The notes below the pieces were generated by a model. The model ran no database searches. It had not been told where the DNA came from and worked only from the letters and a program-made list of their open reading frames with translations. The position numbers were made by a program, and so were the translations under genes. Shown piece after piece: positions 1 to 64,000 of a stretch of DNA of 64,000 bases (position 1 is its first letter; every line of letters begins with the position of its first letter). Source of the stretch: Gemmatimonadota bacterium. Lineage in GTDB: Bacteria > Gemmatimonadota > Gemmatimonadetes > Palauibacterales > Palauibacteraceae. The stretch spans positions 608,001-672,000 of the forward strand of contig OZ220691.1 of the NCBI GenBank assembly GCA_965116475.1. Reading direction: 5' to 3'.

Positions 1-2
1 AG

Positions 3-1958
3 CTCACGGACGACCCCTTCGTCGACCTGATGCCGGCGTGGTCGCGCGACGGCTCGCGGCTTGCCTACGCCTCGGATCGGGCGGGCTCGCTCGACATCTG
101 GGTGCGCGACATGGCCACCGGCGCCGAGACGCGCGTCACCACCGCGCCGGGCGGCGAGGTGGGCCCCGTGTTCTCTCCCGCCGGAGACCGGATCGTCTTC
201 ACCTCCGTCATGGGACTGGAGGCCGCCGTGCAGGTCGTGAACCTCGCGACGGGCGAACTCACCACGATCCGCAACGATCTCTTCGCCCCCAGCCGGCCGT
301 CGTTCTCCCCGGATGGGCGGACGATCGCGATGTCCGTCCTCTCGCAGTACTCGTCGCGCTTCCGCGAGGGGCGGAACGAGATCCTCCTGCAGCCGCTGGA
401 CGGGGGCGAGACGCGCCGGGTCACGGCGGCCGATCACGAGAACATGGGGGTGCGGGCGCTCGACGGGCCGGTGTGGTCGCCGGACGGGCGGCGCATGGCG
501 TACGCCAGCGAGGGCGTGCTGTGGATGGTCGAGGTCGACGGGGAGGGCGCGCCCAGCGGGCCGCCGATCCGTCTCTCCAACCACCACGCGGACGCGATCT
601 CGTGGACGGGCGACTCACGGTCCATCGTCTATCAGTCGACGCGCGGCCTTCGCCGCCACCACCTCGACGACGGCCACTCCGAGGAGATTCCGCTGCGGCT
701 GGAGTGGCGACGCCCCGCGCGCGAGGGTGCCGTGGTCGTACGGGCGGCGCGCGTGTGGGACGGCGTCTCGGACGACATCTCCCGCGACATGGACATTATC
801 GTCGAGGGCAACCGGATCGTCTCCGTCGTCCCGCGCGGCGACGCGCGTGCCGCCGCGGTCATCGACGCGGGGGGCGAGGTCGTGGACGCGGGCGACCACA
901 CCGTCCTTCCGGGCCTCGTCGACATGCACTCGCACATGGGCTACGGGATGGGCGAGGCGCTGGGCCGCGCCTTTCTCGCCTACGGGGTGACGACGATCCG
1001 CGATCCCACCTCCGACCCGTACGAGATCGCCGAACGCCGGGAGTCCATCGACTCGGGCCGCCGCATCGGACCGCGGGAGTTCGCCACCGGCCGCACGATG
1101 GACGGCAACCGGATCTACTACTCGGGCGCCGGCTCCCTCGGCCCCAACGGCAACCTCGAGCTGGAGCTGGACCGCGCCGAGCACGTGGGCTACTCCCTCA
1201 TCAAGACCTACGTCCGCATGCCGGACCTCATCCAGCGCCGCATCATCGAGTTCGCGCACGGGATCGGGATTCCGGTGGCGAGTCACGAAATCTATCCCGC
1301 CGTCGCGCACGGCCAGGACCACGTCGAACACATCTCGGGCACGAGCCGCCGCGGCTATTCGCCGAAGGTGACGGCGATGTACCGGACGTACGACGACGTG
1401 ATCCAGCTCCTTACCGCCTCCGGCATGACGATCACGCCGACGATGGCCCTTATGGGCGGCTGGTGGAAGTCCGTCGGCGACGACCCGTCGTGGACGACCG
1501 ACGCCCGCTTCGAGGCCCTGTTCCCCGAGGGGATGGCCGAAGCCATGACCGCACGCGCCCTCACGAGGGGCCGGGCCGGCGGCATCGACGAGCTGCTCGC
1601 CGACGCCGGCCGCACCGTGACCCGCGTCGTGCGCGGCGGCGGCAAGGTGGTGGCGGGCACCGACTCCCCCATCATCCCCTACGGCGCCGCCCTCATCGCC
1701 GAGGTCGAGAACTACGTCTGGGGCGGCCTCACCGAGGTCGAGGCCCTGCGCACGGCGACGTCGGTCGCCGCCGAGGCGCTGGCCATGGAAGGGGAGATCG
1801 GCACCCTGTCCGCCGGCGCCCTCGCCGACATCCTCATCGTCGAGGGCAACCCGCTGGAGGACATCACGGACCTCCGCCGCGCCCGCATCGTCCTCAAGGA
1901 CGGCGAGATCTTCCGCCTCGAGGACCTCATGCAGCCGCCCCGCGCGCTCGTGCCCTGA
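3..1958 (+). CDS. PD40/TolB-like beta-propeller + amidohydrolase family protein (5'-partial)
   Basis: Frame is open to the window edge. Repeated P-x-W/F-S-P/R-D-G propeller motifs, then metal-binding DMHSH, GTDSP and GxLxxGxxADILIV amidohydrolase motifs. Confidence 0.88.
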   Translation, partial: LTDDPFVDLMPAWSRDGSRLAYASDRAGSLDIWVRDMATGAETRVTTAPGGEVGPVFSPAGDRIVFTSVMGLEAAVQVVNLATGELTTIRNDLFAPSRPSFSPDGRTIAMSVLSQYSSRFREGRNEILLQPLDGGETRRVTAADHENMGVRALDGPVWSPDGRRMAYASEGVLWMVEVDGEGAPSGPPIRLSNHHADAISWTGDSRSIVYQSTRGLRRHHLDDGHSEEIPLRLEWRRPAREGAVVVRAARVWDGVSDDISRDMDIIVEGNRIVSVVPRGDARAAAVIDAGGEVVDAGDHTVLPGLVDMHSHMGYGMGEALGRAFLAYGVTTIRDPTSDPYEIAERRESIDSGRRIGPREFATGRTMDGNRIYYSGAGSLGPNGNLELELDRAEHVGYSLIKTYVRMPDLIQRRIIEFAHGIGIPVASHEIYPAVAHGQDHVEHISGTSRRGYSPKVTAMYRTYDDVIQLLTASGMTITPTMALMGGWWKSVGDDPSWTTDARFEALFPEGMAEAMTARALTRGRAGGIDELLADAGRTVTRVVRGGGKVVAGTDSPIIPYGAALIAEVENYVWGGLTEVEALRTATSVAAEALAMEGEIGTLSAGALADILIVEGNPLEDITDLRRARIVLKDGEIFRLEDLMQPPRALVP

Positions 1959-2003
1959 CCCGGCCGGTTTTCGACCGTCCAGGCGAAAGCGCGGCGGGGT
2001 TCG

Positions 2004-2654
2004 TCAGCCTCCGACCGGAAACACGAACCCGGCCTGAAGCGCCAGGTGCCGCGTCTTGATGGCCTGCAGTGACGTGTCGTCGACGTTCGCGAGTCCCAGC
2101 GAGTAAATCAGGTCGACACCCAGCCGCAGACGGTCGGAAATCGCCAGTTCCACCCCGGCGCCCGCCGCGACGCCGTAATCGATCGGTTTCGTCGTAGCGT
2201 CGCACGACCCGGATTCGCTCATCGATCCCAGTTCGCCAAGGTCGAAGTCCAGGCTCGCGTCGCAGAAAAGGAGGGACGCCGCCCACGGGCCCAGCAACAG
2301 TCCGACGGACGCTGCGCGGTCTCGCGGTGTACCGATTCGCACGAGCGCCGACGCCTGTAACCAGTTCGCCTCGATGCTGGCCGATCCCCCGATGCCTTCC
2401 GAGGGGAGGTTCGCGGACCAGACCGTACCCTTCTGCGCATACGCTCCGCCGATCCGAAGGTCGACCGAGCTTCCGACCGGAAACGTGACGTCGAAGCTCG
2501 CGACCACACCCCGCCGCCCGTCCTGATCCGGCGTTCCCTCCACATCCGAGGAGATGGTGGCCTCGCTCAGCCCGCCACGAAATCCGAGCGTCGTTTGCCC
2601 CATCAGCGGGGCGGCGATCAGGAGGGGAAGGAGCGACGCGACGACTCTGCGCAT
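2004..2654 (-). CDS. Outer-membrane beta-barrel protein (porin/PorT-like family)
   Basis: Signal peptide MRRVVASLLPLLIAAPLMG, GFRGG, AYAQKG, amphipathic strands and C-terminal LQAGFVFP. AAAGG RBS precedes the ATG at 2654. Confidence 0.75.
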   Translation of the reverse strand: MRRVVASLLPLLIAAPLMGQTTLGFRGGLSEATISSDVEGTPDQDGRRGVVASFDVTFPVGSSVDLRIGGAYAQKGTVWSANLPSEGIGGSASIEANWLQASALVRIGTPRDRAASVGLLLGPWAASLLFCDASLDFDLGELGSMSESGSCDATTKPIDYGVAAGAGVELAISDRLRLGVDLIYSLGLANVDDTSLQAIKTRHLALQAGFVFPVGG

Positions 2655-2718
2655 GTGGAACCGACCTTTCTGGAGGAGACTCGTTGCGATGAACACTACC
2701 GTGACGCCGTGCGCTTCG

Positions 2719-3393
2719 TCAGCGGCCGATCGGGATCACGACACCGGCCTGGACCGCCAGGCTTCGGTGCTTTGGGGCGGCCGGGTCGTCATCGATCCGT
2801 GAGAGTCCGATCGAGTACACCACATCCAGCCCCAGGCTGAGGCCGTCCGAGACCGCCAGTTCCACACCGCCCCCGGCCGCCACGCCGAAATCGGTCTTGC
2901 TTCCCTCTTCCGAGCACGATCCCGACTCGCTGATCGAGCCGAATTCCCCGAGATCGACTGCGGTGCTCGCATCGCAGAAAAGGCGATAGGCCATCCACGG
3001 GCCCAGCAGGACGCCCACCGATAGTGGGCCGTCTCGCGACGACCCGACGCGCGCCAGGGTGGAGAACTGAAGGTAGTCCATCTCGAAACCGGTCGATCCG
3101 CTGCCGCCGACTCCGGAAACGCTCAGGCTGTACCCCTTCTGCGCGTACGCGCCCCCGACGCGAAGTTCGATCCCCCGTGCCAGCGGGAAGGCGACATCGA
3201 TCCCCGCGACCGCTCCCATGCGTGGATCTTCGCTCGCGGCGACCCCGAACTCCTCGAGTTCCACCAACTCGTCCTCGACGAACTCCGAGAACGTGGCCCG
3301 GTTCAGCCCGGCCCTGAATCCCACCATCGTCTGCGCCATGAGTGGAGCGGCAACGAGCAGCGGGAGGAGTGATACGACGATTCTGCGTAGCAT
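2719..3393 (-). CDS. Outer-membrane beta-barrel protein, tandem paralog of 2004-2654
   Basis: Same signal peptide and shared motifs (GGAYAQKG, SVGxLLGPW, LFCDAS, SESGSC, QAG). Confidence 0.75.
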   Translation of the reverse strand: MLRRIVVSLLPLLVAAPLMAQTMVGFRAGLNRATFSEFVEDELVELEEFGVAASEDPRMGAVAGIDVAFPLARGIELRVGGAYAQKGYSLSVSGVGGSGSTGFEMDYLQFSTLARVGSSRDGPLSVGVLLGPWMAYRLFCDASTAVDLGEFGSISESGSCSEEGSKTDFGVAAGGGVELAVSDGLSLGLDVVYSIGLSRIDDDPAAPKHRSLAVQAGVVIPIGR

Positions 3394-3407
3394 TGGAGCC
3401 TCTCTCG

Positions 3408-3438
3408 TGTCCGGGTCATGTCCGGGTCATGTCCAGGT
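3408..3438. repeat. 11-bp tandem repeat (TGTCCGGGTCA x2 plus a partial copy) just upstream of the beta-barrel RBS
   Basis: Read directly from the sequence. Confidence 0.8.
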
Positions 3439-3526
3439 GTCGTCTCCGTACCGGTGGATCAGCGGGATGACGAGCGGAGACCGCGGCTGGTCACTCTGCC
3501 GGGCGCCGGCGCCACGGCTCGTCGTT

Positions 3527-4525
3527 TCAGAAAACGTTCATGAAGATGAACACGACCGCGACGGCGCTCAGGGCCCAGATCACGCGGTCGCTGCGCTGCA
3601 GGAGGACGTGCTTGTTGAGGATCGCCCCGATCGGGGCGGCGAAGGCGTAGGTGGCGAAGAACGTCTGGAAGTAGTCCATCATCAGGGAGCCGGGGTTGAA
3701 GCCTCCAGGGCCGCCAAGGCCCGCCTCGATGAGATCGAAGACGGTGAAGATGATCGTGAACCAGACGCCGAACTGCAGGTAGAGCTTGGCCTCGGCCCGC
3801 CGCCGCCTGCGGAGGATGGCGAACGCCGCCAGCACCTGCCGGAAGGCGAGCGACAGCGCTCCGCCGGGATCGTTGGTGTAGTAGAACAGCCGCAGCCGGT
3901 GCGCCCAGCGGTCGAATCCGCGCAGGATGGGCAGGTTGGAGAGGGCGGCCCAGCGGGTTCCCAGCAGCGTGATCGCGATGAGCGCGAGCACGGCGATGAT
4001 CGGCTCGTAGATCCCGAATCCGCGCGCGAAGGCGCCCATCGACCCGCCCGCCAGCATCATCACGATGGCGTCGGCCACGAGGCGCACGCGCGTCCGCCGC
4101 TTGGCGGCCCAGTGCGGCTCCGGCGGGAGCGTCTCGCCCTTGGCCGGCATGAAGGCGAGCTGGCGGGGCGGCAGGCCCAGGAACCGCCGCCGCGCCTGGT
4201 CTTCGTTGAACTTCCGCACCATGCGCGGGATGAGCAGGACGTCCGCGACCCACCACAGCCCCGCCCCCCCGACGGTGAGCAGCATGAGGAAGCCGGTGCC
4301 GGGACGGTCGAGATAGAAGCGGTGGCCGCCGAAGATCCCCGTCAGGAGCCACAGCGGATAGGCGATGCCTTCGCGCTTCGGCCGGTAGCTGTACAGCTGG
4401 TCGAGCACGGCGCGCGAGAAGTCGAGGTCGCCCCTGCCGGGCACCTGGGGAGGGCCCTGATGCAGCGCGGAGAGCCCGAAGAGCGTGTCGTCGGAGGTCC
4501 CGGGGCGTGGCGGATCCCCGGACAT
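3527..4525 (-). CDS. TM2 domain-containing membrane protein
   Basis: AYPLWLLTGIFGGHRFYL...GLWWVADVLLIP TM2 signature followed by several more TM helices. Confidence 0.75.
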   Translation of the reverse strand: MSGDPPRPGTSDDTLFGLSALHQGPPQVPGRGDLDFSRAVLDQLYSYRPKREGIAYPLWLLTGIFGGHRFYLDRPGTGFLMLLTVGGAGLWWVADVLLIPRMVRKFNEDQARRRFLGLPPRQLAFMPAKGETLPPEPHWAAKRRTRVRLVADAIVMMLAGGSMGAFARGFGIYEPIIAVLALIAITLLGTRWAALSNLPILRGFDRWAHRLRLFYYTNDPGGALSLAFRQVLAAFAILRRRRRAEAKLYLQFGVWFTIIFTVFDLIEAGLGGPGGFNPGSLMMDYFQTFFATYAFAAPIGAILNKHVLLQRSDRVIWALSAVAVVFIFMNVF

Positions 4526-6193
4526 CTAGAAGGCCACGGGCTCCTTGAAGCGGCCGTACACCTTCTCGAGCACGATCCGGATCTCGCCCAGCGTCGCGTA
4601 GGCCCGCACCGCGTCGAGCAGGGGCGGCAGCAGGTTCTCGTCTTCGCGCGCGGCCCGCCCCAGCGTCTCGAGCGCCTGCTCGACGGCACCGGAATCGCGG
4701 CGCGCGCGGAGATCCGCCAGCCGCGCCTCCTGCTTCGCCGCGGCCTCCTCGCCGATCCTCAGAATCTCGATCGGGGGCTCCTCCGCATCCTCGAACCGGT
4801 TCACGCCCACGATCGTCTGCGTCCCCTTCTCCACCTCATCCTGGAACCGGCGCGCGGAAGCCGCGATCTGCGCCTGGAAATAGCCGGACTCGATCCCGTA
4901 CACGACCCCGCCGATGTCGTCGATCTCGCGGAAGATCTCCTCCGCCTCCGCCTCGAGTGCGTCCGTCAGCGACTCGACGTAGTAGGAACCCGCGAGGGGA
5001 TCGATCGTGTTCGGGACGCCGGTCTCGTAGGCGAGGATCTGCTGCGTGCGCAGGGCGATCTTCGCCGCCTCCTCGGTGGGGAGCGCGAGGGTCTCGTCCA
5101 TCGCGTTCGTGTGCAGCGACTGCGTGCCGCCGAGCGCCGCCGCCATCGCCTGGTACGCGACCCGCACGATGTTGTTGTGCGGCTGCTGCGCGGTGAGGGA
5201 GACGCCGGCCGTCTGGGCGTGCGTCCGCAGCCGCAGGCTCCGGGGATCGCGGGCGCCGTACGCGTCGCGCATGTGCCGGGCCCAGATGCGGCGGCCGGCC
5301 CGGAACTTCGCGATTTCCTCGAAGAAGTCGTTGTGAACGTCCCAGAAGAAGGAGAGCCGCGGCGCGAAGCTGTCCACGTCGAGCCCGCGTTCGATGCCCC
5401 GCTCCACGTAGGTGAAGCCGTTCTTCAGCGTGTAGGCGAGTTCCTGCGCGGCGGTCGCCCCCGCCTCCCGGATGTGGTAACCGGAGATGGAGATCGTGTT
5501 GAAGCGCGGCGCGGCGTCCGCCGACCACTCGAAGATGTCGGCGATGATCTTGAGCGCGGGCTCGGGCGGGAAGATCCAGGCGTGCTGGGCCTGGTATTCC
5601 TTGAGGATGTCGTTCTGGATCGTCCCGCGGACCCGGTCGAGCGGCACCCCCTGGTTCTCCGCCGTTACGAGGAGGAAGGCGTACAGCATGAGGGCGGGCC
5701 CGTTGATCGTCATCGACACGGACACCTGGTCGAGCGGGATCCCGTCGAAGAGCGTCTCCATGTCGGCGAGGCTCGAGATCGCGACGCCGCACTTCCCCAC
5801 TTCTCCCTCGGAGCGGCGGTCGTCGGAGTCGTACCCCATGAGGGTGGGGAAGTCGAAGGCGACGGAGAGTCCCGTCTGTCCGCGCCGGAGGAGGTACTTG
5901 TAGCGCTCGTTCGTCTCGTGCGCGGTGGCGAAGCCGGAGAAGAGCCGCATCGTCCACAGCTTCGTGCGGTACATCGAATGGTACGGGCCGCGCGTGAACG
6001 GGAACTCGCCGGGCGTGCCGAGCCGGTCCAGGTAGCCCCCCGGGCCGGTGTCGCCGGCGTCGAGGGGGGTGTAGAGCGGCTTGATCTCCCGCCCGGAGAT
6101 GCTCCGGAAGCTGGTGTCGTCGCGCTGCGGCGCCTGGCGGAAGACCGCCTCCCAAAGCTCGAGCTGATCGCTCAGCGCACCGTGCTTGCTCAT
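4526..6193 (-). CDS. B12-dependent acyl-CoA mutase, substrate-binding large subunit (methylmalonyl-/isobutyryl-CoA mutase family; ICM-like residues)
   Basis: [42 protein letters not shown] and GGTQSLHTN motifs; no B12-binding domain. Start MSKHG at 6193. Confidence 0.92.
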
Positions 6194-6269
6194 GCCCCGT
6201 CCCGTATCGTCCGGCTCGTCGGCGCCGGGTCCATGCCGCGGAGGCTGCCGGCTCCCGGCTACCGGCTCC

Positions 6270-6293
6270 CAAAGTAGGGGACAAAGTAGGGAA
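6270..6293. repeat. 12-bp tandem duplication CAAAGTAGGG(G/A)A x2
   Basis: Read directly in the divergent intergenic region. Confidence 0.8.
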
Positions 6294-6296
6294 CGG

Positions 6297-6314
6297 ACGT
6301 TCCCGCGGGAACGT
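6297..6314. promoter_or_regulatory. Perfect 18-bp palindrome ACGTTCCCGCGGGAACGT (parS-like protein-binding site), copy 1
   Basis: Perfect palindrome. An identical 21-mer occurs at 19910-19930. Resembles parS GTTCC-N4-GGAAC. Confidence 0.5.
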
Positions 6315-6335
6315 GCCGGCCGCGAATACCGTGAG

Positions 6336-6408
6336 AGGGGCAGCACACAGGGGCAGCACGAGACACACGCAGAGGCACACGCAGAGGCAAACGCAGAGGC
6401 AAACAATG
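6336..6408. repeat. About six drifting 12-13 bp tandem units (AGGCA(C/A)ACGCAG) running into the ATG at 6406
   Basis: AGGGGCAGCACAC / AGGGGCAGCACG / AGACACACGCAG / AGGCACACGCAG / AGGCAAACGCAG / AGGCAAACAATG. Confidence 0.85.
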
Positions 6409-7254
6409 CGCGGACGATGGATGGTTCGGGCCCTCGGGATCGGGGCGCTCTTTGTGATGGCGGCCGGTGTGACGCCGGCCGGGGCCGCGCACGGGCAGCG
6501 GGGACCGCTCGTGGCGGACCGGCCGGACTTCACCGAGGCGGCGGCAACGGTGGGGCGCGGCGTGTTCCAGCTCGAGTTCGGCTACACCTACGAGCATGAC
6601 CGGCCGGAGGGCGGCCGCGGTGGCGTGTGGACGCACTCGCTGGGCGAACCCCTCCTGCGGCTCGGCGTGCTCGGCGAGGGACTGGAACTTCGGCTGGGCC
6701 TGAGTCCCGTGTCCGAGGGTGCGGGGACGGACGGGCGGAACATCACCGAGACGGGGATGGAAGATCTCTACCTGGGAGTCAAGCTGGTCCTGACCGAACA
6801 GGAGGGGCTGCGGCCGGCGATGGCGGTCCTTCCCCAGGTGACGGTCCCCGCGGGAAGCGACGCCTTCACGAGCGATCGCACGCTGCCGGGGGTGAACTTC
6901 ATCTACGGCTGGGACGTCACGGAGGACGTCGCGCTGTCGGGAAGCACGCAGATGAACCGGGCCCTGAGCGATGCCGGCGGCGGGGCGGGCCGTGAGGGAG
7001 AGGCGGAGTACGCCGAGTGGGCGCAGTCGGCGGTGGCCGGGTTCTCGGTGGGCGCGCGGGCCGGGGTCTACGCCGAGTGGTTCGCCTTCTTCCACGCGGA
7101 AGCGGAGGGGACGCGCGCGGAGCACTACGCCAACGGCGGCTTCACGTGGAGCTTCAGCGACGATCTCCAGTGGGACATCCGCGCCGGCGTGGGGCTGAAC
7201 GAGTCCGCGACGGGCTTTTTCGCGGGGACGGGACTCGTCGTCAGGTTCCCCTGA
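6406..7254 (+). CDS. Outer-membrane 'transporter' beta-barrel (Phenol_MetA_deg-like family)
   Basis: Signal peptide, DRPDFTE and G(V)FQLEFG N-terminal motifs, C-terminal GLVVRF. Confidence 0.75.
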   Translation: MRGRWMVRALGIGALFVMAAGVTPAGAAHGQRGPLVADRPDFTEAAATVGRGVFQLEFGYTYEHDRPEGGRGGVWTHSLGEPLLRLGVLGEGLELRLGLSPVSEGAGTDGRNITETGMEDLYLGVKLVLTEQEGLRPAMAVLPQVTVPAGSDAFTSDRTLPGVNFIYGWDVTEDVALSGSTQMNRALSDAGGGAGREGEAEYAEWAQSAVAGFSVGARAGVYAEWFAFFHAEAEGTRAEHYANGGFTWSFSDDLQWDIRAGVGLNESATGFFAGTGLVVRFP

Positions 7255-8257
7255 GACCTTCCCTGAACTCGTCGTACAGCCGGCGCGCGATCGCGTAGGG
7301 GGAAGCCCCGGAATCCAGCGTTGCGGGGGAGGCGGCGCGCCAGATCCGCTCGGCGTCGCGGCTGGAGCGGCGGAGGAGCGCGTCGTGCGCGCGGCGCAGG
7401 CGGGCGGCGCGGCGGTTCGCCTCGAGCCGCCCCGTCGACCGCAGCCAGTCGAAGTGCCGGTCGAGGTGCGCCGCGAACTCCTCGATCCCCCGGGCCTCCG
7501 ACGCGACGGTCTGCGTGATCGGCATGCGCCAGGGGGCGTCGGCGCCGTCGCTGCTGTCTCCGCCGTCGCCGCCGTCACCCGGGCCGGCCGCGGGGCGGTT
7601 CGCGAAGCGGATCGACATGATGATCGCGATCTCCTTCTCCAGCCGGTCCGCGCCGGGCCGGTCCGACTTGTTGATGACGAAGAGGTCCGCCACCTCCATG
7701 AGCCCGGCCTTCATCGCCTGCACCCCATCGCCCGATTCCGGGACGAGGACGACGGCGGTCGTGTCGGCGGAGACGGCGATGTCGAGTTCCGCCTGGCCCA
7801 CGCCGAGCGTCTCGAGGATCACGCGGTCGTAACCGGCCGCGTCCATGAGATCGGCCGCTTCCCGCGTGGCGGTCGCGAGGCCGCCGAGCGAGCCGCGGCT
7901 CGCCATCGAACGGATGAAGACGCCGGGCTCGGTGGAGAGTTCTCCCATGCGGATGCGGTCGCCGAGCAGGGCTCCGCCGGTGAACGGACTCGTCGGGTCC
8001 ACGGCGACGATCCCGACCTTGAGAGACTGGTTGAGATAATGCCGCGTAAGTGCCTCCGTCAGCGTCGACTTGCCGGCACCGGGCGGCCCCGTGATGCCAA
8101 TGCGCCGCGCGCGTCCGGTGCGCCCGTCCAGCCGCTCGAGAAGCGCCTCGAAGCCGTCGCTCTCGTTCTCGACGTGCGAGATCCCCCGGGCCAGCGCCAG
8201 CGGCTCGCCGCCCGCAATGCGGCCGGCGAGCCGCCCCGCATCGAACGCCGGACTCAC
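7241..8257 (-). CDS. meaB: MeaB/ArgK-family GTPase chaperone for B12 mutases
   Basis: GPPGAGKST, DPTSPFTGGALLGDRIRM, RSMASRG, NKSD. Confidence 0.93.
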   Translation of the reverse strand: MSPAFDAGRLAGRIAGGEPLALARGISHVENESDGFEALLERLDGRTGRARRIGITGPPGAGKSTLTEALTRHYLNQSLKVGIVAVDPTSPFTGGALLGDRIRMGELSTEPGVFIRSMASRGSLGGLATATREAADLMDAAGYDRVILETLGVGQAELDIAVSADTTAVVLVPESGDGVQAMKAGLMEVADLFVINKSDRPGADRLEKEIAIIMSIRFANRPAAGPGDGGDGGDSSDGADAPWRMPITQTVASEARGIEEFAAHLDRHFDWLRSTGRLEANRRAARLRRAHDALLRRSSRDAERIWRAASPATLDSGASPYAIARRLYDEFREGLRGT

Positions 8258-8273
8258 CCCGCGTCCCCCGCCC

Positions 8274-9635
8274 TCACAGGAGGAACCGGGTCGCGAGCCC
8301 CAGCAGCAGGACGAACCCGAACAGGTCCGTGAAGGTCGTGACGAAGACCGACGAGGCGACCGCCGGATCCACGCCGGACCGCTCGAGCAGGATCGGGAAG
8401 AACGCGCCCAGCGCCGAGGCCACGGCGAGGTTCCCCCACATCGCGATCATCACGACGAGCCCGAAGATGGCCTCGGTGTTCGGGAGCAGCAGCGAGACGA
8501 GCGCCACGAGCAGCCCGATCGCGAGCCCGTTCACGAGGCCCACGACGAGTTCCTTGACCACGGCGGACCAGCGCTCTTCCGGCAGTTCGTCGGCGAGCGC
8601 GATGCGGCGGATCGTGACCGCCAGCGCCTGCGTGCCCGCGTTTCCGCCCAGTCCCGCGATCACCGGCATCACGGCCGCGAGGATCGCCAACTGTTCGATC
8701 GTGTCCCGGTACAGCCACACCGCGACCGCCGCGACCGAAAGGGTGAGCGTGTTCACCGCGAGCCACGGCAGCCGGCTCCGGATCGCGCCGAGCGTCGTCC
8801 CGCGCAGCTGCTCCTCGTCCGACACCGCAGCGAAGCGCAGGATGTCCTCGGTGACCTCCGCCTCGACGACATCGATCACATCGTCGAAGGTGATCTGCCC
8901 CACCAGCCGGTCCTCGTCGTCGATGACCCCGATCGCAGCCAGGTTGTAACGGGACAGGACCTTCCCCACCTCCTCCTGGTCGAGATCCACCGAAACCACG
9001 GCCGGGGGTTCCTCGAGCAGGGCGGAGATCGGCGTCTCCGGCGCCGCGAGCACGAGATCCCGCAGCGTGACGACGCCGCGCAGCCGCCCCCGCCGCCCGA
9101 CGACGAACACGGTGTAGAGGTCCTCGGTCTCCTCCGCCTGTGCCCGCAGCTCCTCGATCGCCGCCGCGGCCGTCGCCTCCGAGTCGACTGCGCACAGCTC
9201 GCGGGTCATGATCCCGCCCGCGGACTCCTCCGGATACTCGAGCAGTTCGCGGATCTCCCGCTCTTCCTCGTCCGGCATCGACTCGAAGACGCGGGCCCGC
9301 TCCTCCGGATCGAGTTCGCCGATGAGGTCGGCCGCGTCGTCGTCCGCGAGTTCCTCGACGATTTCGGCGATCCGCTCCGGCTCCATGCTCGCGAGCAGCT
9401 CGCCCGGCTTCTCCTCCTCCTCCATCTCGGCGAGGGAGTCCGAGGCGAGGGCGGCCGGGATGAGCTGGAGGAGAGCCAGGCGTTCGGCCTCCTCCATGTG
9501 CTCGAGCACGTCCGCCATGTCGCTCGGATGCAGCGGTTCCACGAACGCGAGGAGCGCGTCCACGTCGCCTGCCTCGAGGCAGGCGCGGGCCTCCTCGGTC
9601 AGGAGGTGGCGCTGCTCTTCCGGATGCTCGTGCAT
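8274..9635 (-). CDS. mgtE: Magnesium transporter MgtE
   Basis: Acidic N-domain, ESAGGIMT, CBS pair, RLPWL, GGNAGTQ, DPAVAS...TTFTD. Confidence 0.93.
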   Translation of the reverse strand: MHEHPEEQRHLLTEEARACLEAGDVDALLAFVEPLHPSDMADVLEHMEEAERLALLQLIPAALASDSLAEMEEEEKPGELLASMEPERIAEIVEELADDDAADLIGELDPEERARVFESMPDEEEREIRELLEYPEESAGGIMTRELCAVDSEATAAAAIEELRAQAEETEDLYTVFVVGRRGRLRGVVTLRDLVLAAPETPISALLEEPPAVVSVDLDQEEVGKVLSRYNLAAIGVIDDEDRLVGQITFDDVIDVVEAEVTEDILRFAAVSDEEQLRGTTLGAIRSRLPWLAVNTLTLSVAAVAVWLYRDTIEQLAILAAVMPVIAGLGGNAGTQALAVTIRRIALADELPEERWSAVVKELVVGLVNGLAIGLLVALVSLLLPNTEAIFGLVVMIAMWGNLAVASALGAFFPILLERSGVDPAVASSVFVTTFTDLFGFVLLLGLATRFLL

Positions 9636-9714
9636 GCTCGCTCGGGAGCCGGCCCGCGGCGGCGGGCGGTTCGCGGATCAGGGCCTTCGGGAAGGCCGCG
9701 GAGGACGGGGAATG

Positions 9715-10188
9715 CTACGCGCGGCCACCGAACTCGGCCAGCAGCCGCGCGAGCAGCCGCTCCTGCAGTGCGAACATCGGAGAAGCGTAGCGCGCCTCGC
9801 CTTCCGGATGGTCGTGGCCGAGCAGGTGAAGGACGCCGTGGATGAGGAGGCGCAGGACTTCCTCGCCGGGATCGAGCCCCAGCTCGCGGGCCGAGGCCTC
9901 GGCGGCTTGCGGAGAGATGTAGATGTCACCGACCAGCGGGTCCTCGCCGAGCCCGAACGCGAGCACGTCGGTGAGGGCGTCGACCCCGTGGTAGTCCCGG
10001 TTCAGGACGCGCATGGCCGCCGCCGGAAGAAAGGTGACGGAAAGCTCGGCGCCCTCGCCCGCGACCCCACCCGCGCGAAGAGCCGCCCGCGCGGCCGCCT
10101 TCAGTTCCGCCTCGGAGGGGCCGCTCCAATCTTCGTCCTCGCCGGGGGGGGAGGCGATGCGGATCGTCGGCGGCACCGGCCGGGTCAA
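9715..10188 (-). CDS. ybeY: rRNA maturation endoribonuclease YbeY
   Basis: LNRDY, TDVLAF, GDIYIS and HGVLHLLGHDH metal motif. A TTG start overlaps the upstream stop. Confidence 0.9.
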   Translation of the reverse strand: MTRPVPPTIRIASPPGEDEDWSGPSEAELKAAARAALRAGGVAGEGAELSVTFLPAAAMRVLNRDYHGVDALTDVLAFGLGEDPLVGDIYISPQAAEASARELGLDPGEEVLRLLIHGVLHLLGHDHPEGEARYASPMFALQERLLARLLAEFGGRA

Positions 10189-12680
10189 TCCGTCCGCCCG
10201 CCGGCGACTCCTTCCGGCTCCGCGGCCGGCTCCGAGTCCGCGTCCGAGTCCGCGTCCGAGTCCGAGTCCGAGTCCGGGAGCGAATCCAGCGCGGGGATGG
10301 GGCCGGTGTCGCCCTGCGCGGCCTGCTCGAGGTCGATCGGGGCCGACGCGCCCTTCTCCCCCGCGGTCGCGGCCGCCTCCTCCACGCCGCTCTTCTCCGG
10401 CCCTCCACCGGTGGCCGTCCGGCCGGGACCGGCGGGCGTCTCGGCGGACGCCGTCGGCTTCGGATAGTCGATGCGGTGGTGATAGAGCCCCGTGAGGACG
10501 TGCGCGAACTCGCGCTTGACGATGCGGACGTCCCGGTACGTGAGCGGGCAGTCGTCGAGTTCGCCGTGGTCGATGCGGTCCTCCACGAGGCGGTCGATGA
10601 GCGCCCGGATGCGCTCGGGACTCGGGTTCGAGAGGACTCGGGACGCGGCTTCGACCGCATCCGCGAGCATCGCCACGCCCGTCTCCCTGGTCTGCGGCTT
10701 GGGGCCGGGGTAGGCGAAGTCGCTCGGGTCCACCTCCGCGACGCCGTCCTGCGCGCGCGCCTTCTCGAGGAAGTAGCGGATGAGCTGCGTCCCGTGGTGC
10801 TCGCGGATGAAGTCCTTCACGACCTCGGGCAGGCGCGCCTCCTCGGCCATGACGAGCCCGTGGCGCACGTGGTCGCGCAGGATCTCGGCGCTCTGCCACG
10901 GGGTGAGATGGTCGTGCGGGTTCAGCCCCCGCGGCTGGTTCTCGATGAAGTACTGCGGACGCTCGAGCTTCCCGATGTCGTGGTAGTAGACCCCCACGCG
11001 GCCCTGGACGGCGTCGGCCCCGATCGCCTCGCAGGCCGCCTCGACGAGGTTCGCGACGTTGATCGAGTGGGCGTAGGTGCCGGGCGCCTCGCGCGCCAGC
11101 CGCCTCAGCAGCGGCCGGTTCATGTCGGAGAGTTCGAGGAGCGACGCCTCCGTCGTCCGTCCGGTGAAGGTCTCGAGCAGCGGAAGGCCGACGCCGACGC
11201 CGAGTCCCGTACACACGGTGGCGTTGAGGAACCCGAGCGCCGCGGTCGAACCCAGCTCGCCCAGCGCGTAGTGGCCCGTGAGGACGAGCAGCAGGCCGGC
11301 CCCCACGTAAGCCGCCGTGATCAGCATCACGAGCACCCAGCTCTGCGAACGCGTGCGGATCGTGTGGACCGCGAAGGCCGCCGTGACCCCGCCCGCCACG
11401 GTCACCATGGGGGCCGCGAGTCCCGAGAAGTGCGGCTGGCCCATGAGGATCCCCGTGATCGTCGAAACGACGACGAGGCCGAGCAGGCTGTCGAACAGCG
11501 CCGCCGCGAGCAGGCCGGCCAGCGCGACCGGCACGAGCGCGGGCGAACCCTCGGTGGCGGCCACGGCGCCGGCCGCCGCCATCACGATGACGACGAGCCC
11601 GAGGAGGACGGTGAAGCTGGGAAGGTTCTCGTAGATGTCGCGGCGGAAGCGGAACGTCGCGAAGACGAGAATGCCGAGCATGCTCACGACGAGGAGGACC
11701 ATGCCCACGTTGCGGAGAAAGTCCGACGTCGTCCGCGTCCCCCCGCGCTCCAGGATCTGGGCCTGGTAGGCGAGGAGTCGGCGGTACTCCTCCTCCGTCA
11801 CCACCGTGTTTTCGGTGATGATGCGCTCCCCCTCGAGCACGAAGCCCTCCACCTGGGGGATCGCGGCCCGGGCCTGCTCCAGCGCCTGCCGGGTCGCGTC
11901 CTGGTCGATGCGCAGCGTCGGCTGCCCCAGGAGGAGGAGTTGCTGGAAGAGCGCCGCTCCCCCGGGCGGCAGCCGGTCTCCCACGCCCTCCCGGGCCGCC
12001 CGCGTGAAGTCGCCGAGCCGGACGAGGTCCCCGACGGCCCGCACCCGGTCATCGCCGGACGATCCCTCGCGCACGACGACGTTCGCGGCGCTGATGTCCG
12101 CGAGTTCGCTCTCGCGGATCACGCCCTCGCGCAGTCCCTCGAAGGCCGTCTCGAGTTCGTCGCGAAGCTGGGTGCGCGACGCGCCGTCGAGGAGGTAGTC
12201 GACCTGGAGCGAGTCGATCACCCCCTCGGCCGTGAGGTCGATCCCGATCCCGCCCGCGACCCGCCGGACCTCGTCCCGGACGAGTGCGGTGTCGGCCGCG
12301 GGGACGGCGGGGACGATGGAATCGAGTTGTGCGATGAAGGCGTTCACCCGCTCGACGATGCTGTCCGCGCGCGCGGGTTCGAAGCGCAGCCTCGGCGTCA
12401 CGCCGGCCTCCGCGTCGTCCTGCTGCTCGCGGAGGCGGTCCGGGTCCTTGGGCACGTCGAAGTCGAAGTCCGCGTTGATCGTCTGCCGGGCGACGCTGCC
12501 GGGGTCGATGCCGTCGAACCGGCCCGGCGTGCTCTGCGGGAACATGAGGGGGACGGCGAGGGCGATGACGGCGACCATCCCGGCCCGGAATCCGTGGTGG
12601 ACCCACTCGTCCCGGCGGCCGCCGGCCGGCGGCCGGTTCACGGGGCGGAGGTAGTCTCGGACGCGGCCGAAGAAACTCAA
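10185..12680 (-). CDS. 7TM-HD phosphohydrolase (PgpH/YqfF-like, putative c-di-AMP phosphodiesterase)
   Basis: Extracellular domain plus 7 TM helices, then APGTYAHS, YYHDIGK, EHHGT, YPGPKPQT, MLADAVEAASR. Low-complexity D/S tail. Confidence 0.88.
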   Translation of the reverse strand: MSFFGRVRDYLRPVNRPPAGGRRDEWVHHGFRAGMVAVIALAVPLMFPQSTPGRFDGIDPGSVARQTINADFDFDVPKDPDRLREQQDDAEAGVTPRLRFEPARADSIVERVNAFIAQLDSIVPAVPAADTALVRDEVRRVAGGIGIDLTAEGVIDSLQVDYLLDGASRTQLRDELETAFEGLREGVIRESELADISAANVVVREGSSGDDRVRAVGDLVRLGDFTRAAREGVGDRLPPGGAALFQQLLLLGQPTLRIDQDATRQALEQARAAIPQVEGFVLEGERIITENTVVTEEEYRRLLAYQAQILERGGTRTTSDFLRNVGMVLLVVSMLGILVFATFRFRRDIYENLPSFTVLLGLVVIVMAAAGAVAATEGSPALVPVALAGLLAAALFDSLLGLVVVSTITGILMGQPHFSGLAAPMVTVAGGVTAAFAVHTIRTRSQSWVLVMLITAAYVGAGLLLVLTGHYALGELGSTAALGFLNATVCTGLGVGVGLPLLETFTGRTTEASLLELSDMNRPLLRRLAREAPGTYAHSINVANLVEAACEAIGADAVQGRVGVYYHDIGKLERPQYFIENQPRGLNPHDHLTPWQSAEILRDHVRHGLVMAEEARLPEVVKDFIREHHGTQLIRYFLEKARAQDGVAEVDPSDFAYPGPKPQTRETGVAMLADAVEAASRVLSNPSPERIRALIDRLVEDRIDHGELDDCPLTYRDVRIVKREFAHVLTGLYHHRIDYPKPTASAETPAGPGRTATGGGPEKSGVEEAAATAGEKGASAPIDLEQAAQGDTGPIPALDSLPDSDSDSDADSDADSEPAAEPEGVAGGRTD

Positions 12681-13651
12681 CGCTCGGACTCCCGGTACGC
12701 GCGGATGATCTCCTTCACGAGTCGGTGCCGGACGACATCCGCGTCATCCAGATAAACGAAGTCGATCCCGACCACGTCGCGCAAGACGTCCTCGATCTCC
12801 AGGAGTCCCGAATCCTCGGGACGCGGGAGGTCGATCTGCGTCTTGTCCCCCGTGATCACGGTCCTGGAGTTCAGCCCCAGCCGGGTGAGAAACATCTTCA
12901 TCTGGGCGGCCGTCGCGTTCTGCGCCTCGTCGAGGATGAGGAACGCGTCGGAGAGCGTCCGGCCGCGCATGTACGCGAGCGGGGCGACCTCGATCACGCG
13001 GTCCTCGATCGCGCGGCGGACGCGGTCGTGCGGCATCATGTCCTCGAGCGCGTCGTAGAGCGGGCGCAGGTAGGGGTCGACCTTCTCGCGGATGTCGCCG
13101 GGCAGGAAGCCGAGCGCCTCGCCGGCTTCGACCGCGGGCCGGGTAAGAATTATGCGGCGGATCCGCTTCCGGTTGAGCGCCTCGACCGCGGCGGCGACGG
13201 CGAGATAGGTCTTTCCGGTGCCGGCCGGGCCGATGCCGACGACGATGTCCCGCTCGCGAATCGCGGCCAGGTACTTGTCCTGTCCCGGGGACTTGGGCCG
13301 GATCGTCCGCCGGGCCCCGGCCAGCGCGACCTCCGATTGGCCGGAACCGCCGGAATTCCCGGCGGCGGCGGATTTCCGCGACCCGTCATCGCCGTCGGCC
13401 GGTGCTTCGAGAAAACGCTCGACATCCACCGCGCCGAAGGGACGCCGCAGCCGCGCGTAGCGGATCATGCGCCGCGCGGTGGGGGAGGCCCGATCCACGT
13501 CCGCCTGCGGTCCGGAGAGGATCATCTCGTCGCGCCGGAGGACGACGCGGATGTCGCAGTGGCGGGCCAGCGTCGTGAGGTTCGAGTCGTTCACGCCGGC
13601 CAGCAACTGCTGGTCGGCCCCTTCGATGGAGAGGCGCCGCTCCGTCGCCAC
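12677..13651 (-). CDS. phoH: PhoH-family ATPase
   Basis: GPAGTGKT, RPAVEAGE.LGFLPGD, YMRGRT, DEAQN, GDKTQIDL. GTG start at 13651 or TTG at 13657. Confidence 0.92.
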   Translation of the reverse strand: MATERRLSIEGADQQLLAGVNDSNLTTLARHCDIRVVLRRDEMILSGPQADVDRASPTARRMIRYARLRRPFGAVDVERFLEAPADGDDGSRKSAAAGNSGGSGQSEVALAGARRTIRPKSPGQDKYLAAIRERDIVVGIGPAGTGKTYLAVAAAVEALNRKRIRRIILTRPAVEAGEALGFLPGDIREKVDPYLRPLYDALEDMMPHDRVRRAIEDRVIEVAPLAYMRGRTLSDAFLILDEAQNATAAQMKMFLTRLGLNSRTVITGDKTQIDLPRPEDSGLLEIEDVLRDVVGIDFVYLDDADVVRHRLVKEIIRAYRESER

Positions 13652-13653
13652 GC

Positions 13654-15435
13654 TCAAGTCCCGTTGCCTCCGGTCCCTCCCGTCACGGAGATGCCGAGTT
13701 CCTCGAGTTCGGCCGGGGTCACGGACGATGGCGACCGCTCGAGCAGGCCTCTGGCCGCGGCCGTCTTCGGGAACGCGATGACGTCCCGGATCGACGCGCA
13801 GCCGACCATCTCGGCCACCAGGCGGTCCATGCCGACCGCGAACCCTCCGTGCGGCGGGACGCCGTAGCGGAACGCCTCGAGCAGGAAACCGAAGCGCGCC
13901 TCGACCTCCTCGGGCGTGAGCCCCGTCGCCTCGAGGATGACGCGCTGCACCTCGGGCAGGTGGCAGCGGATGCTTCCGCTGGCCAACTCGATCCCGTTGT
14001 AGACGAGGTCGTAGGCGACCGCGTTCACGGAGAGCGGGTCTTCGCGCAGCCGCTCGGGGTCGGGGTCGGCGGGCATCGTGAAGGCGTGCTGGGCCGGCAC
14101 GGGAAGGCCGGTGTCCGGGTCCTGCGCGTAGAGGGGGAACTCCGTGATCCAGAGCCACGCTTCCCCGCTCTCGTTCACGGCGCCGAGTTCGCGGGCCACC
14201 GCGCGCCGCAGCCGGTCGAGGGCCGGCGAGCTCTCCGCGTCGCGGCCGGCGACGAAGAAGACGAGGTCGCCCTCCCGCACGCCGAACTCCGCCTCGAGCG
14301 CGCGCCCGACCTCCTCGCCGATGACCTTCGCGGGCGGACCGGACCAGCCGTCGGCGGTGCGCTTCAGCCACAGGGCGCCCCTCGCGCCGGCCTCCTGGGC
14401 AAGCTTGTCGTAGTGGGCGATCCGCGAGCGGGAGAGCGCCGCGCCGCCCGGCACGACGAGCCCGCGCACGCGGCCGCCGGCCCGCGCGGCGCCGTCGAAG
14501 ATGCCGAACCCGATGCCGGTGAGCGCGTCCGTGAAATCCCGTATCTCCCAGGGGATGCGGAGGTCGGGCTTGTCCGTGCCGTAGCGCTCCAGCGCCTCGG
14601 CGTGGGGCAGGCGCCTGAAGGGGACGGCGAGGTCCCGCTCGAGTCCGTCCCGCCAGATGCGCGCGAACATCTTCTCCGCGGCGCGGAAGACGTCGTCCTG
14701 CTCGACGAACGCCATCTCCACGTCGATCTGCGTGAATTCGGGCTGTCGGTCCGCCCGCAGGTCCTCGTCCCGGAGACACTTCGCGATCTGGAAGTAGCGG
14801 TCGAAGCCGCCGCACATGAGAAGCTGCTTGTAGAGCTGCGGCGACTGCGGGAGGGCGAAGAACCGGCCCTGGTGGACCCGGCTGGGGACGAGATAGTCCC
14901 GCGCGCCCTCCGGCGTCTGCCGCGTGAGGAGCGGGGTCTCGATCTCGATGAATCCCTGCTCGGAAAGCGAGGCGCGCACCGCGTTCGTCGCCACGTGCCG
15001 CAGCCTCAAGTTGCGCTGCATCTCGGGACGGCGCAGGTCGAGGATGCGGTGCTTGAGGCGCAGTTCCTCCGAGGGCAGCTCTTCGTCCGGGGGCTGGTAG
15101 ACGAGGATCGGGAGGGCGTCGGAGACGGACACGCGCCGCAGACTCGACACGCGAACCTCGACCTCGCCCGTGAGCATCTCCGGGTTGGGCTCGGGGCGCG
15201 GCGCGACGACGCCGGTCGCCTGCACGACATCCTCCGGGTTCAGCGCCGCCACGAGCGCGAGGCTGGCGCCATCCGACCACTCCGGGCCGAAGGACAGCTG
15301 GAGCAGGCCGGTCCGGTCGCGCAGGTCGACGAAGAAGAGTCCTCCGAGGTCCCGGCGGCGGTGCACCCACCCGATGACCCGGACTTCGCGTCCGGACCAC
15401 GAGGCCTCGACCTGCCCGCAGCCGGCGTCGCGCAA
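13654..15435 (-). CDS. aspS: Aspartate--tRNA ligase (start uncertain, may be somewhat further upstream)
   Basis: RRRDLGG.FFVDLRD OB fold, TPEGARDYLVPSR, QSPQLYKQ, RDEDLRADRQPEFTQ, PPHGG..GMDR. Confidence 0.95.
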   Translation of the reverse strand: MRDAGCGQVEASWSGREVRVIGWVHRRRDLGGLFFVDLRDRTGLLQLSFGPEWSDGASLALVAALNPEDVVQATGVVAPRPEPNPEMLTGEVEVRVSSLRRVSVSDALPILVYQPPDEELPSEELRLKHRILDLRRPEMQRNLRLRHVATNAVRASLSEQGFIEIETPLLTRQTPEGARDYLVPSRVHQGRFFALPQSPQLYKQLLMCGGFDRYFQIAKCLRDEDLRADRQPEFTQIDVEMAFVEQDDVFRAAEKMFARIWRDGLERDLAVPFRRLPHAEALERYGTDKPDLRIPWEIRDFTDALTGIGFGIFDGAARAGGRVRGLVVPGGAALSRSRIAHYDKLAQEAGARGALWLKRTADGWSGPPAKVIGEEVGRALEAEFGVREGDLVFFVAGRDAESSPALDRLRRAVARELGAVNESGEAWLWITEFPLYAQDPDTGLPVPAQHAFTMPADPDPERLREDPLSVNAVAYDLVYNGIELASGSIRCHLPEVQRVILEATGLTPEEVEARFGFLLEAFRYGVPPHGGFAVGMDRLVAEMVGCASIRDVIAFPKTAAARGLLERSPSSVTPAELEELGISVTGGTGGNGT

Positions 15436-15573
15436 GGCGGTCTCGAGGGAGGCCGGCTCACGCCGTTCGGTCGGTAGCGATAGTTTGGTCAGGAGAACTC
15501 GCGGCGTAAGGGATTCGGCTCGGAATCGGTCCCGAGAAGTGCGGAACGCCGCGAAAGATAGCCGATTTTCGGC

Positions 15574-15659
15574 AGCGCCAGCAAGAAGCGCCGACAAGAA
15601 GCGCCGACAAGAAGCGCCGGCAGGAAGCGCCGGCAGGAAGCGCCGGCGGGAAGCGGGGG
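15574..15659. repeat. Six drifting 13-bp tandem units (AGCGCCRRCRRGA) immediately upstream of the rlmN ATG
   Basis: AGCGCCAGCAAGA, AGCGCCGACAAGA x2, AGCGCCGGCAGGA x2, AGCGCCGGCGGGA. Confidence 0.9.
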
Positions 15660-16730
15660 ATGACGGAAAGCACACGAGCGGAACTGCTCGCGGAGCCGGG
15701 AGACGGCGGGCGGGCGCGGCTGGCGGCGTTCTTCGCCGCGCGCGGAGAGCCGGCGTACCGGGCGCGGCAGGTGGAGAGGTGGGTCTGGGAGCGGGGCGCG
15801 CGTTCGTTCGACGAGATGACGAACGTCCCCGCCGGCCTGCGGGAAGCGCTGGGCGCGGCTTTCTCCCTCACTCCGATCAAACCGGACTACGTGGCCCGCT
15901 CGAAGGACGGGACGGTGAAGCACCTGTGGCGGCTCGACGACGGCGAGCGGGTCGAGTCCGTGCTCATCCCGACGCGCGACCGCCTCACGCTCTGTCTCTC
16001 GTCGCAGGCCGGCTGCGCGCTCGCGTGCCGCTTCTGCGCCACCGGCGACTTCGGGTTCCGGCGCCAGTTGAGGGCGGCGGAGATCGTGGCGCAGTACCGC
16101 GACTCCCTGCGACTCGCCCGCGAGGAGATGGGGCGCCCCGCGTCCAGTCCGATCTCCAACGTCGTGTACATGGGGATGGGAGAACCGCTGGCGAACCTCG
16201 ATGGGGTCATCGGATCGCTCGCCTCCCTGCACGGCGGGTTCGGTCTCGGGGCGCGGCGGATCACCGTGTCGACGGTGGGACTCATCCCCGGGATCCTGGA
16301 ACTCGCCCGGCGCCCGGAGCCGTTCGAACTCGCCGTCTCGCTGCACGCGCCGTCCCACGAACTGCGGCTCGAGCTGATGCCGATCGAGAAGCGCTACCCG
16401 CTGCCGGAGCTGTTCGAGGCCCTGCGCACGTATCAGGGCTACAAGAACCGGCGCATCAGCTTCGAGTACACGCTCATCCGGGGGGTGAACGACGACCCGG
16501 CGCTGGCGGAGCCGCTGGCGAGGCTGGCGCGGGGGCTCATCTGCTTCGTGAATCTCATCCCCTTCAACCCCATCCCGTCGCGTCCGGAGTGGGGTCCGAG
16601 TTCGGCCGAGGGGATCGCGCGTTTTTCGGAGGCGCTCGCCGCGCGGGGCGTGGGCAATGCGGTGAGGAGGCCGCGGGGACGGGACATCGCCGCCGCGTGC
16701 GGACAGCTGCGCCTGTCGCGGGAGAGCTAG
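15660..16730 (+). CDS. rlmN: 23S rRNA m2A2503/tRNA methyltransferase RlmN (radical SAM)
   Basis: SSQAGCALACRFCATG, MGMGEP, SLHA, DIAAACGQL. Confidence 0.95.
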   Translation: MTESTRAELLAEPGDGGRARLAAFFAARGEPAYRARQVERWVWERGARSFDEMTNVPAGLREALGAAFSLTPIKPDYVARSKDGTVKHLWRLDDGERVESVLIPTRDRLTLCLSSQAGCALACRFCATGDFGFRRQLRAAEIVAQYRDSLRLAREEMGRPASSPISNVVYMGMGEPLANLDGVIGSLASLHGGFGLGARRITVSTVGLIPGILELARRPEPFELAVSLHAPSHELRLELMPIEKRYPLPELFEALRTYQGYKNRRISFEYTLIRGVNDDPALAEPLARLARGLICFVNLIPFNPIPSRPEWGPSSAEGIARFSEALAARGVGNAVRRPRGRDIAAACGQLRLSRES

Positions 16731-16765
16731 CGCCTGCGGGCGCGCCTGCGGGGGCGCCCGGGGGG
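16730..16765. repeat. 12-bp tandem repeat x3 (GCGCCTGCGGGS) between convergent genes
   Basis: Read directly from the sequence. Confidence 0.7.
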
Positions 16766-16775
16766 GAAGTGCCGC

Positions 16776-17387
16776 TCAGTCCTTGCCGAGGTTGACGAGC
16801 AGGCCCGCCCAGTCGCCCCCGACCACCACGCTCGCATCGAGATAGAGTTCGGGATTGATGGCGACGGCCAGCGAATCGGTGCTCAGCTCGCGGGCCACGG
16901 TGATCGCGGCGCCGAGACGGCCCGACCGATCCAGGACGTGCGTGACCCTGTGGTCGAAGTGCTCGGCGTTGCCGGTCGCGACGACGTCGAAGCCGAGGAG
17001 GCGGAGCCGGTCGGCGAACTGACGCGCGAGGCCCCGCTCTCCGGCCCCGTTGAGGACCTCGACCTTGATCCGGTCCGTCAGGTCCCCCCGCGCGGGAATC
17101 TCCCCCGTCGCGGAACCCGTCGCCGTGGAACCGTCGTCCGCCGCGGGCGCCGCGGTCGCGGCCGGTACGGGTGCGGCTCCGGCCAGGACCGCGAGTCGCA
17201 CGGCTTTCCATTCCTCCCAGAAGAGACCGATGAAGGCGCCGGCGCCGATGAGGATCGCCGTCGTGATCAGTCCCCGGAAGGCGGAAGCCACTCGCTGGAA
17301 GGCGCCCTGCCGCCTGCGATAGCGGGTATGACCCTCGGGACCTCGTCGGGTTTCCCGCCTGGACCGCCGTCTGGACCTCGAAAGCAC
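16776..17387 (-). CDS. LytR C-terminal domain-containing membrane protein (start uncertain)
   Basis: Single TM helix, then IKVEVLNGAGERGLA...GFDVVATGNA...VVVGGD LytR_C pattern. Confidence 0.75.
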   Translation of the reverse strand: MLSRSRRRSRRETRRGPEGHTRYRRRQGAFQRVASAFRGLITTAILIGAGAFIGLFWEEWKAVRLAVLAGAAPVPAATAAPAADDGSTATGSATGEIPARGDLTDRIKVEVLNGAGERGLARQFADRLRLLGFDVVATGNAEHFDHRVTHVLDRSGRLGAAITVARELSTDSLAVAINPELYLDASVVVGGDWAGLLVNLGKD

Positions 17388-17487
17388 TTTGTCGCCTCCC
17401 GTCGTCCTCCCGTCCTCCCATCGACCGTGCTCGGCCGCCTCCTTGGCAATCTAATCAACCAATTCGCGATGTGCGAAAAACGGGCCG

Positions 17488-18069
17488 TCAGCGCGGGGTG
17501 GTGATCTCCTCCCAGAACCCGGCGGTCGCGGCGGATACGGGGATCTGGGCGTCGATGAGAATGCCGATCTTCGCGGTCGCGACGTCGAGGAGAACGGCGT
17601 GCCAGTCGTCCGGCATGCGGCCGCGCAGGCCGGCCCGTTCGGGGGCCGAGGCGAGGCGGCCGGGCTCCAGGAAATCGGCCATGTAGAGGGCGTGCCCGAG
17701 GGCGTCGAGATCCCGGTGTCCGGTGGTGTGGAAGGCGATGGCTCGCAGGAGCGGCTCGTCGTCGACGCCGGTCGCCCGCAGCCGGTTCGCGCACGCCGGA
17801 CCGTGGAGTAGCGCGTCGGGCCACCCTTCCGACCCGTCAACGAGCGGACGCAGGGCGTCGACGCCTTCTTCCTTTAGCGCGTCGTGCAGAAGGCCTGCCG
17901 CGCGCCAGCGGATCCGCGTCTCCGCGTCGTGCCCGAGGGCGTCCGCCCAGTCCCGGAGCAACTGGCCGACCCGCCCGGCGTGGCGAATGCGGGCGGGGCT
18001 CATGACGGCCCAGTCCGGGAGACGCGCCTCGGCGCCGGCCGCGTGAATGATCGGGTGAAGCTTGTCCAC
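17488..18069 (-). CDS. HD-domain protein, YqeK-like (putative Ap4A hydrolase)
   Basis: RIRH, LLHDALKE, LLHGP, IAFHTTG, YMADFLEPGR. GTG start at 18069. Confidence 0.75.
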   Translation of the reverse strand: MDKLHPIIHAAGAEARLPDWAVMSPARIRHAGRVGQLLRDWADALGHDAETRIRWRAAGLLHDALKEEGVDALRPLVDGSEGWPDALLHGPACANRLRATGVDDEPLLRAIAFHTTGHRDLDALGHALYMADFLEPGRLASAPERAGLRGRMPDDWHAVLLDVATAKIGILIDAQIPVSAATAGFWEEITTPR

Positions 18070-18130
18070 GTGAGGTTCGTCTCGATCGGAGAGTTTGTCG
18101 GGATCGCGCGGGGCCCCGAATATAGTTTCA

Positions 18131-19900
18131 ATGGGCATCCGATACGACTCCCTCCTCGCCCGGGCCCTCGCCCGGGATATCCTCGATCGCTGGCGGGGCG
18201 TCCGCATCGCCGGGCTTCGCATGGCGTCGGGGCGGCGCGCCGTGGAACTCGCTTTCGAGGACGAGTCGCGGCTCGTCGCGATGCTGCACCCGCTGCACGG
18301 GTACGTGCTGGCGCTGGGGCCCGATGCGCCGGCCTCGGGGGTGGAGGGGAAGGCGCTGCGCGTCGGACGCCTGTCGCTCGTGGACGCGCGGGCGCCGGCG
18401 GACGAGCGCGCTCTGCTCCTGACGCTCGGCGACCGGGCGGGGCGGCCCTGGGAGATGCTCGCGATCGAACTTCCGACCCGCCGCCGGAACGCCGTGCACT
18501 GCCGGCGGGCGGAGTCGGACGCGGAATCGGACGCGGCATGGCGCATCGAAGCGGCGCTCCTCGCGAGGGATGCGGGCGACCGCGCGCTGCGTCGCGGGAC
18601 GGCGTACGTGCCGCCATCGTCGGCGCGGCAAGCCGTGGCCGCGCCGCCATCGGAGGCGGAATGGGCCGCCGTGCTGGCCGGCGACGAGGCCGACCGCCGC
18701 CGGGCCGTGCTGCGGACGTGGGCGTGGACGAGCGCGCTCAACGTCGACTGGATCCTGGCCGGCTCCGACCCGGCGGAGACGTACGCGCGATACCGGGCCC
18801 TGCACGCGCTCGCGGCGGCGCCCTCGGGGGGGCCGGCCGCATCCGATGCGCCGGGCACGCCGCCCCGGCCGGCCTTCGTGCTCGACCGCCCGTGGGGCCC
18901 CCAGCCCTATCCGCACCCCGCCGGGGCCGGCAGCGGGTCCGCCGCCGGACTGCTGACCGCGGCCGCGCAACTGCTCGGCCCCGGCGGCGGCCCCGCCCCC
19001 GCGCTTCAAGCCCTCCCCCAGGCGGCCGACGACGAGGATGCGGGGGACGAAGCCGCGCAGATCCGAAAACGCCTCCGAGCCCGCCGGAAGCGGCACGTGC
19101 GCCGGGCCGCCGCGCTCGAGCGGCAGTTGGCCGCGGCCGGTCCGCCGGACGAGCCGCGCCTCCTCGGCCAGATCCTCCTCGCCCGCAAGGACGAGGTGCC
19201 GAAGGGCGCCTCCGCTGTCACGCTGCCGGACTTCGACGGCGCGCCGCGCGAGATCGCGCTCGACCCCGCCCGCGACGTGGTCGCCAACGCGGAGGCTTTC
19301 TTCGACGAGGCCCGGCGCCGGGAGCGCGCGCTGGAGCGGCTACCCGGCGCGGTCGCGGCGGCCCGGGCGCGCGCGGCCGAGTTCGACGCCCACCTCGAGC
19401 GGCTCGCCGAGTCCGGCCCGTCGGCCGCCCTGTGGACCGCGGCCGGCGGGAAGCCGGTGCGCACCGGCGCGGGCGGCCGGCGGGCGGACCGTCCGGAACT
19501 CCGCGCGCCCTACTCGCGGCTCCGGTCCTCGGGCGGGCTGGAGATCCGGGTGGGGCGCGGCGCCCGCGACAATGACGACCTCACCTTCCGCCACTCCGCG
19601 CCGGACGACATCTGGCTGCACGCCTCCCAGGCCTCGGGCGCGCACGTGATTCTGCGCTGGGGGCGAAGGGACGAGAATCCGCCGCGGCGCGACCTGCTCG
19701 AAGCCGCGACCGTGGCGGCGGTCCACAGCGGCGCACGCCACAACCGCACGGCCCCGGTCGTCTGGACCCGCCGCAAGTACGTGCGCAAGCCGCGAAAATC
19801 CCCGCCGGGCACGGTAACCCCGGACCGCGTTCAGACGATCTTCGTCGAACCGGATTCGGACCTCGTGAAGGCGATGGTTCGGCGTACGGAGGAAGCATGA
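18131..19900 (+). CDS. NFACT family protein (RqcH/Rqc2/FbpA-like) with C-terminal NFACT-R RNA-binding domain
   Basis: IALDP...NAE.FF...R coiled coil; VGRGARDND.LT, DIWLHA..SGAHV, PPGTV. Confidence 0.85.
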   Translation: MGIRYDSLLARALARDILDRWRGVRIAGLRMASGRRAVELAFEDESRLVAMLHPLHGYVLALGPDAPASGVEGKALRVGRLSLVDARAPADERALLLTLGDRAGRPWEMLAIELPTRRRNAVHCRRAESDAESDAAWRIEAALLARDAGDRALRRGTAYVPPSSARQAVAAPPSEAEWAAVLAGDEADRRRAVLRTWAWTSALNVDWILAGSDPAETYARYRALHALAAAPSGGPAASDAPGTPPRPAFVLDRPWGPQPYPHPAGAGSGSAAGLLTAAAQLLGPGGGPAPALQALPQAADDEDAGDEAAQIRKRLRARRKRHVRRAAALERQLAAAGPPDEPRLLGQILLARKDEVPKGASAVTLPDFDGAPREIALDPARDVVANAEAFFDEARRRERALERLPGAVAAARARAAEFDAHLERLAESGPSAALWTAAGGKPVRTGAGGRRADRPELRAPYSRLRSSGGLEIRVGRGARDNDDLTFRHSAPDDIWLHASQASGAHVILRWGRRDENPPRRDLLEAATVAAVHSGARHNRTAPVVWTRRKYVRKPRKSPPGTVTPDRVQTIFVEPDSDLVKAMVRRTEEA

Positions 19901-20889
19901 ACGGGGCGGCGGACGTTCCCGCGGGAACGTCCCGCGGCGAGGACGCGAGGCTCGACCGCGCGCGCGGCTGCCTCGTCGGCCAGATCGCCGGCGATTCGCT
20001 CGGCGGCCTCGTCGAGTTCCAGTCCTCCGGGGACATCCGCAGCCTCTACCCCGACGGGGTCCGCGACCTCGAGGACGGCGGCACACTCGACACGCTGGCC
20101 GGACAGCCGACGGACGACTCCGAGATGGCGCTCGCGCTGGCCCGCACGCTGACCGCCCGCGGCGCGTACGACCCGGAGGCGGCGAACCGCGCCTACCGAG
20201 AGTGGCTGGACTCGGACCCGTTCGACTGCGGCCTCACGATCCGCGACGGCCTGCTCGGCAACCCGCGCCACGAGAGCCAGGCCAACGGGGCGCTGATGCG
20301 CATCGGCCCGCTGGGCATCTTCGGCGCCTCCCACCGACTCGACGCCGTCGCGCGCTGGGCGCGGGAAGATGCCCGCCTCACGCACCCGCATCGCGTCTGT
20401 CTCGACGCGAACGCGCTCTTCGCGATGGCGATCGCGTACGCCGTCGACCGCGGCCCGGCGCCGCACGAGCTGTACGAGCGGATTGCGGCGTGGGCGAGCG
20501 AGGAGGAGATCTGCCCGGAGGTGCGGGCGTGCGTCGCGGCGGCCGCCACCGGGCCCCCGGACGACTACATGACGCACATGGGCTGGGTTCTGATCGCGCT
20601 CCGCAACGCGCTGTGGCAACTGCGGCACGCCCCGTCGCTCGAGGAGGGTGTGATCGACAGCGTGATGAGGGGCGGCGACACCGACACGAACGCCGCGATC
20701 TGCGGGGCGCTCCTCGGCGCGGTCCACGGGCTGGCGGCGATCCCCGCGCGCTGGACGGAGCGAATCCTCCGCTGCCGCCCCGAAGCGGGCCGACCCGGCG
20801 TCAGACGCCCGCGCCCAACAGTCTACTGGCCGGTCGACGCCCTCGACCTCGCCGCGCAGCTCATACGTTCAGAACCACCAGCGAGCTGA
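19897..20889 (+). CDS. ADP-ribosylglycohydrolase family protein (DraG/ARH-like)
   Basis: GDSLG, PTDDSEM, ANGALMR, LTH, GGDTDTNAAI.G. Confidence 0.9.
   Translation: MNGAADVPAGTSRGEDARLDRARGCLVGQIAGDSLGGLVEFQSSGDIRSLYPDGVRDLEDGGTLDTLAGQPTDDSEMALALARTLTARGAYDPEAANRAYREWLDSDPFDCGLTIRDGLLGNPRHESQANGALMRIGPLGIFGASHRLDAVARWAREDARLTHPHRVCLDANALFAMAIAYAVDRGPAPHELYERIAAWASEEEICPEVRACVAAAATGPPDDYMTHMGWVLIALRNALWQLRHAPSLEEGVIDSVMRGGDTDTNAAICGALLGAVHGLAAIPARWTERILRCRPEAGRPGVRRPRPTVYWPVDALDLAAQLIRSEPPAS
19911..19932. promoter_or_regulatory. Perfect 22-bp palindrome GGACGTTCCCGCGGGAACGTCC (parS-like), copy 2, inside the 5' end of the CDS
   Basis: Perfect palindrome with a core identical to 6297-6314. Confidence 0.5.
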
Positions 20890-21019
20890 CGTTCGGCAGC
20901 AGTCCGTGGGCTCGGGACCGGCACCCCGTCCTCCCGCATCCCTTGGACTTGGCCCAAGGGCTACCTGTGTAGTGTCGACTACTCTGCGTGGGCCTCGTAG
21001 CACGCGCGCCCGCTTCGGG

Positions 21020-21748
21020 TCAGCGAGCCTCGAGGAGTGCTCGGATCGCGGCCACTTCCTCGCGGATCGCGTTCAACTGGCGGTCCTTCGCGTCCTCCCT
21101 TGGCCGGATCACCCAGGACACCAGCGTGGCGGTCAGCGTCCCGACGAGCGCCGCTCCGACCGTCATCAGGGCGAGGCCGATCGCGCGCCCTGCCGCGGTG
21201 ACCGGGAACGGGTCGCCCTGCTGGCCTGTCATGACGGTGAAGAAGGACCACCACAGCGCAGCCGGACCCGAGCCGATCTCGCCCCCCACCGCCCGCTCGA
21301 GATAAAGCACCGCGATACTCGCGCCCACAACCGTCAGGATCGCGACGGACACGGCGACGAGCGCCGTGGTCTGCGCCCGCCGTCCCATCCAGAACGAGCC
21401 GACGACCCGCGCGGCGCGCGCCGCACGGAGGAACCTCAGTATCCGCAGTACGCGGCCGATCCGGAACGCCCGGAGTTCGGTGATCGCGGGCAGGCTGGAG
21501 AGGAGATCGATCCAGCCCCAGGTGAGCATGTACCGCTTGCGGTCCTCGGCTCGCGCGAGAGAGAGGATAAAATCCGCGAAGAAGACGACGCAGAAGGCCG
21601 TGTCCGCGTAGAAGAGGATGCGCAGGATCTCGGGATCCAGCGGCAGCGCTAGTTCCACGATGAGAGCGACGAGCACGAGCACGCAGCAGACCAGCATGAA
21701 GATCTGGTACGGTGATGCGGCCGCAGGTTTTCGATCTGCTTCGGTCAT
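21020..21748 (-). CDS. 6-TM voltage-gated ion channel (KvAP-like) with non-canonical filter TGQQGD
   Basis: S2 DTAFCVVFFADF, S3 WIDLLSSLP, S4 RAFRIGRVLRILRFLR, pore ALWWSFFTVMTGQQGDPFPVTAAGR. GGAGG RBS. Confidence 0.85.
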   Translation of the reverse strand: MTEADRKPAAASPYQIFMLVCCVLVLVALIVELALPLDPEILRILFYADTAFCVVFFADFILSLARAEDRKRYMLTWGWIDLLSSLPAITELRAFRIGRVLRILRFLRAARAARVVGSFWMGRRAQTTALVAVSVAILTVVGASIAVLYLERAVGGEIGSGPAALWWSFFTVMTGQQGDPFPVTAAGRAIGLALMTVGAALVGTLTATLVSWVIRPREDAKDRQLNAIREEVAAIRALLEAR

Positions 21749-21798
21749 GCTTCCTCCCGAGAGTGTGTATCCGAAGTTTCGGTGCGCACTGCCACGCC

Positions 21799-24123
21799 CT
21801 AGAGGCCGATGGAGCCTTCGAGGCTGGATCGGGGGACGTCGAAGGCGTCGACGAGGGGGATGGCCTGGGGGCGGATTTCGGCGCAGAGCGCGGTCACGGT
21901 GCGGCGGATGGCTTTGCTCTTGGGCGGATCCAGGTAGCCCTGCTCGAGGAACCACGCGGCGTCGCGCTCGATCGTGGCGAGCGCGTAGAGGCAGCGCAGG
22001 CGCTCGAGCCATTCCGCGACGCCGGAACTCGGCGACCGTCCCTCGGCCGCGGTCATCGAGCGCAGGATCTCGCACTCGACGTGGGCCCGGGCGGCCGTGA
22101 GCGCGTGGTGCTGGCAGTCCGTGAGGGCGTCGAACGAGGTCATCCCGCCCGCGATGCGGTGCCGGACCCGCCGGGCCAGGGAAAGCACGAGGTCCGAGCG
22201 GCGGGCGTCGAGCACCGCGTCGTGGAACGCGGGATCGCGGAGGTGGGCTTCGCTCGTCTTCCTTGAGATGACCCAGTTGCGCTCGGCGATGGCACGGCGG
22301 GCGCGGGCGGCGGCGAAGCGCGCGACCCCGAGCGCGCCCAGATCCCCGAACCGCTGGCGGAAGCCCGTGAGGAGGTCCTTCGCCACGAGCTGCATGAGGA
22401 CGGTGTTGTCGCCCTCGAAGGTCGTGAACACGTCGCTGTCCGCCTTGAGCGCCGCGAAGCGGTTGTTGGCGAGGTAACCCCGCCCCCCGCACGACTCCCG
22501 GCACGCCTGAATCGTGTCCGTCGCGTGCCACGTGGCGCAGGCCTTGAGCCCGGCCGCGGCCGCTTCGATGCGCCGCTGGTCGGCCACGCCCCCTCCCTCC
22601 GGTTCGCCGGAGGCCCCGGTCGCCGCTTCCGCGGTCACCGCGGCCACGTACTCCGCCTGCAGGTCGTGGATGGCGAAGTTGAGCGCGTACGTCGTGGCGA
22701 GGCGCGGGAGCAGCCGCCGCCGGTGGGCGGGATAGTCGAGCAGGATGCGCTCGGCCTCGCCGGGCGAACCGAACTGCCGGCGCCGCGCGCCATACCGGAC
22801 CGCGATCGTGAGGGCGACCTTCGTCGCGCTGAGCGCCGCGCTCGCCACGGCCACGCGGCCGCTCACGAGGGTGCCGAGCATGGTGAAGAAGCGCCGGGCC
22901 GGGCTCGCGACCGGACTCCGGTAGGCGCCCTCGTCGTCGATGGAGGCGAAGCGGTCGAGGAGGTTCCCGCGCGGCACGCGCACGCGATTGAAATGGAGGC
23001 GTCCGTTGTCCACGCCGTTCAGGCCGAGCTTCTCGCCGCAGTCCTCGATCGTCACGCCGGGCAGCGGCTCCCCGCCCTCGCTGCGGATGGGGACGAGAAT
23101 CGCGTGCACCCCGCGTCCTTCCCCCTCGACCTCGAGTTGCGCGAACACCGTGGCGAGCCGGCCGTCCCGCGCGGCGTTCCCGATGTAGTCCTTGCGCGCC
23201 CCCGGCACCGGCGTGTGGACCTCGATTTCCCGCGTCTCCGGGTCGTAGACCGCCATCGTCTGGATATCCTGGACATTGGACCCGTGCAGCGTCTCGCTCA
23301 TCGCGAAGCACCCCGGCAGCGCCAGCGTGCCCGCGTCCCTCAGGAACTTCTCGTGGTGCCGCCGCGACCCGAGCTGGTGAATGCTGCCGCCGAAGAGCCC
23401 GAACTGGACACCGAACTTCGTGAGCAGGCTGAGGTCGAAGAAAGCGAGCGTCTCGAAGGTGGCGATGAAGGCCGCGGGATCGTCCCCGCCCCCGAATTCC
23501 GCGGGATAGCTGAGGGCCCCGAGCCCCTCGTCGGCGAGCGCCCGGCACCACTCCGAGACCCGGGCGCGGTAGTCGGCGATCGAAAGCCCGGCGACCGTCT
23601 CGAACCGGCCATCCGAAAGGAGCGCCCGCACGCGTTGCCGGGTCTCCGAAGCCGGACCGCCGAGCACGCCGGCCATCGCGCCGGGGTCGAACCTGGGCTG
23701 GACGTCGGGAAGCGGCGCGATCGGCCGCACGGGGTCGAAGAGCGTCGCCACCGCGTCCCGACCGCCCAGGCCCAGCGCCTCCTCGATGCGGAGGATGGCC
23801 GCGCGCTCCTCCCGCGTGGGGTGCTCTCCGTCGGCCTCCGCGATCGCGATGCCGAGTTCGGTGAGGGACCGCCGTCGCTCGGGCGAGATTTCCGCCGCCC
23901 GCCGCCGCACCTCATCGAGCAGATGGAGGAGCCGCTCCGCCGAGGGGGGCGCGCCGGGATCGAGCCACTCCGCGAGGGCTCCGTCGGGAAGCCCCGCCCC
24001 GCGCAGGTGTCCGCGCAGCATGGCGAGTTCTTCAGCCGCGAGCTCCCCGTCGGCCCACGCGACATAAAGGAGAGGATGGAAGGCGAGCGACCCCGGCTCG
24101 GCGGTCGGCCCCGGCTCGGCCAC
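21799..24123 (-). CDS. Acyl-CoA oxidase/dehydrogenase with an N-terminal TerB-like helical domain
   Basis: GVQFGLFGG, GCFAMSE..HGSNV, GLNGVDNG, CRESCGG.GY, TTFEGDNTVL. N-terminal AWADG...E / AEADG...E motifs. Confidence 0.88.
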   Translation of the reverse strand: MAEPGPTAEPGSLAFHPLLYVAWADGELAAEELAMLRGHLRGAGLPDGALAEWLDPGAPPSAERLLHLLDEVRRRAAEISPERRRSLTELGIAIAEADGEHPTREERAAILRIEEALGLGGRDAVATLFDPVRPIAPLPDVQPRFDPGAMAGVLGGPASETRQRVRALLSDGRFETVAGLSIADYRARVSEWCRALADEGLGALSYPAEFGGGDDPAAFIATFETLAFFDLSLLTKFGVQFGLFGGSIHQLGSRRHHEKFLRDAGTLALPGCFAMSETLHGSNVQDIQTMAVYDPETREIEVHTPVPGARKDYIGNAARDGRLATVFAQLEVEGEGRGVHAILVPIRSEGGEPLPGVTIEDCGEKLGLNGVDNGRLHFNRVRVPRGNLLDRFASIDDEGAYRSPVASPARRFFTMLGTLVSGRVAVASAALSATKVALTIAVRYGARRRQFGSPGEAERILLDYPAHRRRLLPRLATTYALNFAIHDLQAEYVAAVTAEAATGASGEPEGGGVADQRRIEAAAAGLKACATWHATDTIQACRESCGGRGYLANNRFAALKADSDVFTTFEGDNTVLMQLVAKDLLTGFRQRFGDLGALGVARFAAARARRAIAERNWVISRKTSEAHLRDPAFHDAVLDARRSDLVLSLARRVRHRIAGGMTSFDALTDCQHHALTAARAHVECEILRSMTAAEGRSPSSGVAEWLERLRCLYALATIERDAAWFLEQGYLDPPKSKAIRRTVTALCAEIRPQAIPLVDAFDVPRSSLEGSIGL

Positions 24124-24126
24124 GCC

Positions 24127-24594
24127 CTAGAGGCCCTCCGCCTCGAAGCCCATCTCCTTGTGCGAGCCGTCGCAGAACGGCTTGTTGTTCGACGCGCCGC
24201 AGCGGCACAGCCAGGGCTGCCGGAAGCGGGCGGACCCCTCGTGCCCTTCCCCGCTGATCTCCACGACGCCGTCAAAGTGCAGCGGACCGTTCGCGTGCGC
24301 CGTGACGACGGCCTCCCCGACCGCTTCCCCGGCCTCCCCTCCGGGCGGCGCCTCCGCCTCAGATGTCGCCTCGGATGTCGCGCGGCTCGTGTCGATCGGG
24401 CCGGAGGCCCGGAATTCGATGTCGCGGTGCGCCCCGTCGCAGAACGGCTTGTTCGCGGACTGCCCGCAGCGGCACAGCGCGGCCTTCGGCTTCGCGATCC
24501 CGTCTTCCGCTCCCGCCGTGCGCACGCGCAGCGGGCTCCGAACGAGCAGCGGGCCGTCGCCGCCGCAGTGAATGATGCATCCGTTTGCCGTCAT
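24127..24594 (-). CDS. Tandem CDGSH [2Fe-2S] domain protein
   Basis: LCRCGQSANKPFCDGAH and LCRCGASNNKPFCDGSH. Confidence 0.92.
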   Translation of the reverse strand: MTANGCIIHCGGDGPLLVRSPLRVRTAGAEDGIAKPKAALCRCGQSANKPFCDGAHRDIEFRASGPIDTSRATSEATSEAEAPPGGEAGEAVGEAVVTAHANGPLHFDGVVEISGEGHEGSARFRQPWLCRCGASNNKPFCDGSHKEMGFEAEGL

Positions 24595-24631
24595 CCGATC
24601 TCCCGTCGCAGTGGGTTCAGTGCGTCCGCCG

Positions 24632-27031
24632 TCAGGGGACGAGTTCGGTTCGCCTCGGTTTGAGGAGGAAGACGCCTTCGAGCATGCTCGTCACGAGCAC
24701 GGTCCCGCTCTCGAAGTAGGGAAAGGCGGTCCACGCGCCGTTGAAGCCGGGAGGATCGGCGCCGTACGGCGTGGTGTCGAAGTGCCCGACCTCCCGCAGG
24801 TTCTCCGGGTCGCTGATGTCGATGACGCGGAAGCCGGCCTGGTAATTGGCCTGGTACATCCGGTCGCCCTTCACGTAGAGGTTGTGGTCCGTCGCGTTGT
24901 TGGGTCCGTAGTAGTCCGCGATCACGACCGGGTCGTCGAGATCGGTCACGTCCCACACGATCGTCTTCGTCCGGTCCGTCGTGCCCACGAGTTCGTCGAG
25001 TTCGTCGTCCAGAAAGAAGTAGCGCCGGTCGTCGCTCAGCCATCCCTGGTGGATGTAGGCGACGCCGGGGTACGCGGCGGCCGAGATGGGGCGCGGGTTC
25101 GACTTGTCCGTGACGTCGACGATCCGGAGCGCGGTCTCGTTCGACGCGAAGCACAGTTCCCGGCCCTGGTAGTCCGTGTCGGGCCCGTCGTACACGAGGC
25201 ACTGCGCGTCGTGCGTCCGCCCCTGGAAGATGAGCCCCTCCGTATCCGTGTAGCAGCCGGCGAACTCGGGCGCGAGCGGCTGGCGGATGTCGATCATCAC
25301 GAGACCGCCGCCGCAGGTGTGCCCGTCACCGCTCGTGGAGACGGTGAAGGCGGTGCCCGCGCCGGTGTCGATGATGAGGTTGTGGGCGCTCCCGATTTCG
25401 TCCCAGCGGAGGTCGGGCGCGAACTCCACGGGGGGGCTCGCCACGTCGCGCAGCCGGGTGAGATCGAAGACGACGAGGCCGTGGGCGCCCGCCCCGTCCC
25501 CGGTGAAGAAGAGGTGGTCGGCGTACACCTTGAGATCGCGGGCGCCGCTGCGGTTCGCGGGGATGACGCCGAGGTAGACGGGGTTGACGGCATCGGTGAC
25601 GTCGACGATCGCAGCCCCGCCCGAACGGCCGACGAGGCCGTATTCGCGGCCGGTCTCGGGGTCCGTCCAGCCCCACGCGTCGCTCACGCGCTCCCCGGGT
25701 TCGGCGCCGATGGAGGCGAGCGGGAGGTACGCCTGGAGGTCGACGTCCGCGCAGTCGAAGCCGGCCGCGCGGTCATCCTCGCAGCGCACCTCCGCCGATG
25801 TCACGGCGACGGGCGGAGTCCCCGGGCGCAGCCAGACCGGCCCCGACCAGGAGCCGTCCGCCGCCGCCTCGTAGACGGCCGCGAGCCCCGCGCTCCCCTC
25901 GGATGCCGGGCTGCCGACGACGGCGAGCCCGGGGCCAAGGGCGAGGGCGGTGCCGAAGCCCGCCACGAGGGGGGCGCCTTCGGGCGCGAAGGAACGGACG
26001 GTGCTCCATTCACGGTCCGCGTTCGCGCGGGTGAAGGCGTCGATCCTGCCCCGGCCGTCCTCCGCCCCCGGCGCGCCGACGAGCAGTTCGTCTCCGGCGG
26101 CGGCGAGCGCGGTCCCGAAGCGCTGGCCGGGTCCGGAAGCGCCCGGGACCAGCGTCGCCGCCCCGGCCCAGTCGCCCCCCGCCCCGCGGGCGAAGAGCAC
26201 GACCCGGCCCGCCGACCCGTCGGCGGAAGGCGCGCCCACGGCGAGTTCATCGTCCCCGGTGAAGAGGACGCTGGAGCCCAGCCCGGCGCCCCCGCCCAGC
26301 GCTGGCGCCTCGAGCGCCGCCTCTCGGCTCCACGCACCGTCCGCCCCACGCGCAAACAGGTACACCGTGCCCGCACTTCCCTGCCCCGGCGCCCCGACCG
26401 CCGCCAGCCCGCCGCGCACCGCCAGCGCCGCCCCGTAGCGCGCGTTGGCCCGCAGGTCCCCGGCCTCCAACGAGCCCGCGGCGCTCCACGTTCCGTCCCC
26501 CCCGCGCGCGTAGGCCCGTACCTCGGTGCCGCCGCCCCGCCCGCCCGGCGCCGACACGAGCGCCACATCCCCGTCCGCCGCGACGACGCGCGCCGGCGGC
26601 TGCAGGATCGCCATCACCCGGCCCATGCTCATCTCTTCGGGGGCCGCGCGCGCCTCGGCCCGGAGCGGCAGGGAGCCCGACTCCGCCCACGCGCCATCGG
26701 CCCCGCGCGCGAACCCGTACGCGCCGATCATCACCTGCGGATCCCCGCTCGCCGCGAGAAAGCCGCCCTCCACCGCCGCCATCGTGCGGCCGAACGACTC
26801 CCCGAGGAGCGAGCCCGCCGACCACACTTCCTGGACCTGCGACCAGCCCGCATCGCCCTTCCTGAACACGAGCACCGAGGCGGCCCCCCGGCCGAACTCC
26901 GGCTTGAGGACGAGGATCTCGTCCGCCGCCGGCGCCCACACGGCCGCCCCGAACCCGTCCTGCGCCGCCAGGGGTCCGGTCACGGCGCACGCGAACAGCG
27001 CGACCACTGCGAGGTGCGGCGAGCGAGCCAT
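24632..27031 (-). CDS. Secreted FG-GAP repeat + choice-of-anchor B domain protein
   Basis: Signal peptide; FG..LA....L.VGAP repeats; DAWGWTDPETGREY, HDAQC..Y.GPD, YIHQGW, DDELDE, DHNLYV. Confidence 0.85.
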   Translation of the reverse strand: MARSPHLAVVALFACAVTGPLAAQDGFGAAVWAPAADEILVLKPEFGRGAASVLVFRKGDAGWSQVQEVWSAGSLLGESFGRTMAAVEGGFLAASGDPQVMIGAYGFARGADGAWAESGSLPLRAEARAAPEEMSMGRVMAILQPPARVVAADGDVALVSAPGGRGGGTEVRAYARGGDGTWSAAGSLEAGDLRANARYGAALAVRGGLAAVGAPGQGSAGTVYLFARGADGAWSREAALEAPALGGGAGLGSSVLFTGDDELAVGAPSADGSAGRVVLFARGAGGDWAGAATLVPGASGPGQRFGTALAAAGDELLVGAPGAEDGRGRIDAFTRANADREWSTVRSFAPEGAPLVAGFGTALALGPGLAVVGSPASEGSAGLAAVYEAAADGSWSGPVWLRPGTPPVAVTSAEVRCEDDRAAGFDCADVDLQAYLPLASIGAEPGERVSDAWGWTDPETGREYGLVGRSGGAAIVDVTDAVNPVYLGVIPANRSGARDLKVYADHLFFTGDGAGAHGLVVFDLTRLRDVASPPVEFAPDLRWDEIGSAHNLIIDTGAGTAFTVSTSGDGHTCGGGLVMIDIRQPLAPEFAGCYTDTEGLIFQGRTHDAQCLVYDGPDTDYQGRELCFASNETALRIVDVTDKSNPRPISAAAYPGVAYIHQGWLSDDRRYFFLDDELDELVGTTDRTKTIVWDVTDLDDPVVIADYYGPNNATDHNLYVKGDRMYQANYQAGFRVIDISDPENLREVGHFDTTPYGADPPGFNGAWTAFPYFESGTVLVTSMLEGVFLLKPRRTELVP

Positions 27032-27045
27032 GATTCTGCCTCTCT

Positions 27046-27864
27046 TCAAGAGTCGTTCTCGTGCACGGCGGCCGACAGGGCGGCGGACAGCTCCTGGAAG
27101 GCGGCCTCGCCGCGGCCGAGGGCGGCGATGAGCGCGGACCCGACGACGACCCCGTCGGCCATGCCCGCGACCGTCGCCGCCTGTTCCGGCGTCGAGATCC
27201 CGAACCCCACCGCCACCGGCAGCCGCACCGCTTTCCGAAGCCCTCTCACCTGGTCCTCAAGCGAAGCGTCCAGCGCCTTCCGCGCGCCCGTGACGCCGAG
27301 GCGAGAGATGTAGTAGAGGAACCCCGAGGCGTGGCCGAGGATGGTCTCGAGGCGCGCCCGCGGCGTGGTGGGGGCCGCGAGCGGGATGAGGTCAAGCGCA
27401 CCGGCCGCCAGCCGCCGCTCCAGCTCCGGGTGCGAGCCCACGGGCAGGTCGGTCACGAGGAGCCCCGCCGCCCCCGCGGCCTCCGCCCGGGCCAGGAAAC
27501 GCTCCACTCCCATGCGAAGAATCGGATTCAGGTAGGAGAAGAGGACGACGGGCGGCAGTTCGCCCGAGATCTCGGCCAGCTGGTCGAGCGTCGACTCGAC
27601 CGTGACGCCCCGCTCCAGCGCGCGCCAGCTCGCGGCCTGGATCGTCGGCCCGTCGGCGAGCGGATCGCTGAACGGGATCCCGAGTTCGATGATGTCCGCG
27701 CCGTCCGCCGCCAGCCGCTCCAGCAAACGCGGCGTGTCCGCCGGCCGCGGGAAGCCGCTCGACAGAAAGGGGATGAACGCCGCCCCGTCCCGGCCTTCGA
27801 AGGCGCCCTCGATCCGCGATCCGACGTGCGTCGCGGCGGGCGCCGTACCGCCGGGGACGCTCAA
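27046..27864 (-). CDS. trpA: Tryptophan synthase alpha chain
   Basis: IELGIPFSDPLADGPTIQ, YLNPI, GFLYYISRLGVTG, VGFGIS, ADGVVVGSA. A TTG start overlaps the upstream stop. Confidence 0.93.
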   Translation of the reverse strand: MSVPGGTAPAATHVGSRIEGAFEGRDGAAFIPFLSSGFPRPADTPRLLERLAADGADIIELGIPFSDPLADGPTIQAASWRALERGVTVESTLDQLAEISGELPPVVLFSYLNPILRMGVERFLARAEAAGAAGLLVTDLPVGSHPELERRLAAGALDLIPLAAPTTPRARLETILGHASGFLYYISRLGVTGARKALDASLEDQVRGLRKAVRLPVAVGFGISTPEQAATVAGMADGVVVGSALIAALGRGEAAFQELSAALSAAVHENDS

Positions 27865-29924
27865 GAGCCGTCGTCCTCCGCGTCCTCCTCCTCCGTCGTC
27901 ACGGCCGGCCGGTGCGTCCCCCACTGCTCGAACCACTTCCTCAGGTAGAGCTGTGTGCGCAGGAAATTCGACGGACGCGAACTCGTCCCGTGCCACTCCC
28001 CCTGGAAGCGCACCATGACCGTCGGCACGCCCTCGTAGTGCAGCGCCTGGTAGAACTCCTCGGTCTGACCCATGGGCGTCCGCAGGTCCATCTCCCCGGT
28101 CATCAGCATCGTCGGCGTCGTCACGTTCCCGACGTAGAAGATGGACGAGCGGTCCATCCACTCCTCCGGGTCCTCCCAGAAGGGCTGCTCGAAGGTGCGC
28201 AGGTAGGCGATGGCATCCGACGTCCCCATCGCCGACATCCAGTTCACGATCGGACAGTTCGCCGACGCGGCCCGGAAGCGGTCCGTGTTCCCGACGATGT
28301 ACGAGGTGAGGATGCCGCCGCCCGAGCACCCGTACACGAACAGGTTGTCCTCGTCCACGTAGCCGCGACGCAGCATCTCGTCGACCCCGCCCATGAGGTC
28401 GGGGAAGTCCGCGCCCGGATAGTCGTGGTTGATCGCGTTCGCGAACTCCGTCCCGTATCCCGTGCTCCCCCGCGGGTTCGTGTAGAGGACGACATAGTCG
28501 TTCGAGGCGTGCTCCTGGAAGGCGAAGTTGAACCCGCCGTTGTACATCGCGTGCGGCCCGCCGTGGATGGCGAGCATCAGCGGATACTCGCGGTTCGGGT
28601 CGAAGTCGGGCGGTTTCACGATCCAGCCCTGGATCCGGAAGCCGTCCGTCGACTCGTACCAGACCTCCTCCACCTCGCCCAGGGTCACGCCGTGGAGCAC
28701 GTCCGCGTTCACCTCCGTGAGCCGCGTGGCGTCGCCCGGGTTCGAGAGGGAGAACCGGTAGATGTCCCCGGGTTCGTGGTCCGTCGAGATCGTGCCGACC
28801 GCCGTGCCGCCGTCGGAGAAGGAGGAGAGGGAGAAGAGATGCGCACCGTCGGTGAGCTGCGTGACGCCGCCGTCGACGGAGACGAAGTGGAGCTGCCGGT
28901 ACCCTTCCCGGTTCACGTTGAAGTAGAGGCCGCTCCCGTCGGGCGCCCACTGGAAGCCGCCGGACTGCCGGTCATAGTCCCCGGAGATGAGCCGCGAGCC
29001 GGACCCGTCCCGGTTCATCACGTGGATGCGGTTGTTCCGGTAGGTGTCGCGGTGCTCGTCCCCCACGCTGTAGGCGATGAGGCGGCCGTCCGGCGAGGGC
29101 ACGGGACCCGCGTCGGCGCCGCGCCGATCCGTGAGCTGGCGGATCGTGCCGGAGGCCAAGGAGACGGCGTAGATCTCCGACTCCTGCCAGTGCTCGGGCC
29201 GATCCCAGTCCGGGACGCGGTAGGAGGAGAAGTAGATCTCGCTCCCGTCGGGGCTCCAGGCGATCCCGCCGTGGTTCCAGTCCCCGGTCGTGAGCTGGCG
29301 GGCGGCGCCCCCGTCGGCCGGGACGACGAACACGTGGGTCCAGCCGGTGTCGACGTACCCCTGGCGGTCGCGCTTGTAGCCGGCGCGCTCGACGATCTTC
29401 GGCCCGGTGGTCCACGTCGCGCCATCCGGCCGCGAGGGAAGATCGACGCCGGCGAAGTCCGCGCGGTCGTTCACCCGGCTCGTGAAGGCGATCCACTCGC
29501 CGTCGGGCGACCAGCGGGGGGAGGAGGGGCCGTTCTCGAGGCGGGTGACCTGGGTCGTGGCGCCCTCCTCATCCATCCAGCGCACGAAGATCTGGCTCCC
29601 GGAGGGCTCGCCCGCCGCCGTGTACAGGATGCGCGTGCCGTCCGGCGACCAGCGCACCCCGCCGCCCTCGACGAGCGCCCGCTTCCGGCTGCCGTCCGCG
29701 TTCATCATGTAGAGGGACGACTCGCGCCGGTCGTTGACCTTGTCCACCCAGCCGCGGGTGTAGACGATCCTCGACCCGTCCGGCGAGATCCGCGGGTTGG
29801 AGACCGACTCCATGTCCATGTAGTGGTCGAGCGACAGCCGGCGGGTCTGGGCCGCCGCGTCCGCGGCGAGCGCTCCGCCGGCGATGGTCGCCAACAGCAC
29901 GGCGCTTCCAAGCTTCGTCTTCAT
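27861..29924 (-). CDS. S9 (prolyl oligopeptidase/acylaminoacyl peptidase) family secreted peptidase
   Basis: Signal peptide, WSPDG propeller, IHGGP, NPRGSTGYG, GCSGGG nucleophile, D(LRTP) and WHG triad residues. Confidence 0.92.
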   Translation of the reverse strand: MKTKLGSAVLLATIAGGALAADAAAQTRRLSLDHYMDMESVSNPRISPDGSRIVYTRGWVDKVNDRRESSLYMMNADGSRKRALVEGGGVRWSPDGTRILYTAAGEPSGSQIFVRWMDEEGATTQVTRLENGPSSPRWSPDGEWIAFTSRVNDRADFAGVDLPSRPDGATWTTGPKIVERAGYKRDRQGYVDTGWTHVFVVPADGGAARQLTTGDWNHGGIAWSPDGSEIYFSSYRVPDWDRPEHWQESEIYAVSLASGTIRQLTDRRGADAGPVPSPDGRLIAYSVGDEHRDTYRNNRIHVMNRDGSGSRLISGDYDRQSGGFQWAPDGSGLYFNVNREGYRQLHFVSVDGGVTQLTDGAHLFSLSSFSDGGTAVGTISTDHEPGDIYRFSLSNPGDATRLTEVNADVLHGVTLGEVEEVWYESTDGFRIQGWIVKPPDFDPNREYPLMLAIHGGPHAMYNGGFNFAFQEHASNDYVVLYTNPRGSTGYGTEFANAINHDYPGADFPDLMGGVDEMLRRGYVDEDNLFVYGCSGGGILTSYIVGNTDRFRAASANCPIVNWMSAMGTSDAIAYLRTFEQPFWEDPEEWMDRSSIFYVGNVTTPTMLMTGEMDLRTPMGQTEEFYQALHYEGVPTVMVRFQGEWHGTSSRPSNFLRTQLYLRKWFEQWGTHRPAVTTEEEDAEDDGS

Positions 29925-30175
29925 CCTTCACTCCTTCGCTTCATGACCGGCCCCCCGTCGAACCCGTCAGTATCGCGCTTGACCTCATCCCAGTCGAGTA
30001 CGGGATCGCCGGGGTCGCCCAGCCGCTCCACGGCAACCTCCAGGTCGTCGAAATCTTCCAGATATCGCTCCAGCGCCTGCCGAACGATGTCGCCCCGGCT
30101 TCGCCCCAGTGTTGACGCCGCGGCATCCAAGGCTTCGATCATCGCGCCGGGGACGCGTGCAGTGATCTGACCCAT
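29921..30175 (-). CDS. Ribbon-helix-helix (CopG/RelB-like) antitoxin-type protein, no cognate toxin
   Basis: QITARVP....ALD..A..LGRSR..IVRQALERYLEDFDDL...RL.DP.DP..DWDEVK. Confidence 0.75.
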   Translation of the reverse strand: MGQITARVPGAMIEALDAAASTLGRSRGDIVRQALERYLEDFDDLEVAVERLGDPGDPVLDWDEVKRDTDGFDGGPVMKRRSEG

Positions 30176-30202
30176 ATCCATCAACGGACCTCCATCACAT
30201 CT

Positions 30203-31111
30203 CTAGAGGATTGCGGCGCCGAGGGCGGAGGCGATGAGGCCGACGCCGAGTTCGGCGGTCTGGTTGCGGTGGTCGAGGATGGGGTTGAGTTCGACGAGTT
30301 CGAGGCTCAGCAGCGTTCCCGAGTGCGCGGCCTTCTCGCACACGAGGTGTCCTTCGCGGTAGGTGAGGCCGCCGCGGACGGGCGTTCCCACGCCGGGGGC
30401 GATACGCGGGTCGAGCGCGTCGACGTCGAACGAGAGGTGGAACCCGCACGTGCCGGCGACGGCGCGCTCCACGGCCTCGTCCATGCAGGCTCCCACGCCG
30501 CGCTCGTCGATCTCGGACATCGTGAACACGCGGACGCCCAGCTCCCGGACGAGCCGCTTCTCGCCCGCATCCAGCGAGCGCGCGCCCAGGACGCTCACGT
30601 TTTCCGGCGCGACCCTCGGCGCCCCGCGGGTCAGTTGCGGCTCCCCGTGCCCCAGCAGCACGGCGAGCGACATCCCGTGAATGTTCCCGGTGGGCGTGGT
30701 GTCGGGGCGGTTCATGTCGGCGTGGGCGTCCACCCAGATGACCCCGATGGACGCCCCCCGGGACCGGTGGTGGTCGGCGACCGCCGCCACCGACCCGATC
30801 GAGAGCGAATGATCTCCACCGAGCACGAGCGGGGTGCAGTCCCGGTCGAATCCTGCGCGCACGAGCTTCCGCGTCTCCTCCGCGACGTGGACGATCTCGT
30901 CCAGGAAGCGCAGTTCGTGTTCGCCCGCGTCCGTGGTCTCCAGCCCGCCGGCCGTCACGGTGCCGAGTTCGACGATGTTGTGGCCGATGGCCTCGATCTC
31001 CCGGCTGATCCCGGCGATGCGGAGGGCGGAGGGACCCATGTCCACGCCCCGGCGTCCGGCGCCGAGGTCGATGGAGACGGAGATCAGCGCGATGTCCCGA
31101 TGTTCGTTCAA
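30203..31111 (-). CDS. rocF: Arginase
   Basis: DLGAGRRGVDMGP, GGDHS, DAHADMN, HGM, SFDVDALDP, GGLTYRE, ELNP. TTG start with AGAGGA RBS. Confidence 0.92.
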   Translation of the reverse strand: MNEHRDIALISVSIDLGAGRRGVDMGPSALRIAGISREIEAIGHNIVELGTVTAGGLETTDAGEHELRFLDEIVHVAEETRKLVRAGFDRDCTPLVLGGDHSLSIGSVAAVADHHRSRGASIGVIWVDAHADMNRPDTTPTGNIHGMSLAVLLGHGEPQLTRGAPRVAPENVSVLGARSLDAGEKRLVRELGVRVFTMSEIDERGVGACMDEAVERAVAGTCGFHLSFDVDALDPRIAPGVGTPVRGGLTYREGHLVCEKAAHSGTLLSLELVELNPILDHRNQTAELGVGLIASALGAAIL

Positions 31112-31122
31112 GAATCGTTCCT

Positions 31123-31148
31123 CTTTGGTTGGTCGCTTTGGTTGGTCG
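31123..31148. repeat. Perfect 13-bp tandem duplication CTTTGGTTGGTCG x2 adjoining the arginase RBS
   Basis: Read directly from the sequence. Confidence 0.85.
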
Positions 31149-31235
31149 CGGGTACCGGCCGACACTACTATAACGCTCGTACGTACTTCACCCTGTCCAC
31201 AGAATAAGGGTTCAACGCCCGAACGGAGTCGGCGA

Positions 31236-34200
31236 ATGTTCTCGTTCCACCATCGTCTGCGGCCGGTCGGCCTCTTGTGGCTCGCACCGCTCGTCATCTC
31301 GCTGGCCGCCCCATCGCCCGGCCTGAGCCAGGAGGAGGAGAAGAAGGATCCGGACCGGGGTCTCCCCCTCGAGCCGGCGCGCTGGGCCCGATTCACGACG
31401 AGCGAGGGGACCTGGATCTCGCTCGACGTGAGTCCGGACGGCGAGACGATCGTCTTCGACCTCCTGGGCGACCTCTACAGGATGCCCATCGCGGGCGGCG
31501 AGGCGACGCGGCTCACGAGCGGCCTGCCGCACGACATGCAGCCGCGCTTCAGCCCGGACGGGTCGCGGATCGTCTTCGTCTCCGACCGCAGCGGCGACGA
31601 GAACGTGTGGCTCATCGACGCGGAGGGGGGCGAGCCGACGCAGCTCAGCAAGGGGATCGGGAGCGTCTTCCTCTCGCCGGAATGGATGCCGGACGGCAAG
31701 TACGTCGTCGTCTCGCGCTCGCGGGCCTTCTTCGGACTGGAGAAGCTCTGGCTCTATCACGTGGACGGCGGCACCGGCCTCGAGATGGTCGGCGGGAGCG
31801 GGGCGCAGCGCATGCTGGGGGCGGCGGTCGACGCCGACGGGCGCTACGTCTGGTACGCACAGCGTCTCGGCACCTGGCAATACAACGCGATCTTCCCGCA
31901 GTACCAGCTCTGGGTCTACGACCGCCGGACCGGGACGCGCACGCCGATGACGAGCCGCTACGGCTCGGCGTTCCGGCCCGCCCTCTCGCCCGATGGAGAG
32001 TGGCTCGCCTACGCCAGCCGCGAGGACACGGAGACCGGGATCCGGCTCCGCGAACTCGACTCGGGCGAGGAGCGCTGGCTCGCCTATCCCGTGCAGCGGG
32101 ATGACCAGGAGTCGACGGCCTCGATGGACGTGCACCCGGGCTACGCCTTCACGCCGGACTCCGAGGCGATCGTCATCTCCTACGGCGGCGGGATCTGGCG
32201 CGTTCCGGTCGACGGCAGCGACCCGGCGGAGATCCCGTTCACGGTCCACGCGGAGGTCGCGGTCGGCCCGGAGGTCGACTTCGAGTACCCGATCGAGGAC
32301 ACGCCGACTTTCGTCGTGAAGCAGATCCGCAACACGCGGCCGTCGCCCGACGGCTCGCGCGTCGCCTTTACGGCGCTGGACCGGCTCTACGTCGCGGACC
32401 TTGCCGACGGAACGCCGCGCCGCCTCACGGAGGACGAGGTCGGAGAGTATCACCCGGTGTGGTCTCCGGATGGGAGCTCGGTGGCCTACGTGACGTGGGA
32501 TGATGACGCGGGCGAGGGCCACATCCGCCGCGTGTCCGCGGAGGGCGGCGCGAGCACGAACCTCACGCAGGAGCCCGCCTACTACCAGCAGCCCGCCTGG
32601 TCCCCCGACGGCGGGCGCATCGTGGCGATCCGCTCGTCGCGCCGGAACGTGCAGGAGGCGGTCGACCCCTTCATCGGCTTCGGGCTCGACTCCGAGTTCG
32701 TGTGGGTTCCGTCCGGGGGCGGGGACCTGACCCGCATCGGCCCCACCGGCGGCCGCCGGGAACCACACTTCACGTCGGACCCGGACCGCATCTACTACTA
32801 CGGCCTGGCGCGCGCGGAGGCGGTGCCCGGGTCGCCGGTTCCGCCCACACCGACGACCGCGCTCTCCTCCGCCCGCTGGGACGACACGGACCGGCGGCAG
32901 CACCTGGCGGTGACGGCCCGTGCGAACCTGGAGGCGGGCGGCGTGCCGGCGGCGTATGAGCGGTACGAACGCTCGCCGCGGTCCGACCTCCCCATGCCGC
33001 GGACGCACGACGACGACCAGCCGCGGGAACTCATCCTGCGCCTGGGGGCCGGGTCGGTCGTCATGGCGCCTCAGGGCGACCTGGCGCTGGCCCACATCGG
33101 CGACGACCTGTACGCGGTGACGGTGCCGGACCTCGGCGCCACGCTGCCCCGGATCGACGTCGCCAAGCCGGACTCGGCGGGGGTGCCCGCGTGGAAGCTC
33201 AACGACCTCGGGGCGGAGTTCCCGGTATGGGGGGCCGACGGACGGACGGTCCACTGGTCGCTGGGCAACGCCCTCTTCACGTACGACCTGGACGCGGCCC
33301 TCGCGGACACGGCCTACACGCCCGCCGAACGGCGGATCGAGGTGACGGCCGAGCGCGACATCCCGCGCGGCACCGTGGTCCTCCGCGGCGGACGCGCGAT
33401 CACCATGAACGGCGACGAGATCCTCGAGAACGCCGACATCGTCGTCACCGACAACCGGATCACGTCGGTGCGGGCGGGGCCGGGCGAGGTGCCCGAGGGC
33501 GCGCAGGTCATCGACATCGGCGGCAAGACCGTCGTCCCCGGGTTCGTGGACACCCACGCCCACATGTGGAACCTGTGGGACTTCCACTGGGCGCGGCCGT
33601 GGATCTACCAGGCCAACCTCGCCTACGGGGTGACGACGACCCGCGATCCGCAGACGGCGACGACCGACGTCCTCTCCTACGAGGACATGGTGCGGGCGGG
33701 CCGGATGGTGGGACCGCGCGTCTATCACACGGGACCCGGCGTCTTCCAGTTCGACTTCATCCGCAGCTACGAGCACGCGCTCGACGTCCTGCGGAAGTAC
33801 AGCCGGTACTACGACACGAAGACGTTCAAGATGTACATGTCCGGCAACCGGCGTCAGCGTCAGTGGCTCATCATGGCGGCGCGCGAACTCGGCCTCATGC
33901 CCACGACGGAGGGCGGCCTCGAGTACCGCCTCAACATGACGCACGCCATGGACGGATACCCGGGGATCGAGCACTCGATGCCGATCGTGCCGGCGTACAA
34001 CGACGTCGTCGAACTGTTCGCGACGTCGGGCACGGTGAACTCCCCCACCCTCCTCGTCTCCTACGGGGGGCCGTGGGCGGAGAACTACTTCTACACGCGC
34101 TGGGACATCTTCGGCGACGAGAAGCTCACGCACTTCACGCCCAAGCGGGAACTCGACATCAAGGCGCGGCGCCTGGGGCTCTTCACGGGGCCGGGGCCGG

Positions 34201-34664
34201 GCGGCTGGTTCCACGAGGACGAATACGCCTTCCCGAAGCACGCGGCGTGGCTCGCGGACCTGGTGGAGGGTGGCGGAAACACCGGCGTCGGGAGCCACGG
34301 CCAGCTGCAGGGCCTCGGCTACCACTGGGAGTTGTGGGCGCTGCAGAGCGGCGGCATGGACGAGCACGACGCGCTGCGCGCCGCGACGCTGATGGGGGCC
34401 GAGGCGATCGGCCTCGGCGGCGATCTGGGCTCCATCGAACCCGGCAAGCTCGCGGACCTCGTGATCCTCGACGCGGATCCGCTCGCGAACATCCGGAACA
34501 CGAACGAGATCGACAAGGTGATGATGAACGGGCGACTCTACGACGGCGACACGCTCGACGAACTGTGGCCGAGACAACGGCCGGCCCCGAACGAACCGTG
34601 GCGGGACACCGCGCCCGCGGTAACGACCACCGTAAGTGTCGGCGACCGGGGAGGTGACCGATGA
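31236..34664 (+). CDS. Secreted PD40/TolB-like beta-propeller + amidohydrolase protein
   Basis: Signal peptide; EGTWISLDVSPDG..IVFDLLGDLY; DTHAH; YGVTTTRDP; GSHGQ; GSIEPGKLADLV. Confidence 0.88.
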   Translation: MFSFHHRLRPVGLLWLAPLVISLAAPSPGLSQEEEKKDPDRGLPLEPARWARFTTSEGTWISLDVSPDGETIVFDLLGDLYRMPIAGGEATRLTSGLPHDMQPRFSPDGSRIVFVSDRSGDENVWLIDAEGGEPTQLSKGIGSVFLSPEWMPDGKYVVVSRSRAFFGLEKLWLYHVDGGTGLEMVGGSGAQRMLGAAVDADGRYVWYAQRLGTWQYNAIFPQYQLWVYDRRTGTRTPMTSRYGSAFRPALSPDGEWLAYASREDTETGIRLRELDSGEERWLAYPVQRDDQESTASMDVHPGYAFTPDSEAIVISYGGGIWRVPVDGSDPAEIPFTVHAEVAVGPEVDFEYPIEDTPTFVVKQIRNTRPSPDGSRVAFTALDRLYVADLADGTPRRLTEDEVGEYHPVWSPDGSSVAYVTWDDDAGEGHIRRVSAEGGASTNLTQEPAYYQQPAWSPDGGRIVAIRSSRRNVQEAVDPFIGFGLDSEFVWVPSGGGDLTRIGPTGGRREPHFTSDPDRIYYYGLARAEAVPGSPVPPTPTTALSSARWDDTDRRQHLAVTARANLEAGGVPAAYERYERSPRSDLPMPRTHDDDQPRELILRLGAGSVVMAPQGDLALAHIGDDLYAVTVPDLGATLPRIDVAKPDSAGVPAWKLNDLGAEFPVWGADGRTVHWSLGNALFTYDLDAALADTAYTPAERRIEVTAERDIPRGTVVLRGGRAITMNGDEILENADIVVTDNRITSVRAGPGEVPEGAQVIDIGGKTVVPGFVDTHAHMWNLWDFHWARPWIYQANLAYGVTTTRDPQTATTDVLSYEDMVRAGRMVGPRVYHTGPGVFQFDFIRSYEHALDVLRKYSRYYDTKTFKMYMSGNRRQRQWLIMAARELGLMPTTEGGLEYRLNMTHAMDGYPGIEHSMPIVPAYNDVVELFATSGTVNSPTLLVSYGGPWAENYFYTRWDIFGDEKLTHFTPKRELDIKARRLGLFTGPGPGGWFHEDEYAFPKHAAWLADLVEGGGNTGVGSHGQLQGLGYHWELWALQSGGMDEHDALRAATLMGAEAIGLGGDLGSIEPGKLADLVILDADPLANIRNTNEIDKVMMNGRLYDGDTLDELWPRQRPAPNEPWRDTAPAVTTTVSVGDRGGDR

Positions 34665-37600
34665 GCCCCCGCGAGAGGCTGGCACGGATCGGCAGGGCGG
34701 CGGCGCTGGCCGCGCTGGTCGCTTCGGTGGCCGGGGTTCCGGCGGCGGCCCAGGTGGTGTTGGGCCCCGGCGGTCCCGGAAACCGCAATCCGCTCCCCCT
34801 GCGCGGCGCCCGCAAGGCCACGTTCACGGCCACCGAGGGCACGTGGATGTCGCTCGACGTGAGTCCGGACGGCACGACGATCGTGTTCGACCTCCTGGGC
34901 GACCTCTACACGATGCCCATCGAGGGCGGATCGGCGTCGCCCCTCCTCACGGGGATGGCCTACGACACGCAGCCCCGCTTCAGCCCGGACGGCGAGTCGG
35001 TGGCCTTCATCTCCGACCGCAGCGGGGGCGACGCGCTGTGGAAGATGCGGCTCGATCTCACGGACACCACCCGGGTGGCCGGCGGCGGATCCAGCCTCAT
35101 GCTGTCGCCCGAATGGAGCCCCGACGGCGTCTACATCGTGGCCAGCCGCTCGAGCGGGCTCGGCGGGGTGGCGCAGCTCGCCATGTACCACGCCGAGCGC
35201 GGGTCTCCCCTGCCGCTGCCGGGATCGCCCCTGCAGAAGCGGATCGGCGCGGCGTTCAGCCCGGACGGCCGCTACGTCTGGTACGCGGGGGGGTCCGGCG
35301 ACTGGACGTACAACGCGGTGCTGCCGCTCTACCAGCTCTACCGCTACGACCGTGACACGGGCACGACGACGACCATGACGAACCGGTACGGGTCCGCGTT
35401 CCGCCCGGCGATCTCGCCCGACGGCCGCTGGCTCGTGTACGGCACCCGCTACAACGCGGACACGGGGCTCCGGAAGCGGGACCTCGAGACGGGCGAGGAG
35501 AGCTGGCTCGCCTACCCCGTGCAGCGCGACGAGCAGGAGTCGCGGGCGCCGCTCGACCTCCTGCCGGGCTACGCCTTCCTGCCGGACGGTTCGGCGATCG
35601 TCATCTCCTACGGGGGCAGGATCTGGAACGTTCCCATGGACGGGGGCGAACCGGCGGAAATCCCGTTCGAGGCGGAGGTCGAACTCGATGTCGGCCCGCG
35701 CGTGTCGTTCGAGTACCAGATCGACACCACGGCGATGGTCACGGCGAGCCAGATCCGGAGCCCCGTCGTCGGGCCCGATGGCGAGCAGGTGGTGTTCACG
35801 GCCTTCGACCGCCTCTGGATCCGCGACCTGCCCGATGGCGAGGCGCGCCGCCTCACGGAGGGCGATGCGGGCGAGTTCCACCCGCAGTGGTCGCCCGATG
35901 GCCGCTGGATCGCCTACACGACGTGGGACGACACCGACGGCGGCCACATCATGAAGGTGGCCGCGGAGGGCGGCGAACCGATCCGGCTCTCGGCCACGGC
36001 GGCCCTCTACTACAACGTGGCGTGGTCGCCGGATGGCGGGCGGATCGTCGCCTCGCGCGGCGCCGCGCGTCAGCTCAAGGAAGCGGCGGGCGCCTTCTTC
36101 GGGCCCATCGGCGGCGAGTTCGTGTGGGTGCCGGCGGCCGGGCCGGAGCCGGCGGAGGCGGAGGTCATCTCGCCCACCGGACTCCGCGACGTGCCGCACT
36201 TCGCGGCGGACGACCCGGACCGGATCTACGCCTACAGCCCGGTCGAGGGGCTCGTGTCCTTCCGCTGGGACGGCACGGACGTGAAGCGCCATCTGATCGT
36301 GCGCGGGCGCCAGGGCATCGCCGGCATCGGCGACCCCCACCCCAACGAGTGGGAGTTCCTGCCCCGGCGGGTCTTCCCGTGGCGGCAGGGCCCCGACCCC
36401 ACCGACCCCGACCCCGCGGCCGAGCCCGGCGGACCGACGCCCGCGGGCCTGATCATGCTCTCTCCCGAGGCGGACCGCGCCTTCGTGCAGTTCGGACGCG
36501 ACCTCTACGTCGTGGACATGGCCGAGATCGGAGAGCAGCCCCCGACGATCATGCTCATCACGCTGAACTCCGCCCCGCTGCCGATCCGCAAGGTCACGGA
36601 CGTGGGCGGCGAGTTCCCCTCCTGGGCGCCGGACGGCGGCGCCCTGCACTGGTCTCTGGGGAACGTCCTGTTCACCTACGACCTGGACCACGTCGAGGCC
36701 GAGGAGGAGGAGGAGGAGGTCACCGCCCGGGGGCGCGCCCTCCTGCGCGTGAGAGCGGCGGCGATCACCGACACGCTCGCGGAGAAGCGGGCCGAGGTGG
36801 ACAGCCTGGAGAACGCCGACGAGGAGGTGCCGGAGGAGCTGGAGGACGAGATCACGCGGCTCCAGGCCGACTCCGTGCAGGTCGTGGCCGACTCGCTGCT
36901 GGCCCGCGCCGACTCGATCCGGCAGGCGGCCGAGGAGGTGGCGGAGAAATCGGCCGCGGTGCGGGCGGGCGACGAGGAGGTCCTCGCCGACACGACGGAG
37001 ACGTACGAGGCGCACGAGCGCCGGATCGAGGCGAAGCTGCCGCGCGACATCCCGCGCGGCACGGTCGCGCTCACGGGTGGGCGGATCATCACGATGACGG
37101 AGGTCCGCGACGAAGCCGCCAGCGACACGACGGGAGCCCCGGCCGATACCGCGGGCGCGGAGGAGGAGGAGGAACCGGAAGAGCCGGACGAGCCCGCCAT
37201 GAAGCCGCGCATCATCGAGAACGGCGTGGTGCTCGTGACGGACAACCGCATCGTCGCCGTGGGCCCGGCGGATTCGGTCGAGGTGCCGGACAGCGCCACG
37301 GTGATCGATGTCTCCGGCAAGACACTCGTCCCCGGCTTCATCGACACCCACTACCATGCGCAGTGGCTCGTGCCGGAGGTCCATCCGGAGGAGGTGTGGC
37401 AGTACCTCGCGACGCTCTCCTACGGCGTGACGACGACGCGCGATCCCCAGACCGCCACGACGGACATCCTGAGCTACACCGACCGGGTGCGGACCGGCGG
37501 CATGACCGGCCCGCGCATCTACTCGACGGGACCCGGCGTGTTCGCGGGCGAGAACATCCGCGACGCGGACCACGCCAAGACCATCCTGCGACGCTACGCC

Positions 37601-38461
37601 GAGTACTTCGACACGAAGACGCTCAAGATGTACATGTCGGGCAACCGCCAGCAGCGCCAGTGGATCATCCAGGCGGCGCGCGACCTCGAGCTCATGCCCA
37701 CGACCGAGGGCGGACTCGACTACAAGATCGACATCACGCACGCGATCGACGGATACCCCGGCATCGAGCACAACCTGCCGATCGCGCCGATCTACTCCGA
37801 CGTGGTGGAGCTGTTCAAGACGTCGGAGACGACGAACAGCCCGACGCTGCTCGTTTCATACGGCGGTCCGTTCGGGGAGAACTACTTCTACACGCACGAG
37901 GACGTGCTGGGAGATGAGAAGCTCGCGACGTTCGTGCCCAAGGCGAACATCGACGCGCGGGCGCGGCGGCGCGGGCCCGGCGCCGGGGGGAGCCCCGGAG
38001 AAGGCGGCTGGTTCCTCGAAGAGGAGTACGTCTTCGCGCGCCACGGCGAGTTCGTGAAAACGATGCTCGAAGAGGACGCCCGCATGGCCGTCGGGAGCCA
38101 CGGACAGATCCAGGGCGTCGGGTATCACTGGGAGCTGTGGGCGATGGCGGCCGGCGGCGCCTCGAACTTCGACATGCTCAGGGCGGCGACGATCCTCGGG
38201 GCCGAGGCGATCGGATTCGGGGATCAGCTCGGGAGCATCGAGCAGGGCAAGCTCGCGGACATCGTCGTCCTCAACTCGAACCCGCTCGACGACCTGCGGA
38301 ACACGGTCGACATCCGCTACGTGATGAAGGACGGACGGCTGTACGACGGGATGACGCTGGACGAGATGCACCCCGAGGCGCGGACGCTCGAGCGGCAGCG
38401 GCCGGCGGAGGAAAACGCCGTCGGCGCCGCCGCCGGAATCCGCGGGAACCCGCGCAGGTAG
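34661..38461 (+). CDS. Secreted PD40/TolB-like beta-propeller + amidohydrolase protein, tandem paralog with acidic insertions
   Basis: Same motifs (DTHYH, GSHGQ, GKLADIV). ATGA overlap with the upstream paralog. Confidence 0.88.
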   Translation: MSPRERLARIGRAAALAALVASVAGVPAAAQVVLGPGGPGNRNPLPLRGARKATFTATEGTWMSLDVSPDGTTIVFDLLGDLYTMPIEGGSASPLLTGMAYDTQPRFSPDGESVAFISDRSGGDALWKMRLDLTDTTRVAGGGSSLMLSPEWSPDGVYIVASRSSGLGGVAQLAMYHAERGSPLPLPGSPLQKRIGAAFSPDGRYVWYAGGSGDWTYNAVLPLYQLYRYDRDTGTTTTMTNRYGSAFRPAISPDGRWLVYGTRYNADTGLRKRDLETGEESWLAYPVQRDEQESRAPLDLLPGYAFLPDGSAIVISYGGRIWNVPMDGGEPAEIPFEAEVELDVGPRVSFEYQIDTTAMVTASQIRSPVVGPDGEQVVFTAFDRLWIRDLPDGEARRLTEGDAGEFHPQWSPDGRWIAYTTWDDTDGGHIMKVAAEGGEPIRLSATAALYYNVAWSPDGGRIVASRGAARQLKEAAGAFFGPIGGEFVWVPAAGPEPAEAEVISPTGLRDVPHFAADDPDRIYAYSPVEGLVSFRWDGTDVKRHLIVRGRQGIAGIGDPHPNEWEFLPRRVFPWRQGPDPTDPDPAAEPGGPTPAGLIMLSPEADRAFVQFGRDLYVVDMAEIGEQPPTIMLITLNSAPLPIRKVTDVGGEFPSWAPDGGALHWSLGNVLFTYDLDHVEAEEEEEEVTARGRALLRVRAAAITDTLAEKRAEVDSLENADEEVPEELEDEITRLQADSVQVVADSLLARADSIRQAAEEVAEKSAAVRAGDEEVLADTTETYEAHERRIEAKLPRDIPRGTVALTGGRIITMTEVRDEAASDTTGAPADTAGAEEEEEPEEPDEPAMKPRIIENGVVLVTDNRIVAVGPADSVEVPDSATVIDVSGKTLVPGFIDTHYHAQWLVPEVHPEEVWQYLATLSYGVTTTRDPQTATTDILSYTDRVRTGGMTGPRIYSTGPGVFAGENIRDADHAKTILRRYAEYFDTKTLKMYMSGNRQQRQWIIQAARDLELMPTTEGGLDYKIDITHAIDGYPGIEHNLPIAPIYSDVVELFKTSETTNSPTLLVSYGGPFGENYFYTHEDVLGDEKLATFVPKANIDARARRRGPGAGGSPGEGGWFLEEEYVFARHGEFVKTMLEEDARMAVGSHGQIQGVGYHWELWAMAAGGASNFDMLRAATILGAEAIGFGDQLGSIEQGKLADIVVLNSNPLDDLRNTVDIRYVMKDGRLYDGMTLDEMHPEARTLERQRPAEENAVGAAAGIRGNPRR

Positions 38462-38465
38462 CGAA

Positions 38466-38493
38466 CTAGCGCATGTAGCCTAGCGCATGTAGC
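38466..38493. repeat. Perfect 14-bp tandem duplication CTAGCGCATGTAGC x2 covering the stop of the SBP gene
   Basis: Read directly from the sequence. Confidence 0.85.
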
Positions 38494-39766
38494 AAGGGGT
38501 GGCGTTGGCGGCGGCCCACGGGTGAACGATCCGGAGGGCCAGCCCGCCGGCGCCGTCGTCCTGCCACTGGACCTGCAACCCTTTGAGCCCGCGCTGGGCG
38601 CCGGCCTCCGCGTCGCCGATGGGGGAGACCTCGTACGGACCCGCGATGGTCCCGGTCCGGGCCGAGAACAGGAAGTCGCGGAGCGCGCCGCGGTTGGGTC
38701 CGCCCGTCCCGGACATCGTCTGGTCGAGCCCTTCGGCTACGAGTTCCACGGCCGCGAAGCCACCCGCCGCGTGGTACCCCGGCGTCGTGCCGTACGCCGC
38801 CTGGTAGCGGCCGACGAAGGTGGCGTTGTCCGCGATGAACCCGGCCGTCTCGAGGGCCGGGTGCCACGGCGAGTTGCCGGCGACGCACCGCGCGGCCTGC
38901 CGCACGTCTTCGACGAAGTGCTGCTGACCGGGCCCGATGATCAGGCTCATGAGGACCGGCCTGTAGCCCACGGCGGGCGCCGCGGCGGCGAAGCCGGCGG
39001 CATCGGCCGAGTAGCCGCCGCCGATGAAGAGGTCCGCACCGGCGTCGCGTGCCGCGGCGGCGATCGCTGTGTGGTCGGCCGCCCCGACGTCATAGGACCG
39101 GTCCAGCACGATCTCCAGTCCGTGGCGGCGGACCGCTTCGCGCACACCCTCGGCGACCGACGACGGAAACGGGGAGTTCTCGTACACGATCGCCGCGGTC
39201 CGGGCCCCGCCGAACAGGGCCACCTCCACGGAACCCTGCAGGTAGGCCGGTCCCGGCGTCAGCAACTGGACGCTCCATTGCCGCTGCCGCCCGGACCAGA
39301 TCGAGGGCGCCGCCGCAGCCGGCGCGACCATCGGGACGCCGGCGGCCTCGTTCACGGCGAGGACGGTTTCCGTGATCGGGCTGCTGTAGGGCCCCAGCAG
39401 CGCCTCGACCGTGCCGGAGGCGATGAGTTCCGCGTACAGGCGCGCGCTCGTCTGGGCATCGCTCCCGTCGTCGCGAAGCTCCAGTTGCACCGGCCGGCCG
39501 CGAATCCCCCCCTTCTCGTTGAGGATCTCGACGGCGAGACGGTACCCGCGCACGACTTCGATCCCCTCCACGCCGTGCCGCCCGGTCTCGGAGATGGCCG
39601 CCGCCAGCGTGATCGGCGCCCCGTCCGAACCCGGCTCCGGCCCCGTGGGGTCCGCCGGGTCGTCCACGCACGCGGCCGCGACCAGAACCAGTGTCAGGAA
39701 GCCTGCGGCAAAACCGGCCGTGCGACCGGCGCGATGTACCCGGTATGTATCCGTACTGAGTCCCAT
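38480..39766 (-). CDS. Branched-chain amino acid-type ABC substrate-binding lipoprotein (LivJ-like), stand-alone
   Basis: Lipobox VAAAC; SETG, NEKGGI.GR.V.L...DD.SD, LLGPYSS, QWQ. Confidence 0.82.
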   Translation of the reverse strand: MGLSTDTYRVHRAGRTAGFAAGFLTLVLVAAACVDDPADPTGPEPGSDGAPITLAAAISETGRHGVEGIEVVRGYRLAVEILNEKGGIRGRPVQLELRDDGSDAQTSARLYAELIASGTVEALLGPYSSPITETVLAVNEAAGVPMVAPAAAAPSIWSGRQRQWSVQLLTPGPAYLQGSVEVALFGGARTAAIVYENSPFPSSVAEGVREAVRRHGLEIVLDRSYDVGAADHTAIAAAARDAGADLFIGGGYSADAAGFAAAAPAVGYRPVLMSLIIGPGQQHFVEDVRQAARCVAGNSPWHPALETAGFIADNATFVGRYQAAYGTTPGYHAAGGFAAVELVAEGLDQTMSGTGGPNRGALRDFLFSARTGTIAGPYEVSPIGDAEAGAQRGLKGLQVQWQDDGAGGLALRIVHPWAAANATPCYMR

Positions 39767-39798
39767 GAATATCGCCTCGAAACTTGAGGACAGTTCTG

Positions 39799-40488
39799 TT
39801 AACGCAACGTCACTTCGTCACCGTCCAGGGTGCGGATCCCCGCCACGAGCGCGGGCTCCGGCCCCTCGTCCACTTCGAGCGCCAGGTCCAGCGACGCGAG
39901 GGTGGATCGTACCGCGGCGGGGTCCGGATGTTCAGCCCGGAACGAGATGAGCCGCCCGCCCGGCGGCGTCGCGCGGGCCGGGTGCGGCGTCGTTCCCCAG
40001 TCGATGAAGAAAGGTACGAGACCTTCGTGCAGGACGGCGGTGAAGGCCGTGATCTCCCAGCTCAGCTCGGTGCCGTCCGGCCGGAGCCGCGAGCCGGGCC
40101 GCACCGGGCCCAGCGGCACGCCTCGGCTCGACGCCCGTGCGGCGAGCGCCTCGAGGTCGGTTCCGCGGGCCGCCCACGTGACGAGCCGGGGCTCGGCGAG
40201 TCCCTCGATCCCGAACGGGAGCGGCTCGTCCCGCGGAGGCGCTTCGGGGTCCGGACCGAGGATCTCCAGGTAGATGTCGCCCCCGAGCGAGAGGAGATGG
40301 TTCGCGGTCCCGAGGTTCTCGTGGCGGCCGCCGAACGCGGCTTCGACGCCGAGCCGCTCGGCGACCCACGCCACCCCTTCCTCGAGGTCGGTGGTCCCCA
40401 GCAGCAGATGGTCGAGATTCGGCGGAACGGCCGGCGCGGCCGGCGCACCCGGTCCGCCCGGTGGCAGTGTCGGCGGGAGCATGGCCAC
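39799..40488 (-). CDS. VOC/glyoxalase-like domain protein
   Basis: LDHLL...DL..G......LG....GG.H...GT.N.L..LG...YLEI; PFFIDWG. Confidence 0.85.
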   Translation of the reverse strand: MAMLPPTLPPGGPGAPAAPAVPPNLDHLLLGTTDLEEGVAWVAERLGVEAAFGGRHENLGTANHLLSLGGDIYLEILGPDPEAPPRDEPLPFGIEGLAEPRLVTWAARGTDLEALAARASSRGVPLGPVRPGSRLRPDGTELSWEITAFTAVLHEGLVPFFIDWGTTPHPARATPPGGRLISFRAEHPDPAAVRSTLASLDLALEVDEGPEPALVAGIRTLDGDEVTLR

Positions 40489-40493
40489 TTCCG

Positions 40494-41066
40494 TCAGCCT
40501 CCCTCGTCTTCGAGTTCCAGGTCTTCGAGTTCGACGCCGAGCCCGTCGGCGATCCGGTTCACGAACGCATAGTAGGCGGTGACGGCGCAGATATCGTGGA
40601 TCGCGCGATCATCGAACCCGTGCGCCTTCAATCCGTCGACCGCGGATCCGTGCTCGCCGCCCGGGTCGAGCGTCAGCCGCGCGGCGTAGTCGAGCATCGC
40701 CCGGTCGGCCTCGTCCAGTTCGGCCGTCCCATGGTCCGTCGCGAGGGCGGTGATGAGGCGTTCGTGCGCCTCGTTGGAGCCGCCGGCGCCGGTCGCGTCG
40801 GGCAGACGGTCGAGCAGGCGACGGAGACCCTCTCCGTGATGGACAATTCAGTAGCGGCAGGCGTTGAGCCCCGACACGACGACCGCAATCATCTCCCGCT
40901 GGATCCGGGTCAGCGGCCCCGGCCCGTACATGAGTTCGCGGTAGAGATCGTAGTGGAGCCGGATGACGCGGCTGTGGACGCCGTGGATACGGATGATGTT
41001 GTCGTCGTCCGCGACGCGGTCCTCCTCGGGGATCCCCGCCGGATCCGGGTAGTCGATGAAGGCCAC
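40494..41066 (-). CDS. AhpD/CMD-like peroxidase-related selenoprotein (C-R-Y-U motif; Sec at TGA 40848-40850), 190 aa
   Basis: ORFs 40848-41066 and 40494-40697 are in one frame. The only interruption is a TGA at the second Cys position of EMIAVVVSGLNAC-R-Y-U-IVHH. The C-terminus reads YYAFVNRIADGLG, and a SECIS-like hairpin follows the TGA. Confidence 0.85.
40821..40837 (-). promoter_or_regulatory. Candidate bacterial SECIS hairpin ACGGAGA-GGG-UCUCCGU
   Basis: Perfect 7-bp stem with a G-rich apical loop starting 10 nt after the UGA. Confidence 0.7.
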
Positions 41067-41068
41067 GG

Positions 41069-42289
41069 TCAGTGCTCGTCCGAGTCGGGTTCGCGGCCGG
41101 CCGACAGGATGCGGGCGACTTCCTCCACGTCCTTGTCGCCCCGGCCGCTGAGACAGATGACGACGCGGCTCCCCGCCCAGCGCGCGGCTTCCCGCCGCAG
41201 GCCCGCCAGCGCGTGGGCGCTCTCGAGCGCCGGGATCAGCCCCTCGAGCCGGCAGAGGTCCCGGAACGCCGCGAGGGCCTCCTCATCCGTCACCGATTCG
41301 TAGCGGACCTGTCCCGTCTCCTTGAGCCACGAATGCTCCGGGCCGACGCCGGGATAGTCGAGGCCGGCGGACACGGAGTGGGCGGGAACGACCTGCCCGT
41401 CCTCGTCCTGGAGCAGGTAGCTGTAGTTGCCGTGAAGCACCCCGGGCTCGCCGGCCGTGAGCGAGGCGGAGTGCCGGCCCGTCTCGACGCCGTGCCCCGC
41501 CGCCTCCACGCCGACGAGGGCGACGCGCGCCCCCGCCGCGACCTCACGGTTGCGCTCGATGAAGGGGGTGAAGATGCCGATCGCGTTGGAGCCGCCGCCC
41601 ACGCAGGCGAAGACCGCGTCCGGCTCCACGCCGCGGTCGGCGAGTTGCCCGACCGTCTCGTCGCCGATCACGCGCTGGAAGTCGCGCACAAGTTCCGGAT
41701 AGGGCGCGGGGCCGACGACGGAGCCGATGATGTAGTGCGTCGTGTCCACGTTCGTGACCCAGTCGCGGATCGCCTCGTTCGTCGCGTCCTTGAGCGTCCG
41801 GCTCCCGCTCGACACCGGGATGACCTCGGCGCCCAGCATCTCCATGCGCTCGACGTTGAGCGCCTGCCGGCGCATGTCCTCCTCGCCCATGTAGACGGCG
41901 CACTCGAAGTCGAGCGCCGCGCAGGCCGTGGCCGTCGCCACGCCGTGCTGGCCCGCGCCCGTCTCGGCGATGATCCGGGCCTTGTTCATGCGTTTCGCGA
42001 GCAGCGCCTGGCCGATCGTGTTGTTGATCTTGTGGGCGCCCGTGTGGTTGAGATCCTCGCGCTTCAGCCACAGGTCGAGCCCGAGGTCCGCCCCCAGGCG
42101 CGGCGCCCGGTAGAGCGGCGTCGGCCGTCCCACGTAGTGCGCGAGGCTGGCATCGAGCGCCGCCCGGAAGGCGGGATCGTCGCGGGCTTCGGCCCATGCA
42201 GCGGTGAGTTCATCGAGCGCCGGGATCAACGTCTCGGGCACGAACTGCCCGCCGAAGTCGCCGAACCAGCCGGGGGCCGGGCTGCTCAT
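41069..42289 (-). CDS. trpB: Tryptophan synthase beta chain
   Basis: [53 protein letters not shown]. Confidence 0.96.
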
Positions 42290-42915
42290 TTCGCGGCCGC
42301 CAGGAATTCGAGGATGAGGTCGAGCGACTTCTCCCCCGGAGCCCGCTCGACGCCCGAGGAGACATCGACGATGTCCGGACGCACGTCCCGGATCGCGCGC
42401 GCCACGTTGTCCGCGTTCAGCCCGCCCGCGAGCGCGAGCCCGCACCCGTCCCGTTCCAGCTCCGCCAGCCACTCGTGGGGGAAGCCCGTCCCGGTGCCGC
42501 CGGGTCCGCGCGGCGAGAACCCCTCCACGAGGATCGCGTCCGCCGCCTCCCGGTACTCGTCCCACCCCCGGGCCAGCGCGTCGCTCGACGTGGGCCGGAG
42601 GCCCTTCCAGACGTCCAGCCCCTCGTCGCGCAGGCGGTCGCAGAGTTCGGGCGGCTCGGAGCCGGCGAGCTGCGCGACGTGGAACTCCGCGATGTCCCGT
42701 TTGACGAGGATCTCCGCCGGGCCCGCGTCCACGAACACCCCCACGGCGCGCGTGCCGCCTTCGAGCGCCTCCACGACCCCGGCGGCTTCCCCGGCCGTGA
42801 TCTCCCGCACCCGGCCGGCGAACACCACGCCCACGTAGTCCGCGCCGGCGCGGGAGGTGGCCGTGGCGTGCCGGGGCTCCCGGAGACCGCAGATCTTCAC
42901 CCTGGCCCGGCTCAT
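42286..42915 (-). CDS. trpF: Phosphoribosylanthranilate isomerase
   Basis: VKICGL, VGVFV, GGTG, LAGGL...[13 protein letters not shown]. Confidence 0.92.
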
Positions 42916-43763
42916 GGCGCGCCGTCTCCGTCGGCCGCGGCGTCGGCGCCGGCCGGCTGCATCCGGCCGCTCCGGGGCCGCCGGGGATGGCCGACGAGCG
43001 CCTCGACCCCCGCCGCCGGATCGCCCGCCATCAGCCAGCCGCCGACCAGCACCGCGTCCGACCCCGCTGAGCCCGCCGCCGCCGCGTCCTCCGCGGACCG
43101 GATCCCGCTCTCCGCTACGGCCACGACATCCGCCGGAAGCGCCTCGATCAAGCTCAGCGAGCGCGCGAGGTCCACCTCGAAGGTCGCCAGGTCCCGCGCG
43201 TTCACGCCGACGATCCGGGCCCCGGCTTCGAGCGCCCTCCCGATCTCCTCCTCCTCGTGGGCCTCCACGAGCGCCGCGAGGCCGAGGTCGTCCGCGAGTT
43301 CGAGCAGTTCCCGCAGCCGGGCGTCGGCGAGCGCGCGCACGATGAGCAGGATCGCATCCGCGCCCGCGGCCCGCGCCTCGTACAACTGGACGGGATCTAG
43401 CGTGAAATCCTTGCGGAGGACGGGAACCCCCACGGCGTCCTTCGCCGACCTCAGATCGTCCAGCGAGCCGCCGAAGTAGCGTTCATCCGTGAGGACCGAA
43501 ATCGCGGCCGCCCCCCCGGAGGCGTACACGCTCGCCACGCCCGCCGCCTGGGCGTACGGGTTGATGTCGCCGGCGGAGGGCGAACGGCGCTTGAACTCCG
43601 CGACGACGGAGACTTCCCCGGGTCGGCGCAGGGACGCCTCGAAACCGCGCGGGGGCGGGGCTCCCTCCGCCTGCGCGCGAATCGCGCTCCGGAACAACTG
43701 GAGCCGCGCGACCTCTTCCCGCTTCGCCGCGAGGATCTCGTCGAGAATCGTGTCGTGTGCCAT
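42912..43763 (-). CDS. trpC: Indole-3-glycerol phosphate synthase
   Basis: [43 protein letters not shown]. Confidence 0.94.
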
Positions 43764-43832
43764 GGGCGCCAAGCTGCGACCGCCGCTATCCCGCCGCAAA
43801 ACCTCGGCGGCCGCGCCGGTTCGCGTGGAAGG

Positions 43833-43875
43833 TTGCGCTTCGGTGCATGTTCGGGTACATTCGGGTATCCTTCGG
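43833..43875 (+). promoter_or_regulatory. lexA sigma70 promoter (TTGCGC-N17-TACATT) overlapped by four TTCGG direct repeats (candidate LexA operator)
   Basis: -35 at 43833-43838 and -10 at 43856-43861. TTCGG at 43839, 43850, 43860 and 43871. Confidence 0.65.
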
Positions 43876-43932
43876 CCCGCCGCAAGCGTCTGGGCGGGCG
43901 CGGTGCGGAACCTGCGAGCGGAGTGAGAAACG

Positions 43933-44541
43933 ATGGCGCTTACGAAGCGACAGCGGGAGATGCTGGACTTCCTCGAGGGCTTCATCCGGTTCCGCGGGTA
44001 TTCCCCGAGCTTCGAGGAGATCGCGGAGGAGTTCGGCTACCGCTCGCTGGCGACGGTGCACGAACACCTTCAGAACCTGCAGGCGAAGGGGTATATCCGA
44101 AAGAACTACAATGAGAGTCGGTCGGTCGAACTGGTGGAGGGAAAGCTCCAGGTCGCCGCGGTCGAACTGCCGCTGTACGGCAACGTGGCGGCGGGTCAGC
44201 CCATAGAGGTCATCGAGGAGCAGGAGACGGTCTCCGTCCCCGAAGACATGATCGCGGGCTCCCTGAGCGAACACTATGTGCTTCGGGTGCGCGGCGATTC
44301 GATGATCGACGAACAGATCCGCGACGGCGACTACGTCATCGTCCAGTCGCGCGAAACGGCGCACAACGGCGAAATGGTGATCGCGCTCGTCGATGGCGAG
44401 AACGCCACCATGAAGAAGATCTACCTGGAGAAGGGCCGGATCCGGCTTCAGCCCGCGAACCCGGCGCTCACACCGATCTACCTGCACCCATCGCAGGTCA
44501 CGGTCCAGGGCGTGGTGATCGGAGTCATCCGGCGCTACTGA
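43933..44541 (+). CDS. lexA: SOS repressor LexA
   Basis: LTKRQ..GYSPS..EI wHTH, VAAG cleavage site, GDSM serine, TMKK lysine. Confidence 0.96.
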   Translation: MALTKRQREMLDFLEGFIRFRGYSPSFEEIAEEFGYRSLATVHEHLQNLQAKGYIRKNYNESRSVELVEGKLQVAAVELPLYGNVAAGQPIEVIEEQETVSVPEDMIAGSLSEHYVLRVRGDSMIDEQIRDGDYVIVQSRETAHNGEMVIALVDGENATMKKIYLEKGRIRLQPANPALTPIYLHPSQVTVQGVVIGVIRRY

Positions 44542-44542
44542 C

Positions 44543-44668
44543 GCCCTGGACGAAACAACTCACTGCAGTTGACGGAGGACCGCTCTCGACTCCCCGAGAG
44601 TTCCCGTCCCGACGGCCACCCACCTCCCACAATAACCGTCGGGGCGGAGGTTCCCGTCCCGCCAGGGC
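44543..44668. other. Multi-stem structured intergenic element (possible ncRNA or terminator) between convergent lexA and trpD
   Basis: Closing stem GCCCTGG/CCAGGGC encloses three hairpins and a 12-bp direct repeat. Confidence 0.45.
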
Positions 44669-45681
44669 TAGTTTGTCGGTCGAAACGATTGCAGGGATTG
44701 GAGTTGCGCCTCGGCGGCGCCTGAATCGATGGATTGCTCCGCGGCGGCGACGCCGGCGGCGAGGGTGTCCACGGCGCCGGCGGCCCAGAAGGCGGCGGCG
44801 GCGTTGAGCACGACGGCGGCGCGGCCGGCTCCGGCTTCGCGGCCGTCGATGACGCGCCGGACCCGTTCCGCGTTCTCCTCCGGTTCGCCCCCCGCCAGGT
44901 CGGAAGGCGCGTACTCCGGCCAGCCGAAGTCGGAGGGCGCGACCTCGAACTCGGACAGCGTCCCGTTTTCGATGCGGAAGACCCGGGTCGGGCCGAGGGG
45001 GCTCAGTTCGTCCATGCCGGGCTCGCCGTGGACGACGAGGGCGCGCTCGTGGCCAAGTTCGAGGAGGGTGTCGGCGACGAGGCGCTGAAGGTCGGGGTGG
45101 GCGACGCCGACGACCTGCCGCCGGACGCCGGCCGGGTTCGCGAGCGGGCCGAGGAGGTTCATGATCGTGGTCACGCCGAGCGCGGCGCGGACGGGGGCCA
45201 CGTGCCGCATGGCCGGGTGGTGGGCAGGCGCGAACATGAACACGAACCCGGTCTCCTCGAACATCCGCCTCTCGTCCGCGGGAGGGAGTTCGATGGCGAC
45301 GCCGAGGATCTCGAGCACGTCGGCGCTACCGCACTTCGAGGTGAACGAACGGTTTCCGTGCTTCGCGATGCGGACGCCGCCGCCCGCGGCGACGATGGCG
45401 GCCGCGGTCGAGATGTTAAAGGTGGTCAGCGTGCCGCCGCCGGTGCCGCAGGTGTCGATGATGCGGTCGTCGTCCAGGGCGAGCGGGATCATAGCCTTCC
45501 GCAGCGCGCGGACCCCGCCGGCCACCTCGGCGGGCGTTTCCCCGCGCATCCTGAGCGCGGCGAGGAGCGCGGCCATCTCGGCCTGCGTGGCCTCGCCGCT
45601 CATGAAGCGGTCGAAGGCGGCCTCCGCCGCCGCGGCATTGAGCGTCTCGCCGGAGAGGACGCGCCGGATCGTGTTCGTCAC
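44668..45681 (-). CDS. trpD: Anthranilate phosphoribosyltransferase
   Basis: DTCGTGG, FNIST, AKHGNR, GSADVLE, NLLGPL.NP, GMDELS. GTG start at 45681. Confidence 0.94.
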   Translation of the reverse strand: MTNTIRRVLSGETLNAAAAEAAFDRFMSGEATQAEMAALLAALRMRGETPAEVAGGVRALRKAMIPLALDDDRIIDTCGTGGGTLTTFNISTAAAIVAAGGGVRIAKHGNRSFTSKCGSADVLEILGVAIELPPADERRMFEETGFVFMFAPAHHPAMRHVAPVRAALGVTTIMNLLGPLANPAGVRRQVVGVAHPDLQRLVADTLLELGHERALVVHGEPGMDELSPLGPTRVFRIENGTLSEFEVAPSDFGWPEYAPSDLAGGEPEENAERVRRVIDGREAGAGRAAVVLNAAAAFWAAGAVDTLAAGVAAAEQSIDSGAAEAQLQSLQSFRPTN

Positions 45682-45735
45682 CTGGTTTCCCCCTGGTTTC
45701 CTCTCGCCGGTTTCCCCTCGCAACCCGAAAATCGC

Positions 45736-45750
45736 TAGTCTTCGCGGATG
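45736..45750 (+). promoter_or_regulatory. -10 element TAGTCT 6 nt before the truA ATG (candidate leaderless transcript)
   Basis: TAGTCT-tcgcgg-ATG with no Shine-Dalgarno. Confidence 0.4.
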
Positions 45751-46566
45751 TCGGATGCGACCGCCGCGACCGCCCGCTTCCGGGCCACGATCGAGTACGA
45801 TGGGACCTCCTTCCACGGATCCCAACTACAGCCCGAGGCGCGCACCGTCCAGCGCGAGGTGGAGGAGGCGCTCGGGAAACTCTTCAATCGGCCGGTCCGC
45901 ATCGACCTCGCCGGCCGCACGGACGCGGGGGTTCACGCGACGGCGCAGGAGATCGGGTTCGACGCGGCCCACGCCTGGAGTCCGGAGGAACTGGCCCGGG
46001 CGCTCGGGGCCACTCTCCCCGACGATGTCACCGTCCGGAAGGTCAGCCGCGCGGCGTCCGATTTCCATCCGCGCTTCGACGCCGAAGGGCGCCGGTATCG
46101 CTACGTGGTCGCGGAAGGCGGCCTGAGGCAGCCGTTCCTGCGCGACCGCGTCTGGATCCCGCGCTGGCCGCTCGACCGCGAGGCGCTCGCCCGGCTGGCG
46201 GCGGCCATCCCCGGGGAACGGTCGTTCGAGCGCTTCGCCCGCGCCGGGCAGCCGGAGCGGGGGACGCGCTGCCGGGTCGCGAGCGCCGCCTGGAGCTTCG
46301 ACCGTCCGCCCTTCCTCTTCTTCGAGATCGTCGCCGACCGCTTCCTCCACCACATGGTGCGCTACCTCGTGGGGACCGCCGTGGAAATCGCCGCGGGGCG
46401 CCGTCCGTTCGAAGACTTCGAGCGATTGCTGGCGGGAGGCGCGGCATCGAGACCGGTCTTCCCTGCCCCGCCCGGCGGGCTCTACCTGACGGGCGTGCGC
46501 TACGGCGGCGAATGGAATGTCGGTCCCGGGGTCCCCTGGCTCCCGGCCGAAGGACATCGAACGTGA
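45748..46566 (+). CDS. truA: tRNA pseudouridine(38-40) synthase
   Basis: IEYDGT.F.G.Q, AGRTDAGVHA, FHPRF, FLHHMVR, GLYL..V.Y. Confidence 0.94.
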   Translation: MSDATAATARFRATIEYDGTSFHGSQLQPEARTVQREVEEALGKLFNRPVRIDLAGRTDAGVHATAQEIGFDAAHAWSPEELARALGATLPDDVTVRKVSRAASDFHPRFDAEGRRYRYVVAEGGLRQPFLRDRVWIPRWPLDREALARLAAAIPGERSFERFARAGQPERGTRCRVASAAWSFDRPPFLFFEIVADRFLHHMVRYLVGTAVEIAAGRRPFEDFERLLAGGAASRPVFPAPPGGLYLTGVRYGGEWNVGPGVPWLPAEGHRT

Positions 46567-46662
46567 ACCCTGCGGGGTGGTTCGGCGTACAGTTATCCTG
46601 TGGGCGGTCGCCGCGCGTGCCGGCGTGCCGCGCGGGCCTGAGGGTCTCACGAGGGACATGAG

Positions 46663-48192
46663 GTGGCGGAGTCCATGAACGAGGGAAATCGGGTCAGGAG
46701 AATGCTGGTGTCGGCCGCGCGCGTGTTCGTGGCGGCCACGGTCCTGATCTTCGCCGGCCTCGGCGTGGGGGCGCTCGTCACGACCCTTGGGGATGGGCCC
46801 CGGCAGCCGGAGGACGAGAGCCGGCCCGCGGACAACCCCTTTGCCCGCACCTCCCTGGCCGACCCCGCGAGTCGGCCCGCGAACCGGCCCACGCCCCAGT
46901 CGGTGGCCGAGATCTCGGGGGCCCGGCGGACGCCGACGGTCATCGCCGCGGTCCGCGTGCTCCCCTCGGTCGTGAGTCTCCGCACGGAGCGGACCGTTCA
47001 GTCGCAGGACATGTTCGCCCGCTTCTTCAACCGCGGCGGCCGTTCCCGGGTCGAGGCCGGCCTGGGTTCCGGCTTCGCCATCGACGACGCGGGCACGATC
47101 ATCACGAACGCGCACGTCGTGAGCGGGGCGGACCGCATCGAGGTCGTGGACCGCGACGGGCAGAGGTTCGAGGCCGAGGTGGTCGGCTTCGACGAACTCA
47201 CCGACCTCGCCGTCGTGCGGGTCCCGCCCGACCGGGTACCCGCGGCGCCGCTGGGCACGTCCTCGAACCTTCTCATCGGGGAGCCCGCGGTGGCGCTCGG
47301 GAATCCGTCCGGCTACGCCCTCCGCAACACCGAGGCGACGGTCACTTCGGGCGTGGTGAGCGGCGTGGGGCGCGACATCCAGGCGCCGGGCGGCCAGGAG
47401 GTGCTCTACGCCGACATGATCCAGACCGACGCGTCGATCAACCCGGGCAACTCGGGCGGGCCGCTGGCAAACGCGGACGGCGACGTCATCGGCGTGAACA
47501 GTTCGATCTTCTCCCGCTCCGGAGGATCGGAGGGGATGGGCTTCGCGATCCCCATCGACCGGGCGCTCGTCGTCGCCTCGGAACTCCTCCAGTTCGGGCG
47601 CGTGCGCCGGCCCTGGGCGGGACTGCAGGTGCTCACCGACCGGCCCGACCCCGAGTCCGTGTTCGGCCGGCCGCTCGTCGTCGAGGTCCTGGAGGGGACG
47701 CCGGCGGCCCACGCGGGGCTGCAGGCGGGCGACGAGATCGTGACCCTCAACGGGCGCGTCATCAACCACGACCTCGACTGGCAGGTGGGGCTGGTGGACT
47801 CCGGGGTGGGATCGACGGTGGACGTGACCTTCCAGAGGGGGGGACGGGAACTCCAGGCGCGCTTCCGGCTGGACGAGGTGCCGACGGGGCGGGCCGAGCG
47901 CATCGAGGTGCTCGCGGGGCTCCGGCTGATCACGGTCACGCCGCAGATCCAGCAGGAACTCAACCTCCGGGTCGACGCCGGCGCGCTCATCGCGTCCGTC
48001 GGGGAAGAGGCCCGCGGGACCCGGCTCCGCGAGGGGGACGTCATCCTCAGCATCAACCGCAACGAGGTGCGCTCCGCCGAGGACGCGGGCGAACTGTTCG
48101 AGTACTACGCGCGGTCCCGGGAAGGCTCGGTGCAGCTCTACATCGCGCGCGGAACGGAGATCGGATACCTCCAGCCCTTCCGCGTCCGCTGA
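46663..48192 (+). CDS. HtrA/DegP-like trypsin serine protease with PDZ domains
   Basis: TM anchor; TNAHVV, DLAVV, TDASINPGNSGGPL triad; two PDZ-like domains. Confidence 0.92.
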   Translation: MAESMNEGNRVRRMLVSAARVFVAATVLIFAGLGVGALVTTLGDGPRQPEDESRPADNPFARTSLADPASRPANRPTPQSVAEISGARRTPTVIAAVRVLPSVVSLRTERTVQSQDMFARFFNRGGRSRVEAGLGSGFAIDDAGTIITNAHVVSGADRIEVVDRDGQRFEAEVVGFDELTDLAVVRVPPDRVPAAPLGTSSNLLIGEPAVALGNPSGYALRNTEATVTSGVVSGVGRDIQAPGGQEVLYADMIQTDASINPGNSGGPLANADGDVIGVNSSIFSRSGGSEGMGFAIPIDRALVVASELLQFGRVRRPWAGLQVLTDRPDPESVFGRPLVVEVLEGTPAAHAGLQAGDEIVTLNGRVINHDLDWQVGLVDSGVGSTVDVTFQRGGRELQARFRLDEVPTGRAERIEVLAGLRLITVTPQIQQELNLRVDAGALIASVGEEARGTRLREGDVILSINRNEVRSAEDAGELFEYYARSREGSVQLYIARGTEIGYLQPFRVR

Positions 48193-48302
48193 CCCGCCGG
48201 TTTCCGGGGCTTTTGCACAGGGCGGTCATGGGCTAGACTGCGACCTTACGGCGACCGAGGTCGCCCCGGGAGGGCCGCTGGCTGGATTGGACTGCGCCTC
48301 TG

Positions 48303-49733
48303 ATGGCGGAACGTCACTACCCACATCCTCTCATCGACCGCTACGCCTCGAGCGAGATGGCGGCGGTTTTCTCCCCTCGCATGCAGGCGCTCGTCTGGCG
48401 CGATCTGTGGATTGCGCTCGCGGAGGAAGAACGGGCGCTCGGCGTCGAGATTCCCAACGACGCCATCGTCGCGATGCACGCGGCGCGGGAGCAGATCGAC
48501 CTCGACCGGATCGCCGTCATCGAGCGCGATCTCCGTCACGACGTGATGGCGCACGTGCATCACTTCGGCGAGGTCGCCCCGGAGGCCCGGAAGTACATCC
48601 ACCTTGGCGCGACGAGCGCCTTCGTGGGCGACAACCACGGCCTCATCCAGCACCAGCAGGGTCTCGACATCGTGCGCGACCGGCTGCTGGGAACGATCGA
48701 GGACCTCGCCGCCTTCGCCCGCGCCCAGGCCGCCGAGCCGACCCTCGGCTACACGCACCTCCAGCCCGCCCAGCCGACGACGATCGGGAAGCGCGCCTGC
48801 CTCTGGCTCCAGGACCTCCTCTTCGACCTCGAGCAGATCGAAGCCGTGCGGGCGGAACTCCGCTTCCGGGGCGCGCGCGGCACGACGGGGACGGAGGCGA
48901 CGTTCCTCGAACTGTTCGACGGGGACGGCGGGAAGGTGGACCGGCTCAACGAGCGGCTCGCGGCGCGCTTCGGCTTCGCCGGCACGTACGACGTGATCGG
49001 CCAGACGTACCCGCGGAAGGTCGACCACCGGGCGCTCGCGGCGCTCGCCGGCATCGGCGCGTCAACGGCGCGCTTCGGGCACGACATCCGGATCCTGCAG
49101 GCGTTCGGCGAGATCGAGGAGCCGTTCGGGAAGCACCAGATCGGCTCGTCGGCGATGCCGTACAAGCGCAACCCCATGCGGAGCGAGCGGATCTGCGCGC
49201 TGGCTCGGCACCTCTGCACGCTGGAACTCGACGCGTCGTGGACCGCCTCCGTGCAGTGGTTCGAGCGCACGCTCGATGACTCCGCGAACCGCCGCATCTC
49301 GCTCCCGGAGGGCTACCTGTCGGCGGACGCGCTCCTCATCCTCGCGCGCAACGTGAGCGCGGGGCTCGTCGTCCACCCGGCCGTCGTGGCGCGCCGGCTG
49401 GGCCGGGCCCTCCCCTTCATGGTCACCGAGGAGATTTTGATCGCGGGCGTGAGGCGGGGCGGCGACCGGCAGGACCTGCACGAACGGGTGCGGGGGCACG
49501 CGCTCGCCGCGCGCGAACGGCTCGACGAGGGCGCGGAGGACAACGACTTCTTCGCGCGCATCGCCGCCGACGGCGCCTTCGGGCTCGGCATGGAGGAACT
49601 CCGCGCGCTCGCCGACCCGCACCGGCTCGTCGGCCGCTCCACCCACCAGGTGGAGCGCTTCCTGGCCAGGAGGATCGACCCGCTGTTCGAGGCCGCGGAC
49701 GCGCCGCGGCCCGCCGAGGAGGTCCGCGTATGA
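48303..49733 (+). CDS. purB: Adenylosuccinate lyase
   Basis: RHDVMAH, HLGATS, THLQPAQ, GSSAMPYKRNP, ERTLDDS. Confidence 0.95.
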   Translation: MAERHYPHPLIDRYASSEMAAVFSPRMQALVWRDLWIALAEEERALGVEIPNDAIVAMHAAREQIDLDRIAVIERDLRHDVMAHVHHFGEVAPEARKYIHLGATSAFVGDNHGLIQHQQGLDIVRDRLLGTIEDLAAFARAQAAEPTLGYTHLQPAQPTTIGKRACLWLQDLLFDLEQIEAVRAELRFRGARGTTGTEATFLELFDGDGGKVDRLNERLAARFGFAGTYDVIGQTYPRKVDHRALAALAGIGASTARFGHDIRILQAFGEIEEPFGKHQIGSSAMPYKRNPMRSERICALARHLCTLELDASWTASVQWFERTLDDSANRRISLPEGYLSADALLILARNVSAGLVVHPAVVARRLGRALPFMVTEEILIAGVRRGGDRQDLHERVRGHALAARERLDEGAEDNDFFARIAADGAFGLGMEELRALADPHRLVGRSTHQVERFLARRIDPLFEAADAPRPAEEVRV

Positions 49734-49758
49734 CCGAAAGAAAACTCGAAAGGACACC

Positions 49759-50712
49759 ATGACCCAGACCACGCTCGGCGCGGACGCGCCGGCCGCGCTG
49801 CACGACATCGACCTCCCGCTGCCGCTTCTCCGCAAGGGGAAGGTGCGCTCGATGTACGACCTCGACGACCGCATCCTGATGGTCGCCAGCGACCGCATCA
49901 GCGCCTTCGACTGCGTGATCCCGAACCCCATCCCCCACAAGGGGGCCGTGCTCACCCAGCTTTCGGCGTTCTGGTTCGACCGCACGGCGGACATCGTGGG
50001 CAACCACCGCGTTGCAAGCGACCCGGCGGCCATCGCCGAGGCGGCGCCGGAACTCGCCGGCACGGCCGACACGTGGGGACACCGCGCCATGCTGGTCGAG
50101 AAGGCGCGGCCCCTGCCCGTCGAGTGCATCGTGCGGGGCTTCATCTCCGGCTCCGCGTGGAAGGAGTACAGCCGCCACGGGACGCTGGCGGGCGAACCCC
50201 TCCCGGAGGGACTGCGGGAGTCGGAGGAATATCCGGAACCGATCTTCTCGCCCTCGACGAAGGCCGAGGAGGGGCTTCACGACGAGAACATTACGTTCGG
50301 CCGCATGTGCGAGATCGTGGGGACGGAACTCGCGGAGGAACTGCGCGACATCAGCCTCGCGCTCTACGCCGCGGGCCGCGACACGCTCCGCGAGCGCGGC
50401 ATCATCCTCGCCGACACGAAGTACGAGTTCGGGCGCGGGGCGGACGGGCGCCTCATCCTCATCGACGAGGTGATGACCCCCGACTCCTCCCGCTTCTGGC
50501 CCGCCGATTCGTACCGGATCGGAGGCGGCCAGCCCTCGCTCGACAAGCAGCCCGTGCGCGACCACCTGCAGGAGATCGTCGGGCGCGGGGAATGGGACAA
50601 GACGCCGCCGGCGCCGGCGCTCCCGGAGGAAGTCATCCGCACGACCTCGGAGCGCTACCTGGAGGCCTTCCGGCGCATTGCGGGCCACGAACTCTACGAG
50701 GCGCCCGCATGA
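49759..50712 (+). CDS. purC: SAICAR synthetase
   Basis: GKVR..Y, SDRISAFD, ECIVRG, DTKYEFG, DEVMTPDSSRFW, DKQ. Confidence 0.95.
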   Translation: MTQTTLGADAPAALHDIDLPLPLLRKGKVRSMYDLDDRILMVASDRISAFDCVIPNPIPHKGAVLTQLSAFWFDRTADIVGNHRVASDPAAIAEAAPELAGTADTWGHRAMLVEKARPLPVECIVRGFISGSAWKEYSRHGTLAGEPLPEGLRESEEYPEPIFSPSTKAEEGLHDENITFGRMCEIVGTELAEELRDISLALYAAGRDTLRERGIILADTKYEFGRGADGRLILIDEVMTPDSSRFWPADSYRIGGGQPSLDKQPVRDHLQEIVGRGEWDKTPPAPALPEEVIRTTSERYLEAFRRIAGHELYEAPA

Positions 50713-50966
50713 GCCGGGTCTGGTCCGTGGATGTCCGGGTCACGCCGCGGGAGGGGATCCTCGATCCGGCGGGGGAGACGATCCGCCGGGCGCTCGGGAA
50801 CCTCGGCTACGAGGGCGTACACTCGGTGCGCGCCGGACGGCTGATCCGTCTCGAGGTCGAAGCCGACGGGGCGGAGGCGGCCCGAGCCTCCACGGAAAAG
50901 ATGTGCGAACAGCTGATCGCGAACCCGATCATCGAAGACTACGTCGTGCGCGTGCGGGAGGGGTGA
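50709..50966 (+). CDS. purS: FGAM synthase subunit PurS
   Basis: [23 protein letters not shown]. Confidence 0.92.
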
Positions 50967-50977
50967 GAGGGGTGAAC

Positions 50978-51025
50978 GGATGACGGTGGGGATGGAGGCA
51001 GGGATGAAGGTCGGGATGAAGGTCG
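50978..51025 (+). repeat. Four 12-bp units each containing an in-frame ATG (GGATGRMGGYNG) at the purQ start
   Basis: GGATGACGGTGG / GGATGGAGGCAG / GGATGAAGGTCG x2. Confidence 0.85.
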
Positions 51026-51810
51026 GAATCGTGCGGTTCCCGGGCTCGAACTGCGATGCGGACGTGTACCGGGCCGTGACGGAGGGGCTGGGGGAGCGCG
51101 CCACCTACCTGTGGCACAAGTCGACGGACCTCGAGGGCGTGGACGTCGTCGTGCTGCCGGGCGGGTTCTCGTACGGAGACTACCTGCGGGCGGGGGCGAT
51201 CGCCCGCTTCAGCCCGATCATGGGCGAGGTGATCGACTTTGCGCGCGCCGGAGGGCTCACGCTCGGGATCTGCAACGGATTCCAGGTGCTGTGCGAGGCG
51301 CACCTCCTGCCGGGGGCCCTCGTCCGCAACCGGAACCTCCGCTTCCGCTGCCACGATGTGGGGCTCCGGGTGGAGAACGCCGGGACGCCGTTCACGTCGG
51401 CCTATGCCGAGGGCGACCTGATCCACATCCCGATCGCGCACGGCGAAGGCCAGTTCGTCGCGGAGGCTTCGACGCTCGATGAGCTCGAGGCGGAGGACCG
51501 GGTCGTGTTCCGCTACGTCGACCGGCGCGGGCGGGCGACGGACGCCGCCAACCCCAACGGCTCGGCGCGCAACATCGCCGGGATCGTGAACGCGGAGGGG
51601 AACATCCTGGGGCTCATGCCGCACCCGGAGCGCCACTCGCTCTCGGTCCTCGGCAGCACGGACGGGATCGGCGTGTTCCGATCGCTGCTCGCGGCGGTCT
51701 CCGGCGGGAGGGGACGCCAACGCGATCAACGCGACCCACGCGACGCTGCGCCGCCGGAAGCCCCGGAGTTCGCGGCCGGAGCGGTGGCGGGGGCGGGGGT
51801 GTCGTCATGA
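51016..51810 (+). CDS. purQ: FGAM synthase glutaminase subunit PurQ (alternative in-frame starts at 50980, 50992 and 51004)
   Basis: [36 protein letters not shown]. Confidence 0.95.
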
Positions 51811-54113
51811 CGCGGTCCGCGCTCGAACGCGTGGAGGCCCGGCCGGGCGATCCGGTGATGAGCGCCGCGCTCGTGGCGGAGCACGGGCTCAGTCCGGAGG
51901 AGTGGGAGAAGATCCTCGGCTTCATGGGGCGGGAACCCACCTTCACGGAACTCGGCGTGTTCAGCGCCATGTGGTCGGAGCACTGCGGGTACAAGAACTC
52001 CCGGCCCCTGTTGCGGACGCTGCCCACGGAGAGCGCCGCCGTCGTTCAGGGTCCGGGAGAGAACGCCGGGGTCATCGATGTCGGCGGCGGGTGGGGCGTC
52101 GCGTTCAAGATCGAGTCCCACAACCATCCCTCGGCCGTCGAACCCTACCAGGGCGCGGCGACGGGGTCGGGCGGGATCCTGCGCGACGTGTTCACGATGG
52201 GGGCGCGGCCGATCGCCATCTTCGACAGCCTCCACTTCGGATCGCTCGACTCGCCGCAGTCGCGCTACCTGTTCGACGGGGTGGTGCGCGGGGTCGGCGA
52301 CTACGGCAACTGCGTCGGGGTCCCCACGGTGGGGGGCGAGGCGATCTTCGACCCGGCCTACGAGCGGAACCCGCTCATCAACGTGATGTGCATCGGCGTC
52401 CTCCCCCTCGAGCGCCTCATTCGGGGCGAGGCGGAAGGCGTGGGCAATCCGGTGATGGCGGTCGGCGCCCGCACGGGCCGGGACGGCATCCACGGGGCGA
52501 CCTTCGCGTCGGAGGAACTCGACGAGGAGGCCGTCGACAGCCGGCCGCAGGTGCAGGTGGGCGATCCGTTCACCGAGAAGCTGCTGCTCGAGGCGAGCCT
52601 CGAACTCATCGAGCGGGACCTCCTCGTCGGGATCCAGGACATGGGGGCGGCGGGGCTGACCTCCAGCGGGACGGAGATGGCGGCGCGCTCGGGCTCCGGG
52701 ATCGACATCGACGTGGCGTACCTCCCGGTGCGGGAGGAGGGGATGACGCCCTACGAGATGCTCCTCTCCGAGTCTCAGGAGCGGATGCTCCTCGTCGCGA
52801 AGCCCGAACACGAGGGGGCGGTGCGCGAGGTGCTGGAGCGGTGGGACCTGCAAGCGGCGACGATCGGGCAGGTGACGGACGACGGGATGTTCCGCGTGCG
52901 CGAAGACGGCGTCGTGCGGGTCGAGATTCCGGTGAAGCCGCTGGTGGACGATTGTCCGACGTACGTGCGCGAGGGGGTCATGGGTCCGGCGGTGGCCGAG
53001 GCCCGGTCCGCGGACCTCGAGGCGTACCTCTCCTTCGAGTCGGACGGGGAGGTGGACGCGGCGCTGCGGACGCTGCTCGATGCCCCTTCCATCGCCTCGC
53101 GGCGCTGGATCTACGAGCAGTACGACACGACGGTGCAGACGAACACGCTCGAGGGGCCGGGCTCCGACGCGGCCGTGCTGCGGCTGCCCGCCGAGGGGCG
53201 CGCGCTCGCGGCCTCGACGGACGGGAACGGGCGGCACACCTGGCTCGACCCGCGCACGGGGGGCCGGGCGGCGGTCGCCGAGGCGGCGCGGAACGTGGCC
53301 TGCTCGGGGGCGCGCCCGCTCGCCGTGACGAACTGCCTCAACTTCGGCAGCCCGGAGCGGCCGGAGGTGTACTTCCAGCTCGCCGGGGCCGTCGAGGGGA
53401 TGGGGGAGGCGTGCCGCGCGCTCCACACGCCGGTGACGGGCGGCAACGTGTCGCTCTACAACGAGACGGGCGGCCAGCCGGTCTACCCCACGCCGGTCAT
53501 CGGCATGCTGGGCGTCATCGAGGATCTCGAACGGCGCGTCCCGTCGGCGTTCCGGCGCGAAGGCGACGAGATCTGGGTCGCGGGCGCGACCCGCGACGAG
53601 ATCGGCGGGTCCGAGTACCTCGCGGCGTGCCACGGCCGCGTCGCCGGCCTGCCGCCGGCCCTGGAACTGGAAGAGGCGGCGGCGCTGGTCGACTTTCTCG
53701 TCGAGGGAGCGGCGGACGGGGCGTTCGCGTCGGCGCACGATTGCGCTGACGGCGGGCTGGCGGTCGCGCTTGCGGAGTGCGCGGTGCGGGCGGAAGGCGG
53801 GCCGCTCGGCTGCACGGCCGATCTCGACGCGGCGCCCGCCGAGGCGGACGTGTCGGCCGCGGGGCGCTGGTTCGGCGAGTCGCACTCGCGCGTCGTGCTG
53901 ACGTGCCGGCCCGGCGGGGGCGAGCGGATCGCCGCGCGCGGGCGGCGTCACGGCGTGCCCGTGGCGCGTGTCGGCACCGTGGACGGGCCCGACAGCCCGT
54001 GCCGGCTGACCGGCGCCGGCCACGCGATCGCCCCGCCGGCCCCCGAACTCGCGCGGATCTACGAGGAGGCGATCCCGCGCCGCATGAGCGAGGAGGCGGG
54101 AATCACGTCATGA
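51807..54113 (+). CDS. purL: FGAM synthase large subunit PurL
   Basis: [42 protein letters not shown]. Confidence 0.96.
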
Positions 54114-55561
54114 AGAGACTCCCGACGAATGCCGCCCCGGACGCAGACGCAGGGCGCGGGGCGTCCGAGCTGGACAAGCCGCGGGAGGAGTGCGGCATCG
54201 TGGCGGTCAGCGGCTCGTCCGCCGCCGCCGAACTCGCGTTTCTCGCCATGTACGCGCTCCAGCACCGCGGACAGGAGTCCGCCGGGATCGTCACGGTCGA
54301 CGGGTCCGGCATGTCGAGGGCCCACAAGGGTATGGGCCTCGTGGCGGACATCTTCGACGACGACGTGCTCGGCGGCCTCGAGGGGTCGCTCTCCGTCGGG
54401 CACGTCCGCTATTCGACGGCGGGAGGATCGAGCCTCCGCAACGCGCAGCCGCTCCTCGTGCAGTACGAGGACAAGCCGCTCGCGCTCGCGCACAACGGCA
54501 ACCTCACGAACGCGAACCAGCTCAAGCGCTCGCTCGCCCGCGACGGCTCGATCTTCCAGACAGACGCGGACTCGGAGGTCATCGTCCACCTCATCGCCCG
54601 CTCCCGGCACCGCGACCTGGACGGCAAGATCGACGACGCCCTCTCGCAGCTCGTCGGCGCCTTCTCCCTCCTCCTCTGCATCGGCGACACGGTGTACGCG
54701 ACGCGCGATGCGCGCGGCTTCCGCCCCATGGTGATGGGCCGACTGGGCGAGGCCGTCGTCTTCGCCTCCGAAACGTGCGCGCTCGACATCATCGGCGCCG
54801 CCTACGTGCGCGACGTAAAGCCGGGCGAGGTGCTGAAGGTTCGCGACGGCCACGTGGAATCGCTCCGGCCGCTGCCCCCCGCCGAGCCCAGCGCCTGCCT
54901 GTTCGAACTCGTGTACTTCGCGCGGCCCGATTCGCGCGTGTGGGGGTGCAGCGTGGACGAGGCGCGGCGGGCGTTCGGCCGCCAACTCGCCCGCGAGCAC
55001 CCGGCGGAGGCCGACTGCGTGTTCGCGGTGCCGGACTCGTCGAACTCGGCGGCGCTCGGGTACTCCGAGGTCAGCGGCCTCCCGTTCGAACTCGCGCTCA
55101 TCCGCAACCACTACGTGGGCCGAACCTTCATCCACCCGACGCAGAGGGGACGCGACTTCAAGGTGCGGGTGAAGTACAACCCCGTGCGCGAACTCGTCGA
55201 CGGCAAGCGCATCGTCGTCGTGGACGACTCGCTCGTCCGCGGCACGACGAGCAGCGGCCTCGTCCGGCTCCTCCGGGACTCGGGGGCGCGGGAGGTGCAT
55301 TTCCGGGTCGCTTCCCCGCCGGTGCGCTCCCCCTGCTACTACGGCATCGACATGCCGACGAAGGAGGAACTCATCGGCTCCAGCCACACGGTCGATGAGA
55401 TCCGGCAACACCTGGGGGTCGAATCGCTCGGCTATCTCAGCATGGAAGGCATGCGCGACGCCGTCGCGGATCACGGTCCCTTCTGCGACGCCTGCTGGAC
55501 CGGCAACTACGCGGCGCCGCTCGTGGACATGGAGCGGTCGCGGGCGTTGCAGACGGTCTGA
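54110..55561 (+). CDS. purF: Amidophosphoribosyltransferase
   Basis: Propeptide then [31 protein letters not shown], and Fe-S cysteines. Confidence 0.96.
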
Positions 55562-57141
55562 TGCCGCGCGGTCTCGCCACCCATTTCAAGCCTGCCGTCG
55601 CCGCCCTCGCCTGCGCCGGCATCGCGGCCTTCCCGGCCTGCGCCCCCGCGGACCCGGCGGCCTGCGCGCTGATCTTCTCCACGAACGACTCGCACGGACG
55701 GCTGTTGCCGGCGGAGCAGAACTGGTCGGAGGGGCGCCCGGTCGGCGGGGCCGCCGCGCTCGCCGCCTACGTGACGCGGGAGCGCTCCGCGACGCCCGAG
55801 TGTCCCCTCTTCGTCGCCTCCGGCGGCGACATCATGCAGGGCACGCCGATCTCGAACTTCACGGACGGGCGCTCGATGATCGAGGCCATGAACGGGATCG
55901 GCTACGACGCCGCCGCGATCGGGAACCACGAATTCGACTGGGGGGTCGACGTCCTCGTGGAGCGCATCGCCGACGCGGATTTCGCCATGCTCGGCGCGAA
56001 CATCTACCTCAAGGGCACCGACCGGCACCCCGACTGGGTCCAACCCTGGACGATCGTCGAGCGGGACGGCGTCCGGGTCGGCTTCATCGGCGCGACGACG
56101 CGGTCCACGCCCGTCGTCGCCCGGCCCTCGCTCGTGGCGGACTTCGACTTCCGGTCGATCTCGGAGGCGCTCGACCGCTACATCCCGGAGGTGCGGGAGG
56201 CCGGCGCGGACTTCGTGGTCGCGGTCATGCACGAAGGCGCCTTCTGCGAAGTCGGCGCGGAGGATGCGGCGGACGGCGGGTGCCGGGGCGCGGCCCTGGA
56301 AGCGCTCGCCGCGACGACGGAGAGCTTCGACTACGCGGTCACCGGGCATACGCACTCGCGCGTGGAGACCGAGATTCGGGGCGTGCCCGTCGTCCAGTCG
56401 TACTCGAACACGATGGCGTACGGCCTCGGGCGCATCGACCGGAGCGCGGAGGGGGCCGTGAGCGCGGAGCGCCTCGGCGTTCGGCAGGCGTGGGCGGACG
56501 AGATCGCGCCCGACCCGGACGTCGAGCGGCTCGTCGCCTCCTACAGCGCCGAGATCGCGGCCATCGTCGACCGCATCATCGTGGACCTCCCGGAGGCGCT
56601 TTCCGCCCCGCGGGACGGGGACTTCCCCCTCGGCCGCATCGTGGCCGACGCGCAGCGCCACGCGAGCGGGGCCGATGTCGCGCTCATGAACAACGGCGGC
56701 ATCCGGCGGTCGCTGCCGGCAGGCCCGGTCACCTTCGAAGATCTCTTCGAGCTGCAGCCGTTCAACAACATGCTCGTCCGCCACACGATGACCGGCGCGC
56801 AACTGTTGCGGACGCTCGAGCACTCGGCCCGCGACGGAGACGTAGACCTGCACGCGAGCGGCATCGTCGTCCGCTACGATCCGGCGGCGCCCCTGGGCGA
56901 GCGGATTCTCGACGTGACGTTCGACGACGGATCGCCGCTCCGGCCCGAAGGCCGCTACGTCGTCACCGCCAACGACTTCATCGCGACCGGGGGCGGCGGC
57001 TACACGACGTTCGCCGAAGCCGAGCTCATCGACGCGATGGAAGTCGCGGATCTGGAGGCGCTCGTCGCCTACCTGGAGGCACAGCCGCGGCCCCTTCCCA
57101 TCCCCCGCGCCCCCCGCTGGATCGAATCTCCCACGCCCTGA
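55561..57141 (+). CDS. Bifunctional metallophosphatase/5'-nucleotidase (likely lipoprotein)
   Basis: TNDSHG, GGD..QG, GNHEFD, GHTH, NNGGIR, PFNN, NDF...GG.GY. Confidence 0.9.
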   Translation: MPRGLATHFKPAVAALACAGIAAFPACAPADPAACALIFSTNDSHGRLLPAEQNWSEGRPVGGAAALAAYVTRERSATPECPLFVASGGDIMQGTPISNFTDGRSMIEAMNGIGYDAAAIGNHEFDWGVDVLVERIADADFAMLGANIYLKGTDRHPDWVQPWTIVERDGVRVGFIGATTRSTPVVARPSLVADFDFRSISEALDRYIPEVREAGADFVVAVMHEGAFCEVGAEDAADGGCRGAALEALAATTESFDYAVTGHTHSRVETEIRGVPVVQSYSNTMAYGLGRIDRSAEGAVSAERLGVRQAWADEIAPDPDVERLVASYSAEIAAIVDRIIVDLPEALSAPRDGDFPLGRIVADAQRHASGADVALMNNGGIRRSLPAGPVTFEDLFELQPFNNMLVRHTMTGAQLLRTLEHSARDGDVDLHASGIVVRYDPAAPLGERILDVTFDDGSPLRPEGRYVVTANDFIATGGGGYTTFAEAELIDAMEVADLEALVAYLEAQPRPLPIPRAPRWIESPTP

Positions 57142-57204
57142 GCCCGTAGCCACCGCTGATCCGGTCCGGCGGGGCGTCGTCGGACGAAACCAAACGCCGG
57201 TCGC

Positions 57205-58308
57205 TTGTGGGGGACGATCTCGATCGTCCTCCTGCTCGCCTTCGGACAGGGGCTCCGTAACCAGTTCTCCGTGGGGCTGCTCAACGCCGGCGAGCGCATC
57301 TTCATGGTCTACGGCGGCCAGACGAGCATGGAACACGAGGGGCTGTCGAAGGGACGGCGGATCCGGCTGCGGGAGGAAGATCTCGACCTGCTGCTGCGCG
57401 CGGTGCCGGAGTTCGAGATGGGCAGTCCCTCGTACGGCCGCGGCCGGACGCACCTGAAGGTGGAGGAGAACCAGACGACGACCTACATGGAGGGCGTGAA
57501 CCCGGTCTTCTCCGAGTTGCGGCGCATGTTCCCCGCGCCGGGCGGCCGGTTCATCAACCAGCGCGACATCGACGAAAAGCGCCGCGTGCTCTTCCTCGGA
57601 GACGGGATCGCGGGACGGCTGTTCGGCGACGCGCCGCCGGTGGGGCGGACGGTGACGCTGGACGGGCTCCCGTTCCGCGTCATCGGCGTGATGGAGTCGA
57701 AGTTCCAGGACTCGAGCAACAACGGGCCGGACGAGGACCGGGCCGTGATCCCGGCCTCCACGTTCCGGAGCATCTACGGCCAGGAGTTCGTGAACCACCT
57801 GCTCCTGCGGCCCCGCGACGTGAAGGACGCGGCGGTCGCGAAGCAGGAGTTGTACCGGGTGCTGGGCGGGCGGTACCGGTTCGCGGCGGCGGACGAGCGG
57901 GCGCTGGCGATCTGGGACTTCATCGAGGACGAGAAGATCGTGGGCCAGATCGGGCTCGGGATTCAGATCTTCCTCGGACTCGTGGGCGCCTTCACGCTGA
58001 TCGTGGCCGGCGTCGGGGTCGCGAACATCATGTACGTCGTGGTGCGAGAGCGGACGCGGGAGATCGGCGTCAAGCTCGCCGTCGGCGGGGGGCTCGCGGG
58101 GCTCGCCATCGCGGCGCTCCTCGTGACGGGCATCGATGCCCTCCCGATCGACGACCCCGCGCTGCAGTACATCGTGAACCCGAAGCTCTCCGTCCCCATC
58201 GCCGCCGTGTGCGCGGGGATCCTCATGGCGATCGGCCTGGTGGCCGGCATCCTGCCGGCCCGCAAGGCCGCCCGGCTCGATCCGGTGGAGTCGCTGAGGT
58301 ACGAATAG
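57205..58308 (+). pseudogene. Degenerate MacB/FtsX-type ABC permease (N-terminus missing, internal in-frame deletion)
   Basis: Starts mid-TM1 (WGTISIVLLLAFGQG) with no homologous upstream sequence. ERTREIGVKLAVG is joined directly to GGLAGL. C-terminus PARKAARLDPVESLRYE is intact. No ATPase gene nearby. Confidence 0.6.
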
Positions 58309-58334
58309 CCACCCGTTTTTCCGTTCGCGAACCG

Positions 58335-58388
58335 TTACGCAAAACGCCCGTCACGGTTACATTTGTTGGCGACTCTTCGGAGGGTCGC
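58335..58388 (+). promoter_or_regulatory. Candidate sigma70 promoter (TTACGC-N17-TACATT) and 5' hairpin GCGACTCT-TCGG-AGGGTCGC for the TonB receptor
   Basis: -35 at 58335-58340, -10 at 58358-58363, hairpin at 58369-58388. Confidence 0.5.
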
Positions 58389-58447
58389 AGGAGTACGTTT
58401 CGATAACGATGTGTCATGCGAAGCACCCATAAATCGGAGGATAGCCG

Positions 58448-61267
58448 ATGTCACGCGGAATTCGTCTGAAGGCGCTCTGCGCCGCGCTCTTCATCCTCTC
58501 CGCCACCCATCTGGCCGCACAGGAGAGTGCGACCGTTACGGGCCGGGTGACCGATGACCTGGGGGCCGGCGTCGCCGGTGCCGCGGTGGTGGTTACGCAC
58601 GATTTGACCGGGGTCCAGGCGGGCGCGCTGTCCGGGAGCGACGGCGCGTACCAGGTGGAGGGCGTTCGTCCCGGCGGGCCGTACACCGTCTCGGTGACCC
58701 TGATCGGATACGGACGCGAATCCGAGACCGAAGTCTCGCTGGAGGCCGGCCAGTCGCTGGCGCTGAACTTCAGCCTGAGCCAGGAGGCGATCGCCCTCGA
58801 TGCCCTCGAGGTCTTCGCCACCCGGGCACAGGACCGGCAGACGCCGGTGGCGTTCACCAACGTGAGCAAGACGCAGATCCAGAACCAGCTGGGCTCGAGG
58901 GATCTTCCGCTGGTGCTGAACGTGACGCCGAGCGTCTACGCGACCCAGCAGGGGGGCGGCGCCGGCGACGCGCGCATCAACGTGCGCGGCTTCAACCAGC
59001 GCAACACCGCCGTGATGATCAACGGCGTGCCCGTCAACGACATGGAGAACGGGTGGGTCTACTGGTCCAACTGGGACGGCCTGGGCGATGCCGCAACCAG
59101 CATCCAGCTCCAGCGCGGCCTTTCGGCGGTCAACCTGGCCACGCCGTCGATCGGTGGCACGATCAACGTCATCACGGATCCCGCGGCCGAGGGTGCGGGT
59201 CTCACGTACAAGCAGGAGTTCGGGCTCGGCAGCCTGAACGAGGACGGCGGCTGGGGGCTCGGCGGCAACATGCTGAAGGAGACCGTGGTCGTGAACACGG
59301 GTCCCATGGGAGCGTTCGCCGCCACGGGTTCCGTCGTGCGCAAGACCGGCGGCGGCATGTACAGGGGCTTCGTGGGCGGCGACGCCACGTGGACCGACGC
59401 CTGGGCCTACTACCTGGCCACGTCGTTCCAGGTGAACGCCAACAACCGGCTCGAGGCCTACGCGGTCGGCGCGCCGCAGCGACACGGCCAGAACATCTAC
59501 AAGCTCAACCTGGCCAGCCTCGACGCGGACTACGCGCGCTCGCTCGACGGATTCGACGCCGGGGCGTTCGAAAAGTTCCCCGAGGTGGGCAGGGGCCGGA
59601 GCCCGAACGTGGCCCCGGTGAGCAGCAGCTATGGCGGAACCCAGTACAACAGCACGGGCCCGGACTCGGGACGGAGAGACCGCTTCGCCGAGGGCTTCAT
59701 CAACGAGCGCGAGAACTACTTCCACAAGCCGCAGGTCAACCTGAACTGGTACTCCTACTTCGGGGATGGACTGAGCCTGACCACCGTGGGGTATTTCTCC
59801 GGCGGCGCCGGAGGAGGTACGGGCACCCTCGGATCGCTGCGATGGAACTTCGATTACGGCCAGCGCATCCCGGATTGGGATGCCACCATCGCGAGGAATC
59901 GGGATGAAGCCGACGGATCCCGGGGGATCCTTCGCAACTCGGTGAACAACCAGTCGACCTGGGGCGCCATCTCCAAGCTGCGGAAGACCTTCGATGGGGG
60001 CCTGACCACCGAGGTCGGCGTCGACTGGCGCACGGCCAACATCGCGCACTACCGGGAGGTGCGCGACCTGCTGGGCGGCACCCATTACGAGTGTTCCAGC
60101 AGAAACCGATGCACCCCCTCCGACTTCTGGACGGAGGCCGAGCACAACCGCAACCTCGGCGACAAGATCCACTATCACAACGAGAACACGGTGAACTGGC
60201 TGGGCGCCTACGCACAGGCCGAGAAGACCTCCCGCGGGGGGTCACTCTACGGCATGCTCGGATGGGCCCAGAACTCCTACACCTTCGTGGACTTCTTCAA
60301 GTCCGACCCCACCGGATCGGGCCGCTACCTCGAACTCGAGAGCGGTAACCTCTCCGGCTACCAGATCAAGGGTGGCGCGGTTCGCAATCTCAGCGACGAG
60401 TGGTCCGTGTTCGGGAACGCGGGCATCGTTTCCAAGGTGCCCATCTTCGACGGCGTGATCGACGACAACAACGGCACGCTGCACGACGATCCTCAGAACG
60501 AGGATTTCCTCTCGTTCGAAGTGGGAACACAGTTTCGTTCCGCCACCCGGGCGGTCTCGCTGAACGTGAACCTCTACCACACCACCTGGAGGAATCGGAC
60601 GGAGAGGGGCTTCGTCCGCGACCTCGGCGGCGTCGAGGGCGTGGATGGGCTGGTCACCCTGCTGGGAGTGGACGCGCGGCACATGGGCATGGAAGCCGAG
60701 GCGGCCTGGCAGCCGAGCAACTTCCTGCGCTTCGATGGCGCGCTCTCGGTCGGCAACTGGACGTATCTGGAGGACGCGACCGGTTTCTACCGCGCCGACG
60801 ACCGAACCACCGAGTCGGTGTTCGTCGACTTCTACATCGAAGGTCTCAAGGTGGCCGATGCGCCTCAGCGGCAGCTGGCCCTCAGCGCGTCGGTCTATCC
60901 GTCGGACGGGGCCCACGTGTCGCTCGTGGGCAAGTTCTTCGGCAACCACTACGCGGCGTTCGATCACCTGAACCGCAGCAATCCGGGCGAGCGGGGCATC
61001 CAGTCCTGGCAGCCCCCGGGTTATTCGGTCCTCGACCTGCACCTCTCGTATGCGCTGGGCGACATCATCCCGGTGGCCGGCGGGGCTGGCGTGCGCATCT
61101 TCGCCAACGTGTACAACCTCCTGGACGCGACCTACATCCAGGACGCCACCGACGCGTCCCGGTTCAACAGCTACTTCGAGGACGGCGACGTTCACGATGC
61201 GGACTCCGCCGAAGTGTTCCTCGGCTATCCGCGCAACCTGAACGTGGGGTTCCAGGTCACCTTCTAG
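58448..61267 (+). CDS. TonB-dependent receptor with N-terminal carboxypeptidase-regulatory-like domain
   Basis: Signal peptide, VTGRVTD..G..V.GA.V, plug INVRGF...VMINGVP..D, GGTINVIT, C-terminal VYNLLD..Y...PRN..VG...F. Confidence 0.92.
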   Translation: MSRGIRLKALCAALFILSATHLAAQESATVTGRVTDDLGAGVAGAAVVVTHDLTGVQAGALSGSDGAYQVEGVRPGGPYTVSVTLIGYGRESETEVSLEAGQSLALNFSLSQEAIALDALEVFATRAQDRQTPVAFTNVSKTQIQNQLGSRDLPLVLNVTPSVYATQQGGGAGDARINVRGFNQRNTAVMINGVPVNDMENGWVYWSNWDGLGDAATSIQLQRGLSAVNLATPSIGGTINVITDPAAEGAGLTYKQEFGLGSLNEDGGWGLGGNMLKETVVVNTGPMGAFAATGSVVRKTGGGMYRGFVGGDATWTDAWAYYLATSFQVNANNRLEAYAVGAPQRHGQNIYKLNLASLDADYARSLDGFDAGAFEKFPEVGRGRSPNVAPVSSSYGGTQYNSTGPDSGRRDRFAEGFINERENYFHKPQVNLNWYSYFGDGLSLTTVGYFSGGAGGGTGTLGSLRWNFDYGQRIPDWDATIARNRDEADGSRGILRNSVNNQSTWGAISKLRKTFDGGLTTEVGVDWRTANIAHYREVRDLLGGTHYECSSRNRCTPSDFWTEAEHNRNLGDKIHYHNENTVNWLGAYAQAEKTSRGGSLYGMLGWAQNSYTFVDFFKSDPTGSGRYLELESGNLSGYQIKGGAVRNLSDEWSVFGNAGIVSKVPIFDGVIDDNNGTLHDDPQNEDFLSFEVGTQFRSATRAVSLNVNLYHTTWRNRTERGFVRDLGGVEGVDGLVTLLGVDARHMGMEAEAAWQPSNFLRFDGALSVGNWTYLEDATGFYRADDRTTESVFVDFYIEGLKVADAPQRQLALSASVYPSDGAHVSLVGKFFGNHYAAFDHLNRSNPGERGIQSWQPPGYSVLDLHLSYALGDIIPVAGGAGVRIFANVYNLLDATYIQDATDASRFNSYFEDGDVHDADSAEVFLGYPRNLNVGFQVTF

Positions 61268-61287
61268 CGGAGGCGATCCGGAACTTC

Positions 61288-61313
61288 AACGCAGGAAGCA
61301 AACGCAGGAAGCA
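61288..61313. repeat. Perfect 13-bp tandem duplication AACGCAGGAAGCA x2
   Basis: Read directly from the sequence. Confidence 0.85.
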
Positions 61314-61315
61314 AT

Positions 61316-61349
61316 ATCGGCCCCGTCGGCAGCTGCCGGCGGGGCCGAT
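61316..61349. terminator. GC-rich hairpin between convergent TonB receptor and fbp (probable bidirectional terminator)
   Basis: ATCGGCCCCGTCGGCAG/CTGCCGGCGGGGCCGAT near-perfect inverted repeat. Confidence 0.65.
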
Positions 61350-61360
61350 CCCCATCGGGG

Positions 61361-62362
61361 TCAGTCCTCGGCCAGGTAGCGGCCCGCCAGCTCCACGAGG
61401 TCGGGGGTGCCGAGGAAGGTCGGCACGCGGTGGTGCAGCCCCTCGGGCTCGATGTCGAGGATGCGCCGCCGACCATCGGTGGCCCGGCCGCCCGCCTGCT
61501 CGCAGAGCATGGCCATGGGGGCCACCTCGTACAGCAGGCGCAGTTTCCCCTCCGGTTTCGCGACGGTCCCCGGGTACATGAAGATCCCCCCGCGGAGGAG
61601 CGTGCGGTGGAAGTCCGCGACCATGGACCCGACGTAGCGCGCGGAGAACGACGGCGCCTCGGGGGGAGGCTGCCGGAGCCGCTCAACGAGCCGCTGCTGA
61701 CCCGGCGTCCACTTGTCGAAGTAGGCCTCGTTGATGCTGTAGATGTTCTTGCCGGGCGAGGGGATGCGCAGGTTCCGGTACGAGAGGAGGAACTCCCCGA
61801 TCCCCGGGTCGAGCGTGAAGCCGTGGACGCCCGCCCCGGTCGTGAAGACGAGCATGGTGGAGGAGCCGTACAGGACGTATCCGGCCGCGACCTGCTCGGA
61901 TCCCGGCTGCAGCAGGTCGCGCCGCCGCACCTTGCGTCCGTCGCTCCGCTTGCGGTAGACGGAGAAGATGGTCCCCACGGAGATGTTCACGTCGATGTTC
62001 GAACTCCCGTCGAGCGGGTCGAACGCGATGATGTACGGGCCGGGGTCGCGCGACTCGGGAACGTGAACGAACCCCTCCTCTTCCTCGGACACCATGCCGC
62101 TCAGGCTGCCGCAGCGCCTCAGCAGGTTCAGGAGGACATCGTTCGCGTATTCGTCGAGCTTCTGCACTTCCTCGTCGTGCACGTTCGTGCTTCCGATGGC
62201 GCCGAGAATGTCGATGAGGCCGGCGCGATTCACCGCGGCGGAGATGACCTTCGCGGCGAGGCTGATCTGGAGCAGGATGTCGGTGAGGGCGCCCGTGGCC
62301 TTGGGGTATTCGCGCTCCTGCTCGGCGATGAAGTGCTCTACGGTGACGATGGATCCGGTCAA
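61361..62362 (-). CDS. fbp: Class 1 fructose-1,6-bisphosphatase
   Basis: QKLD..AN, SEE, FDPLDGSSN, GYVLYG, RYVGSMVADFHR, GKLRLLYE. Confidence 0.95.
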   Translation of the reverse strand: MTGSIVTVEHFIAEQEREYPKATGALTDILLQISLAAKVISAAVNRAGLIDILGAIGSTNVHDEEVQKLDEYANDVLLNLLRRCGSLSGMVSEEEEGFVHVPESRDPGPYIIAFDPLDGSSNIDVNISVGTIFSVYRKRSDGRKVRRRDLLQPGSEQVAAGYVLYGSSTMLVFTTGAGVHGFTLDPGIGEFLLSYRNLRIPSPGKNIYSINEAYFDKWTPGQQRLVERLRQPPPEAPSFSARYVGSMVADFHRTLLRGGIFMYPGTVAKPEGKLRLLYEVAPMAMLCEQAGGRATDGRRRILDIEPEGLHHRVPTFLGTPDLVELAGRYLAED

Positions 62363-62424
62363 GATGGCTCCGCGGAAGTCGGGGGTGGGTGGGCTGAGAG
62401 GTTACCGGGGGGCGGTTTTTCGCG

Positions 62425-63999
62425 TCAAGGCGCGTCCGCGATCCTCCAGCCGCGCGCGTCGACTTCGATGCACAGGGGGCCGTCCAGATCCGTCCGCCAC
62501 ACCCGCGCCACCCGGGCCGAGTCGAGTCGCGCGAGCGTCACGGCGTGCGGGTGCCCGTACCGGTTCCCGCGCCCCGCCGAGATCACGGCGATGTCCGGCC
62601 GCGTCGCCTCCAGCCACGCGACGGAACTGGAGGTCCGGCTGCCGTGGTGGCCGAGCTTGAGGAGATCCGCTTCGGGCCGGCGCGGCGCGAGGTGCTCCAG
62701 GATGTCGCGTTCGACATCGATGCCGGCGTCACCCGTGTTCACGTAGCGGAAGCCACCGACCGTGAGGCGGAAGGAGAGGGAACCCTCGTTCGCGTCCGAG
62801 CCGGCCGGGCCATCGGGCCAGAGGATCTCGAGTTCGACGTCATCGATGCGGAGGCGGTCTCCGGCGCGGGGCGCGTGCCAGGAGGCGCCCTCCACTTGAA
62901 GCCGTTCCAGGAAGGCAAGGTAGGAGGCGCTGGGCTCCGGGACGCCGGGATCGAACACGCGGCGGACCCGGAGGGCCTCGAACACCGCCGCCGTGCCGCC
63001 GTAGTGGTCGAGGTGGGGATGGGAGATGGCAAGCAGCTCCACGGTCCGGGCGCCCCTTCCGCGCAGGAAGGGCACGACGACGCGGCTTCCCGCGTCGGCC
63101 ATCGGCGGGCCGGATGCCGTGCCGGCCGCCGCGAAGGACGAGCCCGGTCCGGCGTCGAAGACGAGCCATCGGCCGGCGCCGGTCCGCACGACGGCGGCGT
63201 CGCCCTGCCCCACGGCGAGGGTGCAGACGAGCGCCGTGCCCCGGTCGAGGCCGGCCCGGACGAGGGGCCAGGCGACGGTGAGTGCGAGCACGGCGCCGAC
63301 CGAGAGGAGGCCGAGCCCGCGCCGCGCGCGCGTCCGATCGAGGGCGAGAGCGCCGAGCGCGGCCGCGACCGCCCACGCGCGGGGGCCGAGTCCGGGGCCC
63401 GTCCAGCTCAGCGGGAGCCCCGCGAAGAAGGCCGCGATCGCCGCGAGGCAGGCAAGCGCCGTATCGGCGGCGCCGGCGAACAGCATCCAGAGATCCCACG
63501 GCAGGATCAGCGTGAGCGCGAGGGCGGGAAGCGCGAGACTCACGACCCCGCCCGCCACCACGCTGGCCGGGATCGAGGCGATGACGATGCGGTCGAAGTG
63601 GAAGGCCGCGATGGGCGCGGTGACGAGGAACGCGCCGCAACTCACGGCGAGCGCCCGCGCGATCCCGCGCAGGCGTCGGGACGAGAGCGGGCGCGGCAAC
63701 GGGAGGCGGCCCCCCAGCACGACGCCCGTGAACCCGGCGAACGACAGCTGAAAGCCGACGTTTGTCACGATGAGCGGGTCGGCCAGGATGGCGAGGATCG
63801 CCGCCAGCGCCGCCAGGTCGCCGACGCGGGCGGGGCGGGCCCGGCGGAACGCGAGCGCCCAGCCCCAGAACATCAGCGCCGCCCGCACGGCCGAAGGGGG
63901 CGCACCGATGAGGCACACGTACGCGCTCGTACAGCCGGCGGCGTAGAGCAGCCGCCGCGGCCCGCGCACGCGAAGGCCGATGAGCCAGGAGAGCGAGGC
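62425..63999 (-). CDS. comEC: ComEC/Rec2 competence protein (5'-partial)
   Basis: PSAVRA, GFQLSF, VGQGDA, SHPHLDHYGG, KLGHHGS, SAG..NRYGHPH, RTD..G. Frame is open to the window edge. Confidence 0.9.
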   Translation of the reverse strand, partial: ASLSWLIGLRVRGPRRLLYAAGCTSAYVCLIGAPPSAVRAALMFWGWALAFRRARPARVGDLAALAAILAILADPLIVTNVGFQLSFAGFTGVVLGGRLPLPRPLSSRRLRGIARALAVSCGAFLVTAPIAAFHFDRIVIASIPASVVAGGVVSLALPALALTLILPWDLWMLFAGAADTALACLAAIAAFFAGLPLSWTGPGLGPRAWAVAAALGALALDRTRARRGLGLLSVGAVLALTVAWPLVRAGLDRGTALVCTLAVGQGDAAVVRTGAGRWLVFDAGPGSSFAAAGTASGPPMADAGSRVVVPFLRGRGARTVELLAISHPHLDHYGGTAAVFEALRVRRVFDPGVPEPSASYLAFLERLQVEGASWHAPRAGDRLRIDDVELEILWPDGPAGSDANEGSLSFRLTVGGFRYVNTGDAGIDVERDILEHLAPRRPEADLLKLGHHGSRTSSSVAWLEATRPDIAVISAGRGNRYGHPHAVTLARLDSARVARVWRTDLDGPLCIEVDARGWRIADAP

Positions 64000-64000
64000 C

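Follow-up and report, generated by a model that had tools for sequence, protein, structure and literature searches.

The 64,000-nucleotide stretch of DNA analysed here (the window) carries a cluster of tryptophan biosynthesis genes read from the minus strand. The gene trpC, for indole-3-glycerol-phosphate synthase (42912..43763, minus strand; Pfam IGPS, E 6.8e-76; start inferred at the Met of MAHDTILDE), shares 4 nt (42912-42915) with trpF, for PRA isomerase (42286..42915, minus strand; Pfam PRAI, E 2.8e-27), and trpF is followed by trpB, for the beta subunit of tryptophan synthase (41069..42289, minus strand; Pfam PALP, E 4.5e-49; stop codon 41071-41069). The listed trpB ORF extends upstream to 42565; its residues 93-498 match the trpB of relatives at 79-97%, and the alignment with these relatives places the likely start at ATG 42289, overlapping the trpF stop. 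Directly after trpB lies the subject of this study, a predicted AhpD-like (TIGR01926 / CMD-fold) selenoprotein gene (40494..41066, minus strand). It is followed by a Glyoxalase_3 gene of the VOC superfamily (39799..40488, minus strand; Pfam PF13468, E 5.8e-44; GTG at 40488) and, 32 nt further on, by a gene for a Peripla_BP_6 periplasmic solute-binding protein (38480..39766, minus strand; Pfam E 7.6e-45), with which the transcription unit may end. Elsewhere in the window, trpD lies at 44668-45825, lexA lies at 43933-44541 on the strand opposite to the trp cluster, and trpA lies at 27109-27792, about 12 kb beyond the cluster and separated from it by at least one large ORF on the plus strand.

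The predicted selenoprotein gene consists of 190 codons plus a stop, and reading of the sequence placed its GTG start codon at 41066-41064 and its terminal TGA at 40496-40494 on the minus strand. ORF listing divides this region into two pieces, one of 72 aa (40848..41066) and one of 67 aa (40494..40697), of which the second starts from an ATG within the same frame. The original prediction was that the two pieces form one frame broken only by the TGA at 40848-40850, and translation agreed, with U73 as the sole internal stop of the 190-residue read-through frame. The codons around this stop, TGC CGC TAC TGA ATT GTC CAT CAC on the minus strand, give C-R-Y-U-I-V-H-H, and the read-through product contains the segment S-G-L-N-A-C-R-Y-U-I-V-H-H-G-E-G-L-R-R. 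The in-frame TGA (40848..40850; 40850-40848 as read on the minus strand) is the predicted Sec codon and marks a column conserved in homologues. The spacing proposed for the gene, 2 nt after trpB and 5 nt before the VOC gene, also matched the sequence.

We compared the read-through protein with profile and structure databases. Its score for the NCBIfam model TIGR01926 ('peroxidase-related enzyme') was 103.1 bits, above the curated cut-off of 81.8, with residues 22-179 aligned to profile positions 30-174 of 178, and it scored 44.3 bits against the ahpD_dom core model TIGR00778 (cut-off 27.8). Five NCBIfam models matched the protein, the AhpD equivalog model being absent among them, and a Pfam CMD domain was detected at E 7.1e-12. 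Matches in the PDB comprised 2pfx, 3c1l, 2oyo, 2prr and 6k40, ranging from E 1.2e-21 (2pfx) to 1.7e-15; we take 6k40 to be the protein DR1765 of D. radiodurans. These results agree with the expectation of an AhpD/CMD-like peroxidase relative, and the protein is predicted to belong to the AhpD-like, or 'peroxidase-related enzyme', family with the CMD fold (TIGR01926, COG2128-type). Other assignments were considered and rejected. A canonical AhpD of the AhpC-reducing M. tuberculosis type did not fit the missing equivalog match or the neighbouring genes, which are trpB and Glyoxalase_3 and not ahpC. The model NF041238 (AhpD_rel_CFYUT) gave 41.2 bits against a cut-off of 175 and covered only profile positions 217-339 of 357. 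For PcaC (gamma-carboxymuconolactone decarboxylase) the CMD domain was present, but the best models were peroxidase-related and no pca genes were adjacent.

The redox motif of the protein reads C70-R-Y-U73, with a His (H77) four residues past U73, and in the three alignments with 2pfx, 3c1l and 2oyo the CxxC of the solved protein falls on C70..U73. H77 was invariant across 21 aligned sequences, a Q-R-E-M-I-A-V stretch with E58 was conserved in the full-length rows of the 21-row alignment, and an N-terminal MAFIDY was common to homologues. M. tuberculosis AhpD has a Glu...CxxC...His arrangement in which the Glu, the His and the two Cys each have their roles, and we assume that E58 and H77 correspond to the proton-relay Glu and His of AhpD. 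By homology, Sec73 would stand in for the second Cys of the CxxC redox motif typical of the family, so that the motif becomes C70-x-x-U73, with Sec as the putative attacking nucleophile and Cys70 as the putative resolving residue. The enzyme would most likely reduce (hydro)peroxides or disulfides in a thiol/selenol-dependent manner.

The conservation of the TGA was then assessed in relatives. Within the genus, TGA was found at codon 73 in 30/30 loci, a set that includes the window's own gene, at identities down to 64%, and its surroundings followed the motif C-[RH]-Y-U-[IV]-x-H-H-G-E-G. Homologues were present in 54 of 61 related genomes, and exactly one TGA was found in 91 of the 97 matches listed from these 61 genomes; the other six were two fragments short of the site and four Cys forms. 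The TGA fell at the shared column in all 62 stop-bearing homologues examined (L014-L075), which reached down to 26% identity. A scan of species-representative public genomes returned 80 loci, with TGA at this column in 77, TGT in one and TGC in two; this set and the 61-genome set overlap, both being drawn from species-representative genomes, and their counts are not independent. The 80 loci came from Gemmatimonadota, Acidobacteriota, Thermoanaerobaculia, Desulfobacterales (Desulfobacterota), Polyangiaceae, Calditrichaeota, Chloroflexota, Zixiibacteriota, Krumholzibacteriota, Phycisphaerae, Actinomycetota and others. Seven Cys-form loci carried TGT or TGC at the U column. Both checks proposed at the outset, retention of the TGA in relatives and Cys at the same column in homologues, thus gave the expected result, the latter also through the CxxC of other homologues and of the solved structures.

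These data bear directly on the possibility of a pseudogene left in two dead pieces by a recent nonsense mutation at the TGA. Standard ORF calling does yield two short pieces, and the hairpin described below is, taken alone, within chance. However, the identical codon is kept across the genus loci and in the far more distant homologues, the frame past the TGA is conserved and free of stops, and Sec machinery is present in the genome. We rejected the pseudogene reading as refuted by the conservation of the TGA, and regard it as exceedingly improbable.

Full-length database relatives carried C or W at the U column, W occurring in P0002-4, P0019, P0030, P0048 and P0050. One of these, P0002, is 92% identical to a locus (L126) whose DNA has a stop at the W position, and because near-identical DNA has TGA there, the most plausible reading of the W forms is that a gene caller translated TGA as W. 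Other entries were fragments of about 105 residues that start just past the TGA and are named 'peroxidase' or 'carboxymuconolactone decarboxylase family protein', which is the split annotation that had been predicted. The W at this column in several family proteins could be taken to mean that a variant code or a suppressor tRNA lets UGA be read as a standard amino acid (Trp, Gly or Cys) and not as Sec, but the match of W forms to TGA in near-identical DNA speaks against it. Moreover, both trpB and the selenoprotein gene itself end on TGA, so TGA is a normal stop in this genome, and the only tRNA with the anticodon tca is tRNA-SeC. We rejected a variant code on these grounds and give it next to no credence.

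A SECIS-type hairpin, ACGGAGA-GGG-UCUCCGU, is located at 40821..40837 (minus strand, 40837-40821), 10 nt 3' of the UGA and over codons H77-R82. This 7-bp stem with its G-rich loop was read directly from the sequence, as had been described, and its loop of 3 nt is close to the lower limit of loop sizes in bacterial SECIS elements. The hairpin was the minimum-energy fold of a 46-nt piece (-9.0 kcal/mol), whereas the corresponding fold of a 71-nt piece lacked it. Shuffled sequences folded at least as well in 186/200 cases for the 71-nt piece and 187/200 cases for the 46-nt piece (z +1.2 and +1.3, respectively). Among 20,000 random 60-mers from this G+C-rich genome, 10.6% held a perfect hairpin of at least 7 bp in the corresponding position window; requiring G as the first loop base lowered this to 3.1%, and allowing only Watson-Crick pairs to 1.2%. 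When 40400-41200 was compared with Rfam, allowing E values up to 10, the only match was an irrelevant lncRNA (E 5.3). Single-sequence folding was rejected as evidence for a SECIS element, given the equal performance of shuffles and the 71-nt fold lacking the hairpin, and because the hairpin alone is within chance, its significance rests on relatives.

We therefore turned to the stem codons of 35 distinct orthologues (58-99% identical). The codons were nearly frozen: H77 was CAC in 35/35, E79 GAG in 34/34, G80 GGT in 34/35, L81 CTC in 35/35 and R82 CGT in 35/35, and G78 was only GGA or GGG, both able to pair with U. Off the stem, in contrast, the adjacent R83 used four codons, R57 five and G50 four in the same orthologues. 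Among 34 distinct sequences that share this register, pairing was seen in 99.2% of 238 cells, compared with 29-53% when the partner was slid by 1-3 columns. At pair 17-27, 32 sequences had G-C and two had C-G, pair 20-24 was A-U in 31, C-G in 1 and unpaired in 2, and pair 18-26 was A-U in 20 and G-U in 14, so that compensatory changes on both sides were seen at 2/7 pairs. The covariation score was reached by 0/500 shuffles, a count that is no probability, the sequences being related.

The hairpin was also followed beyond the close orthologues. A perfect stem of at least 6 bp was found in all 62 TGA-bearing homologues, starting 11-20 nt past the U of the UGA, and in 73 of 77 public TGA loci, with G within the first two loop bases in 73/73; under this strict rule, a perfect 6-bp hairpin was absent from the other 4/77. 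Across both homologue sets, the stem began 11-24 nt beyond the U of the UGA, and G occupied at least one of the two leading loop positions. The six subfamilies that have the U column in common differ in stem sequence and register, with at least five versions among them (ACGGAGA, CGACCUC, ACGCAGA, GGCGGCG and CCGCGCU). The subfamily CRYUIVHHGEGLR has the hairpin found in the window, ACGGAGA-GGG-UCUCCGU, and CFYUTEAHGEDLR has a GGA loop on an ACGGAGA-type stem core (fifth base A or G), the stem often reaching 8-9 bp. The hairpin is CGACCUC-CGGGAA-GAGGUCG in CHYUTQAHAHDLREE, ACGCAGA-GUU-UCUGCGU in CHYUTEAHAEFLR, GGCGGCG-GUG-CGCCGCC in GGAPULGLHTAAVRRL and CCGCGCU-GGC-AGCGCGG in CRYUIAAHAALAARL. 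In the Cys-codon loci, a hairpin with G first in the loop was found in 0/7 (0/3 public, 0/4 others), four having no hairpin and three, all among the four non-public loci, having loops UCU, UCAAC or CAA. Extracts of PMC1088965 describe the bacterial SECIS element as a stem-loop located a short distance 3' of the UGA, whose apical loop contains a G. The proposal that the hairpin is a SECIS element is thus upheld by frozen synonymous sites, compensatory changes and subfamily-specific hairpins at the same place; support for this predicted element comes from the comparison with relatives and not from the single sequence. We infer that SelB would be recruited by the mRNA hairpin starting 10 nt past the UGA and that, with Sec-tRNA(Sec), it would decode the UGA at 40850-40848 as Sec.

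We searched the genome, a single 3.62-Mb contig estimated to be 96% complete, for the Sec machinery. Profile searches gave a selA match of 491 bits and a selB match of 372.6 bits, and a tRNA-SeC(tca) was located at 3530731-3530826, about 5 kb from selB. The N-terminus of selD reads H-G-A-G-U-A-C-K with an in-frame TGA of its own, and SelD is itself predicted to be a selenoprotein in this genome. The selD gene matched its model in two frames, at model positions 1-95 and 93-310, and alignment with the five closest relatives, in all of which (5/5) selD is single-frame with one TGA, showed one extra base at G000:C1:176974-176975 in this genome against 5/5 of them. The search for selA, selB, selC and selD that had been suggested thus found selA, selB and tRNA-Sec intact, whereas selD, although present with its Sec codon, is split by an extra base in the assembly.

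The split selD allows the gene to be a selenoprotein by descent that is not decoded in this strain: with selD truly frameshifted, as its two-frame match and the extra base against its single-frame relatives could suggest, no selenophosphate would be made, UGA would terminate, the gene would yield a 72-residue N-terminal fragment, and the strain would have begun to lose the Sec trait. Against this stand the intact selA, selB and tRNA-Sec, and both AhpD-like genes of the genome keep their TGA, hairpin and open downstream frame. We also assume that the single-contig genome is a long-read assembly, and single-base indels are a common error in such assemblies. Because all other parts of the Sec system are intact, an assembly indel is the simpler reading of the extra base, which we adopt as an assumption, and we consider a real loss of selD function improbable.

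The second AhpD-like copy in the genome has the motif C-F-Y-U-T. It scored 44 bits against NF041238 (cut-off 175), and both genome copies are without the N-terminal part of about 200 residues of that model. Sec use is well supported in an uncultured Gemmatimonadota lineage, with at least two AhpD-like selenoproteins per genome.

Taken together, these findings make it very probable, as judged from sequence, that 40494..41066 is an intact 190-residue AhpD-like selenoprotein gene in a trp cluster, with Sec decoded by means of the hairpin. The original prediction had named three ways in which it could fail, namely missing Sec machinery, a TGA not conserved among relatives and homologues lacking Cys at this column, and the results on all three favour its reading, with the qualification that selD is frameshifted in the assembly. 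Its description of a hidden selenoprotein split by annotation stood as regards the selenoprotein gene and the split database entries, but the hidden novelty did not, the family being known. For annotation, 40494..41066 should be called as one 190-residue selenoprotein. Database relatives occur in two wrong forms, C-terminal fragments or proteins with W at the Sec position, and the same correction applies to the second genome copy and to many Gemmatimonadota genomes.

We then examined the association with trp genes. The end of trpB lies no more than about 100 nt upstream of the selenoprotein gene in 27/30 genus loci; 2/30 have an insert of 0.6-0.7 kb between the two genes, and in 1/30 trpB is 2.7 kb away. 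One comparable 0.5-kb gap between trpB and the selenoprotein gene was examined and held a 167-aa ORF. Glyoxalase_3 lies downstream of the selenoprotein gene in 27/30 genus loci, the position of the Peripla_BP_6 gene is conserved in most of them, and the genus-wide order is trpC-trpF-trpB-ahpD(U)-Glyoxalase_3. Outside the genus we found trpB-ahpD(U)-Glyoxalase_3-trpA (L088) and trpB-ahpD(U)-trpA (L090, L117 and L125), the selenoprotein stop overlapping the trpA ATG in L090. Among the 80 public loci, trpB was within the 3-kb flank in 25, all of them (25/25) from Gemmatimonadota, Gemmatimonadetes or Candidatus Palauibacter, and in 0/55 of the others. The link to trp genes is real and confined to one clade, whose related genomes are not independent observations.

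The 4-nt overlaps, the spacers of 2 nt and 5 nt and the conserved order suggest that the selenoprotein gene is probably cotranscribed with trpC-trpF-trpB and Glyoxalase_3. A scan of 38000-46000 found no promoter-like sites and two terminator-like sites against 2.6 expected by chance, which is uninformative either way; the same uninformative scan placed no terminator-like site between trpC and the Glyoxalase_3 and solute-binding genes. Contigs from a metatranscriptomic library covered 30/30 bins of 39799-42300, although RNA libraries can hold DNA and contigs are not evidence of a single transcript. One 282-nt metatranscriptomic contig spans 40730-41021, with no difference listed within 40821-40850. 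A second RNA run gave one contig at 40468-40638, which reaches only 21 nt into the Glyoxalase_3 side and was not counted as bridging the junction. DNA of this stretch was also present in runs labelled sponge metagenome.

It is conceivable, though we think it rather unlikely, that the AhpD-like selenoprotein is a working part of the trp operon in this Gemmatimonadota clade and not a passenger. If it were, a Sec reductase made alongside tryptophan synthase could shield the pathway, indole or tryptophan from peroxide, and such protection may matter in an oxygenated host-associated habitat, to which the sponge metagenome label of those runs points. The placement of a Sec redox gene in a trp cluster is a small, conserved twist. 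A literature search found no report of an AhpD-like selenoprotein gene within a trp operon, and, judged by titles and the opening parts of abstracts, none on Gemmatimonadota selenoproteins.

The gene belongs to an already known selenoprotein type and represents no new kind of system, because a CxxU AhpD-like family (TIGR01926) has been reported since 2005. According to extracts of the literature, a selenoprotein family of CxxU-containing AhpD-like proteins was newly recognised in 2005, with 27 Sargasso Sea sequences and a COG2128 assignment (PMC1088965), and in the GOS data it was the fourth most abundant selenoprotein family, with 299 CxxU sequences and 902 Cys homologues (PMC2398784). The table of prokaryotic selenoproteins in a 2026 review, as excerpted, has an entry 'AhpD-like protein, TIGR01926, CxxU' (PMC13188914), and the family serves as a browsing example in the excerpt of a 2026 database paper (PMC13326102). 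As stated in part of a review (PMC8945050), D. radiodurans becomes more sensitive to H2O2 when the gene for its AhpD-like protein DR1765 is deleted, and the CxxC cysteines are needed for complementation. By analogy to DR1765, peroxide or disulfide reductase activity would be the most likely function.

Compared with known systems, DR1765 and the proteins of 2pfx, 3c1l, 2oyo, 2prr and 6k40 are of the same fold family by sequence. DR1765 and the structural-genomics proteins have Cys at the second position of the motif and need no recoding signal, whereas this gene has a predicted Sec there. M. tuberculosis AhpD has the CMD fold in common with the protein described here, but the relationship is distant, and this gene has no adjacent ahpC. 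NF041238 (AhpD_rel_CFYUT) contains a related C-terminal domain with CxxU, and both genome copies score far below its cut-off. The closest likeness is to the AhpD-like selenoprotein family described by Zhang, Gladyshev and co-workers in 2005 and 2008 ('AhpD-like 1'), with which the gene shares the TIGR01926 score, the CxxU motif, a hairpin with a G-containing loop 3' of the UGA and common Cys-containing homologues. We found no structural difference between this gene and that family, while its trp-cluster setting and host lineage do not appear in the extracts of those reports.

A second copy of the AhpD-like selenoprotein gene was found in the source genome, outside the window, on the minus strand of its single contig (G000:C1:228966-229534, locus L081; TGA at 229289-229291). 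Its product carries the motif C-F-Y-U-T-E-A-H-G-E-D-L-R and scored 130.6 bits against TIGR01926. Its hairpin has a GGA loop on a stem (ACGGAGA/UCUCCGU) identical to that of the window gene. Both copies are present in most relatives. The selD gene likewise lies outside the window (G000:C1:176319-177246, locus L082) and contains a Sec codon within its own frame (H-G-A-G-U-A-C-K). Compared with all five of its closest relatives, it has one base too many at L082:775-776, which splits it into two frames in the assembly; the extra base reflects a mistake in the assembly or else a true frameshift.

In public protein sets, two faulty forms of the AhpD-like family were observed. Seven proteins (P0002, P0003, P0004, P0019, P0030, P0048, and P0050) have W in place of Sec, most likely from TGA read as Trp. 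Three others (P0026, P0054, and P0115) are C-terminal pieces of about 105 residues, whose first residue lies directly after the TGA. A G-G-A-P-U-L-G-L-H subfamily was also noted in relatives G018, G036, G004, and G030 (loci L065, L067, L068, and L069, respectively). It retains the Sec codon, with a distinct G+C-rich hairpin, and lacks the Cys three residues before Sec; these proteins would therefore be without the usual resolving Cys.

The window region 39799-42300 or near variants of it were found in public runs labelled sponge metagenome, including two metatranscriptomic libraries. Among relatives that have a name, the nearest are MAGs with the title Candidatus Palauibacter (Gemmatimonadota).

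Within the window, a divergent lexA (43933-44541, plus strand; LexA_DNA_bind and Peptidase_S24) lies between trpD and trpC, so that the trp genes fall into two separate groups. Some members of the genus have a 167-aa ORF inserted between trpB and the selenoprotein gene (L089:1501-2004, relative G004). About 13 kb separates trpA (27109-27792, minus strand) from trpB (41069-42289, minus strand). In related genera, trpA is located directly 3' of the selenoprotein gene (L090) or of the Glyoxalase_3 gene (L088), suggesting that the separation arose by insertion or rearrangement in the source genus.
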